64,000 nt of DNA. Source: an uncultured Candidatus Saccharibacteria bacterium (lineage in GTDB: Bacteria > Patescibacteriota > Doudnabacteria > UBA920). The stretch lies in assembly GCA_964594755.1 (NCBI GenBank), contig CAZQMO010000005.1:1144-65143 (forward strand). The letters are read 5' to 3'. The translations under genes and the position numbers were made by a program. Position 1 is the first letter of the stretch. Each line of letters begins with the position of its first letter. A model generated the notes under the pieces. It did not search any database and was not told the DNA's origin. It saw only the letters and a program-made list of their open reading frames with translations. Of the stretch, positions 1 to 64,000 are shown one piece after another.

Positions 1-364
1 CCTCTGGAGCTAATGATGCGATTTTGGTGAATCCAGCGTCGCGAACTTCACGTGGGATTGGACCAAAGATACGAGTACCTTTTGGCTCACCTTTTTCCTT
101 GTCTACCAATACACCAGCGTTTTCATCGAAACGGATATAAGAACCGTCTTTGCGACGAATTTCCTTACGGGTTCGTACAATTACAGCGTAAATCTTATCA
201 CCTTTTTTAACTGAACCATTTGGTGCAGCTTGGCGAACAGACCCCGCGACAACATCTCCAACGCGAGCAAAGCGACGGTTGTTTTTTCCGTTCACGCTAA
301 ACACGTTGACGACCTTGGCGCCGGTATTATCTGCAATTTTAATGTAAGAACGAATTTGTAACAT
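1..364 (-). CDS. rplN: 50S ribosomal protein L14, C-terminus runs off the window edge
   Basis: Reverse translation from the ATG at 364 gives [21 protein letters not shown]...GDKIYAVIV. Position is upstream of S17 in the canonical order. Confidence 0.9.
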
Positions 365-386
365 AAGTGTAAATTAGTAGAAAAGG

Positions 387-629
387 TTAAACTTTCTTAA
401 TAACAGCGAAACGCTTGTCGCGGCTCATCGGACGAATGGATTCAATTACCACTTTGTCGCCGATTTCACAGCTGTTGTCAGCGTCGTGCGCTTTGTAACG
501 GTAAGATTTGGTATAGCTCTTGTGATACTTTGGATGACGCTTTACCATATCTACTTTTACGACAACTGTTTTTTCCATTTTGTTAGAAATCACAGTTCCA
601 GTCATTTGTTGTTTAGTTGCTGTAGTCAT
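387..629 (-). CDS. rpsQ: 30S ribosomal protein S17
   Basis: 80-aa ORF MTTATKQQMTGTVISNKMEKTVVVKV, typical S17; operon position. Confidence 0.93.
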   Translation of the reverse strand: MTTATKQQMTGTVISNKMEKTVVVKVDMVKRHPKYHKSYTKSYRYKAHDADNSCEIGDKVVIESIRPMSRDKRFAVIKKV

Positions 630-633
630 ATAT

Positions 634-816
634 TTAGTTAGCTCTTAAGAAAGTTAAGATTCGAGCAATATCCTTACGCACCACTGAAAGTTCGTGGGCA
701 TTCTTAACCTGGCCCAGTTTCACTTTCATTCTGAGGTTCTCGCGCTTTTCTTGCAGTTGAATCAATTCCTTGTGAATATCTTCAACTTTCTTTTTGGATA
801 ATTCTGAATACTTCAT
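634..816 (-). CDS. rpmC: 50S ribosomal protein L29
   Basis: 60-aa ORF with a coiled-coil L29-like sequence; lies between L16 and S17. Confidence 0.9.
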   Translation of the reverse strand: MKYSELSKKKVEDIHKELIQLQEKRENLRMKVKLGQVKNAHELSVVRKDIARILTFLRAN

Positions 817-1011
817 AATTGCTATGAGAAACTTTCTCGTTTAGCCAAGTGCGAGGCATTTTCCGAGGAACTCTGGATTCGTAGTAGAGCTACGATGACA
901 GGGTTCCGAGGAAAATAACGAAGCAATTGGTTAAACCCCAAAGGGGCGATATTTGGCTGAAAGTCGGAATTTACTTCTGACTGAAGCCAAATGAGCGAGG
1001 ATGTTTCATAA

Positions 1012-1416
1012 TTACTTAATTAGGAACTTGGTCTTTACTGGTAACTTATGAGCTGCAAGGCGCATTGCTTCACGAGCTGCTTCTTCACTAACGCCATCCA
1101 TTTCAAACATGATTCGGCCTTTCTTTACCACCGCTACAAAGTGAGACACCGCACCCTTACCGCTACCCATCACAGATTCATTACCATGATCAGTAATTGG
1201 TTTGTCTGGGAAAATACGGATCCAGATTTTACCACCACGTTGCACGCTGCGAGTCATAGCGCGACGTGCAGCTTCAATCTGACGAGCAGTAACAAAGCGG
1301 CCTTCCATTGCTTTCAAGGCAAATGAGCCAAAAGCGATTGAGTTGCCGGAAGTAGCTTTACCCTTGTTATGACCGCGATGATGCTTGCGGTGTTTGACCT
1401 TTTTAGGAATTAACAT
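1012..1416 (-). CDS. rplP: 50S ribosomal protein L16
   Basis: 134-aa [18 protein letters not shown]...; canonical L16 N-terminus. Confidence 0.95.
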
Positions 1417-1425
1417 AATCGAATA

Positions 1426-2094
1426 TTATTTGCTTGATTTAGCTTCTTGCTTATTCTCGAAGACATCGCCGCGATAGATCCACACTTTAATTCCGATAGT
1501 TCCGTAAGTGGTGTGAGCTGTGGCGCGAGCAAAGTCGATATCAGCACGCATGGTGTGAAGAGGAATCTTACCAGAAGACAATTGTTCTGTTCGAGCAATT
1601 TCTGCACCGTTGAGTCGGCCACCAATGGCAACCTTTACACCCTTAGCACCAGCTTGCATAACATCTTCTAAAGATTTCTTCATCAAACGGCGGAAAGCTA
1701 CACGACGTTCAATCTGTTCAGCAATATTGTTAGCAATCACTTGCGCGTGAAGATTGAATTCGCGGTCCTTGATACCTTCGATGTTCACCTTCAATTCGCT
1801 CTTGATCTTAAGTTGCTTTTTAACACGCTTCTTAAGCTCTTCGATACCAGCACCGCCGTTACCAATAATCAAGCCAGGCTTGGTGGTATGAATAACGATG
1901 GTAATAGTACCGTCATTCAGACGTTCGATATCGATACGAGACAACCCTGCTTTGCGCAAGTGCTTTTCTAAATATTCACGGATGCGAATATCTTCATGCA
2001 ATTGCTCAACATAGTTGCTCTTTGAAAACCACTTGGACTTCCAAGTATCGGTAATCTTTAAACGAAATGAAGTTGGATTAATCTTGTGACCCAT
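1426..2094 (-). CDS. rpsC: 30S ribosomal protein S3
   Basis: 222 aa; MGHKINPTSFRL...; KH-domain GNGGAGIEELKK. Confidence 0.95.
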   Translation of the reverse strand: MGHKINPTSFRLKITDTWKSKWFSKSNYVEQLHEDIRIREYLEKHLRKAGLSRIDIERLNDGTITIVIHTTKPGLIIGNGGAGIEELKKRVKKQLKIKSELKVNIEGIKDREFNLHAQVIANNIAEQIERRVAFRRLMKKSLEDVMQAGAKGVKVAIGGRLNGAEIARTEQLSSGKIPLHTMRADIDFARATAHTTYGTIGIKVWIYRGDVFENKQEAKSSK

Positions 2095-2170
2095 TGGGTA
2101 TAAATAATTCTTGGTTATCGGGCCGTGTCAGGCTGTAACTTTTACAAACTGACAACGCCCGATAACTTTA

Positions 2171-2740
2171 CTACTTAATTAAATTATCTTTGTTAGACTT
2201 CTGCTCTACTGCGGTTGCTTCATTCTCGTGATGAGCTTCCTTAGCTTCCGGCTTAACAGCTACCTTACTAGCTTTTTCGCGAACTGGTTTACCGAGTTGA
2301 CCTTCTTGAGTCTTTACGACAGGTTCTTTCTTAGCAGCTTTTGGAACTTTACTAGCACCTTTCTTGAGCTTAGCTTCACGTTCTTCGAGGATAACGTTGA
2401 CGTGAGCCATCTTGCGACGAATCACGAAGGCGCTTCCACGAGCACGTGGGAAAGAACGCATTAACACCGGTCCCATATCTGTAGTGATTTCTTTGATAAA
2501 CAACTGGTCGCGATTTAAAGAGAAGTTATTCTCAGCATTAGCAGTTGCGCTACGAAGAAGTTTGGAGACCATATCTGCACCCTTCTTGTTAGTGAACTGG
2601 AGTTGCACCAAAGCATCAGCAACGCGCATGTTCTTTACCAAATTGGTAACCAGACGAATCTTGCGAGGAGAAATGCGGAGATTGCGTGCGTGAGCTTTCA
2701 CCAAAGGTTTCTTATTCTGTTGTAAGGCTTCTTTTGCCAT
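2171..2740 (-). CDS. rplV: 50S ribosomal protein L22 with a long Lys/Ala-rich C-terminal extension
   Basis: 189 aa. The N-terminal ~115 aa are L22-like (AHARNLRISPRKIRLV...). The C-terminus is ~70 aa of K/A/E-rich low-complexity sequence. Confidence 0.9.
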   Translation of the reverse strand: MAKEALQQNKKPLVKAHARNLRISPRKIRLVTNLVKNMRVADALVQLQFTNKKGADMVSKLLRSATANAENNFSLNRDQLFIKEITTDMGPVLMRSFPRARGSAFVIRRKMAHVNVILEEREAKLKKGASKVPKAAKKEPVVKTQEGQLGKPVREKASKVAVKPEAKEAHHENEATAVEQKSNKDNLIK

Positions 2741-2764
2741 AAATATAAATTAAGAGACTATTGA

Positions 2765-3049
2765 TTACTTACTAGCTTCAGCTTTTTGTTCCTTAGCTAA
2801 CTTACCACCGTGACCAACGAACTTGCGGGTTGGCGCAAATTCACCGAGCTTGTGACCAACCATGTTTTCGGTAACGAATACTTCGGTGTGTTGGCGGCCG
2901 TTGTGAACGAGAAAAGTAAAGCCAACCATTTCCGGAGCAATGGCACAAGCGCGAGACCAAGTCTTAATTTTGTCGCCAGGCTTGCCGGCAGCAACTTTCT
3001 TGAGGACACGCGGATCAATATATGGACCTTTTTTTAAACTTCTAGACAT
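2765..3049 (-). CDS. rpsS: 30S ribosomal protein S19
   Basis: 94 aa [19 protein letters not shown]...; canonical S19. Confidence 0.95.
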
Positions 3050-3068
3050 AAATAATAGATATTAGCGT

Positions 3069-3911
3069 TTAGCGTTTTTTGGTTCTACGCTTAACAATAA
3101 ATTTAGAGCTTGGCTTCTTCTTATCGCGGGTCTTTACGCCAAGCGCGTGCTTACCCCATGGAGTCTTTGGATACTTCATACCGATAGAGTTGGAACCTTC
3201 ACCACCACCATGAGGGTGATCTACAGGGTTCATCACTTTACCGCGGACTTGTGGACGCCAGCCCATGTGGCGCTTGCGACCAGCTTTTCCGATGCGGACG
3301 TTCATCCAATCAGCGTTTGAAAGAGTACCAATGCTACCAGTAGCAGTATCACGAACTTTGCGGATTTCACCAGATGGCAGTTTGAGGAATGCATAGCCAC
3401 CTTCCATGTTCTGTAAGATGATTCCGCTACCTGCGCTACGAGCTAACTTTCCACCTTGACCAGGAACCAATTCCACATCGTGAATCATGCTTCCGACTGG
3501 AATGTTTGCAAGTGGCAACCGGTTACCAGGATGGATTTCAGCAGTTTCACTGAACATTACAGTATCACCAACTTTAAGGCCAGTAGGAGTTAGAATGAAA
3601 CGCTTCGCGCCGTCCTTGTAAGCAATCAAAGAAATGAAAGCAGTGCGGGTTGGATCGTATTCAATAGTCTTCACTGTGCCTGGGATGTCTTTGCGGTCAA
3701 CGCGAGAGAAATCCACTACGCGAAGCTTTTTACCAGCGCCGCCGCCGCGATGACGAACAGTGATTTTACCACTGTTGTTGCGACCAGCTTGCTTGGTTTT
3801 GCTCACGAGTAAAGACTTCGGGGTCTTCTCTTTCTTGGAAAGCACCGAGTAGTCAGTGACGCTTTGGATACGGCGTCCAGGTGAAGTTGGTTTGTAAAGC
3901 TTAACTGCCAT
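3069..3911 (-). CDS. rplB: 50S ribosomal protein L2
   Basis: 280 aa with the conserved HPHGGGEG motif. Confidence 0.96.
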
Positions 3912-3915
3912 AAAA

Positions 3916-4320
3916 TTAGGTAGGTTCTACGATATTAATCTTCTTGCTGTCTTTGGTCAAAGTTACAATCGCTTTCTTAAAACCGCTGCGTTGGCCAAGA
4001 ACGCGGCCAAAACGACGGGACTTGCCAGCAACGTTTACCATGTTGACGTTGGCCACTTTTACGCCATACATCTTTTCTACTGCGCGGCGGACTTCAATCT
4101 TATTGAGTTTGCCGTAAACAGTAAAGATGTATTGGTTAAAGCGATCAACGAAACCTGCTTTTTCGGACACACGAGGAACAATCAAGCCTTTGTTGCCAAT
4201 ACCGCTGTGAGGAACGTCTAACATAACAGGAGCTGCAGCTTCGGTTGGTTGATCAGTAACAGGAGTTTCTTCTACGGTTACTTTCTCGTCAGTATTTTCT
4301 TTTTTAGAAAAAAGAGCCAT
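3916..4320 (-). CDS. rplW: 50S ribosomal protein L23; start uncertain, possibly the internal Met near 4224
   Basis: The core [10 protein letters not shown]...[10 protein letters not shown] is L23-like. The ORF carries a ~32-aa acidic N-terminal extension that may not be translated. Confidence 0.85.
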
Positions 4321-4493
4321 GTCGTCGTCCTTGTCTTCCGGGCTATCGGTATCAGCTAATGCTAATTCCTATCGCCCTCCGCCAAGTACTCCTCTTAAAT
4401 TTTCGCTTAACTGGCGCCTTCGCTACGACCCTCCTCGTTACACTGCGTCGGGTCGGCTCAGGTTTAGCCCAAGCGAAAATTTATATTTAATGA

Positions 4494-5153
4494 TTACTTA
4501 GTTGCTTTAGATTCTTTAAGATAAGTCTTTTCTATAACTGGCAAACTTTCTTTTATTACGAGCATTGCGTCTGCCTTAAGGATGTCGGTTACATTAAGGC
4601 TAGTAGCCAAAGTGGTTGTGACTTCTGGAAGATTGCGTGAAGCGCGAGCTACACTGTCATCTTTCTTTGGCATCACTACCATCTGCTTCTTGCCGAGACT
4701 GCCGAGCTTAGTGTGGAAAGCGGTCATGAACTTTACGAATTCCTTAGTCTTAGGAGCTTCCAAGTTTACGCCTTCTACGATGATCAACTTGCCGTCTTTA
4801 GCTTTGTCAGATAGGGACATGAATAAAGCTTTAGTCTTGGCTTTCTTGTTGATCTTTAAACTCCAGTTGCGTTCTGAGCGAGGGCCGAAAGTAACACCAC
4901 CGTGACGCCAGATTGGGCTACGAGTGCTACCTGCGCGTGCGCGACCGGTACCCTTTTGACGCCATGGCTTCTTACCACCACCACTCACTTCGCCGCGAGT
5001 CTTAGTGTGCGCAAGGCCCTTACGGGCATTGGAAGCCTGAACGCGAACCGCTTCTGCAAGCAAGTGCAAGGATGGCTTGACGCCAAAAATCTTGTCACTG
5101 ACTTCGATTTCGCCAACGCTTTCGGCGTTCTGATTGTAAACTGCAATTTTCAT
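4494..5153 (-). CDS. rplD: 50S ribosomal protein L4
   Basis: 219 aa, L4-like (GGGKKPWRQKGTGRAR). Confidence 0.93.
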   Translation of the reverse strand: MKIAVYNQNAESVGEIEVSDKIFGVKPSLHLLAEAVRVQASNARKGLAHTKTRGEVSGGGKKPWRQKGTGRARAGSTRSPIWRHGGVTFGPRSERNWSLKINKKAKTKALFMSLSDKAKDGKLIIVEGVNLEAPKTKEFVKFMTAFHTKLGSLGKKQMVVMPKKDDSVARASRNLPEVTTTLATSLNVTDILKADAMLVIKESLPVIEKTYLKESKATK

Positions 5154-5175
5154 CTGTTCTTAAATAAAATTGAAA

Positions 5176-5844
5176 CTATTTCTTCTTCTTGGTCTCAGCT
5201 ACTTCTTGGAACAACGGTTTAGTAACTCCGGTTGTGGAAATCTTTACCATTCCGTTGGGATGTCCAGGAACTGCGCCTTTGATGAGGATTAAGCCTTTAG
5301 CTGCGTCTACATCAACGATTTGCAGATTCTTTACGGTAACCTGAGAAGCGCCCATATGGCCAGCCATGCGGCGGCCTTTGTTAACGTGTTGTGGATAACG
5401 AGAACCAATAGAACCAACACTGCGAGGCTTGTCGTGACCATGACTTCCAGGAAAACCTGCAAAGTTATGTCGCTTCATTACGCCAGCGAAACCGCGGCCT
5501 TTCATTGTTCCAATAACATTCACTAGCTCGCCGACTTCGAATTGGGAAGCATCAATAGTTTGGCCGATTTGGAATTCGCTTGGGTTTTCTACGCGGAATT
5601 CAACAAACTTACCAAAGGTGCCAAGGTTCTTGGAGTGACCAGCCTTAGCTTTGTTTGCATGGCGGCTTCCAGCTACGCTTGCGGAAACACCAACCTGCAC
5701 GGCATTGTAGCCATCTTTTGCGTCTGCAGTCTTAACTTGAGTAACAACCAAGTTAGGAGTTTTGACAACAGTGACCGGAATTACTTCGCCGTTATCAGCA
5801 AAGTATTGGGTCATATTCAGTTTCTTACCGACAATAAATTTCAT
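5176..5844 (-). CDS. rplC: 50S ribosomal protein L3
   Basis: 222 aa, L3-like (KGRGFAGVMKRHNF...). Confidence 0.93.
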   Translation of the reverse strand: MKFIVGKKLNMTQYFADNGEVIPVTVVKTPNLVVTQVKTADAKDGYNAVQVGVSASVAGSRHANKAKAGHSKNLGTFGKFVEFRVENPSEFQIGQTIDASQFEVGELVNVIGTMKGRGFAGVMKRHNFAGFPGSHGHDKPRSVGSIGSRYPQHVNKGRRMAGHMGASQVTVKNLQIVDVDAAKGLILIKGAVPGHPNGMVKISTTGVTKPLFQEVAETKKKK

Positions 5845-6024
5845 ACGGTTTTGATTGGTCCCGAGCGGGACATCACTTTCTTAAAAATAAAAAATGTGGC
5901 TACTCACCACATAAAAACAAATGACTGTACCCGAAGGCAATCCCTTGCTTATACTTGGCGAATAGTTATCTGAATCACGAAGCTTTTTGGGCTTTAGTGG
6001 TTCAGAACCGACTCACTCTATTAT

Positions 6025-6348
6025 TTAACTCATTTTGATTTCTACATCCACCCCAGCTGGAAGGCTTAGGTTGGTAAGAGAATCAATGGTTTTTGGCGTT
6101 GGCTCGAGAATGTCGATCATGCGCTTGTGAGTGCGCATTTCGAACTGTTCGCGGCTATCCTTATGCACGAAAGTTGAACGCAATACTGTGTATTTGCGCT
6201 TCGCGGTCGGCAAAGGCACAGGGCCCGAAATGGTTGCCCCAGTACGCTTCGCTGTTTCAACAATCTGCTTAGCACTTTGGTCAATCAACTTGTGATCGTA
6301 AGCGCGGATCTTGATGCGAATTTTCGGCTTGTGGTCGCCTTTTTCCAT
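6025..6348 (-). CDS. rpsJ: 30S ribosomal protein S10; the 6402 end in the ORF track is a TTG-initiated extension
   Basis: [23 protein letters not shown] matches the S10 N-terminus; the ATG is at 6348. Confidence 0.9.
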
Positions 6349-6441
6349 AAAATGAATTGACAATATGCCGTTTTCTGGCTTATTTAAGCTGTTATACAGC
6401 AATTAAAAGCGCTTGGCTATTTAGCCAGCAAACTATGAGCA

Positions 6442-6470
6442 ATTTTATCTGATTTTTATAGCAATGTCAA
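6442..6470 (-). promoter_or_regulatory. sigma70-type promoter of the S10 operon (TTGACA-17-TAAAAT on the minus strand)
   Basis: Reverse complement of 6465-6470 is TTGACA; a 17-nt spacer follows; reverse complement of 6442-6447 is TAAAAT. An ~85-nt leader separates it from the rpsJ ATG. Confidence 0.6.
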
Positions 6471-6506
6471 ATGTTTTTAAGGATAAATTTAGCTTTTTTG
6501 CCAATA

Positions 6507-6535
6507 TTGACAAAAACATAAGAATATGCTATAGT
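6507..6535 (+). promoter_or_regulatory. near-consensus sigma70 promoter, TTGACA-17-TATAGT
   Basis: ttgaca at 6507-6512 and tatagt at 6530-6535. GGAGG lies at 6571-6575 and the ATG at 6583. Confidence 0.65.
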
Positions 6536-6582
6536 TTGATTGTTCTAAATACCACGGAAAATCAAAATTTGGAGGAAAATTG

Positions 6583-7152
6583 ATGGGTAAATACGAAAAG
6601 CGTGTTGTTGCTATCGTTAGCATTTTGGTAGGCTTGGCTTCGTTTGGAATCGGTACCTATTTCAGTAATCTCTTTGAGTCGGAAACCGCTCTGCCCTGCC
6701 CTGAACAGGTAAAGAGCGTTGTCCCGATCAAACAGAATCAGGTCAACTACGACCGGCCGGCTCACAAAAGCCGACCCGAGATCATCGCCCAATTCGTCGG
6801 TACATGGAATCGAACCAGAGATGAGTACAACTACTTATCAAAGTTCGAAGCCAAAACGCCCGACTCGTTCGGCGGCGAAATCCAAGCCCTATACCGGGTT
6901 GGAGAAAAATTCTCCGAACTCAGGAATGTAATGGAAGTCAATCAGTTAACCTCGACCGAGGTTGGCGTTAGTCACCAGCAACTTCGCAGGCACGAAGCTC
7001 TGATCTACCGCAGAACATTGGATGCAGTTTACAAACTGCAAAAGATGGGCGGCACCAATCGGTGCCTATTCGAGGGAGGATGCTTCGACACTCCTGAACA
7101 TATCCGGCGAATCGATTCGCATATCACCGGACTCGTTCTGGAATTAGAATAA
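6583..7152 (+). CDS. hypothetical membrane-anchored protein (N-terminal TM helix), GC-richer than its surroundings
   Basis: 190-aa ORF with a strong RBS. The hydrophobic segment is VVAIVSILVGLASFGIGTYF. No motif was recognised. Confidence 0.6.
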   Translation: MGKYEKRVVAIVSILVGLASFGIGTYFSNLFESETALPCPEQVKSVVPIKQNQVNYDRPAHKSRPEIIAQFVGTWNRTRDEYNYLSKFEAKTPDSFGGEIQALYRVGEKFSELRNVMEVNQLTSTEVGVSHQQLRRHEALIYRRTLDAVYKLQKMGGTNRCLFEGGCFDTPEHIRRIDSHITGLVLELE

Positions 7153-7177
7153 TCAAGTCGGTTACAAAATAAGTATT

Positions 7178-7206
7178 AGAGAGTCTAACCAACTCTCTTT
7201 TTTTAT
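7178..7206 (+). terminator. intrinsic terminator (agagagt-ctaacca-actctct followed by a T-run)
   Basis: Perfect 7-bp stem followed by TTTTTTTT, directly after the stop of the 6583 gene. Confidence 0.7.
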
Positions 7207-7257
7207 TTCTAAATTAGGCAAACTAAAAGAGCTGCGAATTTTACAGCTCTTTAAGAT

Positions 7258-8112
7258 TTATTCATCAAATTTTCTATTACCAAACATCAATAACTTTTTA
7301 CCTAGACCTGTTAAATTAAGCTTAGCTTTATCCAACTCAATTCGCTGTTGTTGTGAATCAATCTGTGACTGATAACGACGGACATGCTCATGGTTTTCTA
7401 AATCCTGATAAATATAACCTAGAGCGAAACTTTCATTTGCTGGTTTTTCCAAAAGACCCAATGATATCAAATTATCTAAATAAATACTGATATTATTGGG
7501 AAATTTTAGGTTAACTTTTTCAAATAGAATACAAAAATTTCTTTCTAGTAGTAAATACCCTTCTTGATTATTCCTGTATAACTTTATTTCAAGGACAGGT
7601 AAAGAACCTTTCAGATTCACTGAGGATAAATCAGCACTAAAGCCAAATTTAGATCTTATATCTGGGTCTAGGCCATCAAGATTCACCGAATTTTGTGATG
7701 AACCGATATGCTCAAGTATCAATATTTCATCAGAGCTTAATCTATTTAATATTTCTATAAATGTTGGAAGTACTCTACTCGCAGTATCTTTATCAGAAGC
7801 AGTCGCTAAAATCTTTGCATAATAATCAGAAACCACCGATTCATCTGTATATCGAAGTTTTTCTAAAATTGGAACAAGAATACGAGTATCAGGTTCTACT
7901 AAGTTCTGAACAGGAACATTCTCAAGATAATTTATATATTTCAGAATATTCATCTCTAATATTTCTGCCATTCTACCCACGGGTGTAGCAAAAAGTGAAA
8001 CACACTGTGCTAAAGATTTTCCTAAAACTCTAATTGACGGCTGAGCAGCATCTGTATAAACTTCTGCTGCATTAGCCTTTACTATTTCTTTTATCAACTC
8101 ATTTTCATCCAT
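7258..8112 (-). CDS. hypothetical protein, possibly of the Abi-alpha / DUF4393-like (abortive-infection) family
   Basis: AT-rich 284-aa ORF. The N-terminal segment AEVYTDAAQPSIRVLGKSLAQCVSLFATPVG resembles my recollection of the Abi_alpha N-terminal motif. This was not verified by any search. Confidence 0.35.
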   Translation of the reverse strand: MDENELIKEIVKANAAEVYTDAAQPSIRVLGKSLAQCVSLFATPVGRMAEILEMNILKYINYLENVPVQNLVEPDTRILVPILEKLRYTDESVVSDYYAKILATASDKDTASRVLPTFIEILNRLSSDEILILEHIGSSQNSVNLDGLDPDIRSKFGFSADLSSVNLKGSLPVLEIKLYRNNQEGYLLLERNFCILFEKVNLKFPNNISIYLDNLISLGLLEKPANESFALGYIYQDLENHEHVRRYQSQIDSQQQRIELDKAKLNLTGLGKKLLMFGNRKFDE

Positions 8113-8136
8113 AGCTTTACACAATTAAATCATCTA

Positions 8137-8165
8137 CAAAAAGCTGCCCTTGCGGGCAGCTTTTC
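8137..8165. terminator. bidirectional intrinsic terminator downstream of tuf
   Basis: agctgccc-ttgc-gggcagct is a perfect 8-bp stem. An A-run precedes it and a T-run follows it. Confidence 0.7.
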
Positions 8166-8170
8166 AAATT

Positions 8171-9352
8171 CTACTTATTGATCTTTACAACTACACCTGC
8201 ACCAACGGTGCGTCCGCCTTCGCGGATAGCGAACTTACCTTTTTCTTCCAAAGCGATCGGAGTGATCAACTTTACGTCGATGGTAACAGTATCACCAGGC
8301 ATAACCATTTCTTGGCCTTCAGGCAAGATTACTTCACCAGTCACGTCGGTTGTACGAACGTAGAACTGTGGTTTGTAACCCTTGAAGAATGGAGTGTGAC
8401 GTCCACCTTCTTCTTTGGTCAAGATGTAAACTTCAGCAGAGAACTCAGTGTGAGGAGTGATAGAACCAGGCTTAGCCAAAACTTGGCCGCGCTCTACTTC
8501 TTCTTTCTTAACACCACGGAGCAATAGACCAGCGTTGTCACCAGCCATACCCTTGTCCAACTGCTTGTTGAACATTTCGATACCAGTTACAACTGTCTTT
8601 GAAGTTGGTTTGATACCAACGATTTCAACTTCTTCGTTGATGTTGATGATACCACGTTCGATACGTCCGGTAACAACAGTACCGCGACCTTCGATAGTGA
8701 AGATATCTTCAATTGGCATCAAGAAAGGCTTATCGGTTTCGCGAGTTGGTTCAGGGATGAAAGTATCCAAAGCTTCAACGAGCTTAAGGATGGTTTCTTC
8801 GTTAGCCGCATCGCCTTCGAGAGCCTTTAATGCAGAACCACGGATGATTGGGGTATCGCTACCCGGAAATTCGTACTTGTTAAGAAGATCACGAATTTCT
8901 TCTTCTACTAGATCCAAAAGTTCTGGATCGGAAACTTGGTCTACCTTGTTCATGTAAACAACGATAGAAGGTACACCTACCTGACGAGCGAGCAAGATGT
9001 GTTCGCGAGTCTGAGGCATAGGACCGTCTGCAGCGGATACAACGAGAATCGCACCGTCCATTTGAGCAGCACCGGTAATCATGTTCTTGATGTAGTCGGC
9101 GTGACCAGGACAGTCTACGTGAGCGTAGTGGCGCTTGTCGGATTCGTATTCGCTGTGTGAGGTATTAATAGTAATACCACGAGCTTTTTCTTCTGGCGCG
9201 TTGTCGATTTGGTCGTAAGCCTTAGCTTTAGCCTTACCGGACTTCGCAAGCACAGTAGTGATAGCAGCGGTCAAAGTAGTCTTACCGTGGTCAACGTGAC
9301 CAATGGTACCCACATTCAAATGGGGCTTTGAGCGATCAAATGCTTCTGCCAT
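8171..9352 (-). CDS. tuf: elongation factor Tu
   Basis: [32 protein letters not shown]...; GTPase motifs are present. The ORF-track start at 9403 is an upstream in-frame extension. Confidence 0.96.
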
Positions 9353-9631
9353 TTGTTGCCTTTCAACTAGATAATTGTTGGTTGGGTTTCGAGATACCCT
9401 CACTCCTTCCCCTATCGATACGAGGAAAAAGAGAGGGTTTCTCTTTTTTTCACAAAGGAATCCAGAAACTCCAGACGGGAATTATATAGTTGTGTTAATG
9501 ATTATAAAATTGGCGGCTAAACTAGCGCCAATCAGTAAGTATTTTAATGGTTTATCACAGGAACGTCAAGTTGCCTGACTAAAGTAAATGTGGCACAATG
9601 AAGCCATCATAGCAGAGGAGGTTATCATTCC

Positions 9632-9892
9632 ATGTCATACCGGCTTCTTAAAGTGCATTGGGTAAAATACCGCGGCGCAAAGAAAATCCGAGACCTCTAT
9701 TCCTACCACCGGTCGGAAAAAGAGATTGCGGCATTCCGCATTCGCCTAGACAGACGGAATAAAAAACGGTTCAGCTTGTTCCATTACTCAATCGGCTGCA
9801 AAGGTTTTGTGAAGGTTTCTGGAAACCTTGCGCACAAAGTTTTGCACTCTGAGTTTGGCATCTGGCATCGTGAAGAAAAACAGCCTGCGTAA
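9632..9892 (+). CDS. hypothetical small basic protein (86 aa)
   Basis: Strong SD (ggaggt) 8 nt upstream. The stop lies in the loop of a terminator hairpin. No recognisable domain. Confidence 0.5.
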   Translation: MSYRLLKVHWVKYRGAKKIRDLYSYHRSEKEIAAFRIRLDRRNKKRFSLFHYSIGCKGFVKVSGNLAHKVLHSEFGIWHREEKQPA

Positions 9893-9907
9893 CGCGGGCT
9901 GCTTTTT
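9881..9907. terminator. bidirectional intrinsic terminator shared by convergent genes
   Basis: cagcctgcg-taa-cgcgggctg has a 9-bp stem with one G-U pair, followed by TTTTT. The stop codons of both flanking genes lie inside it. Confidence 0.7.
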
Positions 9908-10349
9908 ATATATCTTCAAAACTGGGCTTGATTTCTTCGTCCTCGGCAATAGAAATAGTCGGACTAGCCGTGCGCTGCATAGCTGGATGTTCGCTTTCTT
10001 CGCGCGGGTCATAATTGATTTCATCCATAGTAGGAGGTGCGGGTTTGGATACAAATAAGTTTTGAGCTCGTTCCTGTAGGATCTGGCCAATGGATTCAGG
10101 CATGGCAACTTCGGCTTGTATCGTTTCCAAGTTATGATTACTTGGCGCAATATTGTCCTTAAGTTGCGCTTCTAAGATCTCCCGATTAATTGTTTCTGGG
10201 TCAATCCGGGTAGCAATAGCATCTGACTGTGGGTGGATTTTTTGATACTCAGCGTATGTTATAAATATCCCTTTTACATCACCATCATCACCAACAACAA
10301 CCACTTTCCCCTGTTGTCCAGCGAGTTTTAATAATTCTTTTAGGTTCAT
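9906..10349 (-). CDS. hypothetical acidic protein; the N-terminal ~40 aa are reminiscent of a Phd/YefM-type antitoxin fold
   Basis: 147 aa. GKVVVVGDDGDVKGIFITYAEYQKI resembles the YefM pattern. The C-terminal 100 aa are acidic and low-complexity. The overlapping 120-aa ORF (9788-10150) is judged spurious. Confidence 0.45.
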   Translation of the reverse strand: MNLKELLKLAGQQGKVVVVGDDGDVKGIFITYAEYQKIHPQSDAIATRIDPETINREILEAQLKDNIAPSNHNLETIQAEVAMPESIGQILQERAQNLFVSKPAPPTMDEINYDPREESEHPAMQRTASPTISIAEDEEIKPSFEDI

Positions 10350-10415
10350 ATCTACAGTATACTTGGCTGATTCTGAGCTATCAAGTGAACATAATTTATG
10401 GTTTGATCAATCTGA

Positions 10416-11261
10416 TTAAATTTTAGTTGCGGCTAAAACCCAAAAAAGTAACAACCCAAATAGGCCATTTATAAATGGAAAGTACCAATATACTTTTCGG
10501 ATTTCTTCCATGCTTTTTGGCAGCAACCACAAGCAAGCTGCCACATAAACCAGTGATAGCAAAGCTGACCAAGGCAGCCAAAAGTCAGCAACCACCAAAG
10601 CCGCAGTTGAACCTAACCACAGCACTGAACAAAGCAATAAAGATTTTTTTACCCCTAAAACAACTGCGGTAGTTTTTAGGTTAGCTTGACTATCAGCTTG
10701 AATATCTGGCACGGCAGAAAAGATATGCATAGCAGCGGTCCAGCACCATGCAGCCACAACTGCCCAGATTGGCGGCCAATCCCCGCTCAGCATGGCGTAA
10801 CCAGCAAAACCAATCACCGCATAATGTACATTAGAGATTGCATCAATTGCGGGCTTGGATTTAAAACGCAATGGCTCGGAACTATAAGCCCAAGCTAAAA
10901 ATAAAAAAATTGAGATTAAAATTTGGGTAGGTAGGTTTGGGGCCAGAATAACTAAAATTATACCAATCACAATGCACAACCAGACCCATAATCGCAAAGC
11001 TTTCGATTCTGGTCGCTGAAGTAAATGTTCTTGTTGGCCCTTCTTCTCGTTATAAGGATCGGTATCATCATCAAACAAATCATTCACGCCATAAATAAAT
11101 ATATTTGCGGGGATAATAAAATAACAAAAGTAAAGAATCACTTGCCAATTCAGCAAATCATAAATTGTGTTACTACCAGCGATTGCTCCAACTAAAAAAG
11201 TACCACCAGCATACAACCAAAATCTTGGTCGTGAAATTATTAATAAAGTTGTTAAGTTCAT
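10416..11261 (-). CDS. UbiA-family polyprenyltransferase (membrane)
   Basis: 281 aa with ~8 TM segments and the Asp-rich motif NDLFDDDTD. It is adjacent to the polyprenyl synthase and the CrtM/CrtN-like genes. Confidence 0.7.
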   Translation of the reverse strand: MNLTTLLIISRPRFWLYAGGTFLVGAIAGSNTIYDLLNWQVILYFCYFIIPANIFIYGVNDLFDDDTDPYNEKKGQQEHLLQRPESKALRLWVWLCIVIGIILVILAPNLPTQILISIFLFLAWAYSSEPLRFKSKPAIDAISNVHYAVIGFAGYAMLSGDWPPIWAVVAAWCWTAAMHIFSAVPDIQADSQANLKTTAVVLGVKKSLLLCSVLWLGSTAALVVADFWLPWSALLSLVYVAACLWLLPKSMEEIRKVYWYFPFINGLFGLLLFWVLAATKI

Positions 11262-12314
11262 TTATTTTATTCGAACCATTAAATAATCAATTAAGCTATC
11301 AAAAGCTTCTTGTTGTTTAACTGAAAACGGTAACTGGCGCGATAATTTGAGTGCCTGCACTTGCTGGGCTAGTAATTCTTTCTGTGCCAAGTCATCGATT
11401 TTATGCTCAATCATCTTACTAAGCACCCAGTTCTGCTGTTTAGCGGTTAATAATTGTTTACGATTGTATAAAGCTAGTAAAGTTTGTTTATCCTGACCAG
11501 ACAAACTCTTTAAAGTTTGATAGTAAAGCCAAGTAAGTTTGCGTTCTCGGATATCTCCACCTACAGATTTGCCAGTTTGCTTAGAGTTCCCAAACACCCC
11601 GAGAATATCATCACGGATCTGGAAAATCACACCCATACATTCAGCCAACTGCTGTGTTCGTTTATAAACCTTGGTGGTATATTTACCAGACAAATGAAAG
11701 CCGGCCAGCAATGGTAAAGCGAAGGTATAACGCCCGGTTTTTTGTATATATATTCTGGTAATCTTTTTAAGGTCAGGCTTACGACCAGCCGTAGCCATAT
11801 CAACGTCGTCCATTTGAGCGAAACCTAGATTGACCATTTCATCAGAAAAAAGTTTAATCAACTCCGGCTGAACTTTTTTTGTCGAACCTAAAAGCCCTAC
11901 TGCTAAAAAATAACTGACAATTGCTACACAACTAGCCAAGCTTTCGCCGTAATGCAGTTGCTCTTTTGGTAATAGTCCCGCAAGAGAGTTTTGGTACTGA
12001 GTATGAATAGTTGGTTGACCGCGCCGCTCAGTATCGCGATCCATAATATCATCATGAATTAAAATTCCTGAATGCATTAACTCTAATGCTGCGCCTACTT
12101 TAACTGCATCAGCTTTCACAGAAGCACTCCCTGAATCAGCGGCCAGCACCACTAAACTGCCACGCACCAACTTCCCCGCGCTAGCAAATTTCTGCAAGCG
12201 ATTTAAAGCGTCTTTCGACCACACATACCCTAACCCACTTTTTTGTGAATTTTTAAAAGCTTTGCCCAGCTCAGCTACTAGCAGTTTTTTATAATCTACA
12301 AATGTTTTATTCAT
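11262..12314 (-). CDS. polyprenyl diphosphate synthase (trans-IPPS; CrtE/IspA-like)
   Basis: 350 aa. The first Asp-rich motif is LIHDDIMD. The second region is FQIRDDILGVFG. Confidence 0.75.
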   Translation of the reverse strand: MNKTFVDYKKLLVAELGKAFKNSQKSGLGYVWSKDALNRLQKFASAGKLVRGSLVVLAADSGSASVKADAVKVGAALELMHSGILIHDDIMDRDTERRGQPTIHTQYQNSLAGLLPKEQLHYGESLASCVAIVSYFLAVGLLGSTKKVQPELIKLFSDEMVNLGFAQMDDVDMATAGRKPDLKKITRIYIQKTGRYTFALPLLAGFHLSGKYTTKVYKRTQQLAECMGVIFQIRDDILGVFGNSKQTGKSVGGDIRERKLTWLYYQTLKSLSGQDKQTLLALYNRKQLLTAKQQNWVLSKMIEHKIDDLAQKELLAQQVQALKLSRQLPFSVKQQEAFDSLIDYLMVRIK

Positions 12315-13150
12315 GGAACCAATTGCTTAATTGCCGATAATACAATGCGTTTTCTCGATACACTGACTTTTTCTTCCAGCACAATGAGAGGGTCTGCTTC
12401 GATCACAGAAATAACTTGATCAAATGCTTCAGTAGCTGCTCGGATAGCTAACTGATAGCGTTTTGGGATAAATGAGAATCCAGCTTCTGACTGTGTACGC
12501 CAATCTTTATACAAAGCGATCTGCTCCAACATAAACTGACTAAACTCTTTTGGTTTTGCTTTTGCAACACTGATGGTAAGACTTGAGAAACCGTATCTTT
12601 GATAACTGTCTTTAGGGAAATATACTCGCCCTAATTCATAATCTTCTTTAAAATCTCTTATCATATTCATGTACTGAAACGCTCGCCCAAGCATCTTAGC
12701 CGAAAAATCTGCCTCAATTGGTAAGTTCATCAAACGAGCCATCATTAAACCAATAACTTCAGCCGAACCATAGATGTAATGCAAGGTCTCATCGAGATTG
12801 TCATACTGGCTTTTATGCAAGTCCATATTCATTGAACCAAAAAATGCATCCACCCAACTCTGTTCAAAGGCATATTTTTTTTGTAAAAGCACAAAGCGAT
12901 CAATAATTGGCTCGCCTGAAACTTTACCTTGCACAGCTCCTTGATACAAAGACCAAAAGTTATTAAACTCTTTAACTTTTTGTGGCAGTACGTCCACATA
13001 ATTATCCGCTGTTCTCACAAAAGCATACAGATCAAAAACATCCCGTCGGAGCTTGCCTGGGAAAAATAAGCTAGCAGTGAAAAATGTTTTACTGCCTTGT
13101 TTAAAAATATTAAAGTTTTGCAAATTAGCTAACATGATCTTGTCTAACAT
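12311..13150 (-). CDS. phytoene / dehydrosqualene synthase family protein (CrtB/CrtM-like)
   Basis: 279 aa. Motifs YAFVRTADNYVD, YIYGSAEVIGLM and NMIRDFKEDYELGRVYFP match the squalene/phytoene synthase family. Confidence 0.65.
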   Translation of the reverse strand: MLDKIMLANLQNFNIFKQGSKTFFTASLFFPGKLRRDVFDLYAFVRTADNYVDVLPQKVKEFNNFWSLYQGAVQGKVSGEPIIDRFVLLQKKYAFEQSWVDAFFGSMNMDLHKSQYDNLDETLHYIYGSAEVIGLMMARLMNLPIEADFSAKMLGRAFQYMNMIRDFKEDYELGRVYFPKDSYQRYGFSSLTISVAKAKPKEFSQFMLEQIALYKDWRTQSEAGFSFIPKRYQLAIRAATEAFDQVISVIEADPLIVLEEKVSVSRKRIVLSAIKQLVP

Positions 13151-14600
13151 TATCCCTAGCCAATTGGCCAGAAATTAAAGTCATAGGAACACCAATCCCT
13201 GGCTGGGTAAATTGCCCTACAAAGTATAGGTTATGAACTTTTTTGCTTTTAGTCCTTGGTCTAAACAATGATGTTTGACTTAAAGTGTGACTCAAGCCTA
13301 GAGCCGTACCTTTATATGCATTATAATCAGCCGAAAAGTCATTCAAAGAAAAAAGTCTTTTTACCTTAACGGCATCAGAAACTGTTTGGCCAATACTTTT
13401 TTCAAAATGATTAATGATTTTATGATAATACTGATCTCGAATTTCCAATGTGTCTTCTAATCCGCTAGCAATCGGCACTAAAAAGAATAAATTCTCGGAT
13501 CCTTCTGGCGCAACATCTGAATCTGTCTGCGACGGGCAACAAACGTAATACGAAGGGTCAGATGGCCAAGCTGGCTTTTGAAAAATTGCATTAAAATGCC
13601 GCACCCAATCATTGTCCAAAAACAACATATGGTGCTTCACATTAAGAAGCTTCTTGCTCAGCCCAAGATAAATAATGAACGCCGATGGCGCCATAGTGCG
13701 CTTTTGCCAGTAACTTTCACTATAAGTGCGATCGGATACCTCAAGCAATTGTGTTTCAACATGATGGTAATCAGCATTAGCAACGACAATGTCACAAGGA
13801 TACGTTTGCTTGTCAGTTTCTACCGAAACAGCTTGACCATTTTGTGTATGCACCGCAAGAACATTCTCTTCAAATATAAATTTTGCTCCATACTCTTCAG
13901 CCAATTTTCTGATACCCTCTGCTACTGCGCCAAAACCACCCATGGGATACCAGACTCCAAGATTAAAGTCAGCATGATTAATGACCGAATATAAAGCTGG
14001 GGTATTTTTTGGAGCACCCCCCAGAAAAACCATACTGTACTCTAGAATTTTGCGTAGTTTTTCTGATTTAAAAAACCTTTGAGTGAAGGCGTCTAAGTTT
14101 TGAAAAACATGTAACTTACTACCTTCGATTAGCATTCGTTTATTAAAAAAATCAAATACTGATCGAAAATCTTTATACAAAAATTCTTTCATAGAAACTT
14201 CGTACTGGTATCGAGCTTGCTTCAAATATTCCTGGAGTTGTTTACCAGCACCTGGCTCAATTGATTCAAATAACTCCATGTTCTTTTGTAAAGAAGCTGC
14301 AATATCTACGAACTCATCCTGAAAATAAATCCGGTAGGAAGGATCGAGTCGATGGAGCTGATAATAATCACTTGGCTTCTTACCAAACTCAGCAAAAAAA
14401 TTTTCGAAGGCATCTGGCATCAAATACCAAGAAGGGCCCATGTCAAACTTAAAACCGGCCTCTCGCCAAACTCGAGCCCGGCCACCTATGCTATTATTTT
14501 TTTCGATAACAGTTACATTGTATCCGTCTTTAGCAAGAAAAGCAGCTACGCTTAACCCACCAAAGCCGGCGCCAATTACAACTACATTTTTTGGCGTCAT
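13125..14600 (-). CDS. FAD-dependent carotenoid desaturase of the CrtI/CrtN family, closest by eye to CrtN (diapophytoene desaturase)
   Basis: 491 aa. It has an N-terminal Rossmann fold VVVIGAGFGGL. EKNNSIGGRARVWREAGFKFDMGPSWYLMPD parallels Staphylococcus CrtN EKNNNVGGR...GFTFDMGPTIVMMPD. The C-terminus is LYFVGQFTQPGIGVP. Confidence 0.65.
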   Translation of the reverse strand: MTPKNVVVIGAGFGGLSVAAFLAKDGYNVTVIEKNNSIGGRARVWREAGFKFDMGPSWYLMPDAFENFFAEFGKKPSDYYQLHRLDPSYRIYFQDEFVDIAASLQKNMELFESIEPGAGKQLQEYLKQARYQYEVSMKEFLYKDFRSVFDFFNKRMLIEGSKLHVFQNLDAFTQRFFKSEKLRKILEYSMVFLGGAPKNTPALYSVINHADFNLGVWYPMGGFGAVAEGIRKLAEEYGAKFIFEENVLAVHTQNGQAVSVETDKQTYPCDIVVANADYHHVETQLLEVSDRTYSESYWQKRTMAPSAFIIYLGLSKKLLNVKHHMLFLDNDWVRHFNAIFQKPAWPSDPSYYVCCPSQTDSDVAPEGSENLFFLVPIASGLEDTLEIRDQYYHKIINHFEKSIGQTVSDAVKVKRLFSLNDFSADYNAYKGTALGLSHTLSQTSLFRPRTKSKKVHNLYFVGQFTQPGIGVPMTLISGQLARDNVRQDHVS

Positions 14601-14632
14601 TTGATTCAGTATAATGGATTTTTAAGAAAAAT

Positions 14633-14660
14633 AAAAACCGCCCAATTTTGGGCGGTTTTT
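14633..14660 (-). terminator. intrinsic terminator after fusA
   Basis: aaccgccc-aatttt-gggcggtt hairpin flanked by A/T runs. Confidence 0.65.
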
Positions 14661-14668
14661 GATTTCAG

Positions 14669-16792
14669 TTATTGTCCCTTACGGACGTTCATTCCAGCAC
14701 GAGACTCTATGATTGTAGCAGCTACGTTCTTGGGAACTTCTTCGTAATGATCGAATTCCATTATAGAAGATGCTTGGCCTTGAGTTAAGCTGCGGAGCTG
14801 TGTCGCGTAACCGAACATTTCGGCAAGCGGTACAAACGCAGTAATAACTTTACGACCGGTAATGTCTTCCATGTCTTGGACTTTAGCTCGCTTGGAGTTT
14901 AAGTCGCCGATGACGTCACCCATGTTGGCTTCGGGGGTAGTAACAACGACCTTCATCACAGGCTCCAAGAGTACTGGATTACCTTTCTTCACGGCTTCTT
15001 GCAAACACTTTGAAGCAGCAATTTTGAAAGCCATTTCCGAAGAGTCAACTTCGTGATAACTTCCATCGTACAGCGCGGCCCGGAAGTCTACTAATGGGTA
15101 TCCAGCGATAACACCGTTAGCAGCAGATTCTTGAATACCTTTATCAATTGGCTTGATATATTCTTTTGGAATTACACCACCAACGATTTCATCAACGAAT
15201 TCATAACCTTTACCAGATTCAAGCGGTTCAACGCGCAAGTATACGTGACCATATTGACCACGACCACCAGACTGACGAATGTATTTTACTTCAGCAGTAG
15301 CAGTATTGCGGAAGGTTTCCTTGTAAGCAACTTCTGGCTTACCAACGTTAGCTTCAACTTTGAATTCGCGCTTCATGCGGTCTACCAAAATTTCCAAGTG
15401 AAGTTCACCCATACCAGCAATAATTGTTTGCTGGGTTTCTTCGTTAGAAGAAACATTGAAAGTCGGATCTTCTTCGGCAAGCTTTTGCAAAGCAATACCC
15501 ATTTTTTCTTGGTCAGCTTTGGTCTTTGGCTCAATAGCCATGGAAATAACTGGATCTGCGAACTTGATCTTTTCTAATTCAATTGGCGCATTTTCGGCAC
15601 AAAGAGTGTCGGCAGTGATAGTGTCTTTTGGACCTACCAACGCACAAATGTCACCAGCGAATACTTCTTTCACTTCATCACGTTGGTCAGCGCGCATACG
15701 CACGATACGGCCAACGCGTTCTTTGTTGCCAGTACGAGCGTTAAGCACGTAAGAGCCAGCAGTCAAAGTTCCGGAATAAACGCGGAAGAAAGCTAAGCGA
15801 CCTACGAATGGGTCGGTTGCAATCTTGAAAGCCAATGCAGTGAAAGGTTCGCTGTCGTCTGGCTTGCGTTCTAATTCTTCACCAGTCTTGGGGTTGTGAC
15901 CTTTAACTGGTCCTTTGTCGGTTGGAGATGGCAGGAAGTTAGCAACACCATCAAGCAATGTGCGCACGATAATCCCACGACCGTCGCCACCAAATACAGG
16001 ATAAAATTCACCGCTCTGAACCGCCTTACGAATAGTCAAAAGTAATTCTTCTTCGGTTAAGCCTTCACCACCAAGATACTTTTCCATCATAGCTTCGTCG
16101 TATTCCACGACTTTTTCGATAAGCTCTTGGCGATACTGCTCGGCCTTTTCTTTCATGTCAGCAGGAACTTCACCAATTGTGAATTCTTTATCGGTGTAGT
16201 CCTTGTAAGTGTAGGACTTCATTCCAACTAAATCTACAACACCTACAATGTCTTTTTCGAAACCGATCGGCAGTTGAACTGGGAAAGCGTTTTTGGTGAG
16301 ACGGTTGTGGATGGATTCCAAAGACTTATAAAAGTCGCCGCCGGTTTGGTTGATTTTGTTAATGAAACACATGCGAGGTACGCCGTACTTGTCAGCTTGG
16401 CGCCACACAGTTTCGGATTGGGGCTCTACACCCATTTTACCGTCAAAGACGGTAACTGCACCGTCGAGCACGCGCAAAGAGCGCTCTACTTCTACGGTAA
16501 AGTCTACGTGACCAGGAGTGTCAATGATGTTAATCTTGCACTCTTTGTCGCCGTCTAATTTTAAATACTGAGGCTTCCAGTAACAGGTTACCGCCGCAGA
16601 AGTGATAGTGATACCACGTTCCCGTTCTTGTTCCATCCAGTCGGTTACAGTTTCACCTTCGTGAACCGCACCGATTTTGTGAACCATACCAGTGTTGTAC
16701 AAGATACCTTCGGTAGTTGTAGTTTTACCAGCATCAATGTGAGCGATAATCCCGATATTACGGGTTGCTTCTATTGGATATTCTCTAGGCAT
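14669..16792 (-). CDS. fusA: elongation factor G
   Basis: 707 aa; [28 protein letters not shown]... Confidence 0.96.
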
Positions 16793-16805
16793 ATTTTATT
16801 TCTAA

Positions 16806-17318
16806 TTATTTTCTCTTGCTACCAAAGCGGGCAAAGTGAGCAAACGCTTTGTTTGCTTCAGCCATACGGTGAGTGTCTTCACGCTTCTTTACAGCAGCAC
16901 CCATTTTATTGAATGCGTCAATAACTTCTTGAGCAAGCTTCTCGGCCATTGGCGCGCCTTTGCGGGCGCGAGCTGCAGCAATCATCCACTTCATACCAAG
17001 GGCTGTGCGGCGAGGTTCCTGCACTTCCATAGGAACTTGGTAGTTAGAACCACCAATCCGGCGACCTTTGATTTCCATGATTGGAGAAACATTCTTTAAA
17101 GCGATATCAAAGACTTGGCGGGAATCAGTAACTTCCGCCTCTTTGTTTGCTTTCATTTTATCTTCAACAATAACGAGCGCATTGTAAAAAATCTTTTGCG
17201 CAACGCTCTTTTTGCCGCGTTCCATTAAATAGTTAATAAACTTGGCGTACTTCACGCTAGAAAATTGTGGATCTGGCAGTGGAGTGTGTTTTTCAAAACT
17301 TCGTGCTCTTCGTGGCAT
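16806..17318 (-). CDS. rpsG: 30S ribosomal protein S7
   Basis: 170 aa, S7-like; follows rpsL. Confidence 0.93.
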   Translation of the reverse strand: MPRRARSFEKHTPLPDPQFSSVKYAKFINYLMERGKKSVAQKIFYNALVIVEDKMKANKEAEVTDSRQVFDIALKNVSPIMEIKGRRIGGSNYQVPMEVQEPRRTALGMKWMIAAARARKGAPMAEKLAQEVIDAFNKMGAAVKKREDTHRMAEANKAFAHFARFGSKRK

Positions 17319-17334
17319 ATCTTTCTTTCTATCC

Positions 17335-17405
17335 CCTCCCCCTTCTAGGGGGAGGTTAGGTGGGGGTTTCTTGAACCTCCCCTAACCCCTCCTTGAAAGG
17401 AGGGG
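17335..17405. repeat. GC-rich nested-palindrome intergenic repeat, copy A
   Basis: Three hairpins: cctccccc-ttcta-gggggagg; ggttagg-tgggg...cccctaacc; cccctcc-ttgaaa-ggagggg. Related copies occur at 42854-42936 and 38481-38531. Confidence 0.7.
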
Positions 17406-17412
17406 AAAATTC

Positions 17413-17841
17413 TTACGCTGCTGATGCAGCTGGCTTCTTAGCGCCATATTTCGAACGAGAGCGCCGACGACCTTCAACGCCTAAGGTGTCCAACTTACCA
17501 CGAACAATGTGATAACGAACACCAGGTAAATCTTTTACACGACCACCGCGGATCATCACCACGCTGTGTTCCTGCAAGTTGTGACCAACACCAGGAATAT
17601 ACGCAAGTACTTCCATACCGTTAGTCAGTTTGATCTTTGCAACTTTACGCAAAGCAGAGTTTGGCTTCTTTGGAGTGGTTGTGTACACCTTTAAACATAC
17701 ACCGCGCATAAATGGCGCGCCGGTTGGGATGTGCAAAACCTTGTTCTTAATCAAGTTCTGGCGGCGTTGCAATGCCGGAGACTTTGATTTGGCCTTCTGC
17801 AGCTTGCGCGGCTTGCGGACCAATTGGTTAATAGTAGGCAT
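17413..17841 (-). CDS. rpsL: 30S ribosomal protein S12
   Basis: [13 protein letters not shown]...; highly conserved S12. Confidence 0.96.
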
Positions 17842-17910
17842 TTCGTCCAAATTTTACTCACTTGCTCGCGTCCGCTCCGCTATGCGGCCGTCTCGCTCGC
17901 CTGTTCGTAA

Positions 17911-18010
17911 AATTTCTCCTCTCACATTCACGCTTAACCTGCGTCTTTGCGACGGGCTTCGTCGCTACACTCCTCAGCCCTGCAAACACTCGGCCCAAGT
18001 GTGAATGTGC
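17911..18010 (-). promoter_or_regulatory. structured rpsL leader containing the conserved Box A / Box B motif, followed by a 9-bp stem that encloses ~50 nt between an AGGAG and the AUG
   Basis: The minus strand reads cacattcacACTTGGGCCGAGtg...GGTTAAGCGTGAATGTGagaggag. The same boxes occur upstream of tRNA-Arg at 53281-53324 and again at 53673-53699. Confidence 0.5.
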
Positions 18011-18374
18011 GTTAATGATTTTCGGGTGACACGTCCCAATTAATTTAATAATTACGCTACTTATGTGATTGACGTGAATTCGCGAAGACATACGCGGCTA
18101 TTTCGAGCCGTACTAATGGTACGGTGAGAAATAACGCAAGTATATCGACAAAGAATTCGTCCAAAGCTTTATCTGAGTCCAAACTTGTTTTGGACTGGAT
18201 AAAGCATTCACATAATGTAGCGAACAAAAAACCGACCCAAGAGTCAGTCTCTTTGGTTTCGCCAATTGGTACTGCCTGGAAGCCTTGCAGGCGTGATTCC
18301 CAATTTTGCGAGCAATGTGTCAGTAATTCCTTCAGTTAGGGGCTTCAAATGAATTGTGAATATATTATAAAGCA

Positions 18375-18403
18375 TTGAAAGTATTAAGTCAATAAGCTAT
18401 ACT
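18375..18403 (+). promoter_or_regulatory. sigma70-type promoter, TTGAAA-17-TATACT
   Basis: ttgaaa at 18375-18380 and tatact at 18398-18403. GGAGG lies 8 nt upstream of the ATG at 18436. Confidence 0.6.
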
Positions 18404-18435
18404 TTCGTCAACGAAAACTAGAAGGAGGTTTGCCT

Positions 18436-19167
18436 ATGCTGGAAATCACGGCAAATGTTGATACAGAAGCCATAATTCGAGCCAAGCGCTTTTATGAGCG
18501 TAAACGCAAAGGTCCAAAGCCAAAATTTGAGTTTGAAACTCTCTACCAGAAGTTTTGCAACCCAAATCTTAGCTTTAAGAAAATCGCCCGCCAATTGGGC
18601 TGCAGCCACTCTCACGTGTCGTATCTGTTCAATTTTTTTCGGGAAATTGTCCCGGAACAACTACGCAACCCACAAAAGCGTGCCGAACGAGAATGGATAG
18701 AAAATCAAAAGGCTCATATTGATGGGTTGATCAAACTTGATACTGATTCAGCCGCGGCCGTCTTCACAGCCCTTGCCAGACAAAAAAAAATCCGCGCTCA
18801 GCGGATCTACAGTTACTGGTCTGTATTAAAGCGCTACGTCAAAGTAAAAAATCAGCTCTGCTACGTCGCTAGAAATCGCAATCCAAGACGAGCACGTAGC
18901 GAATTTTTTCGACGGTATTTCATGTTCCCTCTTCATAAAGAAGTTGTTGGTTCAGCGAAGTTCATTGTCTTGATTGCGGAATCGCAATTCCGACAAGATA
19001 CTTACATCTTCAAAGCCGAAGATCTAATGAATTTCCAAGGCATGTCTAAACAGCTGTACATTCCCGACATAACGACACCTCCTCTCAAGGATGTGAAGCC
19101 AAGTCAGGATCAACTGCTGATTGAGCCAGCCCGCAACAACTGGGACCTATTCCGAACAGCCGAATAA
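18436..19167 (+). CDS. hypothetical basic protein with a predicted helix-turn-helix; contains an internal A9 tract
   Basis: 244 aa. LSFKKIARQLGCSHSHVSYLF is an HTH-like segment. GC-richer codon usage. The A9 run lies at 18782-18790. Confidence 0.55.
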   Translation: MLEITANVDTEAIIRAKRFYERKRKGPKPKFEFETLYQKFCNPNLSFKKIARQLGCSHSHVSYLFNFFREIVPEQLRNPQKRAEREWIENQKAHIDGLIKLDTDSAAAVFTALARQKKIRAQRIYSYWSVLKRYVKVKNQLCYVARNRNPRRARSEFFRRYFMFPLHKEVVGSAKFIVLIAESQFRQDTYIFKAEDLMNFQGMSKQLYIPDITTPPLKDVKPSQDQLLIEPARNNWDLFRTAE

Positions 19168-19182
19168 TCGGCTGTTTTTTGT
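19159..19182 (+). terminator. intrinsic terminator (agccga-ataa-tcggct + T6)
   Basis: Perfect 6-bp stem and a T-run directly after the stop codon. Confidence 0.7.
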
Positions 19183-19195
19183 TATAAGTATAGCG

Positions 19196-19224
19196 TTGAC
19201 AAAAATACTAATTTTCAGTATAGT
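19196..19224 (+). promoter_or_regulatory. consensus sigma70 promoter, TTGACA-17-TATAGT
   Basis: ttgaca at 19196-19201 and tatagt at 19219-19224. The SD aggagga precedes the ATG at 19273. Confidence 0.65.
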
Positions 19225-19272
19225 ATCATTTGTCACGACCTAATGACTATCAATCTTATGAGGAGGATACAG

Positions 19273-19941
19273 ATGAGATATTACGAACCATGGCACAGCT
19301 CAAACCACAGCCAAACCCCTTCTTTCATCTACGTGATGGAAGAAGAGCTCCGCGGACTACAGCCTGGGGTTTATACTCCGGAGATCAAAGGTTTCAGCTA
19401 CAAGTTACGGCTGGAACCAAAGCCGGGCGGAAAAACCATACTTCGGTACAACGACACCGAAGTGATAATAGACAGGGAGGATAAAGTCCGCCTCACTGCG
19501 GACGGTCAAATGGTGCTAATTAAAGGCCCAAACTACTATCAAGACGTGCTACGCAAAGTCATCGCCCGATCAAAACTCCCTCAAAAACTGCTGATCTACA
19601 GCGACCAGGAAGTCCGTGCAGACTACGGAGAAAATCTGCGCCTCCTAAACGCCAATACCTGGAAGGAACGGCCAGTGGCCCGCAGTAAGGAAGGAAAAAT
19701 GGTGGTTCTTTACGAACACTCTCACGACAGAACGACTACAAGATATCTACAATTCGTCGTGAGGGAACAATTCAAGCACGACGAAACTGTACTTACCGCA
19801 ATCGCCGGGATTGCCTCCAAATTCCCACAGACTCCTTCCGGCGCTTTCTCAAAAGCGTTAAGAGAACAGTGGGAACCATGGGTGCAAACTGCGGCTGAGC
19901 AGTATTACTCAGCCCAGACAACGGTCGCACAGCTAATTTAG
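19273..19941 (+). CDS. hypothetical protein (222 aa), no recognisable domain
   Basis: Strong RBS. GC-richer. Followed by a bidirectional terminator at 19971-20003 (cccccagact-ttag-agtctggggg then ttattttta). Confidence 0.55.
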   Translation: MRYYEPWHSSNHSQTPSFIYVMEEELRGLQPGVYTPEIKGFSYKLRLEPKPGGKTILRYNDTEVIIDREDKVRLTADGQMVLIKGPNYYQDVLRKVIARSKLPQKLLIYSDQEVRADYGENLRLLNANTWKERPVARSKEGKMVVLYEHSHDRTTTRYLQFVVREQFKHDETVLTAIAGIASKFPQTPSGAFSKALREQWEPWVQTAAEQYYSAQTTVAQLI

Positions 19942-20012
19942 CTGCGACGATGGCCTCCTGAAAATTTAAACCCCCAGACTTTAGAGTCTGGGGGTTATTT
20001 TTATAGAAATAT

Positions 20013-20615
20013 TTAGCTAAGTCCAAATAATGCCAGAAAAAATGTGACCACTGGTAATAAAATTTTATCAAGCACACCAAGCAATAAGAATGCTATTACT
20101 AGTAGGAAGCCAAATCGTTCCATCTCGAGAATCCGATACATCAGATTGTCTGGTAAAAACGATGCCAAAATCTTACTACCATCAAGCGGTGGAATAGGTA
20201 AAGCATTAAAGGTGCCTAATACTAAATTAAGAATCACGGCTTTAAGCCAAATATCTTCCATCACGCCACTAACTAAGCCAAAAGTAAGAGGTAGAGCAAA
20301 TAGTGCAGCCAAAATAAAGTTACTTAAAGGTCCAGCAACAGAAACTAAGGCCATGCCAAGCTTGCGAGGTTGTAAACTTTCAAAATTCACTGGTACCGGC
20401 TTGGCTGCGCCAAATATAATTGGACTGCCAACTAAAAGTAATAATCCTGGCAGCAAAATTGACCCAAATGGATCAATATGAGGAATCGGGTTTAAGGTAA
20501 TCCGACCGGCGTCACGTGCAGTACTATCCCCCAGCTTCTCTGCTACAAGACCGTGACTGATTTCGTGAACAATCACTGAAAACAGCAAAATTGCTAAAGT
20601 AATTAGAATATCCAT
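20013..20615 (-). CDS. site-2 protease family zinc metalloprotease (M50)
   Basis: 200 aa, polytopic membrane protein with the HEISHG (HExxH) motif. Confidence 0.8.
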   Translation of the reverse strand: MDILITLAILLFSVIVHEISHGLVAEKLGDSTARDAGRITLNPIPHIDPFGSILLPGLLLLVGSPIIFGAAKPVPVNFESLQPRKLGMALVSVAGPLSNFILAALFALPLTFGLVSGVMEDIWLKAVILNLVLGTFNALPIPPLDGSKILASFLPDNLMYRILEMERFGFLLVIAFLLLGVLDKILLPVVTFFLALFGLS

Positions 20616-20744
20616 ACTTGATTAGTTTAACAAAGTGTGTTAGAATCACCAAGTGCCTAACAGGCATCTGGAGCTGTAATTACAGCAAAGGACATCTTTT
20701 CAATAATTATTTCGGCCTCCGCTGAAATCTAAGGAACTAAGACT

Positions 20745-20936
20745 ATGCCAAAAATGTGTACAGTTTGCGGCAAGACTTATAGTAAAACTATCAAGCGTTC
20801 CCATAGTATGCGCGCATCTATCAAGCGGCTCCAGCCGAACTTGCAATGGACTCGCAACGACTCTGGTAACCGCGTAAAAGCTTGTACTCGCTGCATCAAG
20901 GCGAAGACAAAAAAGTTAACTAAAGTCACTGCATAA
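20745..20936 (+). CDS. rpmB: 50S ribosomal protein L28
   Basis: 63 aa MPKMCTVCGKTYSKTIKRSHSMRASIKRLQPNLQ; matches the L28 pattern (C..GK...SH....R...PNLQ). Confidence 0.85.
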   Translation: MPKMCTVCGKTYSKTIKRSHSMRASIKRLQPNLQWTRNDSGNRVKACTRCIKAKTKKLTKVTA

Positions 20937-20974
20937 TATTTAACCCCCGCCAAAGGCGAGGGTTTTTATATAGC

Positions 20975-21065
20975 TAGACACTGGTTTGCTCACTCAAGCT
21001 GTTGAGCTACGTCCCGCCTTGCGGGACTGGGCTGCAAATGCTTTCGCTTAGCAAACCAGTGTCTA
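20975..21065. other. 91-nt perfect-stem hairpin element (16-bp outer stem tagacactggtttgct / agcaaaccagtgtcta with an inner gtcccgc-ctt-gcgggac hairpin)
   Basis: Direct reading. It lies between the rpmB terminator and the cupin gene stop. It is not a canonical terminator on either strand: the A-run is on the wrong side. Confidence 0.6.
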
Positions 21066-21080
21066 AAAAAATTGAGGTGA

Positions 21081-21446
21081 TTAGTGATGCTCGGCGGCTT
21101 CTGCTTCGGCCTTGGTCTTATGCACCGTACCATCAGGATGTTCTGGCGGTGAGTAAACAGTAAATAACTTTAATGCCACAGTGCCAGCATTGATAATATT
21201 GTGCTTGGCACCTTCTGGAACATTAATTACATCACCAGTTGTAATCTCTGATTCTTGCCCATCTAAAACAGCCCTACCTGTTCCCTGTGCGATGTACAAG
21301 ATTTGGTCTAAGTCGTGAATTTCTTCGCCAATATCTTCGCCTGGCAAAATACTCATTAACACCAGTTGCGAATTCTTGTTGGTGGCAACTACTTGGCGAA
21401 AATACTCGTTAGCCAAAGTTTGCTCTAATAAATTTTTGATAACCAT
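21081..21446 (-). CDS. cupin-domain protein
   Basis: 121 aa; G(x)5HxH-like cupin pattern (EEIHDLDQILYIAQGTG...). Confidence 0.6.
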   Translation of the reverse strand: MVIKNLLEQTLANEYFRQVVATNKNSQLVLMSILPGEDIGEEIHDLDQILYIAQGTGRAVLDGQESEITTGDVINVPEGAKHNIINAGTVALKLFTVYSPPEHPDGTVHKTKAEAEAAEHH

Positions 21447-21456
21447 ATATGTCCTT

Positions 21457-24105
21457 TCAATCCCTCTGCCAATATCTTATCAGTCGACGAACAACCTTTA
21501 CAAGCTCCTCCCAAATTAAAATTGAAGAAGCTACTACTAGAGTAACTAGCCATTCATTTAGGCTCAAATCAACTGTTCCCAAAATCTTCTGCAACGGACC
21601 CCAAGTCACTGCCAACCACTGCAGCACAGCTACAGCGCCAATCGCCGCCCATAACCAGGGGTTAGAGAAAGGGCGCTGAAAAACCGAGCGTGTCTCGCTG
21701 CGACAATTAAAAGCATTGTACCACTGGAAAATCGCCAGCACTGTCAGAGCCATGCTCTGGGCTTTGAGCAAGTCGCCATCTTTATAGAAATCAAATAACC
21801 AAAGTGCTGCCACTGCCATGATGAGAGCCATTGGTAGCATGCGTACCAAAGTAGCAAAATCAACCATATAGCGACTTGGCTTTCGAAACGGTTCGCGCAA
21901 CAAATTACCTTCCTTGGGTTCAGCAGCGAAAGCAACAGTCAAAAACCCATCTGTAACCAAGTTCAACCATAATATTTGCACTGCAGTTACTGGTAAAGGC
22001 CAGGCTAACAGTAGAGCCCCAACGATAGTAAATAACTCACCAAAACTTGTCGAAGTTAAGTACAGAATTGCCCGCTTAATTGTTTTATAAATATTCCTAC
22101 CCTCCTCTACTGCAGCGGCGATGGTAGAAAAATTATCATCTAACAAAATGATATCAGCCGACTCCTTGGTAACTTCGGTACCGGTCCTGCCCATAGCAAT
22201 CCCCAAATCAGCTGCTACAAGAGATGGAACGTCATTCACCCCGTCGCCTGTCATTGCAGTCACCCTACCTAAATCTTGATAACCCTTCACAATGCGCAGT
22301 TTATTTTCTGGAGTAATCCGCGCAAATACAGAAACCCCTGGCAGCTGTGCCTCAAGTTCATTGTCCGACAAAGAGGCCAAGTCCTGACCAGTAAGTACTT
22401 TATCTCCTGCCTCATAAATTCCTGCTTGCTTGGCAATGGCTTTGGCAGTTTCGGGCCAGTCTCCAGTAATCATCACAACTTTAATTCCCGCAGATTTTAC
22501 ATCTGCCACAGCCTGCGGCACCTCACGGTGAAGCGTATCCTGCATCCCGTACAAACCGCCAAAATGGAGTGTAGGCATTTTTTCTGGATCCACCACACCA
22601 CTTACTTCTGCAAAACCAAAAGCAATAATCCGCAAACCTTGCCCGGCCATCTCCTGCATGGACTGATCAAAATCCTTATGCTCTCTCCCAGACAATTGAG
22701 CTACAGCTTCCGGAGCACCAACAACAGCCAGTGTATGTTTACCGTTATCCTCAAAAACTATGGCCCGATACTTGCGCCGATAATCAAACGGGATTTCCTG
22801 AATGAGCTTGTGTTTAGCCAACATGTCATCTTTACGAAACCCTAATTTTTCTGCCAACACTAACATAGAAGCTTCTGTAGGATCACCACTAACCAACCAA
22901 GCTTTACTTTCAGGGTTATAAATCAGTTCTGCTGATGCAAAGGCCGCAAACTTTGCTGCCAACAGCAGCTCCGGTGTGTCATCAGGCACAACCTGCTGAC
23001 CATGATAACTTGCAGAACCCTCGGGCTCGTACCCTCGACCAGCAACTTCAAACATTTTTCCGCCCACAAATACCTTAGTCACAACCAGCTGATTGCGAGT
23101 GATGGTGCCAGTTTTATCTACGGCAATCACGTTGGCATGCCCGAGCGCTTCCACAGCAGCCAGTTTTTTAACCAGTGCTTTACGTTGGCTCATTCGCCAA
23201 ACTCCGTTCGCCAAAATAAGTGTCATTACGATTGGTAAACCAGATGGAATCAGCGAAACAGCTAAGGCCACTGAAGTCTTAATCATTACGAATAGTGGCA
23301 CACTTACCCATAAACCCAAGGCGACTAGACCTAAACTAAACAAGCCAACACTTATAACAATGAGTCTGGATAAGTAACGGATATTTTTTTGCAAAGGTAT
23401 TTCAGTGTCCAAACCCATTACCTTAGCAGAGAGTTGTCCAATTTGAGTATTAGTACCTGTTGCAGTCACAACGAATCTAGCACTACCAGCAACTAAAGCA
23501 GTGCCTTTAAACACCATGTTCAATTGATCTGCCGGGTTGAGCTTCGGCAAACCCTCTTGGCCCTTTACTGGTTCGACAATTTTAGTTACTGGTGTAGATT
23601 CACCAGTTAAAGAAGCTTCATCGACGGTCGCCGCGACAACTTCTACAATACGACCATCAGCAGGAACACGATCTCCCTCATGCAAGACCACCAGATCACC
23701 GGGCACCAGCTCAGTATCTGGGATAATCACCTCTTTACCTCCTCTTACAACTAAGGCTTTGGTCTGAAGAAAATTTTTCAAAGCGGCCAACGTATTATTA
23801 GCCCGACCCTCCTGAACCGTACCGATTACAGCATTAAACAAAAGTACCAAAGAAATTACAATACTATCAGCCACATCCCCCATTGCCGCAACCACAATAC
23901 TGACAATTACCAAAATATACACTAACGGGCTTTTGAACTGGTTAAAGAAAATTTTAATAGTTGATGGCAATTCAGCTTCGGGTAAAGCATTGGGGCCATT
24001 CTGCTGGAATCGCAAAGCGGCCTCTTTTTCGGAGAGGCCGTCAGTAGAAGTTTGAAGTTCTGTAAAAACTTGTTCAGTTGTACTTTGATACCAGTTTTGT
24101 TTCAT
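21457..24105 (-). CDS. P-type cation-transporting ATPase (P2-type, Ca2+/Mg2+-like)
   Basis: 882 aa; DKTGTIT phosphorylation motif; TGDWPETA; MTGDGVNDVPSL hinge. Confidence 0.9.
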   Translation of the reverse strand: MKQNWYQSTTEQVFTELQTSTDGLSEKEAALRFQQNGPNALPEAELPSTIKIFFNQFKSPLVYILVIVSIVVAAMGDVADSIVISLVLLFNAVIGTVQEGRANNTLAALKNFLQTKALVVRGGKEVIIPDTELVPGDLVVLHEGDRVPADGRIVEVVAATVDEASLTGESTPVTKIVEPVKGQEGLPKLNPADQLNMVFKGTALVAGSARFVVTATGTNTQIGQLSAKVMGLDTEIPLQKNIRYLSRLIVISVGLFSLGLVALGLWVSVPLFVMIKTSVALAVSLIPSGLPIVMTLILANGVWRMSQRKALVKKLAAVEALGHANVIAVDKTGTITRNQLVVTKVFVGGKMFEVAGRGYEPEGSASYHGQQVVPDDTPELLLAAKFAAFASAELIYNPESKAWLVSGDPTEASMLVLAEKLGFRKDDMLAKHKLIQEIPFDYRRKYRAIVFEDNGKHTLAVVGAPEAVAQLSGREHKDFDQSMQEMAGQGLRIIAFGFAEVSGVVDPEKMPTLHFGGLYGMQDTLHREVPQAVADVKSAGIKVVMITGDWPETAKAIAKQAGIYEAGDKVLTGQDLASLSDNELEAQLPGVSVFARITPENKLRIVKGYQDLGRVTAMTGDGVNDVPSLVAADLGIAMGRTGTEVTKESADIILLDDNFSTIAAAVEEGRNIYKTIKRAILYLTSTSFGELFTIVGALLLAWPLPVTAVQILWLNLVTDGFLTVAFAAEPKEGNLLREPFRKPSRYMVDFATLVRMLPMALIMAVAALWLFDFYKDGDLLKAQSMALTVLAIFQWYNAFNCRSETRSVFQRPFSNPWLWAAIGAVAVLQWLAVTWGPLQKILGTVDLSLNEWLVTLVVASSILIWEELVKVVRRLIRYWQRD

Positions 24106-24153
24106 TGGGTATGGCTTAAGGTCATTATAACCTATAATCTCTGCAAGAAAACT

Positions 24154-25245
24154 TTATCGCATCATTAGAATATACCAGCAAGCCAGGAATACTATTGTCC
24201 ACCATCCTAAGAACGAAATAATAAAGCTTAAAAAGATTTTGCTCTGTATGGAATCCGGCAAAATTTTTGCAATATCTCCGTCCTTTTCTCTTTGCAATAA
24301 TCTTGGGCTGACGTAAAAAGTTAAGAACAAACCGTTTATAATCAAAATTACCAATAAAACTGCTTGGAAGAAAGCAACACCAGTCAGCCAGCTCTCTCTG
24401 TACATAATCCCAAAACCTGATAATAACAAAAGTAGTCCAAGCCATATCAAAGGCTTAGTTACTTTATGGGCCCGGATGGTAGACTCAGTCCAATACTCTG
24501 ACTTACGCCCGAGAAAACCTAATGTATCAATAACTGTTACGGCACCTAAGCCAATAATTAGCCCAGCAAACATCAAAAACAGTCCCAACAACTCTAGCCA
24601 TGGCACCTGTTGATCTCCTACTAACCCCAACTTCAGCATGAATACGTTTTGAAGCAGACTCAAAAAATTAGCGTCTTCAAAATTTTCTACCGTACCAACA
24701 CCTAAAGTATAATCACCAATTTGCTCAGTGGGTTCGTCTACAATAAGAAAATAATTTTGCTTAACTTGCACTTCCAGCTGATATTGCTCACTTTTCCAAT
24801 ATCTTTCAAAACTATACTCTTCGTAAAAATTGCCGTCTTGGTGAGTATTGGCGATTTTCATCAAACTATAACCTTCCGGCAAAGTCGCTTGAATTTCATC
24901 ATTTACAACCACTCTGTCTCTCGGGATATTTTTGGCTGCAATATATAAATTAGGAAAAAAATTCTCGTTCGCTGTCCGCATAGGCACCAAGATTTCTACA
25001 GGTATAGTTGCTCGATTCTCTGGTACAAATACAAATACATCCCTCTGCCCCGGCTCACTTAGTAGACCATAAACAGCTTGTGAGGTAACTGTGGGATCCT
25101 GCAGTGTCGTAGCTTGAAAATAAACTGACTGCTGAGTAACAGCACCCTCACCCGACGGTTCAATGATTGGTTGATGACCAAAAACTTGCGTTGGTAAAAT
25201 AACCGAAGCAAGTACGATTGTAAAAATTATTTGTTTAATTGCCAT
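24154..25245 (-). CDS. hypothetical membrane protein (signal peptide, extracytoplasmic domain, C-terminal TM bundle)
   Basis: Start assigned to MAIKQIIFTIVLASVILPTQVFG. The ORF-track start at 25329 overlaps the upstream gene. Confidence 0.5.
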   Translation of the reverse strand: MAIKQIIFTIVLASVILPTQVFGHQPIIEPSGEGAVTQQSVYFQATTLQDPTVTSQAVYGLLSEPGQRDVFVFVPENRATIPVEILVPMRTANENFFPNLYIAAKNIPRDRVVVNDEIQATLPEGYSLMKIANTHQDGNFYEEYSFERYWKSEQYQLEVQVKQNYFLIVDEPTEQIGDYTLGVGTVENFEDANFLSLLQNVFMLKLGLVGDQQVPWLELLGLFLMFAGLIIGLGAVTVIDTLGFLGRKSEYWTESTIRAHKVTKPLIWLGLLLLLSGFGIMYRESWLTGVAFFQAVLLVILIINGLFLTFYVSPRLLQREKDGDIAKILPDSIQSKIFLSFIISFLGWWTIVFLACWYILMMR

Positions 25246-25691
25246 ATTTCTTTCGTGAGTTTTGTTGCAATCGCTACCCAAATTAGATATGGAACTAATA
25301 GTAAGGCTGGTAATAAGTAAGTTGGCCACATAATGATGATCGCTATAATCGTACTAATATTTAAATAAATCATCTGCTTGTAAGCTTTTGCTATGTTATG
25401 CTCCACAAAAAAAGTTCTATTCCAGATAATATTTAGATAACCATTAACGAGCATCACCGCTAACAGCACCCAACTCCAAACACTTATCTGCGTAACAGTC
25501 CAAAACAACAGCATTGAGACCAAAATCAATAAATATAAAAATATCCAAATTTCCTTGATTAATTTCCGAGAAGGAGTCCAACTTGGTTTGCGCAAACTTT
25601 GGTACCAGTCCAAACCTTGTTTGGTATATTTAGTGCCACGGTAAGCCACTAAAGCGACTAGAATTGGAATAATAAAATAACTAATTTTCAT
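25227..25691 (-). CDS. TspO/MBR family (tryptophan-rich sensory protein)-like membrane protein
   Basis: 154 aa with 5 TM segments. WYQSLRKPSWTPSRKLIKEIWIFLYLLILVSMLLFW resembles the TspO N-terminal consensus. Confidence 0.55.
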   Translation of the reverse strand: MKISYFIIPILVALVAYRGTKYTKQGLDWYQSLRKPSWTPSRKLIKEIWIFLYLLILVSMLLFWTVTQISVWSWVLLAVMLVNGYLNIIWNRTFFVEHNIAKAYKQMIYLNISTIIAIIIMWPTYLLPALLLVPYLIWVAIATKLTKEIWQLNK

Positions 25692-26316
25692 ATGGCTGAT
25701 AATTAATTTGTTCGATAAATTTAATATTATTTTCTTGGCACAGCTGTTTCAGCATGGCGTAAAATGGTCCACCAAACTTCAGAAATCCATCATGGATGGG
25801 AATTACCACTTTTGGTTTTACGCTTAACACAAAATCCATGGTTTCAGAAATTTTAGACCACGGCGCCACAATAGGCAAAAGTAAAATTTCTACTGACACG
25901 GGTGGGGTTTGCAAACTATCCCCGGGATGAAAAACTATTTGATTAATTAAATAACCGGTGTTAGCAATTTTTGGGAAACTTTCATGAATAGTAGCGTGGT
26001 CGCGACCATGAGCAGTGATCTCTAGATGTCCAACTTCAGCAGATTGTGGTTCCGCCAATACATTAATGTTAAAGTTAAGCGGCCTAATTTCATTGGCAAC
26101 TTCTTGATTACAAATCACAGTCATGTCCGGATTAGCTTGGGCTAACAAACTTAAATTTTCCTTGCTCAAGTGGTCTTTGTGCTTATGAGTGATTAGCACT
26201 GCATGCAAGTCAGGCGAAGTTTCGGGCAATTCTGAATATACTCCCGGATCAATCATGATCCGAGTGTGATGGTCCTCAATTAAAACGCAAGAATGGCCGA
26301 ATTTTGTTATTGTCAT
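25681..26316 (-). CDS. MBL-fold metallo-hydrolase
   Basis: 211 aa; LITHKHKDHL (HxHxDH). Confidence 0.75.
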   Translation of the reverse strand: MTITKFGHSCVLIEDHHTRIMIDPGVYSELPETSPDLHAVLITHKHKDHLSKENLSLLAQANPDMTVICNQEVANEIRPLNFNINVLAEPQSAEVGHLEITAHGRDHATIHESFPKIANTGYLINQIVFHPGDSLQTPPVSVEILLLPIVAPWSKISETMDFVLSVKPKVVIPIHDGFLKFGGPFYAMLKQLCQENNIKFIEQINYQPYEN

Positions 26317-26346
26317 AAACTAATGTTATCAAAAACTTACCTCTCA

Positions 26347-28056
26347 CTACCAACTACCGCCTCCGCCTCCGCCGCCTCCGCCTCCGCCGCCACCACCGGA
26401 AAAACCACTACCACCTGTGGCTGATGAAGAAACTGAACCAACAGCTGACTGCATAGAACTAGAAAAATCACCGATAGATTGTGAAAAGGCTACCGCACTA
26501 AAGCTGGCGCCGGTAGAATCACCATACCAAGCTGGTTGACGGTTATAAATTCCTTCGAACTGCTTAGCCCACTCCTTCTCTACTTTAAGGGCGATTGCAT
26601 ACGGCAATAATTTTTCAAAAAGTTCTGGATTTTTTTCTGGAGAATTATGGAATTGTAGACGATCTTTTTCTGCAACTATTAGGTAATGCTTTAAACCCAA
26701 TACATGCTCACGAGCTTCCGAACCTTGTTTAGAGCGGGCTGGTATTAAATAAATGAATACCGAGATAATAATTATTGAAATTAATACAGCAAATCCAGCA
26801 ATCCAGCCAAATGTACCGAAAGTGAATACAGTAACCCAAATTGAAAAAAATGAAGCCAGAACTTTCCATAAAACACGAGACCAAGAATGATTATGCTTGT
26901 AGTAACCTAATTTAACCAAATGCTCGGTGACATCTTTCTCTAAATCTAGGACAAACGACTGAAAAAAAGTATTCGTTTTCAAAGAAGACAAATCAAGAGA
27001 ACCACTACTAAATCCCAGTTTGTTGTAGAGTCTGCGAGTTAGTTCTGGAAGCAAATTAGTATCTTTATTGAGATCGTATAATTTATAATCGCTAGATTTA
27101 AAAATTCCCAAAACCTTTTTTTCGATGCGCTCAATTTTGATAAAACCTTCTGTGGCAAGATAAACTAACTCAGCTGTTAAATCTCTGCCGTGAAGCCGAT
27201 TATCAAGCAACACGCCAATGTACATTGGGGTTAACCCTTCAGGTGGTTCGTACTGAGCGATAATTATGCCGCGACCGAGCTCATCTCTGCCGTAAGCTCG
27301 CCACACTAAAAACATAATTAAGAACACCGCAACTGGCAGACCTAACACTAGATTATCCCTGATAGTGTACAAAATGAGTTGCCAAATACTTGGTTCAAAG
27401 ATTACTCCCTTAGGGACAGCCGTAACGACTGTAAAACCATCGCCTGGCGCTAATGGTTTTTGAGCAACAAACATTATGCTATTAGGGTCAGGTTGATTAG
27501 ACTGACAAGTACTTGTGTCAGTAGTGCCGTCAGGACCAACAAAGCAAGTTTGCTTAGAAATTTCAGACGGCATAGTCACAATCACCGTACTCGTCAAAAT
27601 CGGCACAGTCCAATTACTCCCTACCGCATTCCAGTACAGCTCATCATGATTATCAAAATAGTTGATGGCTCGTTCTACTTTGTAACTTATTTGGTATAAG
27701 TTGGCACCAGTCACATAGCTGTCAGGATCGCCAATCTTTAGTTGCAATTCGCCGTCCACATTGGATTGCTGAAACTGATAAGGCTGTCCCAATTCATTTA
27801 CCACTTTGATGTCGCTATAGCGAAGCTTGAAAATCCCACCGCGCGCTGAGTAGCGATAAGGAATATTCCTAAAAATGCCGTGCCGCTGTGCCGAGCCAAA
27901 ATCGTACAAAATATCTTCCTTAACCTCTACACTGCTATCCTGATTGACTGTAATATGCACATTATACTGCCGAATAACCTCGCTATCCGCTTGAGCATTA
28001 GCCGTGTTCGGAAGAAAGACGAACAGACAAAAAATTATTAACAGCAGTTTTTTCAT
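26347..28056 (-). CDS. DUF2207-family membrane protein with a poly-Gly C-terminal tail
   Basis: 569 aa. Signal peptide, large N-terminal domain, TM helices. The C-terminus GGSGFSGGGGGGGGGGGGGGSW is encoded by a (GGC/GCC)n tract at 26350-26400. Confidence 0.65.
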   Translation of the reverse strand: MKKLLLIIFCLFVFLPNTANAQADSEVIRQYNVHITVNQDSSVEVKEDILYDFGSAQRHGIFRNIPYRYSARGGIFKLRYSDIKVVNELGQPYQFQQSNVDGELQLKIGDPDSYVTGANLYQISYKVERAINYFDNHDELYWNAVGSNWTVPILTSTVIVTMPSEISKQTCFVGPDGTTDTSTCQSNQPDPNSIMFVAQKPLAPGDGFTVVTAVPKGVIFEPSIWQLILYTIRDNLVLGLPVAVFLIMFLVWRAYGRDELGRGIIIAQYEPPEGLTPMYIGVLLDNRLHGRDLTAELVYLATEGFIKIERIEKKVLGIFKSSDYKLYDLNKDTNLLPELTRRLYNKLGFSSGSLDLSSLKTNTFFQSFVLDLEKDVTEHLVKLGYYKHNHSWSRVLWKVLASFFSIWVTVFTFGTFGWIAGFAVLISIIIISVFIYLIPARSKQGSEAREHVLGLKHYLIVAEKDRLQFHNSPEKNPELFEKLLPYAIALKVEKEWAKQFEGIYNRQPAWYGDSTGASFSAVAFSQSIGDFSSSMQSAVGSVSSSATGGSGFSGGGGGGGGGGGGGGSW

Positions 28057-28553
28057 AATAATCTCTCACTGACCTGACCTACTATAATGCCAACTAAAAT
28101 CGCCACCCCACCCATAGCCAAAGTAAACACGCCGTCGCCAAACATTTTTTTGTTTGCCATACGACCGTTGATGGCACCTAAAACAAACAACGCTACCAAA
28201 GATAAGGCGATTGAACTCAACCAAGCCTGTTTCCCTGAAAAATAAAAGTATGGGGCTAGCGGGATTACTCCAGCTAAAATATACGACAGTAACATGATAA
28301 TGGAAGCACGAACCGGACTGCGTAAAGAAGTACCTTTACGCTCATACTCCTCTACGGAACGCTCAGATACTAAAGAACCCACCGCCATAGAAAACCCTTC
28401 CACAAAAATTAAAACCAAACCAGTAATAATAATTGTTTCTTTGGCAACACCAACCACTGCAATACCTGCAAGTAGGCCCACAGTGGAAACTAAACTATCC
28501 TCTACTCCAAAAGTAAAGTTACGGATGAATAAACTTTTGTCCCGCTTGATCAT
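28053..28553 (-). CDS. VIT1/CCC1-family (iron/manganese transporter-like) membrane protein
   Basis: 166 aa with 5 TM segments; VIT-family-like. Confidence 0.6.
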   Translation of the reverse strand: MIKRDKSLFIRNFTFGVEDSLVSTVGLLAGIAVVGVAKETIIITGLVLIFVEGFSMAVGSLVSERSVEEYERKGTSLRSPVRASIIMLLSYILAGVIPLAPYFYFSGKQAWLSSIALSLVALFVLGAINGRMANKKMFGDGVFTLAMGGVAILVGIIVGQVSERLL

Positions 28554-28554
28554 C

Positions 28555-28881
28555 TTAGCGATTATCCCCTTGTCCGGTCAGCTGACCACGGTCTTTACGG
28601 CTATGTAATTTTTCGATATTTGCCTCCGCGACTTCTTCTAGCGTGTAGCCAAGCTGAGTGGTTAAAAAATTTACATACCAGAGCACATCGCCCAGTTCTT
28701 TTTTTAAATCCGCTTTCATCTCTTCGCTAATGGTATTATTACCTTCCCGAATGACGCGTTTTAGCTTTCCGGCAACTTCACCGGCCTCACTGGCCAGGCC
28801 TAGACCGCCATAATTATAACTCTGTTCACCGTACTCTAACGCGGTTTCCATTGCCTTTTTCTGATATTCTTCAAATGTCAT
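28555..28881 (-). CDS. MazG-like nucleotide pyrophosphohydrolase
   Basis: 108 aa; EAGEVAGKLKR...ELGDVLWY, typical MazG motifs. Confidence 0.75.
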   Translation of the reverse strand: MTFEEYQKKAMETALEYGEQSYNYGGLGLASEAGEVAGKLKRVIREGNNTISEEMKADLKKELGDVLWYVNFLTTQLGYTLEEVAEANIEKLHSRKDRGQLTGQGDNR

Positions 28882-28940
28882 AAGCGTTAATTAATTACTC
28901 TAATTATACCACTTTAAAACCGCCTTTACGGCGGTTAGAA

Positions 28941-29009
28941 GGTTGTGGTCGGGATATTAGAAATCGAACCCAGTCTACACCCACACGAATCAAGTATTTT
29001 GTACTTGCC
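28941..29009 (-). pseudogene. degenerate tRNA-like fragment: diverged copy of the 3' half of the adjacent tRNA-Pro, preceded by a CAAGUA-AAAAU-UACUUG hairpin
   Basis: Reverse complement ...GUGGGUGUAGACUGGGUUCGAUUUCUAAUAUCCCGACCA versus tRNA-Pro ...GGGUGUAGACCGAGUUCGAUUCUCGGUACCCCGACCA. The T-stem is broken and no cloverleaf can be drawn. Confidence 0.5.
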
Positions 29010-29083
29010 CTGGTCGGGGTACCGAGAATCGAACTCGGTCTACACCCACCCCATGGGCGCGTACTACCGGTATACTATACCCC
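29010..29083 (-). tRNA. tRNA-Pro (anticodon GGG)
   Basis: Manual fold: acceptor CGGGGUA/UACCCCG; D-arm GUAU-ACCGGUA-GUAC; anticodon stem CGCCC/GGGUG with loop AUGGGGU; T-arm CCGAG-UUCGAUU-CUCGG; CCA encoded. Confidence 0.75.
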
Positions 29084-29171
29084 GACACCGGCAAGTACAA
29101 AATTTTAATGCGCTACTACTCCGCCGAAAGTGACAAAGCCACATTCCGACCAGTATGCTATATCCCGGTAA

Positions 29172-30118
29172 TTAAACTACTAAGTAATCGTTATTGCTAT
29201 CAGTTTTTTCTTCTGCGATTTTGTGAATAATATCTTCTAAGTCTTGGTCGCTAAAGAATTCAATCATGATTTTACCACCGCGGCCTTGGCGCTGAATTTT
29301 TACTTGCGTACCTAACTTGCCGCGGAGTTCTGTTTCTATGGCCATCAACTTTGGATCTGGCATGGCAGCATCCATCTTGCGGCGCTGCACTAATTCGCGA
29401 ACTTTAGCCTCCACTTGGCGAACATTAAGGCCTTGTTCCAAAACTTGGCGGTACATTAACAACTGTTTTTCTATGTCTGGCAAACTTAAGATTGCCCGTC
29501 CATGACCTTCGCTGATTTTACCTTCAATAATAGCGCGCTGGATTTCGGCTGGAAGATTTAATAAACGTAAAGTGTTGGCAATGCTCGGGCGAGCTTTTCC
29601 CACTTTTTGCGCAACCTGTTCTTGAGTAAGATTAAATTTATCGATTAGACGCTGGTAAGCTTGAGCTTCTTCGATGGCATTAAGTTCTTGGCGTTGAATG
29701 TTTTCAATCAATGCAACTTCTAGTTTAGTTTGGTCTTGCAAAGTCTTCTTAACTATTGCCGGAACTTTTTGTAGACCAGCCAGCTGCGAAGCGCGGAATC
29801 GTCGCTCCCCTACTACTAATTCATAACCGTTATCGGTTTCGGTTACGACTAACGGCTGAATCACGCCGTGCTCTTTAATCGAACTAGCTAGTTCTTCGAG
29901 TGCGGCTTGGTTAAAAATTTTGCGTGGTTGAAACGGATTCGGCACAACTCGAGCTAACTCAATTTCTTGAATCGTGCTATCGGAGTAAGAAACCTTTTCG
30001 GAATGCTCTTGGTCTACGACTGGCGCAACAGCCGGTGAAAAAGAAACAACACCAGAAGAACTATCTGGTGTAGCTTGATTGTTGCTATTTAAATCTGTGT
30101 CTGTTGGAAATTGGTTCA
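29172..30118 (-). CDS. parB: ParB/Spo0J partitioning protein (orphan, no adjacent parA)
   Basis: VVGERRFRAS ParB-box motif. Preceded by an HTH region and a Ser/Pro-rich N-terminus. The start was chosen at MNQFPTD; the ORF-track start at 30293 is an upstream in-frame extension that would overlap the tRNA-Leu direct repeat. Confidence 0.8.
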
Positions 30119-30124
30119 TTATAT

Positions 30125-30146
30125 TTGGTGGCCGAGGAGGGAGTTG
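30125..30146. repeat. 22-nt direct repeat of the tRNA-Leu 3' end (ttggtggccgaggagggagttg), second copy at 30337-30358
   Basis: Exact match read directly. The copies are 190 bp apart and sit immediately upstream of the parB start. Confidence 0.8.
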
Positions 30147-30337
30147 GTCACTTCCCGCTATTCTCCTCAGCACATTCGCTAAGCTCATGGAGCTTCGTCG
30201 AATTACGCTACAGCAACCCCTGTCGCTACTTAATGCTCCAAATAGTCGCATTAGGTTTCTGCCTTTGGCAGAACCGCTTTTCTTCAACTCCACTAGACCA
30301 ATCCCTGTTAACCTCGCTTCGCGAGTTTACCAGAGAT

Positions 30338-30422
30338 TGGTGGCCGAGGAGGGAGTTGAACCCTCACACCCGAAGATACACGATTTTGAGTCGTGCGCGT
30401 CTGCCAATTCCGCCACTCGGCC
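30338..30422 (-). tRNA. tRNA-Leu (anticodon CAA), type II with a long variable arm
   Basis: Reverse complement GGCCGAGUGGCGGAAUUGGCAGACGCGCACGACUCAAAAUCGUGUAUCUUCGGGUGUGAGGGUUCAACUCCCUCCUCGGCCACCA. Anticodon loop is CUCAAAA. Confidence 0.85.
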
Positions 30423-30470
30423 CTAAACAATATTTGATTTTAACTTTGTAATTCTAGCAAATTCACTCGC

Positions 30471-31007
30471 TTAGGTAAAGAACAGCCCAAGCCCAATAAT
30501 AGTCACAAAATAGCCCGTAATTGAGCCAAAGATTACCCCACCGATAATATCTGTTAGCCAGTGGTAGCCAAGGATTACCCGGCCGATGCCGGTCATTACA
30601 GTCACAGATAGTAAAGCCAGGCCGATAACTGGATTAAATACAAACACCGAGGCAGCGACCGCAGAAAAGGCAATACTGTGTCTTGATGGAAAAGAATTTG
30701 GCGAAGCAGTTTGTAAAGAAAAAAAGTTTGAAGTGATGGGGTTAAAGCTGAATTTTTGGTAGGGACGTTGCTTTTTATAAACCAAATTAATCAACACTGT
30801 GACGACTAATCTCGCCACTAAGAAAGAACAGCCCGCCAAAATAATCATGGCCACAATCTGTTCCGAAGAAATTAAAAACAAACCCGCAGCTACATAAAAC
30901 ACAACTGAGTAATTACTCCAGAACTGCCACCATCTTTTAAAGATTAAATTCGAAGATAGTTGCTGTTGCCACGCGCGATAATGCGCTTCCCCGATCATCA
31001 TCGCCAT
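30471..31007 (-). CDS. PAP2-family phosphatase (undecaprenyl-diphosphate / phosphatidate phosphatase-like)
   Basis: KKQRPY, PSRHS and GRVILGYHWLTD match the three PAP2 motifs. Confidence 0.7.
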   Translation of the reverse strand: MAMMIGEAHYRAWQQQLSSNLIFKRWWQFWSNYSVVFYVAAGLFLISSEQIVAMIILAGCSFLVARLVVTVLINLVYKKQRPYQKFSFNPITSNFFSLQTASPNSFPSRHSIAFSAVAASVFVFNPVIGLALLSVTVMTGIGRVILGYHWLTDIIGGVIFGSITGYFVTIIGLGLFFT

Positions 31008-31804
31008 AGATAAACGATTAAGACTAATGCTGCGAGAGCCAAACGATACCAAGCAAAGATATCAAAGGAACGAGTTTCAACATACCGCATCAAAAAATGA
31101 ATCGCCCCAAAACCGAACACTGCGGCAGACGCAAACCCAATAGCCACGCTAGTTAAATTCGGTTGCGCAAAAATCGCTGGAAGCTCTAATAAACCTGCCC
31201 CTAAGATAATTGGTGCAGACAGTAAAAAACTGAAGCGAGCTGCTTGTTGGCGAGTGAGTCCAATCCCTAATCCAGCGACTATAGTTGAACCACTACGTGA
31301 CACTCCAGGAATAATTGAAATTGCCTGAGCCAAACCTATCAACAACGCATCTTTCCAGGTTAGATCGTGCATATGCTTAACTTTTAAGCCCCAGCGGTCC
31401 ACTGCAAAAATAATCAAAGCACCAATGGTTAAAGTAATGATGACAGTCACAGGACTGCGCAGTATGGTAGCAACTTGGTCTTCAAAAAATTTCCCGGCTA
31501 AAGCCGCAGGAATAGTGCCTAATACCACCAGCCACGCCATGCGTTGATTAGGATCAGCAGAAAAATTGCGTTTTGAAGGAATGAGTGATGCAAAAAAGCT
31601 TTTGGCTAGCTGAAGAATATCGTGCCGGAAATAAATTAGCACTGCAATCAATGTCCCCCAGTGAAGCGCCACATCAAAGGCCAGGCCTTGGTCTTGCCAC
31701 TTTAGCAACCATGATGTGATGATTAAATGACCAGAAGAAGAAATCGGCAAAAATTCACCAAGTCCTTGCACTAACCCCAAAATAATTGGTTGAATAAAAT
31801 TCAT
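30998..31804 (-). CDS. uppP: undecaprenyl-diphosphatase UppP/BacA
   Basis: 268 aa; LGLVQGLGEFLPISSSGHL...; BacA family. Confidence 0.85.
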   Translation of the reverse strand: MNFIQPIILGLVQGLGEFLPISSSGHLIITSWLLKWQDQGLAFDVALHWGTLIAVLIYFRHDILQLAKSFFASLIPSKRNFSADPNQRMAWLVVLGTIPAALAGKFFEDQVATILRSPVTVIITLTIGALIIFAVDRWGLKVKHMHDLTWKDALLIGLAQAISIIPGVSRSGSTIVAGLGIGLTRQQAARFSFLLSAPIILGAGLLELPAIFAQPNLTSVAIGFASAAVFGFGAIHFLMRYVETRSFDIFAWYRLALAALVLIVYLWR

Positions 31805-33057
31805 TAAACCCCTGGGACTGGAAATTGCACGCTAAAATCGTGAACTTCGGTTTTAATTTTTTCGTGCAGAGAAGTATCTTCTGGATTTTGCAAAACTTGT
31901 GCTATCCAATCAGCGATCTTTTCCATATCACCCTCTTTAGCACCGCGCGTGGTAATAGCAGGTGTGCCCAACCGAATTCCGCTCGGATCCATGGGACTGC
32001 GAGGATCATCAGCAATCATATTCATGTTCAGAGTAATCCCAACAGTATCTAATAATTCTTGTGCTTGCTTGCCACCAACATTCCAGGAACTTACTGCGTC
32101 AATCAATAGCAAATGATTACTGGTACCGCCGGTAATGAGTTTGGCACCTTGCTCCGCCAACGCTTTTGCTAAAGCTTGAGCATTGTTCAAAACCTGCTTT
32201 GCATAATCAGCAAATTCTGGCTTTAATGCCTCGCCAAAACAAACTGCCTTAGCAGCGATGTTGTTCATGTGTGGGCCGCCTTGAAAACCTGGAAACACGC
32301 TTTTGTCAATCATCTTGGTAAATTCTTCCTTACACAAAATCATACCGCCACGAGGGCCACGCAAAGTTTTATGAGTTGTAGTTGTAATGATATCGAAACC
32401 GTCGTCAAAAGGATTTCGTAATTGTTTCCCTGCAATCAACCCTGCGATATGTGCTGCATCCATCATGGTAATCGCTCCAACTTCATCCGCAATGGATTTT
32501 AATGTAGCGTAATCAATTTCTCGAGGATAAGCAGAAAAACCAGCTAGAATAATTTTTGGTTTTTCTTTGATGGCGGTTTCGCGTAGTTCATCATAATCAA
32601 TTTCTCCAGTGGAAATATCTTTCATGCCGTAACGAACAAAGTTGTAGAGCTTTGACATGTGCGTCACTGGATGACCATGAGTTAAGTGACCGCCGTGCGA
32701 AAGATCCATCCCCAAAACTGTGTCACCTGGCTCGAGCAACGCAAAATAAACCGCGATGTTGGCCGGCGCACCAGAAAGTGGTTGTACATTGGCATGTTCA
32801 GCATTAAATAACTGTTTAGCTCGATCAATGGCCAGCTGCTCAATCGCATCAGTATTTTCCTGGCCTCCGTAATAACGCTTTCCTGGATAACCTTCTGAAT
32901 ACTTATTAGTGAGCACAGAACCTAAAGCTTCAAGTACTGCCCCAGAAACATAGTTCTCAGAAGGAATCATCTCAATCCCCTGCTTCTGTCGTTGCTGTTC
33001 AGCTTCAATTATCTGGGCAATCTGCGAATCTGCCTGTTCTAAAAATTCATATTTCAT
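31804..33057 (-). CDS. glyA: serine hydroxymethyltransferase
   Basis: 417 aa; [10 protein letters not shown]; PLP-lysine region [14 protein letters not shown]. Confidence 0.95.
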
Positions 33058-33132
33058 ATCCTTAATCTTAACAAAAAAGCGCTGGTTTACAAACCAACGA
33101 CCCAGAGCTAAAATTGGGTCTGAGGAGGATAT

Positions 33133-33462
33133 ATGAAAAACTTGGGTTTATTGAGAAAGAATGATAGTAATACATTTTTCGTGCTTCACGTAGAAAAGCC
33201 CTCGAAGTATTTCCCACAACTTTTCCAAAGTTTTTTGGAAAAGTCCCAACATGGAAACAAACTCCAAATGAATTATTCAGCTAGGAAGGAAGGAGTGCTT
33301 ATTGGCATTGGCTATGAGTCACGAACTTCGAGTCATGATGAAACGATCATACTGATTCAAAGGATTCATGAATTCTTTAGAACCTTCTTTCCGGCAAGAT
33401 ACGCGGAAATATTTTTAGACAAAATAATTCCCGATGAAACATCGAGATATGCAATCTCTTAA
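33133..33462 (+). CDS. hypothetical protein (109 aa)
   Basis: GGAGG RBS. The terminator hairpin at 33463-33490 is shared with the convergent MFS gene. Confidence 0.45.
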
Positions 33463-33487
33463 CAGACCCCCATGGGAGTCTGTTTTT

Positions 33488-34636
33488 TTAAATCAAAAAA
33501 TAAAAAAGTGTAAAGACTGCCGCAATAATGAACAGCACAATAAAACTACCAGTAAGAGCAAAGGCAATCGCGCCGATTACCGCAGCGAGAAATTTTCCCA
33601 ATGACAAGACCTGCTCAAATCCAACCACATAAGGCAAAATTGAAGTAGTCTCTGCACGCTCATAAGTAATCGCGCTGAGCGGTACGAATACCATACTTTT
33701 CGCAGCTCGTGAAAACCCATCAGCAAACAATGCACCTAAACCTGTGACTACAGGAACGCGCGCTAACCATGATAACAGATAATGCACATTACCAATTCGT
33801 AAAATCCGACGCTTACTATGTCCATCCGAATACATACCCGTAAGTAATGCTAAGCCGGTTGCAGCTAAGGTAGCAATTGTTACCAATGTTCCAGTGTCTT
33901 GATAATTCTGTATTAGAATATACAAAAAAATTGGCCAGGCCGTTAATACTATCAATTCTTCCCCAAACCCCAAGTAACCAATAAAACGCGCTGGATATTG
34001 TTTAATTAACTCCCAAGTATCTTTATATCGATAGCTATTAGTGCTAAAAACTTCCGAAGTCCAAAGTAGGGGCACAGCACTGCATGCGTAAATAATTGAA
34101 CCGATGATAAAAATTGCATTGGACCCTAAGAAGGTTGCCAAAAAACCACCCATCAATGGTCCCAAAATTTGCATCAAGCTCATGATGGCATACATAAACG
34201 AAAACTCGCGCGCTACTTGTCGACCATCGGCAAACCGCGCTAAGGTCGCGTGCCAAGCAGGCCAAAATAGAGTCTTCTGCAAAGCAAATAATATTGGTGC
34301 AAGATACAGGAGCCATTCCGAATATTGTGATCCCACTAAAGCTAACCAGAACAAAATCTGTAAAGGAATACTATAAAAAATAGAATGAGCATAACCGTGT
34401 TGGCTGGCTATTTTTGCACCCCAAGGAATGAAGACAATATAAAAGGCATAGACCACAGCCATAAACAGCAACACTTGGGTAACTGACAATCCAACAACAT
34501 GGTATAAGAAAATCGGTTCAAACAAAGTAATCATTGCTTGAGCCAAATTTCCAATCGCTGTGGATGCGTAAAGATGTTCTATTTCACTACGAACTTTGGT
34601 AGCAAAATAGTGTGGTAAGTGAAAATTAAAGAGCAT
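33488..34636 (-). CDS. MFS-type transporter
   Basis: 382 aa, ~12 TM segments. Confidence 0.6.
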   Translation of the reverse strand: MLFNFHLPHYFATKVRSEIEHLYASTAIGNLAQAMITLFEPIFLYHVVGLSVTQVLLFMAVVYAFYIVFIPWGAKIASQHGYAHSIFYSIPLQILFWLALVGSQYSEWLLYLAPILFALQKTLFWPAWHATLARFADGRQVAREFSFMYAIMSLMQILGPLMGGFLATFLGSNAIFIIGSIIYACSAVPLLWTSEVFSTNSYRYKDTWELIKQYPARFIGYLGFGEELIVLTAWPIFLYILIQNYQDTGTLVTIATLAATGLALLTGMYSDGHSKRRILRIGNVHYLLSWLARVPVVTGLGALFADGFSRAAKSMVFVPLSAITYERAETTSILPYVVGFEQVLSLGKFLAAVIGAIAFALTGSFIVLFIIAAVFTLFYFLI

Positions 34637-34661
34637 TTATTTTTGTTTGAGCGGTTTCGAA

Positions 34662-36956
34662 TTACAAGACGAAATTCAAAAGCCTATTTTTTACATAAAC
34701 CACACGTTGAGGTTTTTTATCAATTAGAGCAATTCGAATTTTTTCTGACTGCATTGCAGCAGCTTCCACATCTGCCTGTTGACTATCAACTGGTAAAGTT
34801 AAAGTTTCTCGAACCTTCCCATTGATCTGGATCACTATGTTTATTGTATCAGAACCTAGCTTTGATTCATCATACTTTGGCCAAGGCTGGAGTTGTAAAT
34901 TCGCTTCCCCGCCCCACAGCTCGTTGATCTCTTCGGTAATATGCGGTGAAAGTGGTGACATTAATTTAATGAATGCTAGTGCCGAATCTTTGCTAATAGC
35001 TTCATCCTTGATTTCGTTATGAAACTGCATCAAGCTTGAAACAATGGTATTGAATCCAAAATGCTCAATGTCATCAGTTACTTTCTTGATAAGAATATTT
35101 AATTTTCGAATAACCACTTCTGAATCTTCTGTGAACTCAACTTTATTAGCCCAGTACCATACACGGTCGAGGAAACGCGCCACCCCAACTATTCCTTGAT
35201 CACTCCAGGAAACACTAGCCCCATGCGGACCTAAAAACAATTCATACATGCGGATTGTATCAGCACCAAATTCTTTCACTAGCTCATCGGGATTAATCAC
35301 ATTACCTTTGCTTTTACTCATCTTGGTGCCATCAGCCGCCAACACAATACCGTGAGGTACGCGCTTAGTATATGGTTCGCTGATAGGAATAAGCCCTTGG
35401 TCGTGTAAAAAGATATTCCAAAAACGCGAGTACAACAAATGGAGAGTGGTATGTTCCATTCCACCGAAATATAAATCAACTGGCAACCAATACTTCATTT
35501 TATCTGGCGCTGCAAACTCAGAATCATTATGAGTATCTGTGTAGCGTAAATAATACCAAGAACTACCAGCCCACTGCGGCATAGTATTGGTTTCGCGTTT
35601 CGCTGGCCCGCCACATTCTGGACAAGTTGTATTAACCCATTCATCAATCGCTGCTAGAGGTGACTCGCCTGTACCAGTAGGTTCATAATTTTTCACTTCT
35701 GGAAGAACAACCGGCAGTTGATCTTCAGGCACAGCAACAACTCCATCTTTCTCACAATGGACCAATGGAATTGGCTCACCCCAATAACGCTGACGGCTAA
35801 AGACCCAATCGCGCAGTTTATATTGCACTTTTGGTATACCAAATTTTCCAAAATCAGCAAATTCTTGCAATTCAATTATTGGTAAATCAAATTTTTCTGC
35901 AAACTCTCTATCACGGACGTCATGGCCAGGAACTGCCATAATCGCACCTGTGCCGTATCCGCCTAATACATAATCTGCTACCCAGATCGGGATCTCCTGG
36001 TTAGTTGCCGGATTAATGGCTTTAACCCCAAGTAACTCAACGCCAGTCTTAGTCTTGTCTTCTGCGGTTCGGTCTAATTCTTCCTTAGCCAGAGCTTCAG
36101 ACACATAACTATTTACCTCGTCTAGATTCTCTAGTGTATGACCGAGCTGTTTAATTAGTTCATGTTCAGGAGCTAAAACTAAATAGGTCGCACCAAAAAT
36201 CGTATCAGGTCGGGTGGTGAAGACTGTTATCTTTTTATCCGTACCTCCAATTTCAAAATCAATTTCTTCACCAACTGATTTTCCTATCCAGTGCGCTTGC
36301 TGAAGGACTACCTGCTCTGGCCACTGCGGTAGATTCTTTAAGCCTTCCAGGAGCTTATCTGCGTATGCAGTGATTTTTAAATACCACTGGCGCAATTCCT
36401 TCTTCTCTACTTTGGCACCACAACGCTCACAATGCCCAGCAATCACTTCTTCATTAGCTAAACCAGTTTTATCATTTGGGCACCAGTTAATTAAACCAGT
36501 GGCTTCATAAGCTAGCCCAGCTTTATAAAATTGTAAGAACAACCATTGAGTCCATTTGTAATAGTTTGGATCCGTAGTATTAATTTCACGGCTCCAATCA
36601 AAACTATAACCAAACCGTTGTAATTGTTTTTTGATGTTAGCTATATTGCTGGCAGTAGTTTCTGCTGGAAGTTTGCCGTGTTTAATGGCGTAGTTTTCTG
36701 CTGGAAGACCAAAAGCGTCCCAACCGATTGGAAATAACACTTGCTGTCCTTGCATTCGATAGTAACGAGCAATCACATCGGCGGCTGTATAGGGCCGGAC
36801 ATGTCCCATATGCAAACCTTCGCCAGAAGGAAAAGGAAATTCTACCAAAACATACTTTTTTGCATTGCCTGATTCAGATGCTGCAAAAAAGCTTTGTTGT
36901 TGCCAGAGCTCTTGCCACTTCTTCTCTATTTGTTGTGCATTATATTTCTTCATCAA
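34662..36956 (-). CDS. leuS: leucyl-tRNA synthetase (compact form)
   Basis: 764 aa; HMGH motif; class I LeuS N-terminus. Confidence 0.9.
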   Translation of the reverse strand: MMKKYNAQQIEKKWQELWQQQSFFAASESGNAKKYVLVEFPFPSGEGLHMGHVRPYTAADVIARYYRMQGQQVLFPIGWDAFGLPAENYAIKHGKLPAETTASNIANIKKQLQRFGYSFDWSREINTTDPNYYKWTQWLFLQFYKAGLAYEATGLINWCPNDKTGLANEEVIAGHCERCGAKVEKKELRQWYLKITAYADKLLEGLKNLPQWPEQVVLQQAHWIGKSVGEEIDFEIGGTDKKITVFTTRPDTIFGATYLVLAPEHELIKQLGHTLENLDEVNSYVSEALAKEELDRTAEDKTKTGVELLGVKAINPATNQEIPIWVADYVLGGYGTGAIMAVPGHDVRDREFAEKFDLPIIELQEFADFGKFGIPKVQYKLRDWVFSRQRYWGEPIPLVHCEKDGVVAVPEDQLPVVLPEVKNYEPTGTGESPLAAIDEWVNTTCPECGGPAKRETNTMPQWAGSSWYYLRYTDTHNDSEFAAPDKMKYWLPVDLYFGGMEHTTLHLLYSRFWNIFLHDQGLIPISEPYTKRVPHGIVLAADGTKMSKSKGNVINPDELVKEFGADTIRMYELFLGPHGASVSWSDQGIVGVARFLDRVWYWANKVEFTEDSEVVIRKLNILIKKVTDDIEHFGFNTIVSSLMQFHNEIKDEAISKDSALAFIKLMSPLSPHITEEINELWGGEANLQLQPWPKYDESKLGSDTINIVIQINGKVRETLTLPVDSQQADVEAAAMQSEKIRIALIDKKPQRVVYVKNRLLNFVL

Positions 36957-37563
36957 GTTTGATTAGCTTCTGAAAATGCTGATAATCCTTTTTCTGCTCC
37001 CAATCGCCGCCCCACTCCCAACCGCGCTCTTTTAAGAATTTTACCACTGGATGGTCGGCACATAACGTTCCAGGTGTCTCCAGATGATATTTACCATTGG
37101 CTGGTTCAGTGATATTTTCGTCAATTATAACAGGATTTTGACGAGGATTAATATCTACAGCCAAGCCATAACTATGATAAGACAGCTTATCTTGATCTTT
37201 GACTTTTCGGTAATTGAATCCCGAAGTGTTATTTGCCGCCATCGAAGCTTCGTCATCATTATTATATAGTATTACTGGCTTAATAGATTCAATCGGGAAA
37301 TAATTAGACTCTGGTAGAGTGATAATAAAATTGAACACATCTTGAATGTCTTTAGTGAGTTGTTGATGAATCACCAATTGTCCTTCGTGAAATTTATGAT
37401 CAGCTGAGAGATATTTGAGACTCAGTAACTCTTGCTGTTCTAAAATTTCTTCCGGGCAATCAGGATAATCCAAAGCTTGTTCTCTAGTTAATTCACTATC
37501 GATGATCGGTCGTTCAAAACTTCCATCTTGAATTATTGATTGTTCAAATTTATTCTTTTCCAT
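36940..37563 (-). CDS. M15-family peptidase (VanY / D-Ala-D-Ala carboxypeptidase-like)
   Basis: SYHSYGLAVDINP and GWEWGGDW motifs. Confidence 0.65.
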   Translation of the reverse strand: MEKNKFEQSIIQDGSFERPIIDSELTREQALDYPDCPEEILEQQELLSLKYLSADHKFHEGQLVIHQQLTKDIQDVFNFIITLPESNYFPIESIKPVILYNNDDEASMAANNTSGFNYRKVKDQDKLSYHSYGLAVDINPRQNPVIIDENITEPANGKYHLETPGTLCADHPVVKFLKERGWEWGGDWEQKKDYQHFQKLIKLDEEI

Positions 37564-37564
37564 A

Positions 37565-38158
37565 TTATTTTGCCTGATGAAATAAGTCGTGTTTTTCTTT
37601 TTCTAATAAAACCAACAGTTGGTCAAAATATTTTTTTACTTCGGCATGTGCGGCAACTTTAGGAGCTTTATTTTCAACCAACTCTTCAAAGGTTACACCT
37701 TTTACTTTCCATAACTTTCCACCATCTAAGTAAATGTTAATTGGAGCAACGACTTTATCGAGTGCGTAGATAAATTTACTTTCCTCATCATCTCGCCCTT
37801 CGTATTGCTCAATGAGATCTGTCATTTCTGAAAATTCCGGAAACTCTTTTTTTAATCTTTGCAAAGCTTCATACTCGCGATCCACTTTGCTATCAATAAC
37901 TGCTTGATCTTTATCAAAAATGTAAGTATCCCCCGCATAAACTTCTACTAAATCATGGAGCATCGCATACTTAATAGCTAAATCAATATTCAAAGGCAAT
38001 TTATAGTTTGAAATTATATACCAAGCTACTAATGCCAATTGATAGCTATGCTCAACATCGTTCTCGTTTCGATTAGTACCAGCAACAAAAATTGTTCTTT
38101 CTACTTTTTGGAAGTCATGAGTAAGCTTGATGAATTTAAAAATTTGATCTAATTCCAT
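37565..38158 (-). CDS. HD-domain phosphohydrolase (YfbR-like)
   Basis: 197 aa; H...HD...D motif set (VEHSYQLA, MLHDLVEVYAGD). Confidence 0.7.
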   Translation of the reverse strand: MELDQIFKFIKLTHDFQKVERTIFVAGTNRNENDVEHSYQLALVAWYIISNYKLPLNIDLAIKYAMLHDLVEVYAGDTYIFDKDQAVIDSKVDREYEALQRLKKEFPEFSEMTDLIEQYEGRDDEESKFIYALDKVVAPINIYLDGGKLWKVKGVTFEELVENKAPKVAAHAEVKKYFDQLLVLLEKEKHDLFHQAK

Positions 38159-39042
38159 TAAATTTTAAATAATTTTCTGGCGTTTTGCGTGGTCGTATTG
38201 GCGACTTCATCTACTGAAATATTTTTCCACTCTGCAATCTTCGCAGCAACTTCGGGCAAGAAACTTGGTTCATTTCTTTTGCCGCGCTGTGATTTCGGAG
38301 TTAAGTATGGCGCATCTGTTTCTAGAATAATATTTTCCAAAGGCACAGCTTTCACTACTTCCTCACTTCGCCCAGTTTTATCAAAAGTAATAATGCCGTT
38401 TAGGCCAATGTATCCACCGAGGTCTACGAATTTTATCGCAGTCGCAGCATCGCCGGTGTAGCAATGAACTTCGAAACGCAACCCCTCCCCATCCCCTCCC
38501 CATTTTGGGGAGGGGTTTTGGGTGGGGTTCTTCACTGCTTTAATTATCTCAAGCAAATCTTCGTAGGCATCAACAGTGCCATCGCTTGGTCGGCAATGAA
38601 CACACAACGCTTTGTCTAATTCCAAAGCGAGCTTAATTTGCTCATCAAAAGCAGCTCGTTGCAATTGTTTGATTTCGTTATGGTCACGGTCATCCGGAAG
38701 ACGGTAATAATCCAAACCACACTCCCCGATTCCAATCACGCGCTCATCTTGCGCTAATTCGCGATACAACTTAGCGTCAAAATGTTCTTCATGGGTTTTT
38801 GAAACCACTTCTTCTTCATCTTCGTAATCGTGCGCGTAAGTATGGGAAGGATGAAGACCAACGACTGCATAAACATTTTCTGGAAATTTCTTAAGCATCT
38901 CTACGGCTTGCCGGCTGGTATCAATCTGTGTTCCAACATTAACCACAGCAACCCCAGCATCATGAGCTCGCTTGATTACTTGTTCAGCGTCCTCTTCAAA
39001 CGCACGGATATTTACATGTGTATGTGTGTCTATAAATTTCAT
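38158..39042 (-). CDS. tatD: TatD-family hydrolase carrying an in-frame ~18-aa insertion encoded by a GC-rich palindromic repeat
   Basis: N-terminus MKFIDTHTHVN; catalytic HCYTGD; C-terminal ETDAPYLTP. The insert KNPTQNPSPKWGGDGEGL is encoded by repeat copy B at 38481-38531. Confidence 0.85.
   Translation of the reverse strand: MKFIDTHTHVNIRAFEEDAEQVIKRAHDAGVAVVNVGTQIDTSRQAVEMLKKFPENVYAVVGLHPSHTYAHDYEDEEEVVSKTHEEHFDAKLYRELAQDERVIGIGECGLDYYRLPDDRDHNEIKQLQRAAFDEQIKLALELDKALCVHCRPSDGTVDAYEDLLEIIKAVKNPTQNPSPKWGGDGEGLRFEVHCYTGDAATAIKFVDLGGYIGLNGIITFDKTGRSEEVVKAVPLENIILETDAPYLTPKSQRGKRNEPSFLPEVAAKIAEWKNISVDEVANTTTQNARKLFKI
38481..38531. repeat. GC-rich palindromic repeat, copy B (cccctcccc-atttt-ggggagggg core), located inside the tatD ORF
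   Basis: Local GC spike. Shares the ccccTcccc/ggggAgggg and gggtgggg(tt) blocks with copies A and C. Confidence 0.65.
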
Positions 39043-40451
39043 TAGTCGATGCGTGGGAATAAAGGTTCAGCCTTAGTAATTTTTTCTGCAGTTACTATAT
39101 CTAATATTTTTTGGGCGGTTTCAGGGATGAATGGTAGTAAGTGCTTCGCGGTAATTTCTAATATCAAGATTACTTCTTTGCTCACACTAGTGAACTTGTC
39201 CATATCTGTCTTTGGTAATTCCCACAATTTATTTTCATCAATAATCTTGTTTCCTTCAGCTACCCATTCCCAAATTTTGGCTAGCGCTTCATGGAATTTA
39301 TATTCTTCAATAAGCTTGTCTACATCTTGTTCATTAAGAGCAACTGCCGTTGGTTCAACTGAGACAGGAATAACACCATCCAAATTTTTCTCAATCAAAT
39401 TTGTAATTCGGCTAACTAAGTTGCCCAGTCCATTGGCAAGATCACCTTCGTAACGTGCGCGTAATTTTTCTTCGCTAATATCACCATGAGAATCAAAAGG
39501 TACTTCGCGAAGCAAGAAATAGCGAACCACATCAGCGCCATACTTTTCTACCCATTCATTTGGGTCAATGATATTACCTGTGCTCTTAGAAATTTTTTCG
39601 TGATTCAAAGTTAAAAAGCCATGAACTGCAACCTTCTTTGGAATCTCTAAACCAGCAGCTAATAATAGCGCTGGCCAAATAATACAATGGAACTTGGCAA
39701 TGTCTGGACCGATCACATGAACATCTGCCGGCCAATAATCCTTGCCGCCTGTGTAGTAATTAATCAAAGCATCAACCCAAACATAAATAGTTTGTTCTTT
39801 GTCCCAAGGAACTGCAATCCCCCACTTCACATTGGGACGAGTCGCTGCAATATCCTTAAAACCTTCCTCGAGCATTGCCAAAATTTCTTTACGGGAATGT
39901 TCTGGATAAATTTGTAGCTCGCCAGATTCAATTTTCTGTTTGATGGTGTCGGTAAAAGCAGAAACTTTAAAAAACCAGTTTTTTTCTTTGATCAACTCTG
40001 GTGCTTTCTTGTGTTCGGGGCATAATCCATCGACTAAATCTTTTTCTGTAATAAATGCCTCATGACCCACACAGTACAAACCTTCGTAATCAGCTTCGTA
40101 CAGATATCCATTATCTTTAATTTTCGTGACGAGCTCTTCAACAGTTTTAACATGATCTTCGTCGGTCGTGCGGATGAATCTATCGTAGTTCAAATTTAAA
40201 TTATCCCAAGCTAGTTTGAATCCTGCCGCTGCTTCGTCAGCAAATTGTTCAATCGGTAAACCAGAGTCCGCGGCAAATTTTTCGATCTTTGCACCATGCT
40301 CATCTGTACCAGTGAGAAATCTCACATCATCGCCCTGAGCGCGATGAAAACGCGCCAACACATCAGCGGCCACCTTCTCGTAAGAATGGCCAATATGCGG
40401 CTTACCATTGATGTAATCAATTGCAGTTGTGATGTAGTATTTTTGGTTCAT
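39042..40451 (-). CDS. metG: methionyl-tRNA synthetase
   Basis: 469 aa; PHIGHSYE (HIGH) and KISKSTGN (KMSKS). Confidence 0.93.
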   Translation of the reverse strand: MNQKYYITTAIDYINGKPHIGHSYEKVAADVLARFHRAQGDDVRFLTGTDEHGAKIEKFAADSGLPIEQFADEAAAGFKLAWDNLNLNYDRFIRTTDEDHVKTVEELVTKIKDNGYLYEADYEGLYCVGHEAFITEKDLVDGLCPEHKKAPELIKEKNWFFKVSAFTDTIKQKIESGELQIYPEHSRKEILAMLEEGFKDIAATRPNVKWGIAVPWDKEQTIYVWVDALINYYTGGKDYWPADVHVIGPDIAKFHCIIWPALLLAAGLEIPKKVAVHGFLTLNHEKISKSTGNIIDPNEWVEKYGADVVRYFLLREVPFDSHGDISEEKLRARYEGDLANGLGNLVSRITNLIEKNLDGVIPVSVEPTAVALNEQDVDKLIEEYKFHEALAKIWEWVAEGNKIIDENKLWELPKTDMDKFTSVSKEVILILEITAKHLLPFIPETAQKILDIVTAEKITKAEPLFPRID

Positions 40452-40518
40452 AAAATAGAAAAAGGCCTTAATTTAGGCCTTTATAGTATAGCTATTAATC
40501 ATTTAGCTCACAAGCTCA

Positions 40519-41535
40519 CTACTTAGCTGGTTCTGCTGGCTGAGTATGAAAAAATTCCTGAATTATTACAGTGATAGCGCCAGCCAATGGCACTGCCAAA
40601 AGTACCCCTAAAATCCCGGCCAACTTAAATCCGATCAATAAAGCTAATAACACTACTAAAGGCGAAGTACCAACAGTCTTCTCCATAATCTTTGGTACCA
40701 AAATATATCCTTCAGTTTTCTGTATCAGAATATATAACACGATTACACCAATCACTAATGGCGGGCTCTGAATTAACGCAAAGAATACAGCTGGTATGGC
40801 GGATACAAATGGTCCAATGTAAGGAACTACTTCAAGCAGCCCAGCGATCAATGCCAAAACCAAAGCATACTCAACACCAAGCAAGCTCAACCCAATATAG
40901 GTTAAAGCAAAAATAAAGACACTGAGAATAAATTGACCTACCACCCACATCCCCATCTTCTTTTGAATTTTGGCAATCAGTCGTACTGTTGTATCCTGAT
41001 ATTGCTTCGGGACCAAATCGCCAATAAATCTTTTCATACCTCTATCTGCAGCAACTATGTAGAATGAAATTACCAACACTGTTACTATTGCAACCAGACC
41101 ATTAAACAGACCTAGAGTTCGGTCAAACAAATTACTACCAAATCCACTATTAGAAAGGATGGCATCAACAATTGCAGATAAATTAGCTCCCCCAAACAAC
41201 AAAGTTAAATTTGGATAGCGAGCCTGCAACTCTACTGCTAAAGCTGGCAGGTTGGCAGCTAGCACTCGGGCCTGATCAGCAACCAAAGGTGCCATCAAAG
41301 CAACCACTAAACCAAATAACCCAAACACCAAAACGTACGCGGCCAATACACTTACAAAACGCGGAATCTTATACCGGGAAAAGTAATCAGCCATTGGCTC
41401 CATAGCTGAGGCCAGTACCAAAGCCAACAGAATCACAATCACAATATCGCGAATCACCCATAAAAAAGCCAAAGCCAATAAAATCACTACCACCCGTAAG
41501 ATCACTTTAGTTGAATTGTCTAATCGGTATTCCAT
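40519..41535 (-). CDS. AI-2E family transporter (PerM/UPF0118)
   Basis: 338 aa; LEVVPYIGP motif; 8 TM segments. Confidence 0.75.
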   Translation of the reverse strand: MEYRLDNSTKVILRVVVILLALAFLWVIRDIVIVILLALVLASAMEPMADYFSRYKIPRFVSVLAAYVLVFGLFGLVVALMAPLVADQARVLAANLPALAVELQARYPNLTLLFGGANLSAIVDAILSNSGFGSNLFDRTLGLFNGLVAIVTVLVISFYIVAADRGMKRFIGDLVPKQYQDTTVRLIAKIQKKMGMWVVGQFILSVFIFALTYIGLSLLGVEYALVLALIAGLLEVVPYIGPFVSAIPAVFFALIQSPPLVIGVIVLYILIQKTEGYILVPKIMEKTVGTSPLVVLLALLIGFKLAGILGVLLAVPLAGAITVIIQEFFHTQPAEPAK

Positions 41536-41568
41536 GGGCTAATTATACATTAAAAATTAAAAATCCGA

Positions 41569-41802
41569 CTACGCGGTCGGATTCTCGGAAGATTCTTCGG
41601 GATTATTTTCGAGCGCGGCTTTAGCCTCAGCCATCTGTGCATCAAGCTGCTTAATGCCTTCCAAACAGTAGACCCGAATTTGTTCGCGCAAAAAATCAGT
41701 CAGCCCTTCGTTCTGAATGTCGCGAATTAAAATATCTTTGATTGTGCGGTCCAAAGCGGATTGTTCAATCAAATGAATGATTTTCTCTAATTTTTCGTCC
41801 AT
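41569..41802 (-). CDS. hypothetical small acidic protein (77 aa)
   Basis: ORF in an otherwise empty intergenic slot; no motif. Confidence 0.4.
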   Translation of the reverse strand: MDEKLEKIIHLIEQSALDRTIKDILIRDIQNEGLTDFLREQIRVYCLEGIKQLDAQMAEAKAALENNPEESSENPTA

Positions 41803-41812
41803 ATGTATATGC

Positions 41813-41986
41813 TAGTTGCTTTCCGGAGCCTCAAAGCTGGGATCAACGTTTTTTCCTAATTCAATAAAATTATTGCGGTGATAACTCATCTCCGACATTT
41901 CCTTGATATCGATTAACTTGAGTTCTGGATAATTTTTGCTTACCTCAGCACCGAATCCTGGCGCTGCCTCACGTGTGAATCCCATA
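41813..41986 (-). CDS. hypothetical small protein (58 aa), not in the supplied ORF track because it is under 60 aa
   Basis: Hand translation gives MGFTREAAPGFGAEVSKNYPELKLIDIKEMSEMSYHRNNFIELGKNVDPSFEAPESN. It fills the gap between the 77-aa ORF and nfo. Confidence 0.3.
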
Positions 41987-42003
41987 TGACCTTTCTTTTA
42001 TTT

Positions 42004-42849
42004 CTAGACTTTTTTCCGCAAAGTCTTGAGTAATTTAATATCTGACTCAACTTTATCATGCTCGGTTTCTAGAATCAAGGGAATTGCCATTTTTCTTTTG
42101 GATAATTCTGCCAGGAATGCTGCGAACCCAGTTTTTCCTATCTCGCCGTCCCCAATATGCTCGTGGCGGTCACGATGGGAGCCCAATTCTACCTTAGAAT
42201 CATTGACATGGCTCATGGCAAAGTACTCAAGACCAATAGTTTTATCAAATTCTTTGAATAGTTTAGTAACTGAAGCCTTATCGCGGAGGTCATAACCGCT
42301 TCCAAAGGCATGTTGAGTGTCAAAGCAGATGCCGCCAAAGTGCTTATTCTTCTTGATTGGCTTCATTAGCTCGGCCAACTCTTCAAAAGTGTCCCCAATT
42401 ACACTACCAGCTCCAGCGGAGATTTCGATGAGCAGCTTGGTACTGCCTTTGTAGCCGTCCAGGACTTTTTTGAGACCGTCCTTTGCCTGCTTCATCCCTG
42501 CCACCTCTCCTAAGTCCTTAAAACTCCCTGGATGAAACATCACGTACTTCGCGCCCAATTGAGTGCCACGCTCTAAATCTGTGCGAACCAAATTAATTGA
42601 GCCATGGAAAGTGGATTTTTTGCTCGAACCAAAGTTGAGGATGTATGGAGCGTGAATAACAAAAGTACTAAACCCCGCAGCTTTCATCTCTGCAGAAAAT
42701 TGCTGCTCAATTTCTTTGGTGATTGTTGGCGCGGCCCCGCCTTGCGGACTGCGGCTAAAAATCTGGAAAGTTTCGCAGCCGAGCTCTTTAGCCCGACCTG
42801 GCGCGTTAAACAAACCGCCGGCAATAGAAACGTGGCAGCCAATCATCGG
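42004..42849 (-). CDS. nfo: endonuclease IV (AP endonuclease family 2)
   Basis: MIGCHVSIAGG... Nfo-like TIM barrel. The ORF-track N-terminal extension to 42897 overlaps repeat copy C and is probably not translated. Confidence 0.8.
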   Translation of the reverse strand, partial: PMIGCHVSIAGGLFNAPGRAKELGCETFQIFSRSPQGGAAPTITKEIEQQFSAEMKAAGFSTFVIHAPYILNFGSSKKSTFHGSINLVRTDLERGTQLGAKYVMFHPGSFKDLGEVAGMKQAKDGLKKVLDGYKGSTKLLIEISAGAGSVIGDTFEELAELMKPIKKNKHFGGICFDTQHAFGSGYDLRDKASVTKLFKEFDKTIGLEYFAMSHVNDSKVELGSHRDRHEHIGDGEIGKTGFAAFLAELSKRKMAIPLILETEHDKVESDIKLLKTLRKKV

Positions 42850-42853
42850 TACT

Positions 42854-42936
42854 CCTCCCCCTCGCGAGGGGGAGGCTGGGTGGGGGTTAGATTTCATAAA
42901 ACCCTCCCCTAACCCCTCCCTTAAAAGGGATAGGGA
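42854..42936. repeat. GC-rich nested-palindrome intergenic repeat, copy C
   Basis: cctccccctcg|cgagggggagg is a perfect 22-nt palindrome. gggggttag...ctaacccc and ccctccc...gggataggg follow. Same order of blocks as copy A. Confidence 0.7.
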
Positions 42937-42939
42937 AAA

Positions 42940-44226
42940 TTACTTCTTTGCCCATGCTCGGATAATTTTGTTAATTTTGGCTTCCATCGGTTTTTTATAA
43001 GGGCCGACCACGGCAAAGCTCAACTTTTCTGACACAAACAAGTCTTTGGCGATTTTTACAATCTCCGCCTTAGTCACGCTATCAATTTCCTTAAAAGCCT
43101 GAGCCGGAGTCTTTACTTCCTTCTTAAATGCTGTTTGCTCCAAAAACCAATCAAGCCGAGCCTGGTTGTCTTCCAAATATATAGTAGTGCGGCCTTTTAA
43201 GTACTCTTTGGCTTTGACTAACTCTTTATCCGAAATATCACCGGCCTTGATTTTATCCAATTCTTGCAAAGTGACCGCAACTGCCTCTTCTAACTTTGCC
43301 ACCTGGACTCCAGCAGAAATATCAAAGACACCGGTATCAATGTAGGCGCTTTGCCCGGCGCGAACATAATAGGCCAATCCCCGCTTCTCGCGAATCTCTG
43401 TAAACAACCGGCTGCTCATGCCGCCGCCCAACACCGAACTGAGTACCGCGGCAATCCGGCCGCGCTTATCATCGTAGCCAAAAGATTTAAAACCCAAGTC
43501 AAAGTGAGCTTGCTGAGTATCCTTAAACTTCACTGCTACGCGTGGTTCAGTTTGATGGTTTTTGGATTTATCCCAGCCGTTAAACTTTTTGGCTGGAATT
43601 TTTTCCCAATATTTTTTGATGAGAGAATTTAGTTTCTTGCGATCATATTTACCCGAAATGCCAACTATCATGTTGCCGGTTTGGTAGTGGCGTTCCAAAT
43701 AACTGCGAAACATAGCTTGAGTAAATTTAGTCACAGTTTCTGGAGTGCCGGCAATATCGCGGCCCAAAGCTTGCTTCGGCCACATCGTTTCCTCTAACAA
43801 ATTTGCTACCACCGAACGAGGACTGTCTTGATACATATTTATCTCTTCTACGATGACACCTTTCTCGCGCTCCAGCTCTGGCTTATCCAATAACGGCTGC
43901 TGAATCATGTCCGTAAGTATTTCAAAAATCATTTCCAAGCGGCTATGATGCGCTTTAATGAAATACTGGGTATGCTCTTTGCCAGTGTTGGCGTTCATCT
44001 CGCCACCGATTCCATCAACAAGTTCAGTAATCGCCATGGCGCTTGGGTATTTTTTGGTCCCTTTGAATAGAAAGTGCTCTAAGAAATGAGAGATGCCGTT
44101 TTCTTTTGCAGTTTCACTACGTGAACCAGTCTTCACAAAAAAATCCACCACTACGCTTTCGGCATCAGTGGAAGGAACTTCGATAATGGTTAACTTATTT
44201 TTTAAAACTCGTTTGTAGTATTTCAT
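42940..44226 (-). CDS. M16-family zinc peptidase (insulinase-like)
   Basis: 428 aa; HFLEHFLF (HxxEH). Confidence 0.85.
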   Translation of the reverse strand: MKYYKRVLKNKLTIIEVPSTDAESVVVDFFVKTGSRSETAKENGISHFLEHFLFKGTKKYPSAMAITELVDGIGGEMNANTGKEHTQYFIKAHHSRLEMIFEILTDMIQQPLLDKPELEREKGVIVEEINMYQDSPRSVVANLLEETMWPKQALGRDIAGTPETVTKFTQAMFRSYLERHYQTGNMIVGISGKYDRKKLNSLIKKYWEKIPAKKFNGWDKSKNHQTEPRVAVKFKDTQQAHFDLGFKSFGYDDKRGRIAAVLSSVLGGGMSSRLFTEIREKRGLAYYVRAGQSAYIDTGVFDISAGVQVAKLEEAVAVTLQELDKIKAGDISDKELVKAKEYLKGRTTIYLEDNQARLDWFLEQTAFKKEVKTPAQAFKEIDSVTKAEIVKIAKDLFVSEKLSFAVVGPYKKPMEAKINKIIRAWAKK

Positions 44227-45584
44227 TATTCTTCTAATTTACTTTTAATGCGCGCGACTAAATCATCAGCATTGATGCGCTCTTGCTGCATTGTATCTCG
44301 ATCACGAATAGTGACGGTGTTATCTTCTAAAGTGTCGAAGTCGACAGTGATGCCATAAGGCGTTCCGATTTCATCTTGACTGTAATAACGCTTTCCGACA
44401 TTACCACGGTCATCCCAAGCAACATTGAAATGCTTGCGTAGCTCATCATATATAGAGCGGGCCTTAGCGACCAATTCTGGCTTATTCTTAAGGAGTGGGA
44501 ACACAGCTGCTTTGTAAGGCGCTAACTTGGCTGGTAGAGATAACCACACGCGCTTATCATCACCTTCACCGTCTTCTTGGTAGTGAGAAAGCAATGTTAC
44601 CAAAAAAGTTCTATCAACTCCCCAAGTTGGTTCAATGACGTGAGGTAAATATTTTTCATTGGTTTGCGGATCCATATATTCCAAACTTTCACCGCTAGCG
44701 TCTTGATGATTCTTCAAATCGAAATCACCACGGTACGCTAAACCATACAATTCTTTGGTGCCAAATGGATATTCATATTCAAAGTCCAATGTACGTTTGG
44801 AATAATGAGCTCTGTCCTCAGCTGGAATTTCAACTTCATGAACCTTTTCCATATTTAGTCGCAAGTCATCACGCATCCACTTTATCATTTCTGCTTTCCA
44901 GGCTTCAAAATATTTATTCCAATCTTCATCAGTTTTTGGCTGAGGAATAAAATATTCAATTTCCATTTGTTCAAACTCACGCGTTCGGAAAATAAAATTG
45001 CCGGGGGTAATTTCATTACGAAAAGCTTTTCCAACCTGAGCAATACCAAAAGGAATTGGTTTGCGCGAAGTTGTGGCAATATTTTTGAACTGAACGAACA
45101 TCGCCTGCGCAGTTTCTGGACGGAAATAAGCAACGTTTGCATCATCTTCTGCAGGACCAAGAAAAGTTTTCAACATCAAGTTGAATTGCTTAGCTTCAGT
45201 AAATTCATGCTCCCCGCCTTTCGCGCATCTTAAATCTTCTGGTAAGTTGTCCGCGCGCATGCGTTCGTTACATTTTTTACATTCAACAAGTGGGTCAGTA
45301 AAAGTCGCTAAGTGCCCAGAAGCTTCCCAAACTTTGGGATTCATAACTAATGCCGCATCAATCCCGACCATGTCGTCACGCTGTTGTACAAAACGCTTCC
45401 ACCACAAATTTTTGATGTTGTTTTTGAGTTCAGTTCCGAGTGGACCGTAATCCCAAGAGTTAGCTAAGCCACCATAAATTTCGGAGCCAGGAAATACAAA
45501 ACCCCGACGTTTGGCCAGGGAAACAATTTTATCCATCTTGTCAGTCGAAGCTCTAGCGGAGGTTGATAAATCAGGCGTATTCAT
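44226..45584 (-). CDS. glyQS: glycyl-tRNA synthetase, dimeric (GlyQS) type
   Basis: 452 aa. KRRGFVFPGSEIYGGLANSWDYGPLGTELKNN... is near-identical in pattern to Thermus/Mycoplasma GlyRS. Confidence 0.92.
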   Translation of the reverse strand: MNTPDLSTSARASTDKMDKIVSLAKRRGFVFPGSEIYGGLANSWDYGPLGTELKNNIKNLWWKRFVQQRDDMVGIDAALVMNPKVWEASGHLATFTDPLVECKKCNERMRADNLPEDLRCAKGGEHEFTEAKQFNLMLKTFLGPAEDDANVAYFRPETAQAMFVQFKNIATTSRKPIPFGIAQVGKAFRNEITPGNFIFRTREFEQMEIEYFIPQPKTDEDWNKYFEAWKAEMIKWMRDDLRLNMEKVHEVEIPAEDRAHYSKRTLDFEYEYPFGTKELYGLAYRGDFDLKNHQDASGESLEYMDPQTNEKYLPHVIEPTWGVDRTFLVTLLSHYQEDGEGDDKRVWLSLPAKLAPYKAAVFPLLKNKPELVAKARSIYDELRKHFNVAWDDRGNVGKRYYSQDEIGTPYGITVDFDTLEDNTVTIRDRDTMQQERINADDLVARIKSKLEE

Positions 45585-45653
45585 GAAGAAATTATATCAA
45601 ATTAAATACAGAGCGGCAAAAGGAAAAGCTCTCACAAGGAGAGCTTTATTAAT

Positions 45654-45781
45654 CATCGCAGGCTTACCATTCCGGGAATAGTCTTTGCTTCAGGGAAAGG
45701 CATCGGGTTGGCTAGCATTACTGCGATGAAGGCCAGAACCACAATGACGAGAATTACCAGTTCTCTATCAATGAGCTTCAT
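45654..45781 (-). CDS. hypothetical 42-aa hydrophobic peptide with a very strong SD (AGGAGGTG)
   Basis: Hand translation gives MKLIDRELVILVIVVLAFIAVMLANPMPFPEAKTIPGMVSLR. A terminator hairpin at 45621-45650 follows. Confidence 0.35.
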
Positions 45782-45829
45782 GGTGGGCACCTCCTATTGC
45801 TGGGCTAACCCCTTGATGCTTTTATTATA

Positions 45830-46990
45830 TCACTTTTTAGTGAAATCTTTAAAATTTTTCACCATATCGTCAAAGTAATCAAATTCGATGGCTTTGCGAA
45901 TCTTCTCCATAAGATTTAGATAGAAGCGCAAATTATGCATTGTTGCCAATCTCACGCCAAGCATCTCTTCGCTAGCCAGCAAGTGGCGGACATAGGCACG
46001 GGTATGATTTAAACACGCATAACAATTACAAGTCGTGTCGATCGTAGTGAAGTCTTCTTTGTATTTTTCCAGTCGTACATCAATGGTTTCGTAGCCTTCA
46101 TTACCATTTTCATCTTTAGCGGATATATATAGACGGCCATGACGCGCTTCCCTGGTTGGAATGACACAGTCAAAAGTATCACAACCGCGCGCAACTCCTT
46201 GAACAATATCAAAAGGTGTTCCAACGCCAAGCAAATGCTTTGGTGCAGTTTCTGGCAGGTGCGGAATAGTGTATTCAATGGCCTTCATCATTTCTTCGTG
46301 CGGTTCACCAACTGCCACTCCCCCGATTGCAAAACCTTCGAAGCCAAAATTAACCATGGTCTCGGCGGACTTTTTGCGCAAGTCTTCAAAACTCGCACCT
46401 TGAACAATCCCCCACAATTTCTGGCCAGGATTAATCGGGTCACCATCTTCGACGATTCGCTTATGTTCACGCACAGCACGTTCGGCCCAGCGCTCGGTCA
46501 ATTCAATAGATTCCTTACTGCGCTCATACTCAAATGGATAACCAGGAAAGTCATCTAAAATCAAAGCAATATCGCTTCCTAAATTAGCTTGAATCTGAAT
46601 GGATTTCTCTGGTGAAAGAATTTCTTGCTTGCCGTCCAAATCAAACTGGAACAGCACACCTGCTTCCATCACTTTGCGCATCTTGGCCAATGAATAAACT
46701 TGAAAGCCACCACTATCAGTAAAGATTGGGCCTTTCCAGTTCATAAACTTATGTAAGCCACCAGCTTTGTAAACCAACACATCACTCGGGCGTTGCCATA
46801 GATGATAAGTATTGGCCAACAGCATGGTCGCGCCCCAAAACTTGAGCTCTTCGCTAGTAACTGTTTTCACGGTACCTTTGGTGCCAATTGGCAAAAACTG
46901 CGGCGTGGTGATATCACCATGCGCAGTATGAATAACTCCCAGACGAGCTTTGGAGTTAGGATCTTTTTTTGTAATATCAAAGTAAGCCAT
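45830..46990 (-). CDS. tgt: queuine tRNA-ribosyltransferase
   Basis: 386 aa; zinc site CNCYACLNHTRAYVRHL; Tgt TIM-barrel motifs. Confidence 0.92.
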   Translation of the reverse strand: MAYFDITKKDPNSKARLGVIHTAHGDITTPQFLPIGTKGTVKTVTSEELKFWGATMLLANTYHLWQRPSDVLVYKAGGLHKFMNWKGPIFTDSGGFQVYSLAKMRKVMEAGVLFQFDLDGKQEILSPEKSIQIQANLGSDIALILDDFPGYPFEYERSKESIELTERWAERAVREHKRIVEDGDPINPGQKLWGIVQGASFEDLRKKSAETMVNFGFEGFAIGGVAVGEPHEEMMKAIEYTIPHLPETAPKHLLGVGTPFDIVQGVARGCDTFDCVIPTREARHGRLYISAKDENGNEGYETIDVRLEKYKEDFTTIDTTCNCYACLNHTRAYVRHLLASEEMLGVRLATMHNLRFYLNLMEKIRKAIEFDYFDDMVKNFKDFTKK

Positions 46991-47028
46991 GAAGTTAACA
47001 AAGGGCCACAGTTGTGGCCCAGTAAAGT

Positions 47029-49323
47029 TTATCGATTAGCGCCATTAGGACGTGGTGGTCGGGAACGATGCCCGTCTCGTGCGCCTCCTCGGCCGTGATC
47101 TCCGCCCCGACCATTTGGTTTCCAATCGAAACCACGACGACCGCGATCAAAAGCTTGCGACTGTGCCAATTGTTCAGGTGTTGGTTCTGGAGCGTAAGGT
47201 TTGTGAGTTAGGTTGATGCGACCTTGGTCGTCAATTTCTTGAACTTTCACTTTAAGTGTATCGCCTAACTTCACGACGTCTTCTACTTTATTAACATGAT
47301 AGTTAGCAAGCTGAGAAACATGCACCATACCATCACGGCCAGGTAAAATTTCTACGAACGCGCCGAAGTCCATGATGCGAACAACTTTTCCCTCAAACTC
47401 TTCACCTACAGTAATTTCACGAGTTAAATCTTTAATCATCTTTACCGCTTTTTCACTCATCTCAGCATCAGTAGATGTAACCATAACCAAACCATCGTCT
47501 TCTATATCAATCTTTACACCAGGACATTCTGCAATAATGCCGTTAATAGTTTTTCCACCACTGCCGATAACGTCTCGAATTTGATCCGGCTTGATCATAA
47601 AGCTGGTAATGCGAGGTGCATAAGGAGAAAGTTCAGGTCGCGGCGCTGACAAAGCTTCTTTCATTTTAGAAAGAATATGCATACGCGCTGGCTTGGCTTC
47701 TTCTAGAGCCTGTGCCAAAATTGCTGCTGTCAAACCCTTTACTTTGATATCTAACTGCAGTGCAGAAACGCCTTGTTCATTTCCGGTTACTTTAAAGTCC
47801 ATATGACCATTAAAGTCTTCAATACCGGCAATATCGGTTAAGACTTTGAATTTCTCTGGATTGCTCTCATCCATTACCAAACCCATGGCTACACCACCGA
47901 TAATAGTAGAGATTGGCACACCGGCATCCATCAAGGACAAAGTTGAACCACAGGTAGATGCCATAGAAGTAGAACCATTAGAAGACATTGTCTCGGAAAC
48001 AAGGCGCATAGTGTAAGGGAAGTCTTCTTGTTTTGGTAAAGCAATCTCTACTGCACGTTCAGCGAGTGCGCCATGACCAACTTCGCGACGGCCTGGACCA
48101 CGCATTGGCGAAACTTCACCAACGCTATAGCCAGGAAAATTGTAATGGTGAATGTAGCGCTTGGCCCGGCCTTCAGTTGGATCATCCATACCATCTAATA
48201 ACTGCTCATCGCCTTTACTGCCGAGCGTAACCACGGTGAGAATTTGGGTTTCACCACGAGTAAACAACGCACTACCATGAGCGCGCGGCAAAACGCCTAC
48301 CTCAGCGGTAATCAAACGTGTCTCGTTTAATTTACGACCATCAACACGGCGTTCATTTTCTAAAATTTGCTTTTGCTGATACTTTTTGAGCAGTTTATCA
48401 ACACTACCTGCTACTTCTTTGGCGATGTTAATATCTGTACGTTCGCCAAGTTCCGCCTTAACTTGCTCAGTAATTTCTGCTGTGAGATTCTGAATGTTGA
48501 TATCGCGCTCTGCTTTTACAGGCACATAAACAGCAGCTTCAATCTTATCGTCTGTCAGCAACGCGACTACTTTGTCCATTACCTCAGCAGAATATTCTTT
48601 GATAATCGGAGTTGCTTTAGCTTTTCCAACTTGTTTCTGGAATTCAGTTTGTACATCAGTAAGTTCTTTTAAATGCGCCTGCGCAAATTCAATCCCGCCA
48701 ACTATATCAGATTCCGATACTAGATTAGCACCTGCTTCCACCATAATTATATGCACGGAGGTACCGCACACAATTAGATCCAAATCGGATTGCTCACGCT
48801 GGGCATTAGTTGGATTAACCACGTACTGGCCGTCTACTTTTCCGACGCGGACACCAGCTACCGGCCCATCAAAAGGAATGTCAGAAATATGCAGCGCCAT
48901 CGCCGCAGCATTCACAGCCACCATGTCCGGGTCGTTTTCACCATCCACAGACAAAACAGTCGCCACAACTTGTACATCGTTGCGCATATTCTCAACAAAC
49001 ATTGGCCGCAGAGTGCGATCAATAATGCGACCAGTCAAAATCGCATCATCAGTGGCACGACCTTCGCGCTTAACCCAGCGACTGCCTTTAATTTTGCCTG
49101 CAGCGTATAAACGCTCTTCATAGTCCACGAGCAACGGGAAAAAGTCCATACCCTCGCGAGCTTGCTTACTCATAACTGCAGTAGCTAACACTACTGTATC
49201 GCCGAGGCGCGCTAACACCGCGCCATTGGCCTGACCGGCTAACTTGCCAGTTTCAAACTTCCACTCTTTGCCACCTACTTGGGTGGTAATGGTTTGTGAG
49301 GTCATAAATGTCCTTGGCGCCAA
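47029..49323 (-). CDS. pnp: polynucleotide phosphorylase; the true start is probably MTSQT at 49305
   Basis: 764 aa; two RNase PH domains, KH and S1 domains; an RGG-rich C-terminal tail. Confidence 0.95.
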   Translation of the reverse strand: MAPRTFMTSQTITTQVGGKEWKFETGKLAGQANGAVLARLGDTVVLATAVMSKQAREGMDFFPLLVDYEERLYAAGKIKGSRWVKREGRATDDAILTGRIIDRTLRPMFVENMRNDVQVVATVLSVDGENDPDMVAVNAAAMALHISDIPFDGPVAGVRVGKVDGQYVVNPTNAQREQSDLDLIVCGTSVHIIMVEAGANLVSESDIVGGIEFAQAHLKELTDVQTEFQKQVGKAKATPIIKEYSAEVMDKVVALLTDDKIEAAVYVPVKAERDINIQNLTAEITEQVKAELGERTDINIAKEVAGSVDKLLKKYQQKQILENERRVDGRKLNETRLITAEVGVLPRAHGSALFTRGETQILTVVTLGSKGDEQLLDGMDDPTEGRAKRYIHHYNFPGYSVGEVSPMRGPGRREVGHGALAERAVEIALPKQEDFPYTMRLVSETMSSNGSTSMASTCGSTLSLMDAGVPISTIIGGVAMGLVMDESNPEKFKVLTDIAGIEDFNGHMDFKVTGNEQGVSALQLDIKVKGLTAAILAQALEEAKPARMHILSKMKEALSAPRPELSPYAPRITSFMIKPDQIRDVIGSGGKTINGIIAECPGVKIDIEDDGLVMVTSTDAEMSEKAVKMIKDLTREITVGEEFEGKVVRIMDFGAFVEILPGRDGMVHVSQLANYHVNKVEDVVKLGDTLKVKVQEIDDQGRINLTHKPYAPEPTPEQLAQSQAFDRGRRGFDWKPNGRGGDHGRGGARDGHRSRPPRPNGANR

Positions 49324-49440
49324 TCCTTATCCGAGCGGGAAGATTTCCAAAGTGCTGAGCCTTCGCCAGCTGGCGAATTCGGCGCAATACCTTGGGAACC
49401 TCCTACTCTACTCGGTCTATATTATAGATTGGCGCATTAA

Positions 49441-49854
49441 TTAATTGATATCCGTGTAGATATTAAAATCGCGCAAAAACAGATCTGGATCTGGCGTGCT
49501 GCCATATAACAAGTGATTAATATTATCCTCAAACATATTTTCAGGCTTCGGGCGGTCCTTGCCACGTAAACGCTGCCAGTTCTCCCACTGCTTGATAAAT
49601 TTAGTATAGTCTTCGGTGCCTACATCCCCAAACTGTTTATTGATGTGCTTATTCTTGATTTCGTTGACTTTACGAATAAATTGATCCTTATGCTGATCAG
49701 TAACATGGCCCTTAGTTCTGACTTCTTGCTTAATTTGCTCTATATCTTGATCAGCCATGATGTCTTTTATGATATCTTGGTTGCAAGCCATCCAAATTCT
49801 TTCAAACTCTTCTGCGTCTAAGGCGGGATTAGTGTTGATATTTTCCATAAACAT
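49441..49854 (-). CDS. hypothetical protein (137 aa) inserted between rpsO and pnp
   Basis: ORF with no recognisable motif. It occupies the normally short rpsO-pnp junction. Confidence 0.45.
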   Translation of the reverse strand: MFMENINTNPALDAEEFERIWMACNQDIIKDIMADQDIEQIKQEVRTKGHVTDQHKDQFIRKVNEIKNKHINKQFGDVGTEDYTKFIKQWENWQRLRGKDRPKPENMFEDNINHLLYGSTPDPDLFLRDFNIYTDIN

Positions 49855-49890
49855 TACAAAGCCCCACCTAAAAAGATGAGGCTCAAATCT

Positions 49891-50166
49891 TTAATTTGAA
49901 TCGCGCTTTAACTTCAGTTTGTCGGCAATCTTTTCATAGCGAGTCTGGTCTTCGCCTTTTAGGTAGCGAAGTAGTCTGCGGCGATTACCAACCATCTTCA
50001 GAAGTCCGCGGCGGGAGTGATTATCTTTACGGTGCTCCTTAAGGTGTTCGCTGACTTGTTCAATCTCTTTGGTAAGGATAGCGATCTGCACCTCAGGGGA
50101 GCCAGTATCATCTTTATGTACTTGGTACTTTTTGATGATGGCGTCTTTTTCCTTTTTAGTTAACAT
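49891..50166 (-). CDS. rpsO: 30S ribosomal protein S15
   Basis: 91 aa, S15-like. A long 5' UTR with a TTGCGA-17-TATAAT promoter near 50270-50300 (minus strand). Confidence 0.92.
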
Positions 50167-50369
50167 ATACTTCTTGCCCTGCGTAGCTTCAGCGAGACAG
50201 GTCCTTTATGCACGTCGACTGCAGTATATTCAGCCGCGTAGTTAATTACTAGACGAATTATAACAATTATCGCCAAAAATCGCAAGTTTTGACCCTTGTC
50301 GCACAATTGAATAATTTACGACGCGGGTATATAATCAAACTAGCCTATTCTAAATGAAATCAAAACAAA

Positions 50370-51335
50370 ATGGCCGACCATCGAACTAGAATCGACAAGT
50401 ATATCCAAGACTTCCTAGACTACTGCGAAATTGAGCGAAATAAGAGCGATTTAACAATTCGCAATTATAAGCACTATCTCGCCCGTTTTTCTGATTTCTG
50501 CAAACAACATAGTATTTCCCGCCCTGAAGACGTTGATTTAGATACAGTTCGCAGCTTCCGTCTATATTTAAACCGGTTCGAAGACGACAAAGGCCGTCGT
50601 TTAAAGCTGATTACGCAAAATTATCATGTAATCGCTGTGCGGGCCTTTTTAAAATATTTAGCTAAACGCGACGTTAATACCCTGTCTGCAGAAAAAATTG
50701 AATTAGCTAAGAATCCTAGCCGTGAGGTGTCTGTGATGACCAATGAAGAAGTTCAGCGCATTAAAGATGCTACAGCTGAAGAAAAGAATGAGATGAATCG
50801 ACTTCGTGATGCTGCGATCTTGGAATTACTGTTTTCTAGTGGAATTCGTATTTCAGAGTTGGTTCAATTAAAAATTACCCAGTTAAACTTCAAAAGCGGT
50901 GAATTCACAGTTCGTGGTAAGGGCGACAAGCTAAGACTGTGTTTTATGTCTGAACAAGCCATAAAAGCCCTGCAGGCGTATTTAAAGAAGCGCCACGACA
51001 ATAATCCAGCTTTATTTGTTAGTCATTCCAAAATCGGTAATTCAGTTGAAAAGCAAATGGAGAGCGTGGGAGGGAATAGCAAGGTTCCGGGGTTAACCGC
51101 GCGCAGTGTACAAAGACTGGTACAAAAATACGCCATGCTGGCAGGGATTATGCATAAAGTCACGCCGCATACATTCCGGCATTCATTTGCCACTGATTTG
51201 CTTCAAAATGGCGCGGATATTCGTAGCGTGCAAACCTTGCTAGGCCACGCCTCAATTACTACCACTCAAATCTATACTCACGTCACAAACCAGCAATTAA
51301 GGGATGTGCACAAAAAATTCCATAATAAAAAATAG
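50370..51335 (+). CDS. tyrosine recombinase of the XerC/XerD type
   Basis: 321 aa; N-terminal SAM-like core-binding domain; C-terminal HTFRHSFATDLL...LLGHASITTTQIYTHV (R..H..RH..Y). Confidence 0.85.
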   Translation: MADHRTRIDKYIQDFLDYCEIERNKSDLTIRNYKHYLARFSDFCKQHSISRPEDVDLDTVRSFRLYLNRFEDDKGRRLKLITQNYHVIAVRAFLKYLAKRDVNTLSAEKIELAKNPSREVSVMTNEEVQRIKDATAEEKNEMNRLRDAAILELLFSSGIRISELVQLKITQLNFKSGEFTVRGKGDKLRLCFMSEQAIKALQAYLKKRHDNNPALFVSHSKIGNSVEKQMESVGGNSKVPGLTARSVQRLVQKYAMLAGIMHKVTPHTFRHSFATDLLQNGADIRSVQTLLGHASITTTQIYTHVTNQQLRDVHKKFHNKK

Positions 51336-51341
51336 TCTGGC

Positions 51342-51400
51342 TTGACCTTGGATTTAGGTCAGTTATAATTGATTCCTGACCTAAAAATCAAATAGGAGGA
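51342..51400 (+). promoter_or_regulatory. consensus promoter TTGACC-16-TATAAT overlapped by a 9-bp inverted repeat (TTAGGTCAG-N13-CTGACCTAA), an operator-like site
   Basis: Direct reading. AGGAGG lies at 51394-51399 and the ATG at 51409. Confidence 0.55.
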
Positions 51401-51408
51401 ATCACCGG

Positions 51409-52209
51409 ATGCAGAATATCCTCAGAAAGCTCATCTTCGCAACAGCTATCTTTCTGATGTTTGTTGCGATCGTGAAGTGTCAATCTGTTACTTTTGGAAA
51501 CCAATCTAGCTTGCCGGCTTCCGAAACGGAGCCAGAGTGGAAATTCTCCTTCAACACAACTTTCCAAAGCAAACTAGAAACAAACAACAAACTGCCTTTA
51601 ATCGAAGCGCCAGTGACGTTTGTCAGCGGGAAGTTTACCAAAACAGATCGTTATGGGGTAACTCAACTCCAATCGAATCTAGGATTGAGTAGCAGGCGAA
51701 ACGAAGCTCAGCATTATTACGGCGTTAAGCTGAGCAGAACACAGAACCTCAACCAAACTCTTGACTTAAACGTAGGTGGTTCTTACCACTTTACTCGGAA
51801 CAGGAGATTCGCCACGGTCTACAGCAGTTTAAACGCCAAAGTGTTGGGACCTGAAAAAAATACAACGAGTTCTGGTCCTCAACTAACACACAGTGAACTC
51901 TTTGCAAAAGTGGAATATTTTACCCCAACTGAATCGGGACTTCAGCTCCACAAAGGATTTACTGTCTCTGGAGGTTGGGACAACCAGTTCCAAGTCGGAC
52001 GAATCTGGTTGCAACCTAGTGTCCAGTACATCTGGGATCATGGAGCGCTAGAAAAAGGGCAGCGAAAGATCGGAAACATTGATTTTACGATTGGCTACCA
52101 ATTCAACAAACTTTGCATCGGTGGAGGACTCGACTATTCGAGATTTTTCTCGGGTCGACCTAACGAACGCAATTCATTGGTGGGCAAAGTCTTTGTCCGT
52201 TACAACTAA
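51409..52209 (+). CDS. hypothetical secreted beta-rich protein (signal peptide; alternating hydrophobic pattern, OMP-like)
   Basis: 266 aa. N-terminus MQNILRKLIFATAIFLMFVAIV. Ends ...KVFVRYN. Confidence 0.5.
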   Translation: MQNILRKLIFATAIFLMFVAIVKCQSVTFGNQSSLPASETEPEWKFSFNTTFQSKLETNNKLPLIEAPVTFVSGKFTKTDRYGVTQLQSNLGLSSRRNEAQHYYGVKLSRTQNLNQTLDLNVGGSYHFTRNRRFATVYSSLNAKVLGPEKNTTSSGPQLTHSELFAKVEYFTPTESGLQLHKGFTVSGGWDNQFQVGRIWLQPSVQYIWDHGALEKGQRKIGNIDFTIGYQFNKLCIGGGLDYSRFFSGRPNERNSLVGKVFVRYN

Positions 52210-52272
52210 CAATTTAGGTATCACTTCGGTGGTACCTTTCTTTATTTTCAAATTCTGTGTAAAATATACGGC

Positions 52273-53229
52273 ATGTCCAAGAATTTTTGGAAAACTTTAC
52301 CTAAACCAATCATGGCCCTGGCGCCACTGTACGATGTGACTGATGAAGCGTTCCGACGCATCATCGCTAAGTACGGTAAGCCTGATGTCTTTTTTACCGA
52401 GTTCGTTTCTACTGATGGCTTAATGAGCGCTGGTCGAGAAAAATTAATCCATCATTTATGGCTCAGTGATGGTGAGCATCCTGTGGTCGCCCAAATATTT
52501 GGTACCAAGCCAGAGAAGTTTCGTGATACTGCCAAACTCGCAGGCGAACTTGGCTTTGACGGTATTGATATTAATATGGGTTGTCCTGATAAAAGTATTA
52601 TCAAAACCGGTTCTTGCGCCGGCTTATTTCACACACCAGATTTAGCCAAAGAAATTATTTTAGCTGCCAAAGAAGGAGCTGGTGATTTACCTGTGTCATG
52701 TAAAATCAGAATTGGTGACACCAAGGTTGATTGGCAAAACTGGATTGGGAAATTACTGGAAGCCGAGCCTGCTAATATTTCCATTCATCTACGAACTCGT
52801 AAAGAAATGTCTAAAGTTCCTGCGCATTGGGAACTTATGCCAGAGATTGTAAAATTTATTCACGATGAGACCACACCAGAAACAAGACCGGTGATTATCG
52901 GTAACGGTGATGTTGGTTCAGTACAAGAGGCGAAGCAGAAAGTTGCTGAAACTGGTTGTGACGGCGTAATGATGGGCCGCGCCATCTTTGGTAATCCTTG
53001 GTTGTTTTCTGAACACCAGCCAACTCGGGAAGAGAAATTAACAGTTCTAATAGAGCACGTTAAACTTTATGACGAATTATTTCACGACATCAAACACTTT
53101 GACGTGATGAAAAGACACTTTAAAGCGTACATCAATGGTTTTGACGGCGCAGCTGAGTTACGCGCAAAATTATACGAATGCAAAACTGCAGCCGAAGTCG
53201 CAGAGATTATTCAGGCAGAACTTGATTAA
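52273..53229 (+). CDS. dus: tRNA-dihydrouridine synthase
   Basis: 318 aa. LAPLYDVTDEAFRR...FTEFVSTD plus the TIM-barrel Dus pattern. Confidence 0.85.
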   Translation: MSKNFWKTLPKPIMALAPLYDVTDEAFRRIIAKYGKPDVFFTEFVSTDGLMSAGREKLIHHLWLSDGEHPVVAQIFGTKPEKFRDTAKLAGELGFDGIDINMGCPDKSIIKTGSCAGLFHTPDLAKEIILAAKEGAGDLPVSCKIRIGDTKVDWQNWIGKLLEAEPANISIHLRTRKEMSKVPAHWELMPEIVKFIHDETTPETRPVIIGNGDVGSVQEAKQKVAETGCDGVMMGRAIFGNPWLFSEHQPTREEKLTVLIEHVKLYDELFHDIKHFDVMKRHFKAYINGFDGAAELRAKLYECKTAAEVAEIIQAELD

Positions 53230-53250
53230 TTCTCTATTTTTCATTATAAT
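53222..53250 (+). promoter_or_regulatory. sigma70 promoter TTGATT-17-TATAAT driving the leader plus tRNA-Arg(GCG)
   Basis: ttgatt at 53222-53227 and tataat at 53245-53250. Places the Box A/Box B leader within the transcript. Confidence 0.6.
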
Positions 53251-53280
53251 TCTTTAGTTGTTACTCTAGACCATATTCAC

Positions 53281-53390
53281 ACTTGGGCCGAGCAGAGCGA
53301 GGTTAAGCGTGAATGTGGAAGGAGTAGTTTACGGAGGGCGGTAGAAATTGGCTTTAGCCGATTTCGTAAGCCCGAAGAAAACTACGACGT
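53281..53390 (+). promoter_or_regulatory. structured tRNA leader: Box A ACTTGGGCCGAG, Box B GGTTAAGCGTGAATGTGGAAGGAG, then a 7-bp-stem hairpin (GUAGUUU...AAACUAC) and CGAC immediately before the tRNA
   Basis: Same boxes as the rpsL leader (17911-18010) and as 53673-53699. Confidence 0.5.
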
Positions 53391-53467
53391 GCACCCGTAG
53401 CTCAGCTGGATAGAGCGTTCGCTTGCGGAGCGAGAGGTCATAGGTTCGAATCCTGTCGGGTGCACCA
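53391..53467 (+). tRNA. tRNA-Arg with the unusual anticodon GCG
   Basis: Manual cloverleaf: acceptor GCACCCG/CGGGUGC; D GCUC-AGCUGGAUA-GAGC; anticodon stem UUCGC/GCGAG with loop UUGCGGA; T AUAGG-UUCGAAU-CCUGU; CCA encoded. Confidence 0.7.
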
Positions 53468-53469
53468 CG

Positions 53470-53491
53470 AAAACCGCAAACAGCGGTTTTT
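53470..53491 (+). terminator. intrinsic terminator (aaaaccgc-aaaca-gcggttttt), followed by an extended -10 (TGTTATAAT, 53491-53499)
   Basis: Direct reading. Confidence 0.65.
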
Positions 53492-53510
53492 GTTATAATA
53501 TAAGCATCAC

Positions 53511-53548
53511 GGCTCCGAAGCTCAGTTGGATAGAGCAGGGGCTTCGAG
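53511..53548 (+). pseudogene. tRNA 5'-half fragment: diverged duplicate of the acceptor, D-arm and anticodon stem of the downstream tRNA-Arg(UCU)
   Basis: GGCUCCGAAGCUCAGUUGGAUAGAGCAGGGGCUUCGAG versus GGCCUCGUAGCUCAGUUGGAUAGAGCAGGGGACUUCUAAG. No 3' half follows. Confidence 0.6.
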
Positions 53549-53570
53549 TAATTAATGAACTCTTGCTGAT

Positions 53571-53647
53571 GGCCTCGTAGCTCAGTTGGATAGAGCAGGG
53601 GACTTCTAAGCCCAAGGTCACTGGTTCGATCCCAGTCGAGGCCACCA
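53571..53647 (+). tRNA. tRNA-Arg (anticodon UCU), flanked by an 11-bp leader/trailer inverted repeat (53548-53558 and 53646-53656)
   Basis: Acceptor GGCCUCG/CGAGGCC; D-arm GCUC-AGUUGGAUA-GAGC; anticodon loop CUUCUAA; T-arm ACUGG-UUCGAUC-CCAGU; CCA encoded. The anticodon stem shows two non-Watson-Crick closing pairs in my fold. Confidence 0.7.
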
Positions 53648-53672
53648 GCAAGAGTTTATGGACAACTTTCTT

Positions 53673-53814
53673 ACTTGGGCCGAGCAAAGCGAGGTTAAGT
53701 AAAAAAGCTAAAGGAGTATCGGCGAAGCTGAGTTGCGACCCAACGAAAGTTGGCGTCGCACGGGTGCAGCCCGATACGACGCGGTCACTGGTTCGATCCC
53801 AGTCGAGGCCACCA
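53673..53814 (+). other. leader-like module (Box A, GGTTAAG, a GUAUCGG...CCGAUAC hairpin with an internal GNRA hairpin) fused to a 34-nt exact copy of the tRNA-Arg(UCU) 3' end (T-arm, acceptor 3' strand, CCA)
   Basis: 53781-53814 is identical to 53614-53647. No matching 5' acceptor strand is present. Confidence 0.6.
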
Positions 53815-53874
53815 GTTCAATTGTTACCATAAACATTTCCCTATCGTTATAAATGTGAGTAACAAAGGAGTTTA

Positions 53875-54198
53875 ATGAATAAATCCAAAGTGCTTTTACA
53901 TAGTTTTGGCCATGCAATCGGTGTCTTAGCGTATATCAGCCTAGTGGTCACCTTGATGACTAATCTAGAAAAGTACTTCGCCAACACGCCAGATACCTTT
54001 ATGGCGCCGATTGCAATGTTGTTATTACTGGTACTCTCAGTTGCGGTTATGGCCATTCTTGTGTTCGGTCGTCCTATCTATTTATTTTTGAATAATTTCA
54101 AGCGAGAAGCATTTTTCTTTTTAGGATACACATTAGGATGGCTGTTATTATTCGTCATCATAGCTTTTATCACAATATTCATAGTTACAGTAAAATAA
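53875..54198 (+). CDS. hypothetical small membrane protein (3 TM segments)
   Basis: 107 aa; SD aaggag. Confidence 0.5.
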   Translation: MNKSKVLLHSFGHAIGVLAYISLVVTLMTNLEKYFANTPDTFMAPIAMLLLLVLSVAVMAILVFGRPIYLFLNNFKREAFFFLGYTLGWLLLFVIIAFITIFIVTVK

Positions 54199-54201
54199 TT
54201 C

Positions 54202-54885
54202 ATGCAAGAACGCGTCCAAAAATTTTTAAGTGAGCAGGGGATAGCTTCTCGGCGCAAAGCTGAGGAGTTTATTAAGTCTGGGCAGGTATCAATTAATGGG
54301 CGCAAAGCCAAGCTTGGCGACAAAGTTGATCCAGAAAAAGATGAGGTAAAAGTTTACGGTAAAATAGTAAAACGCTCTGAGCGCAAAATTTACATCGCAT
54401 TAAACAAACCAAAAGGTGTTGTTGTGAGCAAAAGTGATCCACGTAGACGCAAAACTGTGTTTTCCCTACTACCAGAAGATTTGCGAAACAAAGTTCATAA
54501 TGTTGGTCGCTTAGACTATGATACCGAAGGCTTGTTATTACTGACGAACGACGGTGATTTAACGCAAGAACTCTCCCACCCCAAATACGAACATGACAAA
54601 GAATATGAAGTCATCACCGATGCAGAACCTAAGCCTGCTCAATTAGAGAAGCTTCGCGATGGTATTGAATTACCAACCGGGCTCACCTCCCCTGCTAAAA
54701 TCAAACAACGCAGCGGCAAAATATATATTACTGTACACGAAGGTAAGAAACGACAAGTCCGCCGCATGTTCAATGCAGTTGGCTTAGGCGTGCACAATCT
54801 CAAAAGAGTCCGCATCAATAAGCTCACTCTCCCCGACATCCCTGCTGGTGAGTATATTGAAGTTCAGAAAAACGATATACTATAA
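54202..54885 (+). CDS. pseudouridine synthase, RsuA/RluB family (S4 domain plus catalytic domain)
   Basis: 227 aa; N-terminal S4 region (GIASRRKAEEFIKSGQVSINGRK); catalytic GRLDYDTEGLLL. Confidence 0.85.
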   Translation: MQERVQKFLSEQGIASRRKAEEFIKSGQVSINGRKAKLGDKVDPEKDEVKVYGKIVKRSERKIYIALNKPKGVVVSKSDPRRRKTVFSLLPEDLRNKVHNVGRLDYDTEGLLLLTNDGDLTQELSHPKYEHDKEYEVITDAEPKPAQLEKLRDGIELPTGLTSPAKIKQRSGKIYITVHEGKKRQVRRMFNAVGLGVHNLKRVRINKLTLPDIPAGEYIEVQKNDIL

Positions 54886-54888
54886 ATC

Positions 54889-55662
54889 ATGTTAAAACAT
54901 CCACAAAATAAAACAGCCAAAATCGTTTGGCTGATTATATTTTCCTCAGTGTTAGTAGCTGGGGTGATTTTGGTGACCAAAGATAACTCCCCTGCAGCTG
55001 AGTTAACTCAAGAACCACTCTTCACTAACCCAGATTCCCCTGCACCAACTGTAGAGACTCCTGAAAAAGAAACTATCACTCCCCCAGCCCAGTTAAAGCT
55101 AGTAGTCCCATTCACGTCACAAGCTCCAACTGCGAATTGGGATGAACTTCACAATGAGGCTTGTGAGGAAGCAAGTGTGATTATGGCTTGGGCTTATTTC
55201 AATAACATTACTTCTCTGCCTCCTGCCACAGTTGAAAGAGAAATTACCAAACTTACTAATTGGCAACAAACTAACTACGGTTATTATCTGAGTATTACTA
55301 CTTTAGAAACAGCTCGTATGGCCAAGGAAGTTTATGGCTTGAATGCAGAAGTTACAAATTATAGTACACAAAAAATCAAGCAAGCTTTGGCAGAAGATAA
55401 GTTAGTGATTGTTCCGGCTCAAGGACAATTACTAGGCAATCCCAACTTCACTCCTCCAGGACCGCCATATCACATGCTAGTCATCACCGGATATTACACC
55501 AAAAACGGGGTTGATTACTTTATTACCAATGATCCTGGTACTCGTCGTGGTAAAGATTATGAATACACATTTGAAACCATGAGCACAGCTGCTGGAAATT
55601 ACTCTCACACCACAAAAGAAGTCAGTACTTTAGAACAAGACATAATAATCGTAAGTAAATAA
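54889..55662 (+). CDS. membrane-anchored papain-like cysteine peptidase, C39-like (tentative)
   Basis: 257 aa; N-terminal TM segment. QAPTANWDELHNEACEEASVIMAWAY (Cys region), PYHMLVITGY (His) and NDPG resemble the Peptidase_C39_2 arrangement. Confidence 0.4.
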   Translation: MLKHPQNKTAKIVWLIIFSSVLVAGVILVTKDNSPAAELTQEPLFTNPDSPAPTVETPEKETITPPAQLKLVVPFTSQAPTANWDELHNEACEEASVIMAWAYFNNITSLPPATVEREITKLTNWQQTNYGYYLSITTLETARMAKEVYGLNAEVTNYSTQKIKQALAEDKLVIVPAQGQLLGNPNFTPPGPPYHMLVITGYYTKNGVDYFITNDPGTRRGKDYEYTFETMSTAAGNYSHTTKEVSTLEQDIIIVSK

Positions 55663-55701
55663 AAATCGAAACATAAAAAGAGGCGCGAGCCTCTTCTCGG
55701 G

Positions 55702-55965
55702 TTATAACTCCGGTAGCGAATCTATGTACGCTTCCTGTTTTGCTGATAATTTTCGCCATGATGAGGCGTCTCCGCCTTGCCCACAAATACCACTACGATA
55801 AACTTTAATTTGGGCTTGGCAACCACTCCGTACACACTTGGTAAGACCTTTTTGAACTGCAAAACTCCAAACAAGTATACTTCCGTCATCTTTCAATGGT
55901 TCTCGATGATGCGGCTCTTGACTGGGCTTATGAAAACCAAGTCTACAGAGCAACTGGTATATCAT
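55702..55965 (-). CDS. hypothetical small Cys-containing protein (87 aa)
   Basis: Very strong SD aggaggtg. CVRSGCQ...SGICGQ, four Cys residues. A bidirectional terminator lies at 55676-55700. Confidence 0.45.
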   Translation of the reverse strand: MIYQLLCRLGFHKPSQEPHHREPLKDDGSILVWSFAVQKGLTKCVRSGCQAQIKVYRSGICGQGGDASSWRKLSAKQEAYIDSLPEL

Positions 55966-56022
55966 ATTTCACCTCCTATGATTTTAGGTAGATTAGCAGT
56001 TTATATAGTATAATTCAATTCT

Positions 56023-57765
56023 ATGAAATTACTTTGGGACTATTTAAAAAATTATAAAGGACTGTTAGCAGGGGCGTTGGTGCTAGCAGCTATCAACCAA
56101 ATTTTTTCTTTGCTTGATCCGCAAATTTTTCGAATCTTAATTGACCGCTACGCCAACCGCTTTGCCGAACTCAGCGCCCGAGATTATCTAGAAGGGGTGG
56201 CTTTGCTATTGCTTGCCACTATGGTAGTAGCATTTATTTCACGCGTAGCCAAAAGTTTTCAAGATTACTACACCAATGTCATCACTCAACGTCTCGGCGC
56301 CAAATTGTATAACAATAGTGTGACTCATTCATTCTCACTCCCCTACGCAGTATTCGAAGACCAACGTAGCGGTGAATTCTTGGCCAAACTTACTGCCGCG
56401 CGCAACGATAGTCAGAAACTCATCCAACTAGCCATCAACACCTTGTTCTTTACTTTAGTTGGTGTGGTATTTGTCTTGATTTATGCCTTTATCGTTCACT
56501 GGAGCATCGGTTTAGTTTATGTTTTAATGATTCCTTCATTAGCTGCGGTAACTTTTTGGATTACTCGCAAGATTAAGGCAGCCCAAACTGAAATCGTCAC
56601 CGAAACTCAAGCTTTGGCAGGTTCAACGACCGAAACTTTGCGCAATGTTGAATTAGTAAAATCACTTGGGTTAGAAGGACAAGAAATCACTCGCCTCAAC
56701 GAAACCAACGAAAAAATTCTGGCTCTAGAACTCAAAAAGGTTCGTATGATTCGCACTTACAGTTTCGTCCAAGGAACATTGATCAACGGTTTGCGAATGG
56801 CCTTAATGCTGCTTATGTTATGGCTAATCTACACTGGACAAATCACCCTCGGTGAGTTCTTTAGTTTGCTATTCTATTCATTCTTTATTTTCAACCCACT
56901 CTCAATGCTCGGTGATGTATCTACGAGCTACCAAGAAACTAAGGCTAGTTTAGAAAAACTTGAAGAAATCTTGGCACAACCAGCTGAAACCAAACCAGAA
57001 AACCCAATCGCGGTAAAGGATATAGAGAATATTACTTTCGACAACGTTTCCTTTGGTTATCAAAGTGGAAATGATGAAGCGCTAAAGAACATTTCTCTCA
57101 ACATTGAAGCTGGGAAAACCGTTGCCTTTGTCGGACCAAGCGGTAGCGGAAAATCCACCACTGTAAAGTTGATCGTCGGATTATATCAACCGACAGCGGG
57201 AACAATTTCTTTCAACAAAACTGCTGGTAACCAAATCGATTTTGTTGCCTTACGCAACCGTATTGGCTTAGTTGCTCAAGATACTCAGTTATTTGCCGGC
57301 ACCATTAGAGAAAATTTATTATTTGTCCGTCCTGATGCCACGGACAGCGAAGCCATTCGTGCTTTGGAATCAGCCAGTGCGCATAGTCTCCTAGAACGCG
57401 GTGGTAAAGGATTAGATACTAGGATTGGTGAAGGCGGGTTAAAACTTTCTGGTGGTGAAAAACAGCGCTTAGCCATTGCCCGTGCCCTACTCCGCAATCC
57501 AGACATCTTAATCTTTGATGAAGCGACTTCAAGTTTAGACTCCATTACTGAAGAACAGATTACTAACACAATTAAAGACGTAGAACAACAGCATCCTGAA
57601 TTGATAAGAATTTTAGTTGCTCACCGCTTATCTACAATTATGCACGCCGACACTATCTATGTTCTAGAAAAAGGTTACTTGGTTGAACAAGGAACTCACG
57701 ATGAGTTACTCAAACAAAACGGACTCTACTCTGCCCTCTGGCGCCAACAAGTGGCCAGTAAATAA
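56023..57765 (+). CDS. ABC transporter, fused permease/ATPase exporter (MsbA-like)
   Basis: 580 aa, 6 TM segments. Walker A GPSGSGKST; signature LSGGEKQRLAIARAL; Walker B ILIFDEATSSLD. Confidence 0.9.
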   Translation: MKLLWDYLKNYKGLLAGALVLAAINQIFSLLDPQIFRILIDRYANRFAELSARDYLEGVALLLLATMVVAFISRVAKSFQDYYTNVITQRLGAKLYNNSVTHSFSLPYAVFEDQRSGEFLAKLTAARNDSQKLIQLAINTLFFTLVGVVFVLIYAFIVHWSIGLVYVLMIPSLAAVTFWITRKIKAAQTEIVTETQALAGSTTETLRNVELVKSLGLEGQEITRLNETNEKILALELKKVRMIRTYSFVQGTLINGLRMALMLLMLWLIYTGQITLGEFFSLLFYSFFIFNPLSMLGDVSTSYQETKASLEKLEEILAQPAETKPENPIAVKDIENITFDNVSFGYQSGNDEALKNISLNIEAGKTVAFVGPSGSGKSTTVKLIVGLYQPTAGTISFNKTAGNQIDFVALRNRIGLVAQDTQLFAGTIRENLLFVRPDATDSEAIRALESASAHSLLERGGKGLDTRIGEGGLKLSGGEKQRLAIARALLRNPDILIFDEATSSLDSITEEQITNTIKDVEQQHPELIRILVAHRLSTIMHADTIYVLEKGYLVEQGTHDELLKQNGLYSALWRQQVASK

Positions 57766-57802
57766 AAAAACTCGCCCTGAGCTTGTCCTAGGGCGAGTTT
57801 TA

Positions 57803-58660
57803 TTATTTTGTAACGGTTCCTGATATATTTTTTATTCCCATAACAAGCACTTCAAACCCTTCACCTAAATCCATAACATAATAGTCTATAAGCTCATTAC
57901 TTTGTTTTGCATCAAGTGTACCAAAATAATTTTGACTCAAGAGCACATTGGCTTGCTGCATTTTATAAGTCACAGCACTAGAAGATGGTATACCCTGATG
58001 AGAATAGATGTTCTTTAAGGCGCGATAGTCATACTCATCTGGCTCTTGCATGTTCGCAGCTGTCTCTACGGTATAAAACGCATTCATACAACTTTTAGCA
58101 TCATTGGGATCCAGATATCTCATCGGGGAACCAAAAGTCCACCCTAATCCCCAGCAAAGTATTTTTTGACGAATAATATCATTACCATATTCTGACTTGG
58201 GATCAAATAGATAATAATCATTGAGCGCGACAGTACCGCCATGAATATAACCATTCGGGGCAACGTACATTGCTGCGATGGCTGGATAGACTCCTTGTTC
58301 AGAAAAATTACAAATATTCATTTTTTCTGGATCTAATCTGATTGGATTGCACTCAAAATCACCCCCGGCAATTTCTTCATAATCAACCAAACCACTTGCC
58401 TCCCAAATACCTATCGCCTTATTGATTGGGGGCTGCCACTGGAAAGAAGTATGATTAAGCAAAGGTATGCTTACTGGAAAATCCTCTGAATGTGGCCAAT
58501 GAGGAGAATTTTCATCCGCACTTGAAAATAACGCGCTAGGAGGATTTGCGCTGTAATAACGCCAATAACCTAACCCTCCCGCCATCACAACAACTAACAG
58601 AATCAGCATTAAATGCTGCCGTGTTATTCTTTGCTTACTCAATATCGGCTGATTTGCCAT
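57803..58660 (-). CDS. hypothetical membrane-anchored extracytoplasmic protein
   Basis: 285 aa; N-terminal TM segment; no catalytic motif recognised. Confidence 0.45.
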   Translation of the reverse strand: MANQPILSKQRITRQHLMLILLVVVMAGGLGYWRYYSANPPSALFSSADENSPHWPHSEDFPVSIPLLNHTSFQWQPPINKAIGIWEASGLVDYEEIAGGDFECNPIRLDPEKMNICNFSEQGVYPAIAAMYVAPNGYIHGGTVALNDYYLFDPKSEYGNDIIRQKILCWGLGWTFGSPMRYLDPNDAKSCMNAFYTVETAANMQEPDEYDYRALKNIYSHQGIPSSSAVTYKMQQANVLLSQNYFGTLDAKQSNELIDYYVMDLGEGFEVLVMGIKNISGTVTK

Positions 58661-58799
58661 ATAATCCTTTGCCCTCCAATAATGATAATGTTACTTTAAT
58701 TATAAAAGAAATTATCCTAACCCTATATTGCTTATCCACAGCAGAGATTATGCTACGATAAAAATACTGAATTCAAAAAACTAAAATGGAGGAAATACA

Positions 58800-59486
58800 A
58801 TGACCGCAAGAGAATTTTTTGTGCGATCTGGGATTGTGACTTTTTATGTGGTTATGGTGATGTTGATTGGGCTTACAGGTTGGGTATTCCTCTACAAGAA
58901 CTTGTACGCTCATTACTTCATTACCCCAAGAACAGAACCAGCATCAATCGAAGTTGTTAATAAAGTTGAAAGTCAACTTGCTATGGTTAGTGATAGCTAT
59001 GGCTACTACGGCTCTGGCTGTCAGCTAACCAAAGAGGTTGTCATGGCCTCGCGACATCAGGTAGGCAATATCATTCTTGATCAACTAATCGGGGTCGAAG
59101 TCGATGTGTTTATCAATGATAAAAAAGCAAGAGTGATGAAATACTCCTCTACGCCGGGAGACATTGTCTTTCTGACCACCAACATGGAGGCGAATCCTGA
59201 GGTCGACAACTCTGTGTTCTCGAAGATTGCCCCACAGATAAACCAAACCGTCTACACTAAGGGTTACCCCGGCAGCATTAACAACCTCTTTCAAGGTGCT
59301 AAGATAATCAAAGTCGAAAGCAATGTGCAGGGCTTCACCGAATTTACCATCAGTAGCGATTATGTGGAACTGGGAATTTCTGGTAGCTGCATCTATGATT
59401 CTGGTGGAAATATTCTAGGGGTTATTAAAAAAAAGGAAAGCTTGCCGCCGCACATTGCGATAGTGACGCATGTGCAAGGTTATTAA
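58800..59486 (+). CDS. membrane-anchored trypsin-like (S1-family) serine protease, tentative
   Basis: 228 aa. N-terminal TM segment. GISGSCIYDSGGNILGV resembles the GDSGG active-site region. A candidate His lies in ASRHQVGN. Confidence 0.4.
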   Translation: MTAREFFVRSGIVTFYVVMVMLIGLTGWVFLYKNLYAHYFITPRTEPASIEVVNKVESQLAMVSDSYGYYGSGCQLTKEVVMASRHQVGNIILDQLIGVEVDVFINDKKARVMKYSSTPGDIVFLTTNMEANPEVDNSVFSKIAPQINQTVYTKGYPGSINNLFQGAKIIKVESNVQGFTEFTISSDYVELGISGSCIYDSGGNILGVIKKKESLPPHIAIVTHVQGY

Positions 59487-59517
59487 AAAAGCGTACAGAA
59501 CCTTCTGTACGCTTTCA

Positions 59518-60003
59518 TTATTTCTTTTGCTCTTTGAGAGTCTGCAATTCATCCATGATTTTTTGCATGTGGGTTTGCAGTTCGTTCAAAGTTTTCATCG
59601 TGGCTGCATCATGAAGATCAGCTTCTTCATCATCCTTCTCGATTCCTTCGACGTCCTCTTGAATCTCATCAATATCTTTTTCGATTTCATCAATGTCTTT
59701 CTCGATTCCTTCGACGTCTTCGGCAATCTCTTCAATATCTTCTTCGACATCAGCTAAACTTTGAGTGTTTCGATTGACAGTAATCTGAATAAACAAGGCC
59801 AGATAAATTGCTTCCAAAGATACAGCTGTTGTGAGCACCAATAAAATGGTATTTAGTTCGACACCAAACTTCACAAAAGCAAAAGCAGTAATAAATACGA
59901 TTGTATGAACAACAATAGAAGCCGGTGAGCCAATCCATGAGGTAACCCTGTCTGCCCAAGCTTCCAATTGTGTCATCGTCTTTTTTGTGTGTCTTGCAAC
60001 CAT
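59518..60003 (-). CDS. DUF1003-family membrane protein with acidic tandem repeats
   Basis: 161 aa. Two TM segments then IQITVNRNTQ (DUF1003-like). The repeated EDVEGIEKDIDEIEKDIDEIQEDVEGIEKD is encoded by a ~60-bp tandem DNA repeat at 59640-59760. Confidence 0.55.
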   Translation of the reverse strand: MVARHTKKTMTQLEAWADRVTSWIGSPASIVVHTIVFITAFAFVKFGVELNTILLVLTTAVSLEAIYLALFIQITVNRNTQSLADVEEDIEEIAEDVEGIEKDIDEIEKDIDEIQEDVEGIEKDDEEADLHDAATMKTLNELQTHMQKIMDELQTLKEQKK

Positions 60004-60123
60004 GATGGCTCCTTTCCTAATTAATTACGGCAACAAAAAAATACTTCCCTGCCACGAGTATTAAATTCATCTAAATTATAGCATTTTTTCATGATTTGTC
60101 AAGAAATCTGCTATAATGTGATT

Positions 60124-61758
60124 ATGAACCTCGAGGGTTTGAAACAAAATTTCAAAGGCGAAATTACAACTGATGAAGCTACACTAAATAAATTTTCTCG
60201 CGATGCGAGCATTTTTGAAATTCACCCAACTGCTGTGGTCAGCCCCCAAGATGCTGCTGATGTGTGCGCCTTGGTAAAATATGTGAATGCCAATAAAGCT
60301 GAACAGCCAGAACTCTCCCTTACTCCTCGCGCTGGCGGTACTGACATGACTGGCGGGAGTATTAACGATTCAATCATCATCAATCTCGAACATCTAAACC
60401 ATATAACTAATCTCACTAGTGAAGCAGTTGAAACTGGGCCAGGAGTATTTTTTAGAGACCTTGAGCCTAAACTGCTTGCCAAAAATGTGATTATGCCAGC
60501 TTACCCAGTTTCTAAAGCTTGGTGTGCCACTGGTGGTATGGTTGGAAACAATGCGGGCGGTGAAAAAACTTTCAAATTTGGGCAGATCAAAAATTATGTT
60601 GCCGGACTTGATGTAGTCTTAGCTGATGGAAATAGTTATCATGTTAAACCATTATCCCCTGCCGAGCTAGAACAAAAAATTGCCAAAGGTGATTTTGAAG
60701 GCCAACTCTACCAACAAGTTTATGAGTTAATCCGGCAAAACTACCAAAAAATTCAAAAAGCCAAACCAACTACCTCTAAAAACTCAGCTGGTTATTTTCT
60801 TTGGGATGTTTGGGATAACCAAACTTTCGACCTCACTAAGTTATTTGTAGGTTCGCAAGGCACACTGGGCATAATTACTAATATTCAGTGGAAACTGGTA
60901 CCTGTTGAACGAGGTCGCCAACTCATTGTTTTCTATCTCCACGACCTTAAACTACTTGGTGAGATCATTAATCACGTTAATGAACTCAAGCCGGAAAGTT
61001 TTGAAGTGTTTGATGATCAGACTTTTCGTTTAGCTATCAAATATTGGCCAGAAATGCTTGCTCGGATGAAAGGTTCTAAATTCAAGCTCTTGCGTCAATT
61101 TTTGCCAGATATGTGGAGCTTTATGACCGGAGGTTTACCAAAACTGGTGTTGTTAGCAGAATTTACTGCACCAACCCAAGAACAGGCCGCAAAAGCCGCT
61201 CACGAAGCTGCCCAAAACTTAAACCAACACTTCAATCTATCTGTAAAAGTTTGTAAAACCTTTGAGCAAGCTCAAAAATATTGGACTTTTCGCCGAGAAA
61301 GCTACAATCTGTTACGCCAACATAATGCTCGTAAAATCAGCGCACCGTTTATCGAAGACATCGCTGTTCATCCTGATCAACTCCCAAGTTTCATTCCCAA
61401 ACTCAACAAAATTATTCAACGCTATCCTGACTTTATTTCTACTCTCGCTGGTCACGCAGGTGATGCTAATTTTCATATTATTCCTTTGATAGATTTATCT
61501 ACCGAGGAACACCGCCGCCAAGTCGTGGAGATGAGTAACGCCGTGTTTGATTTAGTTAAAGAATACGATGGCACAATTACGGCAGAGCATAACGACGGCT
61601 TAGTGCGTGGTCCATTCTTAGAACACATGTATGGCACGGAAATATTTGGATTGTTCAAACAAGTCAAACAAATCTTTGACCCTCAAAACATTTTCAATCC
61701 TCATAAAAAGACTGACGCTGACATGCAGTACTACACCGAACATCTCAGACACAACTAA
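60124..61758 (+). CDS. FAD-binding oxidase (PCMH-type FAD domain; GlcD / D-lactate dehydrogenase-like)
   Basis: Roughly 545 aa from MNLEGLKQ. RAGGTDMTGG FAD-binding region. The ATG lies 6 nt after a TATAAT box, suggesting a leaderless transcript. Confidence 0.65.
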   Translation: MNLEGLKQNFKGEITTDEATLNKFSRDASIFEIHPTAVVSPQDAADVCALVKYVNANKAEQPELSLTPRAGGTDMTGGSINDSIIINLEHLNHITNLTSEAVETGPGVFFRDLEPKLLAKNVIMPAYPVSKAWCATGGMVGNNAGGEKTFKFGQIKNYVAGLDVVLADGNSYHVKPLSPAELEQKIAKGDFEGQLYQQVYELIRQNYQKIQKAKPTTSKNSAGYFLWDVWDNQTFDLTKLFVGSQGTLGIITNIQWKLVPVERGRQLIVFYLHDLKLLGEIINHVNELKPESFEVFDDQTFRLAIKYWPEMLARMKGSKFKLLRQFLPDMWSFMTGGLPKLVLLAEFTAPTQEQAAKAAHEAAQNLNQHFNLSVKVCKTFEQAQKYWTFRRESYNLLRQHNARKISAPFIEDIAVHPDQLPSFIPKLNKIIQRYPDFISTLAGHAGDANFHIIPLIDLSTEEHRRQVVEMSNAVFDLVKEYDGTITAEHNDGLVRGPFLEHMYGTEIFGLFKQVKQIFDPQNIFNPHKKTDADMQYYTEHLRHN

Positions 61759-61778
61759 AACTCAGATTACTCTGAGTT

Positions 61779-63173
61779 TTATTGTTGCGGATCAAACATA
61801 GAGGGAGCCAGCTTTTCACCTGCAAGAAAACTGGCTATTTTGCGACCTCCAAAGATTGAAGGCAATAAGCCTACGCCGTTACAACCAAGATTGTAAAATA
61901 AAATTGGATTGTGTGGTTCTGGACCGATTAATCTAACGCCATTCGGGGTAAAACCCATCAATCCATGCCACAAAAATTTATAATGCAGTCGATCATGGAC
62001 TTTCAGCTGGTAAGTTTTTTGCAAAAAATTGTTAAATTGGTGTAAAGCAAAATCTGGATAAGGCTCTTGATGATCATAATTTGCTGTATCTTCTAGTAAA
62101 GTTTCGGGGCCACCTAAACAAACCAAAGTTGAGCTTTGATTATCAATTTGCATAGGACGCTTTGTTAAATAAAAATATGCTTCCTCAGAAAAAATATCTC
62201 GTCTAGGATTAGTCATCCCTTTCGGCAGAAAGCTGGTCTCCCCTGCCGGCACCAAACGATCTTCTATATAGCCAGCCATATAACCAACAATACCTCTCAC
62301 AGAATAATGAAACTTGCTGTCAATTTCTGGACCGTTCTCATTAATAATTTTGAAGTTTTCAAACCCGTTAGTACACAACACCACTTTGTCTGTGGTAATT
62401 TTATGACCCTGATTAGTTGTGAGCAAAGCATGATTCTGCTTTAAGAGCAATTCTTCAATTTTAGTATCTTCAAATAATTGAAGGCGTTCAGGATAGCGTT
62501 CTAACATCCAACAAACCAATTGCTCACAAAGGATCGCACTATTGGCTGTGCCTTTAGGGGTTTGCAGTAATCCGATATAACTATCGTCTTTTGATTGCAG
62601 TAATGCCAAAATATCAGCATGACTCGCCAGAGTATAAAATGGCTGATACTTTTTTGGAATTTGATCGAGCCAAGACTGAGTGTCTGAAATCAACATCGGT
62701 TCGGTTGGCAAGCCGCCCTGCGTACGAAGTCTATTGTCTTCCAAAAAAGCAAAGATTTGCTCTTTGGTTTGGATGGCTGTGTAACCAGTAAATTTTTGAA
62801 CTGGTACGTTAAGATGTGTATCAGCGATCATTTGATCTAGCAAATCCCAAGCGCTGTCCATATCACGTTGGCCACTGCTTGCCATTTCTAAACCAAATTC
62901 TGAAACCAAGTCACGAAAACTTCGCTCAAAGTAAGTTGCCAAAAATCCGCCATTGTGGCCGCTGGCCCCATGAGCCACACGTCTCGCTTCGATAATGGCT
63001 ATCCTAGGAATACTGGTGTGCTTGAGCAAAAAATAGGCGCTCGCTACCCCGGCGATACCTGCGCCAATAACCACAATCTCAACTTTCTCGTCCTCATCCA
63101 ATTTTTTTGTTGGACGGCGACAAGTTGAATATTGAAGCCAAGGTGAAAAATTATGTTTTGATTTCTGTATCAT
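61779..63173 (-). CDS. FAD-dependent oxidoreductase (DAO-like)
   Basis: 464 aa; N-terminal Rossmann fold VVIGAGIAGVASAYFL. Confidence 0.6.
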   Translation of the reverse strand: MIQKSKHNFSPWLQYSTCRRPTKKLDEDEKVEIVVIGAGIAGVASAYFLLKHTSIPRIAIIEARRVAHGASGHNGGFLATYFERSFRDLVSEFGLEMASSGQRDMDSAWDLLDQMIADTHLNVPVQKFTGYTAIQTKEQIFAFLEDNRLRTQGGLPTEPMLISDTQSWLDQIPKKYQPFYTLASHADILALLQSKDDSYIGLLQTPKGTANSAILCEQLVCWMLERYPERLQLFEDTKIEELLLKQNHALLTTNQGHKITTDKVVLCTNGFENFKIINENGPEIDSKFHYSVRGIVGYMAGYIEDRLVPAGETSFLPKGMTNPRRDIFSEEAYFYLTKRPMQIDNQSSTLVCLGGPETLLEDTANYDHQEPYPDFALHQFNNFLQKTYQLKVHDRLHYKFLWHGLMGFTPNGVRLIGPEPHNPILFYNLGCNGVGLLPSIFGGRKIASFLAGEKLAPSMFDPQQ

Positions 63174-63192
63174 GAGTTAAACTAGAAGATTA

Positions 63193-64000
63193 TCACTTCC
63201 CGAAAAATACAGCATCGAGAACACTGGAAAAGACACTCCGACTATTGCTATAGGTGCTTTCTCTGACGCTTGCTCGACGTCCGCCAAAACTACTTTTATA
63301 ACCTCCACCATGATGTAGAGCAATATCGTACCCACCACGCCACCAAGGTTCAAACACGACAAGACCATTAAACAGTTCCTCACCATCACGAGCAAATAAT
63401 TTAGCGTGCGGACCACCGCCTTGAGCAGGTATAACTCCAATCTCCATCCCACTTTCACTAGCCTTCGCATTTCCAGAAGCGACTCGTAATCCTAAATTAA
63501 AATTACCATCATACGCAAAAAATTCTTTTTCAATTAGAATATCTTCATCATAAATGCGGACATGTGGTCCGCCGCCAGGACCTGGAACGGTAACCAATCC
63601 ACCTGGGACCACTCGAGATGAACGTCTAGTGGAACTTCTTCCAGATGGAATCACTGCCACATCCACTCCGCCACGAAAATTCGTCTCATAAGGAAAAAAG
63701 TCCTTTATTATGGTGCCGTTAGGTTTAAAGATTTTGACATGAGGTCCACCGCCAGGACCTGCCCCTGTTGCAATTTCAGCTACTCCATCATTATCGATAT
63801 CTGCGGCACTAATAAACACCCCGCCTGTAAAGCTTCCATCATAGGCAAAGAAATCTCTAATATCCGAATTATTTATGGGTGTGCCGTTGGCACGGAAAAT
63901 CCGGATATGAGGTCCGCCGCCAGGGCCTGGCGCGGTTATTATTTCGGCAACACCGTCATCGTCCACATCTGCTACTGCCACATCCACCCCGCCACGAAAA
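63193..64000 (-). CDS. FG-GAP / VCBS-like repeat protein, N-terminus beyond the window end
   Basis: Repeated D.DNDGVAEI..G.GPGGGPH.(R/K)IF units of the beta-propeller type. Confidence 0.6.
   Translation of the reverse strand, partial: FRGGVDVAVADVDDDGVAEIITAPGPGGGPHIRIFRANGTPINNSDIRDFFAYDGSFTGGVFISAADIDNDGVAEIATGAGPGGGPHVKIFKPNGTIIKDFFPYETNFRGGVDVAVIPSGRSSTRRSSRVVPGGLVTVPGPGGGPHVRIYDEDILIEKEFFAYDGNFNLGLRVASGNAKASESGMEIGVIPAQGGGPHAKLFARDGEELFNGLVVFEPWWRGGYDIALHHGGGYKSSFGGRRASVRESTYSNSRSVFSSVLDAVFFGK

Follow-up and report, generated by a model that had tools for sequence, protein, structure and literature searches.

A conserved structured RNA, a probable leader of rpsL, and an optional two-gene cassette arranged back to back in an uncultured Saccharibacteria genome

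The DNA between rpsL and the gene of an M50-family peptidase in this Saccharibacteria contig raises the question of whether it holds one genetic element or several. The first-pass annotation of the window (the whole 64-kb stretch of DNA that was analyzed) described about 370 nt of hairpin-rich non-coding DNA leading into an acquired plus-strand island of two genes. We find two unrelated elements in the interval, one on each strand and arranged back to back: the minus-strand signals of the rpsL operon and an optional plus-strand cassette. Our account as a whole, in which an attenuator leader of rpsL adjoins an exchangeable cassette resembling a homing endonuclease gene, is put forward with moderate confidence. 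The local landmarks of the earlier description, namely two promoters, two ribosome-binding sites (RBSs), two terminators, a helix-turn-helix (HTH) and a run of nine adenines (A9), are all found where it placed them and are listed with the other features in Table 1. Genes 1 and 2 are the sole pair of plus-strand ORFs of at least 150 aa within a minus-strand run of ~40 kb. Terminator-like sites number 15 in the region as compared with 5.2 ± 2.3 in shuffled sequences, and an Rfam match to NsiR1 at 19951–20002 (E 0.0011, below the gathering threshold) is simply a terminator hairpin. The S12 protein, encoded by the first gene of the rpsL-rpsG-fusA operon, is 88–98% identical to that of relatives; a broken or frameshifted rpsL was rejected, the 97–98-residue rpsL calls in public contigs being truncated gene calls.

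Table 1. Positions of the features of the interval in the window
Feature	Position	Strand	Evidence or remark
rpsL, S12, 141 aa from ATG at 17841	17413..17841	-	ORF and translation starting MPTINQLV
Variable hairpin-rich 3' part of rpsL 5' UTR	17842..18225	-	alignments
Lineage-specific long hairpin	17923-18009	-	within rpsL 5' UTR
Small conserved hairpin GGGAC..GUCACCC	18024-18037	-	within rpsL 5' UTR
5' UTR extension common to L007 and L025	18040-18225	-	
Conserved structured leader RNA, ~130 nt	18226..18357	-	nucleotide identity, covariation, covariance model
Leader P1	18351-18355/18325-18329	-	
Leader P2a	18308-18311/18259-18262	-	
Leader P2b	18300-18305/18264-18269	-	
Leader P3	18288-18292/18274-18278	-	
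Leader terminator stem	18243-18247/18232-18236	-	U-run 18226-18231
Leader/str operon promoter, TTGACT-17-TATAAT, 11/12	18364..18392	-	hexamers invariant in all relatives
Gene 1 promoter, TTGAAA-17-TATACT, 10/12	18375..18403	+	interleaved back-to-back with str promoter
Gene 1 RBS, AAGGAGG	18422-18428	+	followed by ATG at 18436
Gene 1, 243 aa	18436..19167	+	dN/dS, family, AF2 model
A9 tract, CAA AAA AAA A	18782..18790	+	codons Q116-K117-K118-I119 of gene 1
Gene 1 intrinsic terminator, over stop codon	19154..19183	+	hairpin 19154-19177 and T-run
Gene 2 promoter, TTGACA-17-TATAGT, 11/12	19196..19224	+	
Gene 2 RBS, GAGGAGG	19260-19266	+	followed by ATG at 19273
Gene 2, 222 aa, beta-rich	19273..19941	+	dN/dS, GC, distant homologs
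Bidirectional terminator	19969..19996	both	common to gene 2 (+) and M50 gene (-)
M50-family peptidase gene	20013..20615	-	conserved outer flank of variable site

Rather than leading into the island, the hairpin-rich DNA forms the rpsL 5' leader, which is encoded by the other strand and is conserved with or without the island; it had been assigned as intergenic DNA to the wrong strand and the wrong gene. The str promoter hexamers are also unchanged in a genome that lacks genes 1 and 2, and sequence conservation begins at the predicted transcription start, ~18357. Nucleotide identity in the leader is 88–97% across lineages, and the neighboring genes are synonymously saturated (pS 0.5–0.9). The structure comprises a hairpin, P1, and a two-part helix, P2, around a further hairpin, P3. 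Compensatory double changes, which back P2, occur in 12 of the 25 base pairs, and paired cells in the alignment amount to 96.3% as compared with 18–45% in slid controls, in an alignment that was fitted to the structure model and so favors the structure; the structure score was reached by none of 500 shuffles. P1, the terminator stem and two complementary loop hexamers, GAAGCC and GGCUUC, are invariant and hence outside the reach of the covariation test. The two hexamers could form a kissing interaction. A covariance model finds a single copy of the leader per genome, always on the rpsL strand and 40–375 nt before that gene, and the leader is kept whether or not gene 1 is present (including in L025 and L026, which lack it); the model finds none in the clade of P0035 (L018–L020). 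Single-nucleotide indels in relatives exclude a coding function of the leader, and a 43-aa minus-strand ORF over it (18244–18375) was rejected on these indels and on the compensatory substitutions in the helices. Rfam 15, searched with the gathering threshold and also with E ≤ 10 as cutoff, returned no family for the leader, the rpsL motifs included, and identities as SRP, 6S or T-box RNA were rejected since neither an Rfam match nor the characteristic motifs were found. Phage, plasmid and IMG/VR collections contained no relatives of the RNA.

The 3' end of the leader has the features of an attenuator. Its weak intrinsic terminator, detected also in L003 and L025, shares nucleotides with an alternative hairpin that is about as stable; the two alternative 3' hairpins are present in all lineages (−5.6 to −7.0 and −4.2 to −5.5 kcal/mol), and in L021 they carry two compensatory changes. 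No other same-strand promoter lies before rpsL, which leaves read-through of the leader as the only way to transcribe the operon. On this basis the leader most likely acts as a transcription attenuator and represents a new form, in Saccharibacteria, of the rpsL-leader type. In the mechanism that we propose, the strong sigma-70-type promoter (18392..18364) would drive the leader (18357..18226), and read-through of the leader terminator would give transcription of rpsL-rpsG-fusA. By analogy with other ribosomal-protein leaders, an operon product, S12 or S7, would set the termination state. The RNA might instead act on its own as a small RNA, or be a riboswitch for a small molecule, and lie upstream of rpsL by chance. 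It has its own promoter and terminator, its near-invariant single-stranded stretches are unusual for ribosomal-protein leaders, and its distance from rpsL is long and variable, all of which would suit such an RNA. Mimicry of rRNA also went undetected, in a primary-sequence comparison with the 16S and 23S rRNAs of E. coli, in which the best 16S match of 10 nt (GGAAUUACUG) was equalled by 65 of 200 shuffles. However, the RNA is always directly upstream of rpsL on the rpsL strand with no promoter between them, it has alternative 3' hairpins typical of attenuators, and it is present once per genome; we consider either alternative unlikely.

Merino and Yanofsky are said to have predicted transcription attenuators in rpsL leaders. 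Such attenuators take varied forms in other phyla (Naville & Gautheret 2010, PMC2965389; Meyer et al. 2009, PMC2704228), and a Pelagibacter rpsL motif has been described (Meyer et al. 2009, PMC2704228). The RNA reported here resembles the known rpsL-leader attenuators in being a structured 5' leader with a terminator before rpsL-rpsG-fusA, in its lineage-specific sequence and structure and in the presumed feedback by an operon product, but it is distinguished by P1, the nested P2 and P3, the possible kissing loops and an unusually high conservation of primary sequence. The literature searched contained no description of a ribosomal-protein leader in Saccharibacteria (CPR). To our knowledge, very little cis-regulatory RNA has been described in the tiny genomes of Saccharibacteria and other CPR bacteria. 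A covariation-backed, promoter-proximal RNA before this operon provides a testable handle on how ribosome synthesis is tuned in CPR.

On the other strand, gene 1 has a dN/dS of 0.05–0.08, indicating purifying selection within alleles and a real gene. The −10 sequence TATACT and a −35 sequence TTGNNN are retained in all of its alleles, the gene 1 and str promoters are interleaved within ~45 bp in every allele, and an equivalent hairpin lies over the stop codon in the other alleles. The protein belongs to an unannotated family, with an HTH and a nuclease-like fold, that has 25 representatives among 1.84e9 proteins and no significant family in Pfam, PHROGs, PADLOC or NCBIfam. Its layout is an N-terminal HTH (approximately residues 30–70), followed by a long helix and then, at the C terminus, an alpha/beta domain (approximately residues 105–243). 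The HTH proposed in the first-pass annotation is borne out: at approximately residues 42–63 the window protein itself gives only sub-threshold matches to generic Pfam HTH families (E 0.02–0.07), five of 24 family members match Sigma70_r4 (best E 5.5e-4), and the region is helical in an AF2 model with a pLDDT of 90.4. By these profile matches the HTH appears to resemble sigma-70 region 4; PDB sequence profiles gave weak HTH matches only, with sigma factors at E ~1.

A Foldseek search with the model of gene 1 gave as top match the PD-(D/E)XK homing endonuclease I-Ssp6803I (2OST; probability 0.97–0.99, E ~0.013, TM ~0.5 on the target), which is the best structural match for the C-terminal domain although the TM-score is modest and sequence identity is 12–15%. 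Matches in BFVD are PD-(D/E)XK proteins, and the DREN domain of SPARDA is also matched. The next-best matches, the non-catalytic or uncharacterized PD-(D/E)XK-fold protein MepB (4LQE) and the Holliday-junction resolvases Hjc and RecU, are alike in a small alpha/beta core but, unlike gene 1, have no N-terminal HTH of the sigma-70 region 4 kind, and they differ in genomic context and have no sequence similarity to it. These modest matches of a predicted model suggest a restriction-endonuclease-like domain with a PD-(D/E)XK-like fold. Conservation of the catalytic D...(D/E)XK residues does not extend to the whole family: only the near subfamily keeps D188, D211 and R186, and D188 and D211, restricted to the 14 nearest members, lie outside a canonical (D/E)XK context. 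No acidic residue is invariant in the alignment of 24 sequences, and nuclease activity of gene 1 is therefore doubtful.

Gene 2 is also a real gene by its dN/dS of ~0.2 and has a conserved core at approximately residues 52–110 with the pattern DG..(I/L)KGP..Y...K..A.S. As first described, it has no recognizable domain, with no match in Pfam, PHROG, PADLOC, NCBIfam or, by sequence search, PDB; its AF2 model has a pLDDT of 48 and is therefore too poor for a fold search. Next to gene 1 homologs in L022 and L028 lie distant homologs of gene 2, with 28% identity over 110 aa (E 8e-12) in L022 and 30% identity over 63 aa (E 1e-6) in L028. The two are paired in three of seven allele lineages, in either order, which fits a functional module, and in several lineages gene 1 is present without gene 2. 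Both genes had been called GC-rich, which holds for gene 2 (0.498, rank 1 of 50 window ORFs, z = 2.1) but not for gene 1, whose GC content is ordinary (0.445, z = 0.6). Relatives of either gene are absent from phage, plasmid and IMG/VR collections.

Seven allele lineages carry gene 1 at one and the same site and in one orientation, with the M50 peptidase gene on one side and the str promoter's −35 box on the other. In L025 and L026 the site is empty and the M50 gene directly abuts that promoter. The gene pair is thus not universal, and genes 1 and 2 are accessory, not core. The view of the pair as an acquired module holds in so far as it is accessory, gene 2 is a compositional outlier and the pairing fits a module. 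Between the window and L017, identity is 96% for EF-G, 97% for S7, 98% for S12 and 93% for the M50 protein but only 42% for gene 1 (pN 0.40 for gene 1 and 0.054 for M50). The corresponding pN values against L007 are 0.052 and 0.062, and the ratio of gene 1 pN to M50 pN differs among pairs (0.8, 3.1 and 7.4). A mosaic contig, L012, was not relied on as main support, since short contigs from metagenomes can be chimeric assemblies. The site shows two characteristics of free-standing homing endonuclease genes, a presence/absence polymorphism next to highly conserved DNA and a history incongruent with that of the host. An occupied site in six of the seven lineages sampled would also be consistent with residence since the common ancestor, a single loss and ordinary homologous recombination. 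A distant homolog of gene 1, P0035, is likewise found near the M50, L28 and rpsL genes.

Modular free-standing homing endonucleases with HTH domains include those of the I-TevI and Seg/Mob type. We infer that the cassette is most likely a selfish or accessory module, of the free-standing homing endonuclease type, that binds or nicks DNA at a specific site. Homing endonucleases share the modular layout of gene 1 and provide its best structural match. Gene 1 is like these enzymes in its small size, in combining a DNA-binding HTH with a nuclease-type fold and in its presence or absence, with an incongruent allele history, at a fixed site by conserved DNA; it is unlike them in the lack of a family-wide D...(D/E)XK motif, in its position outside an intron or intein and in having the HTH first. 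Its product would be a basic DNA-binding protein with gene 2 as a facultative partner, its alleles would be exchanged between lineages at a single site flanked by near-invariant DNA, and its promoter would compete with the interleaved str promoter. The cassette shows that allele exchange and gain or loss reach right up to the border of the most conserved operon. Should the gene 1 protein recognize the invariant DNA of the leader, this would add a new case of a selfish element that exploits a core regulatory sequence. In a bolder reading, which we regard as doubtful, the leader would be a new class of kissing-loop regulatory RNA over the Saccharibacteria translation operon and gene 1 would represent a new family, of free-standing homing endonucleases or of derivatives with a dead nuclease, whose homing site is the near-invariant DNA of leader and promoter. 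Such homing would make it a selfish element that parasitizes the rpsL operon, and competes for its promoter, in an ultra-small genome.

In the first-pass annotation the pair was taken for an acquired module of regulator plus effector, in which slipped-strand mispairing at the A9 tract could turn the HTH regulator on and off. The nuclease-like domain, however, is found in gene 1 itself, the supposed regulator. The tract is the longest homopolymer in the window, and as in homopolymer phase-variable genes, a coding run of this kind could truncate the protein by slippage: A8 or A10 would leave 130 or 145 aa with only the HTH. The genes are, moreover, accessory and paired, as that model has it. Unlike the tracts of phase-variable genes, this one is neither conserved nor length-variable in relatives. 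The closest relatives (90% aa identity) have CAG AAA AAG (A5) through synonymous changes, and a phase switch is therefore unsupported; other gene 1 alleles lack the tract, A9 occurs in this contig only, and gene 1 is in frame in all 15 copies examined. Under the codon usage of the window, Q-K-K-I is expected to give A9 ~25% of the time, and the tract is therefore no more than chance. Judged from these comparisons the A9 tract arises incidentally from the choice of codons, and we consider the phase-switched module very improbable.

Two other readings take gene 1 out of the homing endonucleases. It could be a domesticated transcription factor, an HTH joined to a dead nuclease fold, that controls both its own promoter and the one from which leader and str operon are transcribed. 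The interleaving of the two promoters, the HTH like sigma-70 region 4, the absence of family-wide catalytic residues, the strong purifying selection and the neighborhood of P0035 are all consistent with such a regulator, but leader and promoter are unaltered in a genome without gene 1, and an allele divergence out of step with the host would be unexpected in a protein that regulates a core operon. We judge this role unlikely, though far from negligible. Alternatively, the pair could be a small defense or toxin-antitoxin-like system, an HTH-nuclease with its partner, in a variable island. A hypervariable, patchy locus between conserved genes, linkage of two genes in variable order, the atypical GC content of gene 2 and the nuclease-like fold, with its match to SPARDA DREN, would suit a defense system. 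However, PADLOC-DB 2.0 returned zero families for either protein at E ≤ 1, each gene has a separate promoter and terminator, gene 1 is often alone and the catalytic motif is not conserved, and a defense role appears distinctly improbable.

The part of the rpsL 5' UTR between the leader and the start codon is the variable portion of the transcript. The spacer from leader terminator to rpsL is ~40 nt in L003 and ~375 nt in the window, where the minimum free energies of its two halves are −69 and −68 kcal/mol. An rpsL start annotated in L021 only 2 nt past the U-run is mis-called, the true ATG being ~95 nt downstream. Hairpin arms from this UTR are seen again elsewhere in the window, at 53275–53317.

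The locus comes from a member of the Saccharibacteria (TM7, CPR), and the closest GTDB representative that carries it is titled 'uncultured Candidatus Saccharibacteria bacterium'. Its main interest lies less in the A-tract of gene 1 than in two other features: the new structured leader found before the central translation operon of a CPR bacterium, and an unannotated family, with a helix-turn-helix (HTH) and a predicted restriction-endonuclease-like fold, that appears to be exchanged beside that operon. Gene 1 and gene 2 (together the cassette) interrupt a minus-strand run of about 40 kb in which no other ORF of 150 aa or more lies on the plus strand, and their dN/dS ratios (0.05–0.08 for gene 1 and ~0.2 for gene 2) indicate that both are real genes. 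The first-pass annotation had described them as an island of an HTH protein and a partner with no known domain; its observations were confirmed, and its interpretation is partly supported. The two near-consensus promoters and two terminators that it listed were all found, and the Shine-Dalgarno sequences of both genes are visible in the sequence. Its description of the genes as GC-richer applies to gene 2, which at 0.498 ranks first among 50 ORFs (z = 2.1), but not to gene 1, which is ordinary (z = 0.6).

Features of the str operon and cassette region in the window
Feature	Position	Strand	Length
fusA	14669–16792	-	
rpsG	16806–17318	-	
rpsL	17413–17841	-	
rpsL-gene 1 intergenic region			594 nt
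rpsL leader RNA	18226–18357	-	
gene 1	18436–19167	+	
A9 tract in gene 1	18782–18790		9 nt
gene 2	19273–19941	+	222 aa
M50-family peptidase gene	20013–20615	-	

The hairpin-rich non-coding DNA before gene 1 had been read as a prelude to the island. When the rpsL-gene 1 spacers of relatives were aligned, the conserved block proved to belong to the other strand, as the leader of rpsL. It is near-invariant across lineages in which the gene 1 proteins are 42–53% identical and synonymous sites are saturated. It begins where transcription from a TTGACT-17-TATAAT promoter (18392..18364, 11/12 match) is predicted to start, and its 3' end is a hairpin followed by a U-run (18226–18247). A 43-aa ORF overlapping the leader was ruled out by single-nucleotide indels inside the block. 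A covariance model built from six sequences finds exactly one leader per genome in the window and every clade locus searched, always 5' of rpsL and on the rpsL strand. Among ten distinct sequences, 12 of the 25 modelled pairs have changes on both sides, none of 500 shuffles attains the covariation observed, and 96.3% of cells are paired, as against 18–45% with slid partners; the alignment was fitted to the covariance model, which favours the modelled structure. The covariation is located in helices P2a, P2b, and P3; neither P1 (AAUUC/GAAUU) nor the terminator stem varies, which puts both beyond its reach. Structured RNAs often insert extra hairpins, and in some lineages these are present inside the P1 loop or ahead of P3. 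The invariant hexamers GAAGCC (P1 loop) and GGCUUC (P3 loop) are perfectly complementary, suggesting a possible kissing interaction.

Two mutually exclusive hairpins can form at the 3' end in every lineage, the terminator (CUGAC/GUCRG, -4.2 to -5.5 kcal/mol) and an alternative (ACC..GAG/CUC..GGU, -5.6 to -7.0 kcal/mol) that has two compensatory changes in one relative (L021); an attenuator has this layout. No further sigma-70-like promoter was found between the leader terminator and rpsL in the window or in two relatives (L003 and L025), so the str operon must be transcribed through the leader. The distance between the U-run and rpsL varies, at ~40 nt in L003, ~95–100 nt in L021 and L023, and ~375 nt in the window, where the additional length consists of hairpin-rich insertions. 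We infer that the leader acts by attenuation under the control of a product of the operon, feedback by S12 or S7 being the default expectation. No Rfam family matches the leader, even at E <= 10, and its primary sequence does not significantly mimic E. coli rRNA. Leaders of rpsL are 'multiform' attenuators in many phyla, with no common structure (PMC2965389), and Pelagibacter has a distinct rpsL motif (PMC2704228). Because the literature searched contains no report of an rpsL leader in Saccharibacteria, we file this one as an undescribed, lineage-specific addition to that multiform kind.

The S12 encoded by rpsL has what we take to be an insertion of ~17 aa as compared with E. coli S12, in the window and in loci L001–L017 of relatives. 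Public rpsL calls in relatives start at an internal Met past this insertion and are 97–98 aa long; rpsL is therefore systematically truncated in annotations. Downstream of fusA (10416–14600, minus strand) are genes for a glycosyltransferase, a UbiA prenyltransferase, a polyprenyl synthase, a squalene/phytoene synthase, and a phytoene-desaturase-like FAD oxidase. These Pfam labels were transferred from the syntenic locus L007 (419–5319), and the run would constitute an isoprenoid/carotenoid-type pathway, unexpected for a reduced CPR genome.

The cassette is an optional, allele-swapping occupant of a fixed site beside the leader. In seven allele lineages (the window type, L001, L017, L021, L022, L023, and L028) gene 1 lies at an identical site, bounded by the stop codon of M50 on one side and the str promoter's -35 box on the other, and is divergent from rpsL; in 7/7 the gene 1 and str promoters interleave. 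The presence/absence comparison proposed in the first-pass annotation also revealed an empty site: in L025 and L026 (112-kb and 27-kb contigs) M50 is followed by 45 nt and then the same promoter and leader, without gene 1 or gene 2. L017 and L007 are at similar host distances from the window (EF-G 96 and 98%, S7 97 and 99%, S12 98 and 98%, M50 93 and 92% identity, with M50 pN of 0.054 and 0.062, respectively), and gene 1 is out of step with the host, at 42% identity (pN 0.40) in L017 and 90% (pN 0.052) in L007. This mismatch, together with strong purifying selection within each allele lineage, points to replacement of gene 1 alleles by horizontal exchange, not to clock-like divergence. The proposed PADLOC check gave no match for the cassette, and relatives were absent from phage, plasmid, and IMG/VR collections; neither search links it with any known defence system or mobile element. 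A short metagenomic contig (L012, 1–1279) is a mosaic with breakpoints within invariant stretches: its rpsL-proximal hairpin is window-type, leader P2–P4 and extension L025-type, and promoter and gene 1 L011-type. Either recombination or chimeric assembly could account for it, and because of the second possibility it was left out as evidence. In the clade of the most distant gene 1 homologue (P0035, 21% identity; L018, 2114–5857), the gene lies past rpmB (L28), beyond M50; rpsL in that clade has a 168-aa gene ahead of it, no rpsG-fusA after it, and no leader RNA.

Word-indexed searches for gene 1 relatives returned only two 90% clusters, whereas 25 relatives emerged when 1.84 billion representatives were searched exhaustively with HMMER, mostly of ~240 aa, a few being stand-alone C-terminal domains of ~160 aa. 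The HTH had been correctly recognized: it spans approximately residues 42–63, where Pfam matches are weak, family members match Sigma70_r4, and the model is helical. The family N terminus resembles sigma-70 region 4 (e.g. GVSRERVRQLY in distant members). AlphaFold2 with the family alignment gave a confident model (pLDDT 90.4, pTM 0.73), in which gene 1 is predicted to combine the HTH with a nuclease-like fold. The top Foldseek match in the PDB is the PD-(D/E)XK homing endonuclease I-Ssp6803I (2OST; prob 0.97–0.99, E ~0.013), followed by MepB, the SPARDA DREN nuclease domain, and Holliday-junction resolvases; a viral structure library also returned PD-(D/E)XK proteins. No acidic residue is conserved across the gene 1 family, and D188, D211, and R186 are conserved in the nearest subfamily only. 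The resemblance is thus a fold-level lead, as judged from the model, rather than membership. Gene 1 may live like a homing endonuclease or other selfish DNA-binding element, or else be a domesticated regulator of the interleaved promoters.

The A9 tract is present as described, and every other homopolymer in the window is shorter. The tract reads CAA AAA AAA A for Q-K-K-(I), and a one-base shift in either direction would leave a truncated protein of 130 or 145 aa. The proposal that it could act as an on/off switch is not supported. The run is not conserved: the 90% identical orthologues in L007 and L009–L012 have CAG AAA AAG A, the 53% allele has AGG CAA A, and 15/15 copies examined keep the reading frame. 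Given the codon usage of this genome (AAA 62%, CAA 64%), such a run is expected for these residues ~25% of the time. Slippage is physically possible, with no indication of a maintained switch. Next to the tract, within gene 1, a hairpin (18788–18808) resembles a terminator when read on the minus strand (stem plus T9); it is probably fortuitous because the stem is weakened in L007-type relatives.

Gene 2, as the first reading had it, lacks a recognizable domain (no match in Pfam, PHROGs, PADLOC, NCBIfam, or PDB sequences), and its structure model, at pLDDT 48, is too poor to indicate a fold. Its close homologues are confined to the window clade. In L022 a 28% identical homologue (E 8e-12) comes after the gene 1 homologue, and in L028 one of 30% identity lies ahead of it; all share the core DG..(I/L)KGP..Y...K..A.S. 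Gene 1 often occurs alone. The recurrence of the pair in 3/7 allele lineages, in both orders, argues for a functional link, and the two are probably partners.

Several small hairpin elements are found nearby. A sub-threshold Rfam match to the cyanobacterial sRNA NsiR1 (19951–20002; 31.4 bits versus a gathering threshold of 39, E 0.0011) coincides with the bidirectional terminator and most likely reflects just its hairpin. The rpsG-rpsL spacer (17319–17412) is a 94-nt element with G-run and C-run hairpins and partial copies at 42867–42919; relatives have unrelated inserts of 20–140 nt at the same spot, that of L014 being a CATTCCCGCGAAGGCGGGAATC-type hairpin that recurs upstream of L014 rpsL. 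Such inserts resemble small, mobile intergenic elements that form hairpins. The long hairpin in the rpsL 5' UTR (17923–18009) has arms that recur, as two 18-nt exact matches, at 53275–53317, just upstream of tRNA-Arg (53391), which suggests a dispersed hairpin repeat family.

Follow-up and report, generated by a model that had tools for sequence, protein, structure and literature searches.

The window analysed here, a continuous stretch of 64,000 nucleotides, contains three tRNA loci at which a complete tRNA gene stands beside partial tRNA copies. The genes for tRNA-Pro(GGG) and tRNA-Leu(CAA) lie on either side of a parB gene on the minus strand, while tRNA-Arg(UCU) lies on the plus strand. 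The features on which the analysis rests are as follows.

28946-28990, minus strand: 3' fragment of an older tRNA-Pro (anticodon loop to CCA), acceptor strand TATCCCG
28996-29103, minus strand: leader-trailer inverted repeat of tRNA-Pro, arms 28996-29021 and 29078-29103, 88% complementary
29011-29084, minus strand: functional tRNA-Pro(GGG), acceptor stem CGGGGTA/TACCCCG, nested between the two older fragments
29141-29167, minus strand: orphan 5' fragment of the older tRNA-Pro (acceptor strand plus D-arm), acceptor strand CGGGATA
29172-30119, minus strand: parB, 315 aa, ParB/Spo0J-type, with ParB_N, HTH_ParB and ParB_C domains (TIGR00180)
30125-30146, minus strand: D2, a duplicate of the tRNA-Leu 3' end, identical over 22 nt from the T-loop through the CCA and the following A
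30147-30336, minus strand: L-type structured spacer, with P1 hairpin (30301-30337), UGGU (30297-30300), anti-T-loop (30283-30291) and then a conserved core
30338-30422, minus strand: intact tRNA-Leu(CAA), CCA encoded; its last 21 nt plus one base form D1 (30337-30358)
50370-51335, plus strand: Xer-like tyrosine recombinase (best matches XerC/XerD)
53266-53390, plus strand: E1, an E-type structured motif between a promoter-like site (53222-53250) and tRNA-Arg(GCG)
53391-53467, plus strand: tRNA-Arg(GCG)
53511-53545, plus strand: orphan 5'-half copy of tRNA-Arg(UCU), to the anticodon loop, 90% identical over 53511-53541
53555-53577 and 53637-53659, plus strand: leader-trailer arms of tRNA-Arg(UCU), 91% complementary (whole inverted repeat 53555-53659)
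53571-53647, plus strand: tRNA-Arg(UCU)
53658-53782, plus strand: E2, an E-type structured motif that fills the gap between tRNA-Arg(UCU) and the duplicate of its 3' end
53783-53815, plus strand: duplicate of the tRNA-Arg(UCU) 3' end, identical over 33 nt from the variable loop through the CCA and the following G

The direct repeats described in the initial annotation are real. At tRNA-Leu, the segments 30125-30146 and 30337-30358 are identical at all 22 positions, spanning the T-loop to the CCA and one further base, and D2 ends 6 nt before the parB ATG (30119). The 3'-end copy of tRNA-Arg(UCU) was also found, with 33/33 identity between 53783-53815 and 53616-53648, although it had been placed 1–2 nt off, at 53781-53814. 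The diverged copy of the 3' half of tRNA-Pro begins 26 nt past the functional gene and is 79% identical to it over 39 nt (28946-28984 against 29011-29049). Exact repeats of 22 and 33 nt are far beyond what chance would produce. Between the members of the repeat pairs lie 28–190 nt of non-coding, structured sequence, and nothing else.

The initial annotation had overlooked the orphan 5' fragments of tRNA-Pro and tRNA-Arg(UCU), the leader-trailer stems and the structured nature of the spacers. Inverted repeats of 23–26 nt prolong the acceptor stems of both tRNA-Pro and tRNA-Arg(UCU), and for tRNA-Pro the arms are predicted by folding to lengthen the stem to a helix of ∼26 bp. The breakpoints of the fragments are scattered, falling at about tRNA positions 15, 20, 22, 24, 35, 45, 57 and 63, with the 5' fragments terminating at about positions 15–35. 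The window and the related locus L005 (related loci are denoted by L and a number) share a repeat that sets in at the T-loop, and in L003, L020 and L023 it starts at other positions; several families may be involved. Among the relatives, L023 carries a partial tRNA-Leu duplication in the form of an 88-bp tandem, and L279 an orphan 5' tRNA-Leu fragment. We found no description of these arrangements in the literature.

The absence of a parA partner near parB had been taken to suggest that parB might be cargo or a remnant of an integrative element. The absence itself was borne out, as a tblastn search with Bacillus subtilis Soj gave no match in the 64-kb window or in ∼40 related loci with flanks of 1.5–4 kb; parB without ParA is the norm in this lineage. 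A search of the window for parS (TGTTTCACGTGAAACA-like) found none at up to 3 mismatches. The window ParB scores 192 bits against TIGR00180, and its domains (PF02195, PF17762 and PF23552) are taken from precomputed Pfam assignments to a 100%-identical database protein, P0001. Its homologues are from Patescibacteria/Doudnabacteria, and the genome itself belongs to Patescibacteria and resembles Doudnabacteria; exact-sequence look-ups of the window ParB and of S12 returned no record. The relatives have in common the order SHMT-BacA-PAP2-tRNA-Leu(CAA)-parB-(tRNA-Pro)-MazG/dUTPase-VIT1, and the pairing of tRNA-Leu with parB, together with the housekeeping flanks, is kept down to 52% ParB identity. 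Because gene order is conserved in this way across the relatives, parB is a native chromosomal gene, and the suggestion that it is cargo is contradicted.

In this lineage tRNA-Leu(CAA) and parB constitute one tight unit that is probably co-transcribed, and in which the ATG lies 4–30 nt past the CCA. There is a promoter-like site at 30479-30451, and no consensus promoter of parB's own is present between the two genes. In many relatives that have no spacer, the parB ATG follows the tRNA-Leu CCA by 4–6 nt, so that the 5' end of the mRNA is probably made by tRNA processing.

Comparison of about 45 loci shows that the junction immediately after the CCA is a hot spot, which is either empty or occupied by a free-standing LAGLIDADG gene or by structured non-coding modules of 130–190 nt. 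In L001, L266, L275/276 and L277, tRNA-Leu directly abuts parB. The empty sites that had been looked for in relatives are exact in L001 and L266, where the tRNA-Leu CCA is followed by AATATA and the ATG, and where ParB is 95–96% identical to that of the window. Compared with these two loci the window has 212 extra bases, made up of the 190-nt module and the 22-nt copy. Its tRNA-Leu is 100% identical to that of L001, and the sequence running from D2 into parB matches the tRNA–parB junction of the empty-site relatives, the 28 nt before the ATG being identical. The junction is filled by a 131-nt F module in L268, by a G module in L267, and by a LAGLIDADG gene (LAGLIDADG_3) spanning exactly CCA to ATG in L274, L009, L015 and L017. 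All three kinds of insert lie at the very same CCA junction, and none is accompanied by a tRNA duplication.

The occupant of this junction in the window is the L-type module. Read in the direction of transcription, it comprises a long hairpin right after the CCA, then UGGU (the complement of ACCA), a 9-nt complement of the T-loop (GGAGTTGAA, at 30283-30291), the conserved core, and finally the copy of the last 21 nt of the tRNA. Folding z-scores of the module range from -3.95 to -7.3, and the consensus fold has 9 compensatory pairs, a covariation statistic that is thin, coming from four L-type sequences. Apart from the window, the model of the module, R1, matched in three more distant species alone (L002, L005 and L014), once per locus and at the tRNA-Leu/parB junction every time; L001 and L266 do not have the module. 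The identity of the L core (84, 82 and 75%) tracks the nucleotide identity of parB (77, 72 and 70%). The module is old and has been diverging in step with parB in four species. An exact-pattern scan for GCGACTATTTGRAGC in a metagenome collection and in viral contigs gave chance matches alone, none of them module-like by blastn.

The individual elements of the module are kept to different degrees. A complement of the locus's own T-loop, exact over 9–10 nt, is found in the window, L002, L003 and L014 (a match reached by 6–13 of 2000 shuffles in each case). In L014 it covaries with the tRNA (GGAATCGAA against TTCGATTCC), and in L005 it has decayed. The window, L002, L005 and L020 all have UGGU behind the first hairpin. 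The window and L005 retain an exact D2, which in each locus agrees with the variant of the tRNA found there; in L002 and L014 it has decayed. L005 is the sole locus in which part of the spacer is repeated, as a weak second version of the first hairpin. In the transcript, the first hairpin probably offers a double-stranded substrate for the cleavage that releases the tRNA 3' end, and pairing between the anti-tRNA segment and the downstream copy probably closes a domain that would restore the native context of a tRNA end before the parB start. The direct repeats around the module would also ease its precise deletion, which would account both for its scattered distribution and for the exact empty sites.

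At the tRNA-Pro locus, the 5' fragment begins 4 nt past the parB stop codon, and its CGGGATA pairs with the TATCCCG of the 3' copy and not with the functional gene's CGGGGTA/TACCCCG. The 3' fragment has three transitions in the T-stem. In acceptor and T-stem the outer fragments resemble the intact tRNA-Pro of L274 and not the adjoining functional gene, which argues that the inner gene replaced an older one. The position 29141-29167 corresponds to the start of tRNA-Pro in L268 and to an orphan fragment in L274, where the 5' fragment is of the commoner CGGGCTG type; the leaders are homologous. The functional tRNA-Pro(GGG) gene with its own leader-trailer stem lies within the remnants of the older tRNA-Pro, an arrangement that probably reflects replacement of the gene and subsequent decay of the redundant copy.

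At tRNA-Arg(UCU) the full gene is preceded by a 5' half and followed, beyond an E-type module, by a copy of its 3' end, which probably reflects the same pattern of duplication and decay. The spacers at the tRNA loci belong to structured RNA families. The E-type motif, hairpin-centred, intergenic, 120–170 nt long and found beside highly expressed genes, is present in four copies in the 64 kb, in both orientations. It also occurs before rpsL, rplW and tRNA-Arg(GCG), and E1, ahead of the last of these, has an orthologue at the same position in L282. One arm of the hairpin carries GTTAAGC and the other pairs with it via G.U, and the conservation of G.U pairs points to selection on one RNA strand. 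The idea that the E-type motif acts as a leader only is weakened by antisense copies beside tRNA 3' ends in L267 and L268. Neither the L-type nor the E-type module, each a structured RNA family of its own, has a counterpart in Rfam.

Several known kinds of element were considered and rejected. A group I intron is opposed by the lack of any Intron_gpI match, even with E raised to 10, by the uninterrupted tRNAs that stand before the spacers, and by the repeat itself, no rotation of which gives both a U at the 5' splice site and a G at the intron end; in the relatives, the LAGLIDADG genes stand free behind an uninterrupted tRNA. Matches to tmRNA, permuted tmRNA and Y-RNA-like models were all sub-threshold and overlapped real tRNAs. 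UGGU is present as in a T-box, but there is no T-box match and no specifier logic. The E-type hairpin is not a DNA palindrome of the integron attC type, because its second arm pairs through G.U. An IS200/IS605-type palindrome was considered for the two similar hairpins of the F module, which are not in the other copies. As for a MITE-like transposon, the L-type module has one copy per locus, at tRNA-Leu/parB only, and inspection by eye found no terminal inverted repeat or target-site duplication at the E-type borders.

The initial annotation read the repeats as the signature of insertion by a tyrosine integrase. The part of this reading that stood is that the tRNA-Leu 3' end is polymorphic, with an exact empty site and a repeat running to the CCA; the integrase, cargo and attP that should go with it were not found. 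The window has a single tyrosine recombinase, the Xer-like gene, which is 2 kb from the tRNAs, with a hypothetical gene and Dus between, and the order S15-Xer-hypothetical-Dus is likewise found in L280. No integrase, excisionase or cargo was present in or beside roughly 45 loci, nor any tyrosine or serine integrase within or adjoining the bounded segments or among the called genes of the related loci. The neighbours of the repeats are MazG, VIT1, DUF2207, PAP2, BacA, SHMT, Dus, pseudouridine synthase and C39 peptidase. The spacer and repeat gave no match in phage and plasmid collections, and the Leu and Arg tRNA 3' ends no exact match in IMG/VR, both weak negatives given that mobile elements of the candidate phyla radiation (CPR) are poorly sampled.

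On balance, the partial tRNA copies were probably produced by local duplication, replacement and decay of tRNA genes, combined with gain and loss of spacers, rather than being att scars of integrase-borne islands, and parB is native. Some of the data fit it poorly. The Leu and Arg repeats are exact and lie inside the tRNA up to the CCA(+1), which is the classic appearance of attL and attR, and duplication and decay alone predict no boundary at the CCA. A plain tandem duplication at tRNA-Leu would have repeated the spacer too, which is not seen apart from the hairpin copy in L005. Vertical descent of the L module requires at least four or five independent losses among closer relatives, and the identity of D1 and D2, kept in both the window and L005 at ∼28% parB divergence, would need gene conversion or selection. 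The boundary at the CCA(+1) is what one would expect if elements had entered the tRNA genes via a tyrosine integrase, supplied replacement tRNA 3' ends or whole tRNAs, and then lost all but short arms, leaving CIME-like remnants between attL and attR. That origin would suit the start of the Leu repeat in the T-loop, reportedly the classic crossover location in the Williams classification of 2002, as well as the precise empty site and the different inserts at the same junction in different species. An element that split a single-copy tRNA but brought a whole replacement would in addition explain the nested Pro and Arg genes, since the replacement could never be lost afterwards. Nevertheless, we regard such an origin as unlikely. 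Besides the missing integrase, excisionase, cargo and attP-like matches and the syntenic position of the sole, Xer-like recombinase, the inserts are 28–190 nt long and the one at tRNA-Leu is a folded RNA, conserved and diverging in step with the host. The F, G and endonuclease inserts occupy the same junction without a repeat, breakpoints ranging from ∼15 to 63 misfit one fixed crossover site, and orphan 5' fragments are not made by att recombination at a 3' end.

It is also conceivable, if distinctly unlikely, that the arrangement at tRNA-Leu is a functional, cis-acting RNA device, in which the 3'-end copy and the anti-tRNA segment are under selection. The folded spacer would place an imitation of a tRNA 3' end before the parB AUG, where the enzymes of tRNA 3' processing would cut, to give the same short-leader parB mRNA as in the spacer-less relatives; the anti-T-loop and UGGU would close the mimic or pair transiently with the real tRNA. 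The exact anti-T-loop in four of five modules, its covariation with the tRNA in L014, the recurrence of UGGU, the match of D2 to its own T-loop variant in L005, the identity of the 28 nt before the ATG with the empty-site relatives, the 4–6-nt spacing where there is no spacer and the lack of a separate consensus promoter for parB would all be accommodated. However, the decay of D2 in L002 and L014 and of the anti-T-loop in L005 means that neither is indispensable, and parB is intact behind the F, G and endonuclease inserts, which have no such copy. Moreover, the Rfam tRNA model does not pick up the spacer with D2, even at E-values as high as 10, and in the minimum-energy fold part of D2 is paired differently. 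We consider it very improbable that the duplications and small inserts arose by repair of breaks, with a LAGLIDADG enzyme cutting the junction in genomes that do not carry its gene and template switching or capture of filler following. The exact placement of LAGLIDADG_3 between the CCA and the parB ATG in four relatives, and the highly polymorphic occupancy of the junction, would suit such an enzyme. Yet D2 with the parB start recreates an intact junction, so that the insert gives no protection against cutting, similar Pro and Arg fragments occur where no endonuclease is seen, and the conserved, structured L module is unlike random filler.

The arrangements in the window have points of contact with several known systems. 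The window shares with tRNA-targeting att sites and with integrase-less remnants (genomic-island scars, CIME) the 3'-end direct repeat around an insert and the exact empty site; it differs from them in having no integrase or cargo, inserts of 28–190 nt, a conserved RNA, orphan 5' fragments and unfixed breakpoints. At the minimal mobile element sites of Neisseria, cassettes are swapped between two conserved genes by homologous recombination. The tRNA-Leu/parB junction is likewise a fixed site with alternative occupants and no dedicated recombinase, although most of its occupants are non-coding structured modules and not genes. Small palindromic repeats are familiar from compact genomes, as in the Correia/NEMIS elements of Neisseria, the Rickettsia palindromic elements and REP/BIME. 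The E-type motif resembles these in being multi-copy, hairpin-built, intergenic and present in both orientations, and differs in that neither terminal inverted repeats nor target duplications could be recognised; the L-type module differs in being single-copy and restricted to one locus. As with tRNA pseudogene fragments, a full gene is flanked by 5' and 3' remnants (at Pro and Arg(UCU), and in L023, L274 and L279), here with the new tRNA-Pro inside the old gene and with long leader-trailer stems on both new genes. Finally, tRNAs punctuate polycistronic transcripts in mitochondria, and tRNA–mRNA co-transcripts occur in bacteria; parB placed 4–6 nt past the tRNA-Leu CCA in many relatives recalls this arrangement and suggests that the 5' end of the mRNA may be set by processing of the tRNA.

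The practical consequence is that direct repeats of tRNA 3' ends are, on their own, an unsafe signal for islands in CPR genomes, as a repeat-based island scan would mislabel a core partition gene as cargo. The loci also illustrate the turnover of single-copy tRNA genes in very small genomes, where a gene acquires a new copy within or next to itself and then degenerates, and they reveal a homing-endonuclease hot spot at the tRNA-Leu/parB junction. A more speculative proposal, to which we give little credence at present, is that the L-type module may be a new cis-acting RNA that pairs with the T-loop and CCA of tRNA-Leu, or with its own copy of them, and rebuilds a 3'-end mimic before parB, from which the enzymes of tRNA processing would make a near-leaderless mRNA. 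If this were true, expression of a chromosome-partition protein would be tied to tRNA maturation in a minimal genome and, together with the E-type motifs before rpsL, rplW and tRNA-Arg, the module would point to lineage-specific RNA-processing modules in Patescibacteria.

Four tRNA genes in the window are called by both ARAGORN and Rfam; they are listed here with parB.

29011–29084, minus strand, tRNA-Pro(GGG)
29172–30119, minus strand, parB (315 aa), its ATG 6 nt past the tRNA-Leu copy
30338–30422, minus strand, tRNA-Leu(CAA)
53391–53467, plus strand, tRNA-Arg(GCG)
53571–53647, plus strand, tRNA-Arg(UCU)

The 3′ copies reported in the initial annotation are all present: an exact copy of the tRNA-Leu end (30125–30146 against 30337–30358, 22/22), an exact copy of the tRNA-Arg(UCU) end (53783–53815 against 53616–53648, 33/33) and a diverged tRNA-Pro copy (28946–28984 against 29011–29049, 79% over 39 nt). 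It had overlooked a 5′-half copy of tRNA-Arg(UCU) at 53511–53541 and a 5′ tRNA-Pro fragment at 29141–29167 (minus strand), whose acceptor strand, CGGGATA, complements the TATCCCG of the downstream 3′ copy and not the functional gene. Also overlooked were 23–26-nt inverted repeats that lengthen the acceptor stems of both tRNA-Pro and tRNA-Arg(UCU), and the nature of the spacers, which fold much better than their shuffled counterparts and are members of recurrent families.

For comparison we used individual loci only, taken from one genome per species together with contigs encoding ParB homologues. The suggested comparison with relatives does reveal empty sites. In the related loci L001 and L266, whose ParB is 96% and 95% identical to that of the window (parB DNA about 86%), the tRNA has ...CTCGGCCACCA as its 3′ terminus, directly followed by AATATA-ATG of parB; the window shares both flanks, with 212 additional bases between them, namely the 190-nt spacer and the 22-nt copy. 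The junctions of L275/276 and L277 are empty too. At this exact point L268–273 carry a 131-nt module, F, without tRNA duplication, L267 and L003 carry a module G, L020 and L022 have terminator-like hairpins, and in L023 the tRNA itself is partly duplicated in tandem over 88 bp. In four further species a free-standing LAGLIDADG_3 homing-endonuclease gene (∼200 aa) spans the interval from the tRNA-Leu(CAA) CCA to the parB ATG (L274 1906–2504, L009 3087–3683, L015 3393–3986 and L017 3317–3889), which implies a putative homing site at the junction. Compared across these loci, the junction is a hot spot of insertion/deletion polymorphism.

The G family (CTTCTTCGCT...GCGAAGAAGTG...), the third small module family, lies immediately 3′ of the CCA of differing tRNAs between species: after tRNA-Leu in L267 (1–88) and L003 (3879–4000), and after tRNA-Pro in L274 (3633–3745). 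The F module, too, is found 3′ of tRNA-Leu in L268 and 3′ of tRNA-Pro in L267.

The window spacer, here termed L-type, has homologues in L002, L005 and L014, each lying at this junction. A covariance model built on these four sequences, all there were, matched only its four sources in a 315-kb set of related sequence that contained the complete window; the module is locus-specific and not dispersed. Rfam gave no family match, even at E up to 10, and a metagenome pattern scan gave chance matches only. Core identity to the window (84%, 82% and 75%) tracks parB DNA identity (77%, 72% and 70%), a divergence that fits constrained vertical inheritance in which the module was lost repeatedly, such loss being easy because the module is flanked by direct repeats. 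Immediately 3′ of the CCA is a long hairpin in which the pairing, but not the sequence, is conserved between species; the module also contains UGGU, the complement of ACCA. At 46–54 nt past the CCA, a stretch of 9–10 nt exactly complements the T-loop and the first T-stem bases of the tRNA to which the module belongs. This stretch reads GGAGTTGAA in the window, L002 and L003, and GGAATCGAA in L014, where the tRNA reads TTCGATTCC; it is degenerate in L005. Its length was matched by only 6–13 of 2000 shuffles per case. A conserved core follows, with the hairpin loop GACUAUUUGGA and a closing helix using the 3′-terminal GGUGACC, and the last part of the module is the tRNA-end copy. This copy is exact in the window and L005, where it carries that locus's own T-loop variant, and has decayed to 5–7 nt in L002 and L014.

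The initial annotation had proposed that parB, lacking a nearby parA, might be cargo of an integrated element. The first part holds: tblastn with B. subtilis Soj detected ParA neither in the window nor in the related loci fetched, and no parS-like site occurs within the 64-kb window. The cargo proposal is contradicted by gene order. ParB homologues come from Patescibacteria, mostly MAGs labelled Doudnabacteria or Saccharibacteria, and the loci fetched have the order SHMT-BacA-PAP2-tRNA-Leu(CAA)-parB-(tRNA-Pro(GGG))-MazG or dUTPase-VIT1. Nearly all relatives, to as low as 52% ParB identity, have tRNA-Leu(CAA) upstream of parB. From this conserved order and the lack of ParA in the relatives' loci, parB is a native, vertically inherited gene, and a missing adjacent parA is the normal state in this lineage. 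In spacer-less relatives parB starts only 4–6 nt past the CCA (L001 3994–4003, L266 2494–2503, L275 about 803–811, L277 about 1589–1597), too short a gap for a ribosome-binding site, which suggests a tRNA–mRNA co-transcript and a parB mRNA with almost no leader.

A single tRNA-Pro(GGG) with acceptor CGGGCTG lies 4–30 nt past parB in L268, L267, L005, L017, L019 and L277; none follows parB in L001 or L266. In L274 an orphan 5′ fragment of the CGGGCTG type is followed, after about 75 nt, by a full tRNA-Pro with acceptor CGGGATA/TATCCCG and T-stem CTGGG/CCCAG. The outer fragments in the window are of this L274 type by acceptor and T-stem; the functional inner gene carries CGGGGTA/TACCCCG in the acceptor and CCGAG/CTCGG in the T-stem. 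The stretch from outer 5′ fragment to inner gene also resembles that from orphan fragment to full gene in L274. The locus is therefore a record of serial tRNA-Pro replacement, with the displaced copy decaying. The 225-nt region is predicted to fold as a nest, the outer acceptor halves paired and the inner tRNA on a long leader–trailer helix. An orphan 5′ tRNA-Leu fragment (GACCGAGTGGCGGAA...) at L279 1275–1300, ∼65 nt upstream of the full gene, repeats the pattern seen at the window's Pro and Arg(UCU) loci.

The tRNA-Arg locus involves a structured RNA motif of 120–170 nt, E-type, with four copies in the window and three in related loci.

Window 53266–53390, plus strand, E1, abutting the tRNA-Arg(GCG) start
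Window 53658–53782, plus strand, E2, Arg locus
Window about 4321–4478, minus strand, between rplD and rplW within the S10 operon, abutting the rplW start
Window 17842–18012, minus strand, directly before the rpsL start
L282 3522–3692, plus strand, before tRNA-Arg(GCG)
L268 2373–2495, minus strand, antisense, adjoining tRNA 3′ ends
L267 1140–1256, minus strand, antisense, adjoining tRNA 3′ ends

The first hairpin shows compensatory changes at 10 of 17 pairs around an invariant core, CUU-G-GGCC paired with GGUUAAG. The core includes two G.U pairs, which points to selection acting on a single RNA strand. The motif further has a lower stem that covaries, a GGAG box, a second stem that likewise covaries, and a GGACGA-like end. 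Model matches were limited to these copies in the sequence set examined, Rfam holds nothing similar, and the motif is undescribed. The rplW (L23) frame (3916–4320, minus strand) begins right at the end of its E-type module, with ∼45 extra N-terminal codons ahead of the Pfam domain; the true start may be further downstream. Elsewhere among housekeeping genes, an Abi_alpha (abortive infection) domain protein (7258–8124, minus strand) is a possible phage-defence candidate in this small genome.

At the Arg locus a promoter-like site (53222–53250) precedes E1 and tRNA-Arg(GCG), followed by a terminator-like hairpin and an extended −10 box (recognised by eye), the orphan 5′ half of tRNA-Arg(UCU), the full gene on a leader–trailer helix, E2 and the 33-nt copy. 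L282 (Dus 84% identical) has the E-type module in the orthologous position before tRNA-Arg(GCG), with no tRNA-Arg(UCU) cluster after it. The contig of the closest relative, L280 (CAZBOT010000093.1), stops just past Dus. In the window this is exactly the place of the E-type and tRNA-Arg repeat cluster, which would fit interference of these repeats with assembly.

The tyrosine-integrase signature read from these repeats stands in part. The repeats are exact and terminate at CCA, the Leu repeat begins within the T-loop, and an exact empty site is known; the idea is attractive where an element splits a single-copy tRNA yet brings a whole replacement gene, since that gene would from then on be indispensable. 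The evidence against it is that neither integrase nor cargo was found at the loci, and that the window's sole tyrosine recombinase is Xer-like, lies behind Dus and is syntenic in L280. The spacer has no match in phage or plasmid collections, nor do the tRNA-Leu and tRNA-Arg 3′ ends have an exact match in IMG/VR. The inserts are very short, structured and conserved, no repeat accompanies the other inserts at the tRNA-Leu/parB junction, and neither the orphan 5′ fragments nor the scattered breakpoints fit the idea. We regard integrase scars as unlikely.

We lean, with modest confidence, towards local turnover of tRNA genes combined with an old Leu spacer that is repeatedly lost. A reading as a functional RNA device, and one through endonuclease repair, are kept as rivals, both compatible with turnover. 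Under the turnover mechanism, tRNA fragments would arise by local duplication or replacement of tRNA genes, the redundant parts then decaying; the Leu repeat would border an old, locus-specific structured spacer, which recombination between the flanking repeats would remove repeatedly. At the RNA level, the post-CCA hairpin and the leader–trailer helices may be double-stranded processing sites freeing tRNAs from longer transcripts. The anti-tRNA segment would pair with the downstream tRNA-end copy, closing the spacer domain and restoring the tRNA-end context usual before the parB start.
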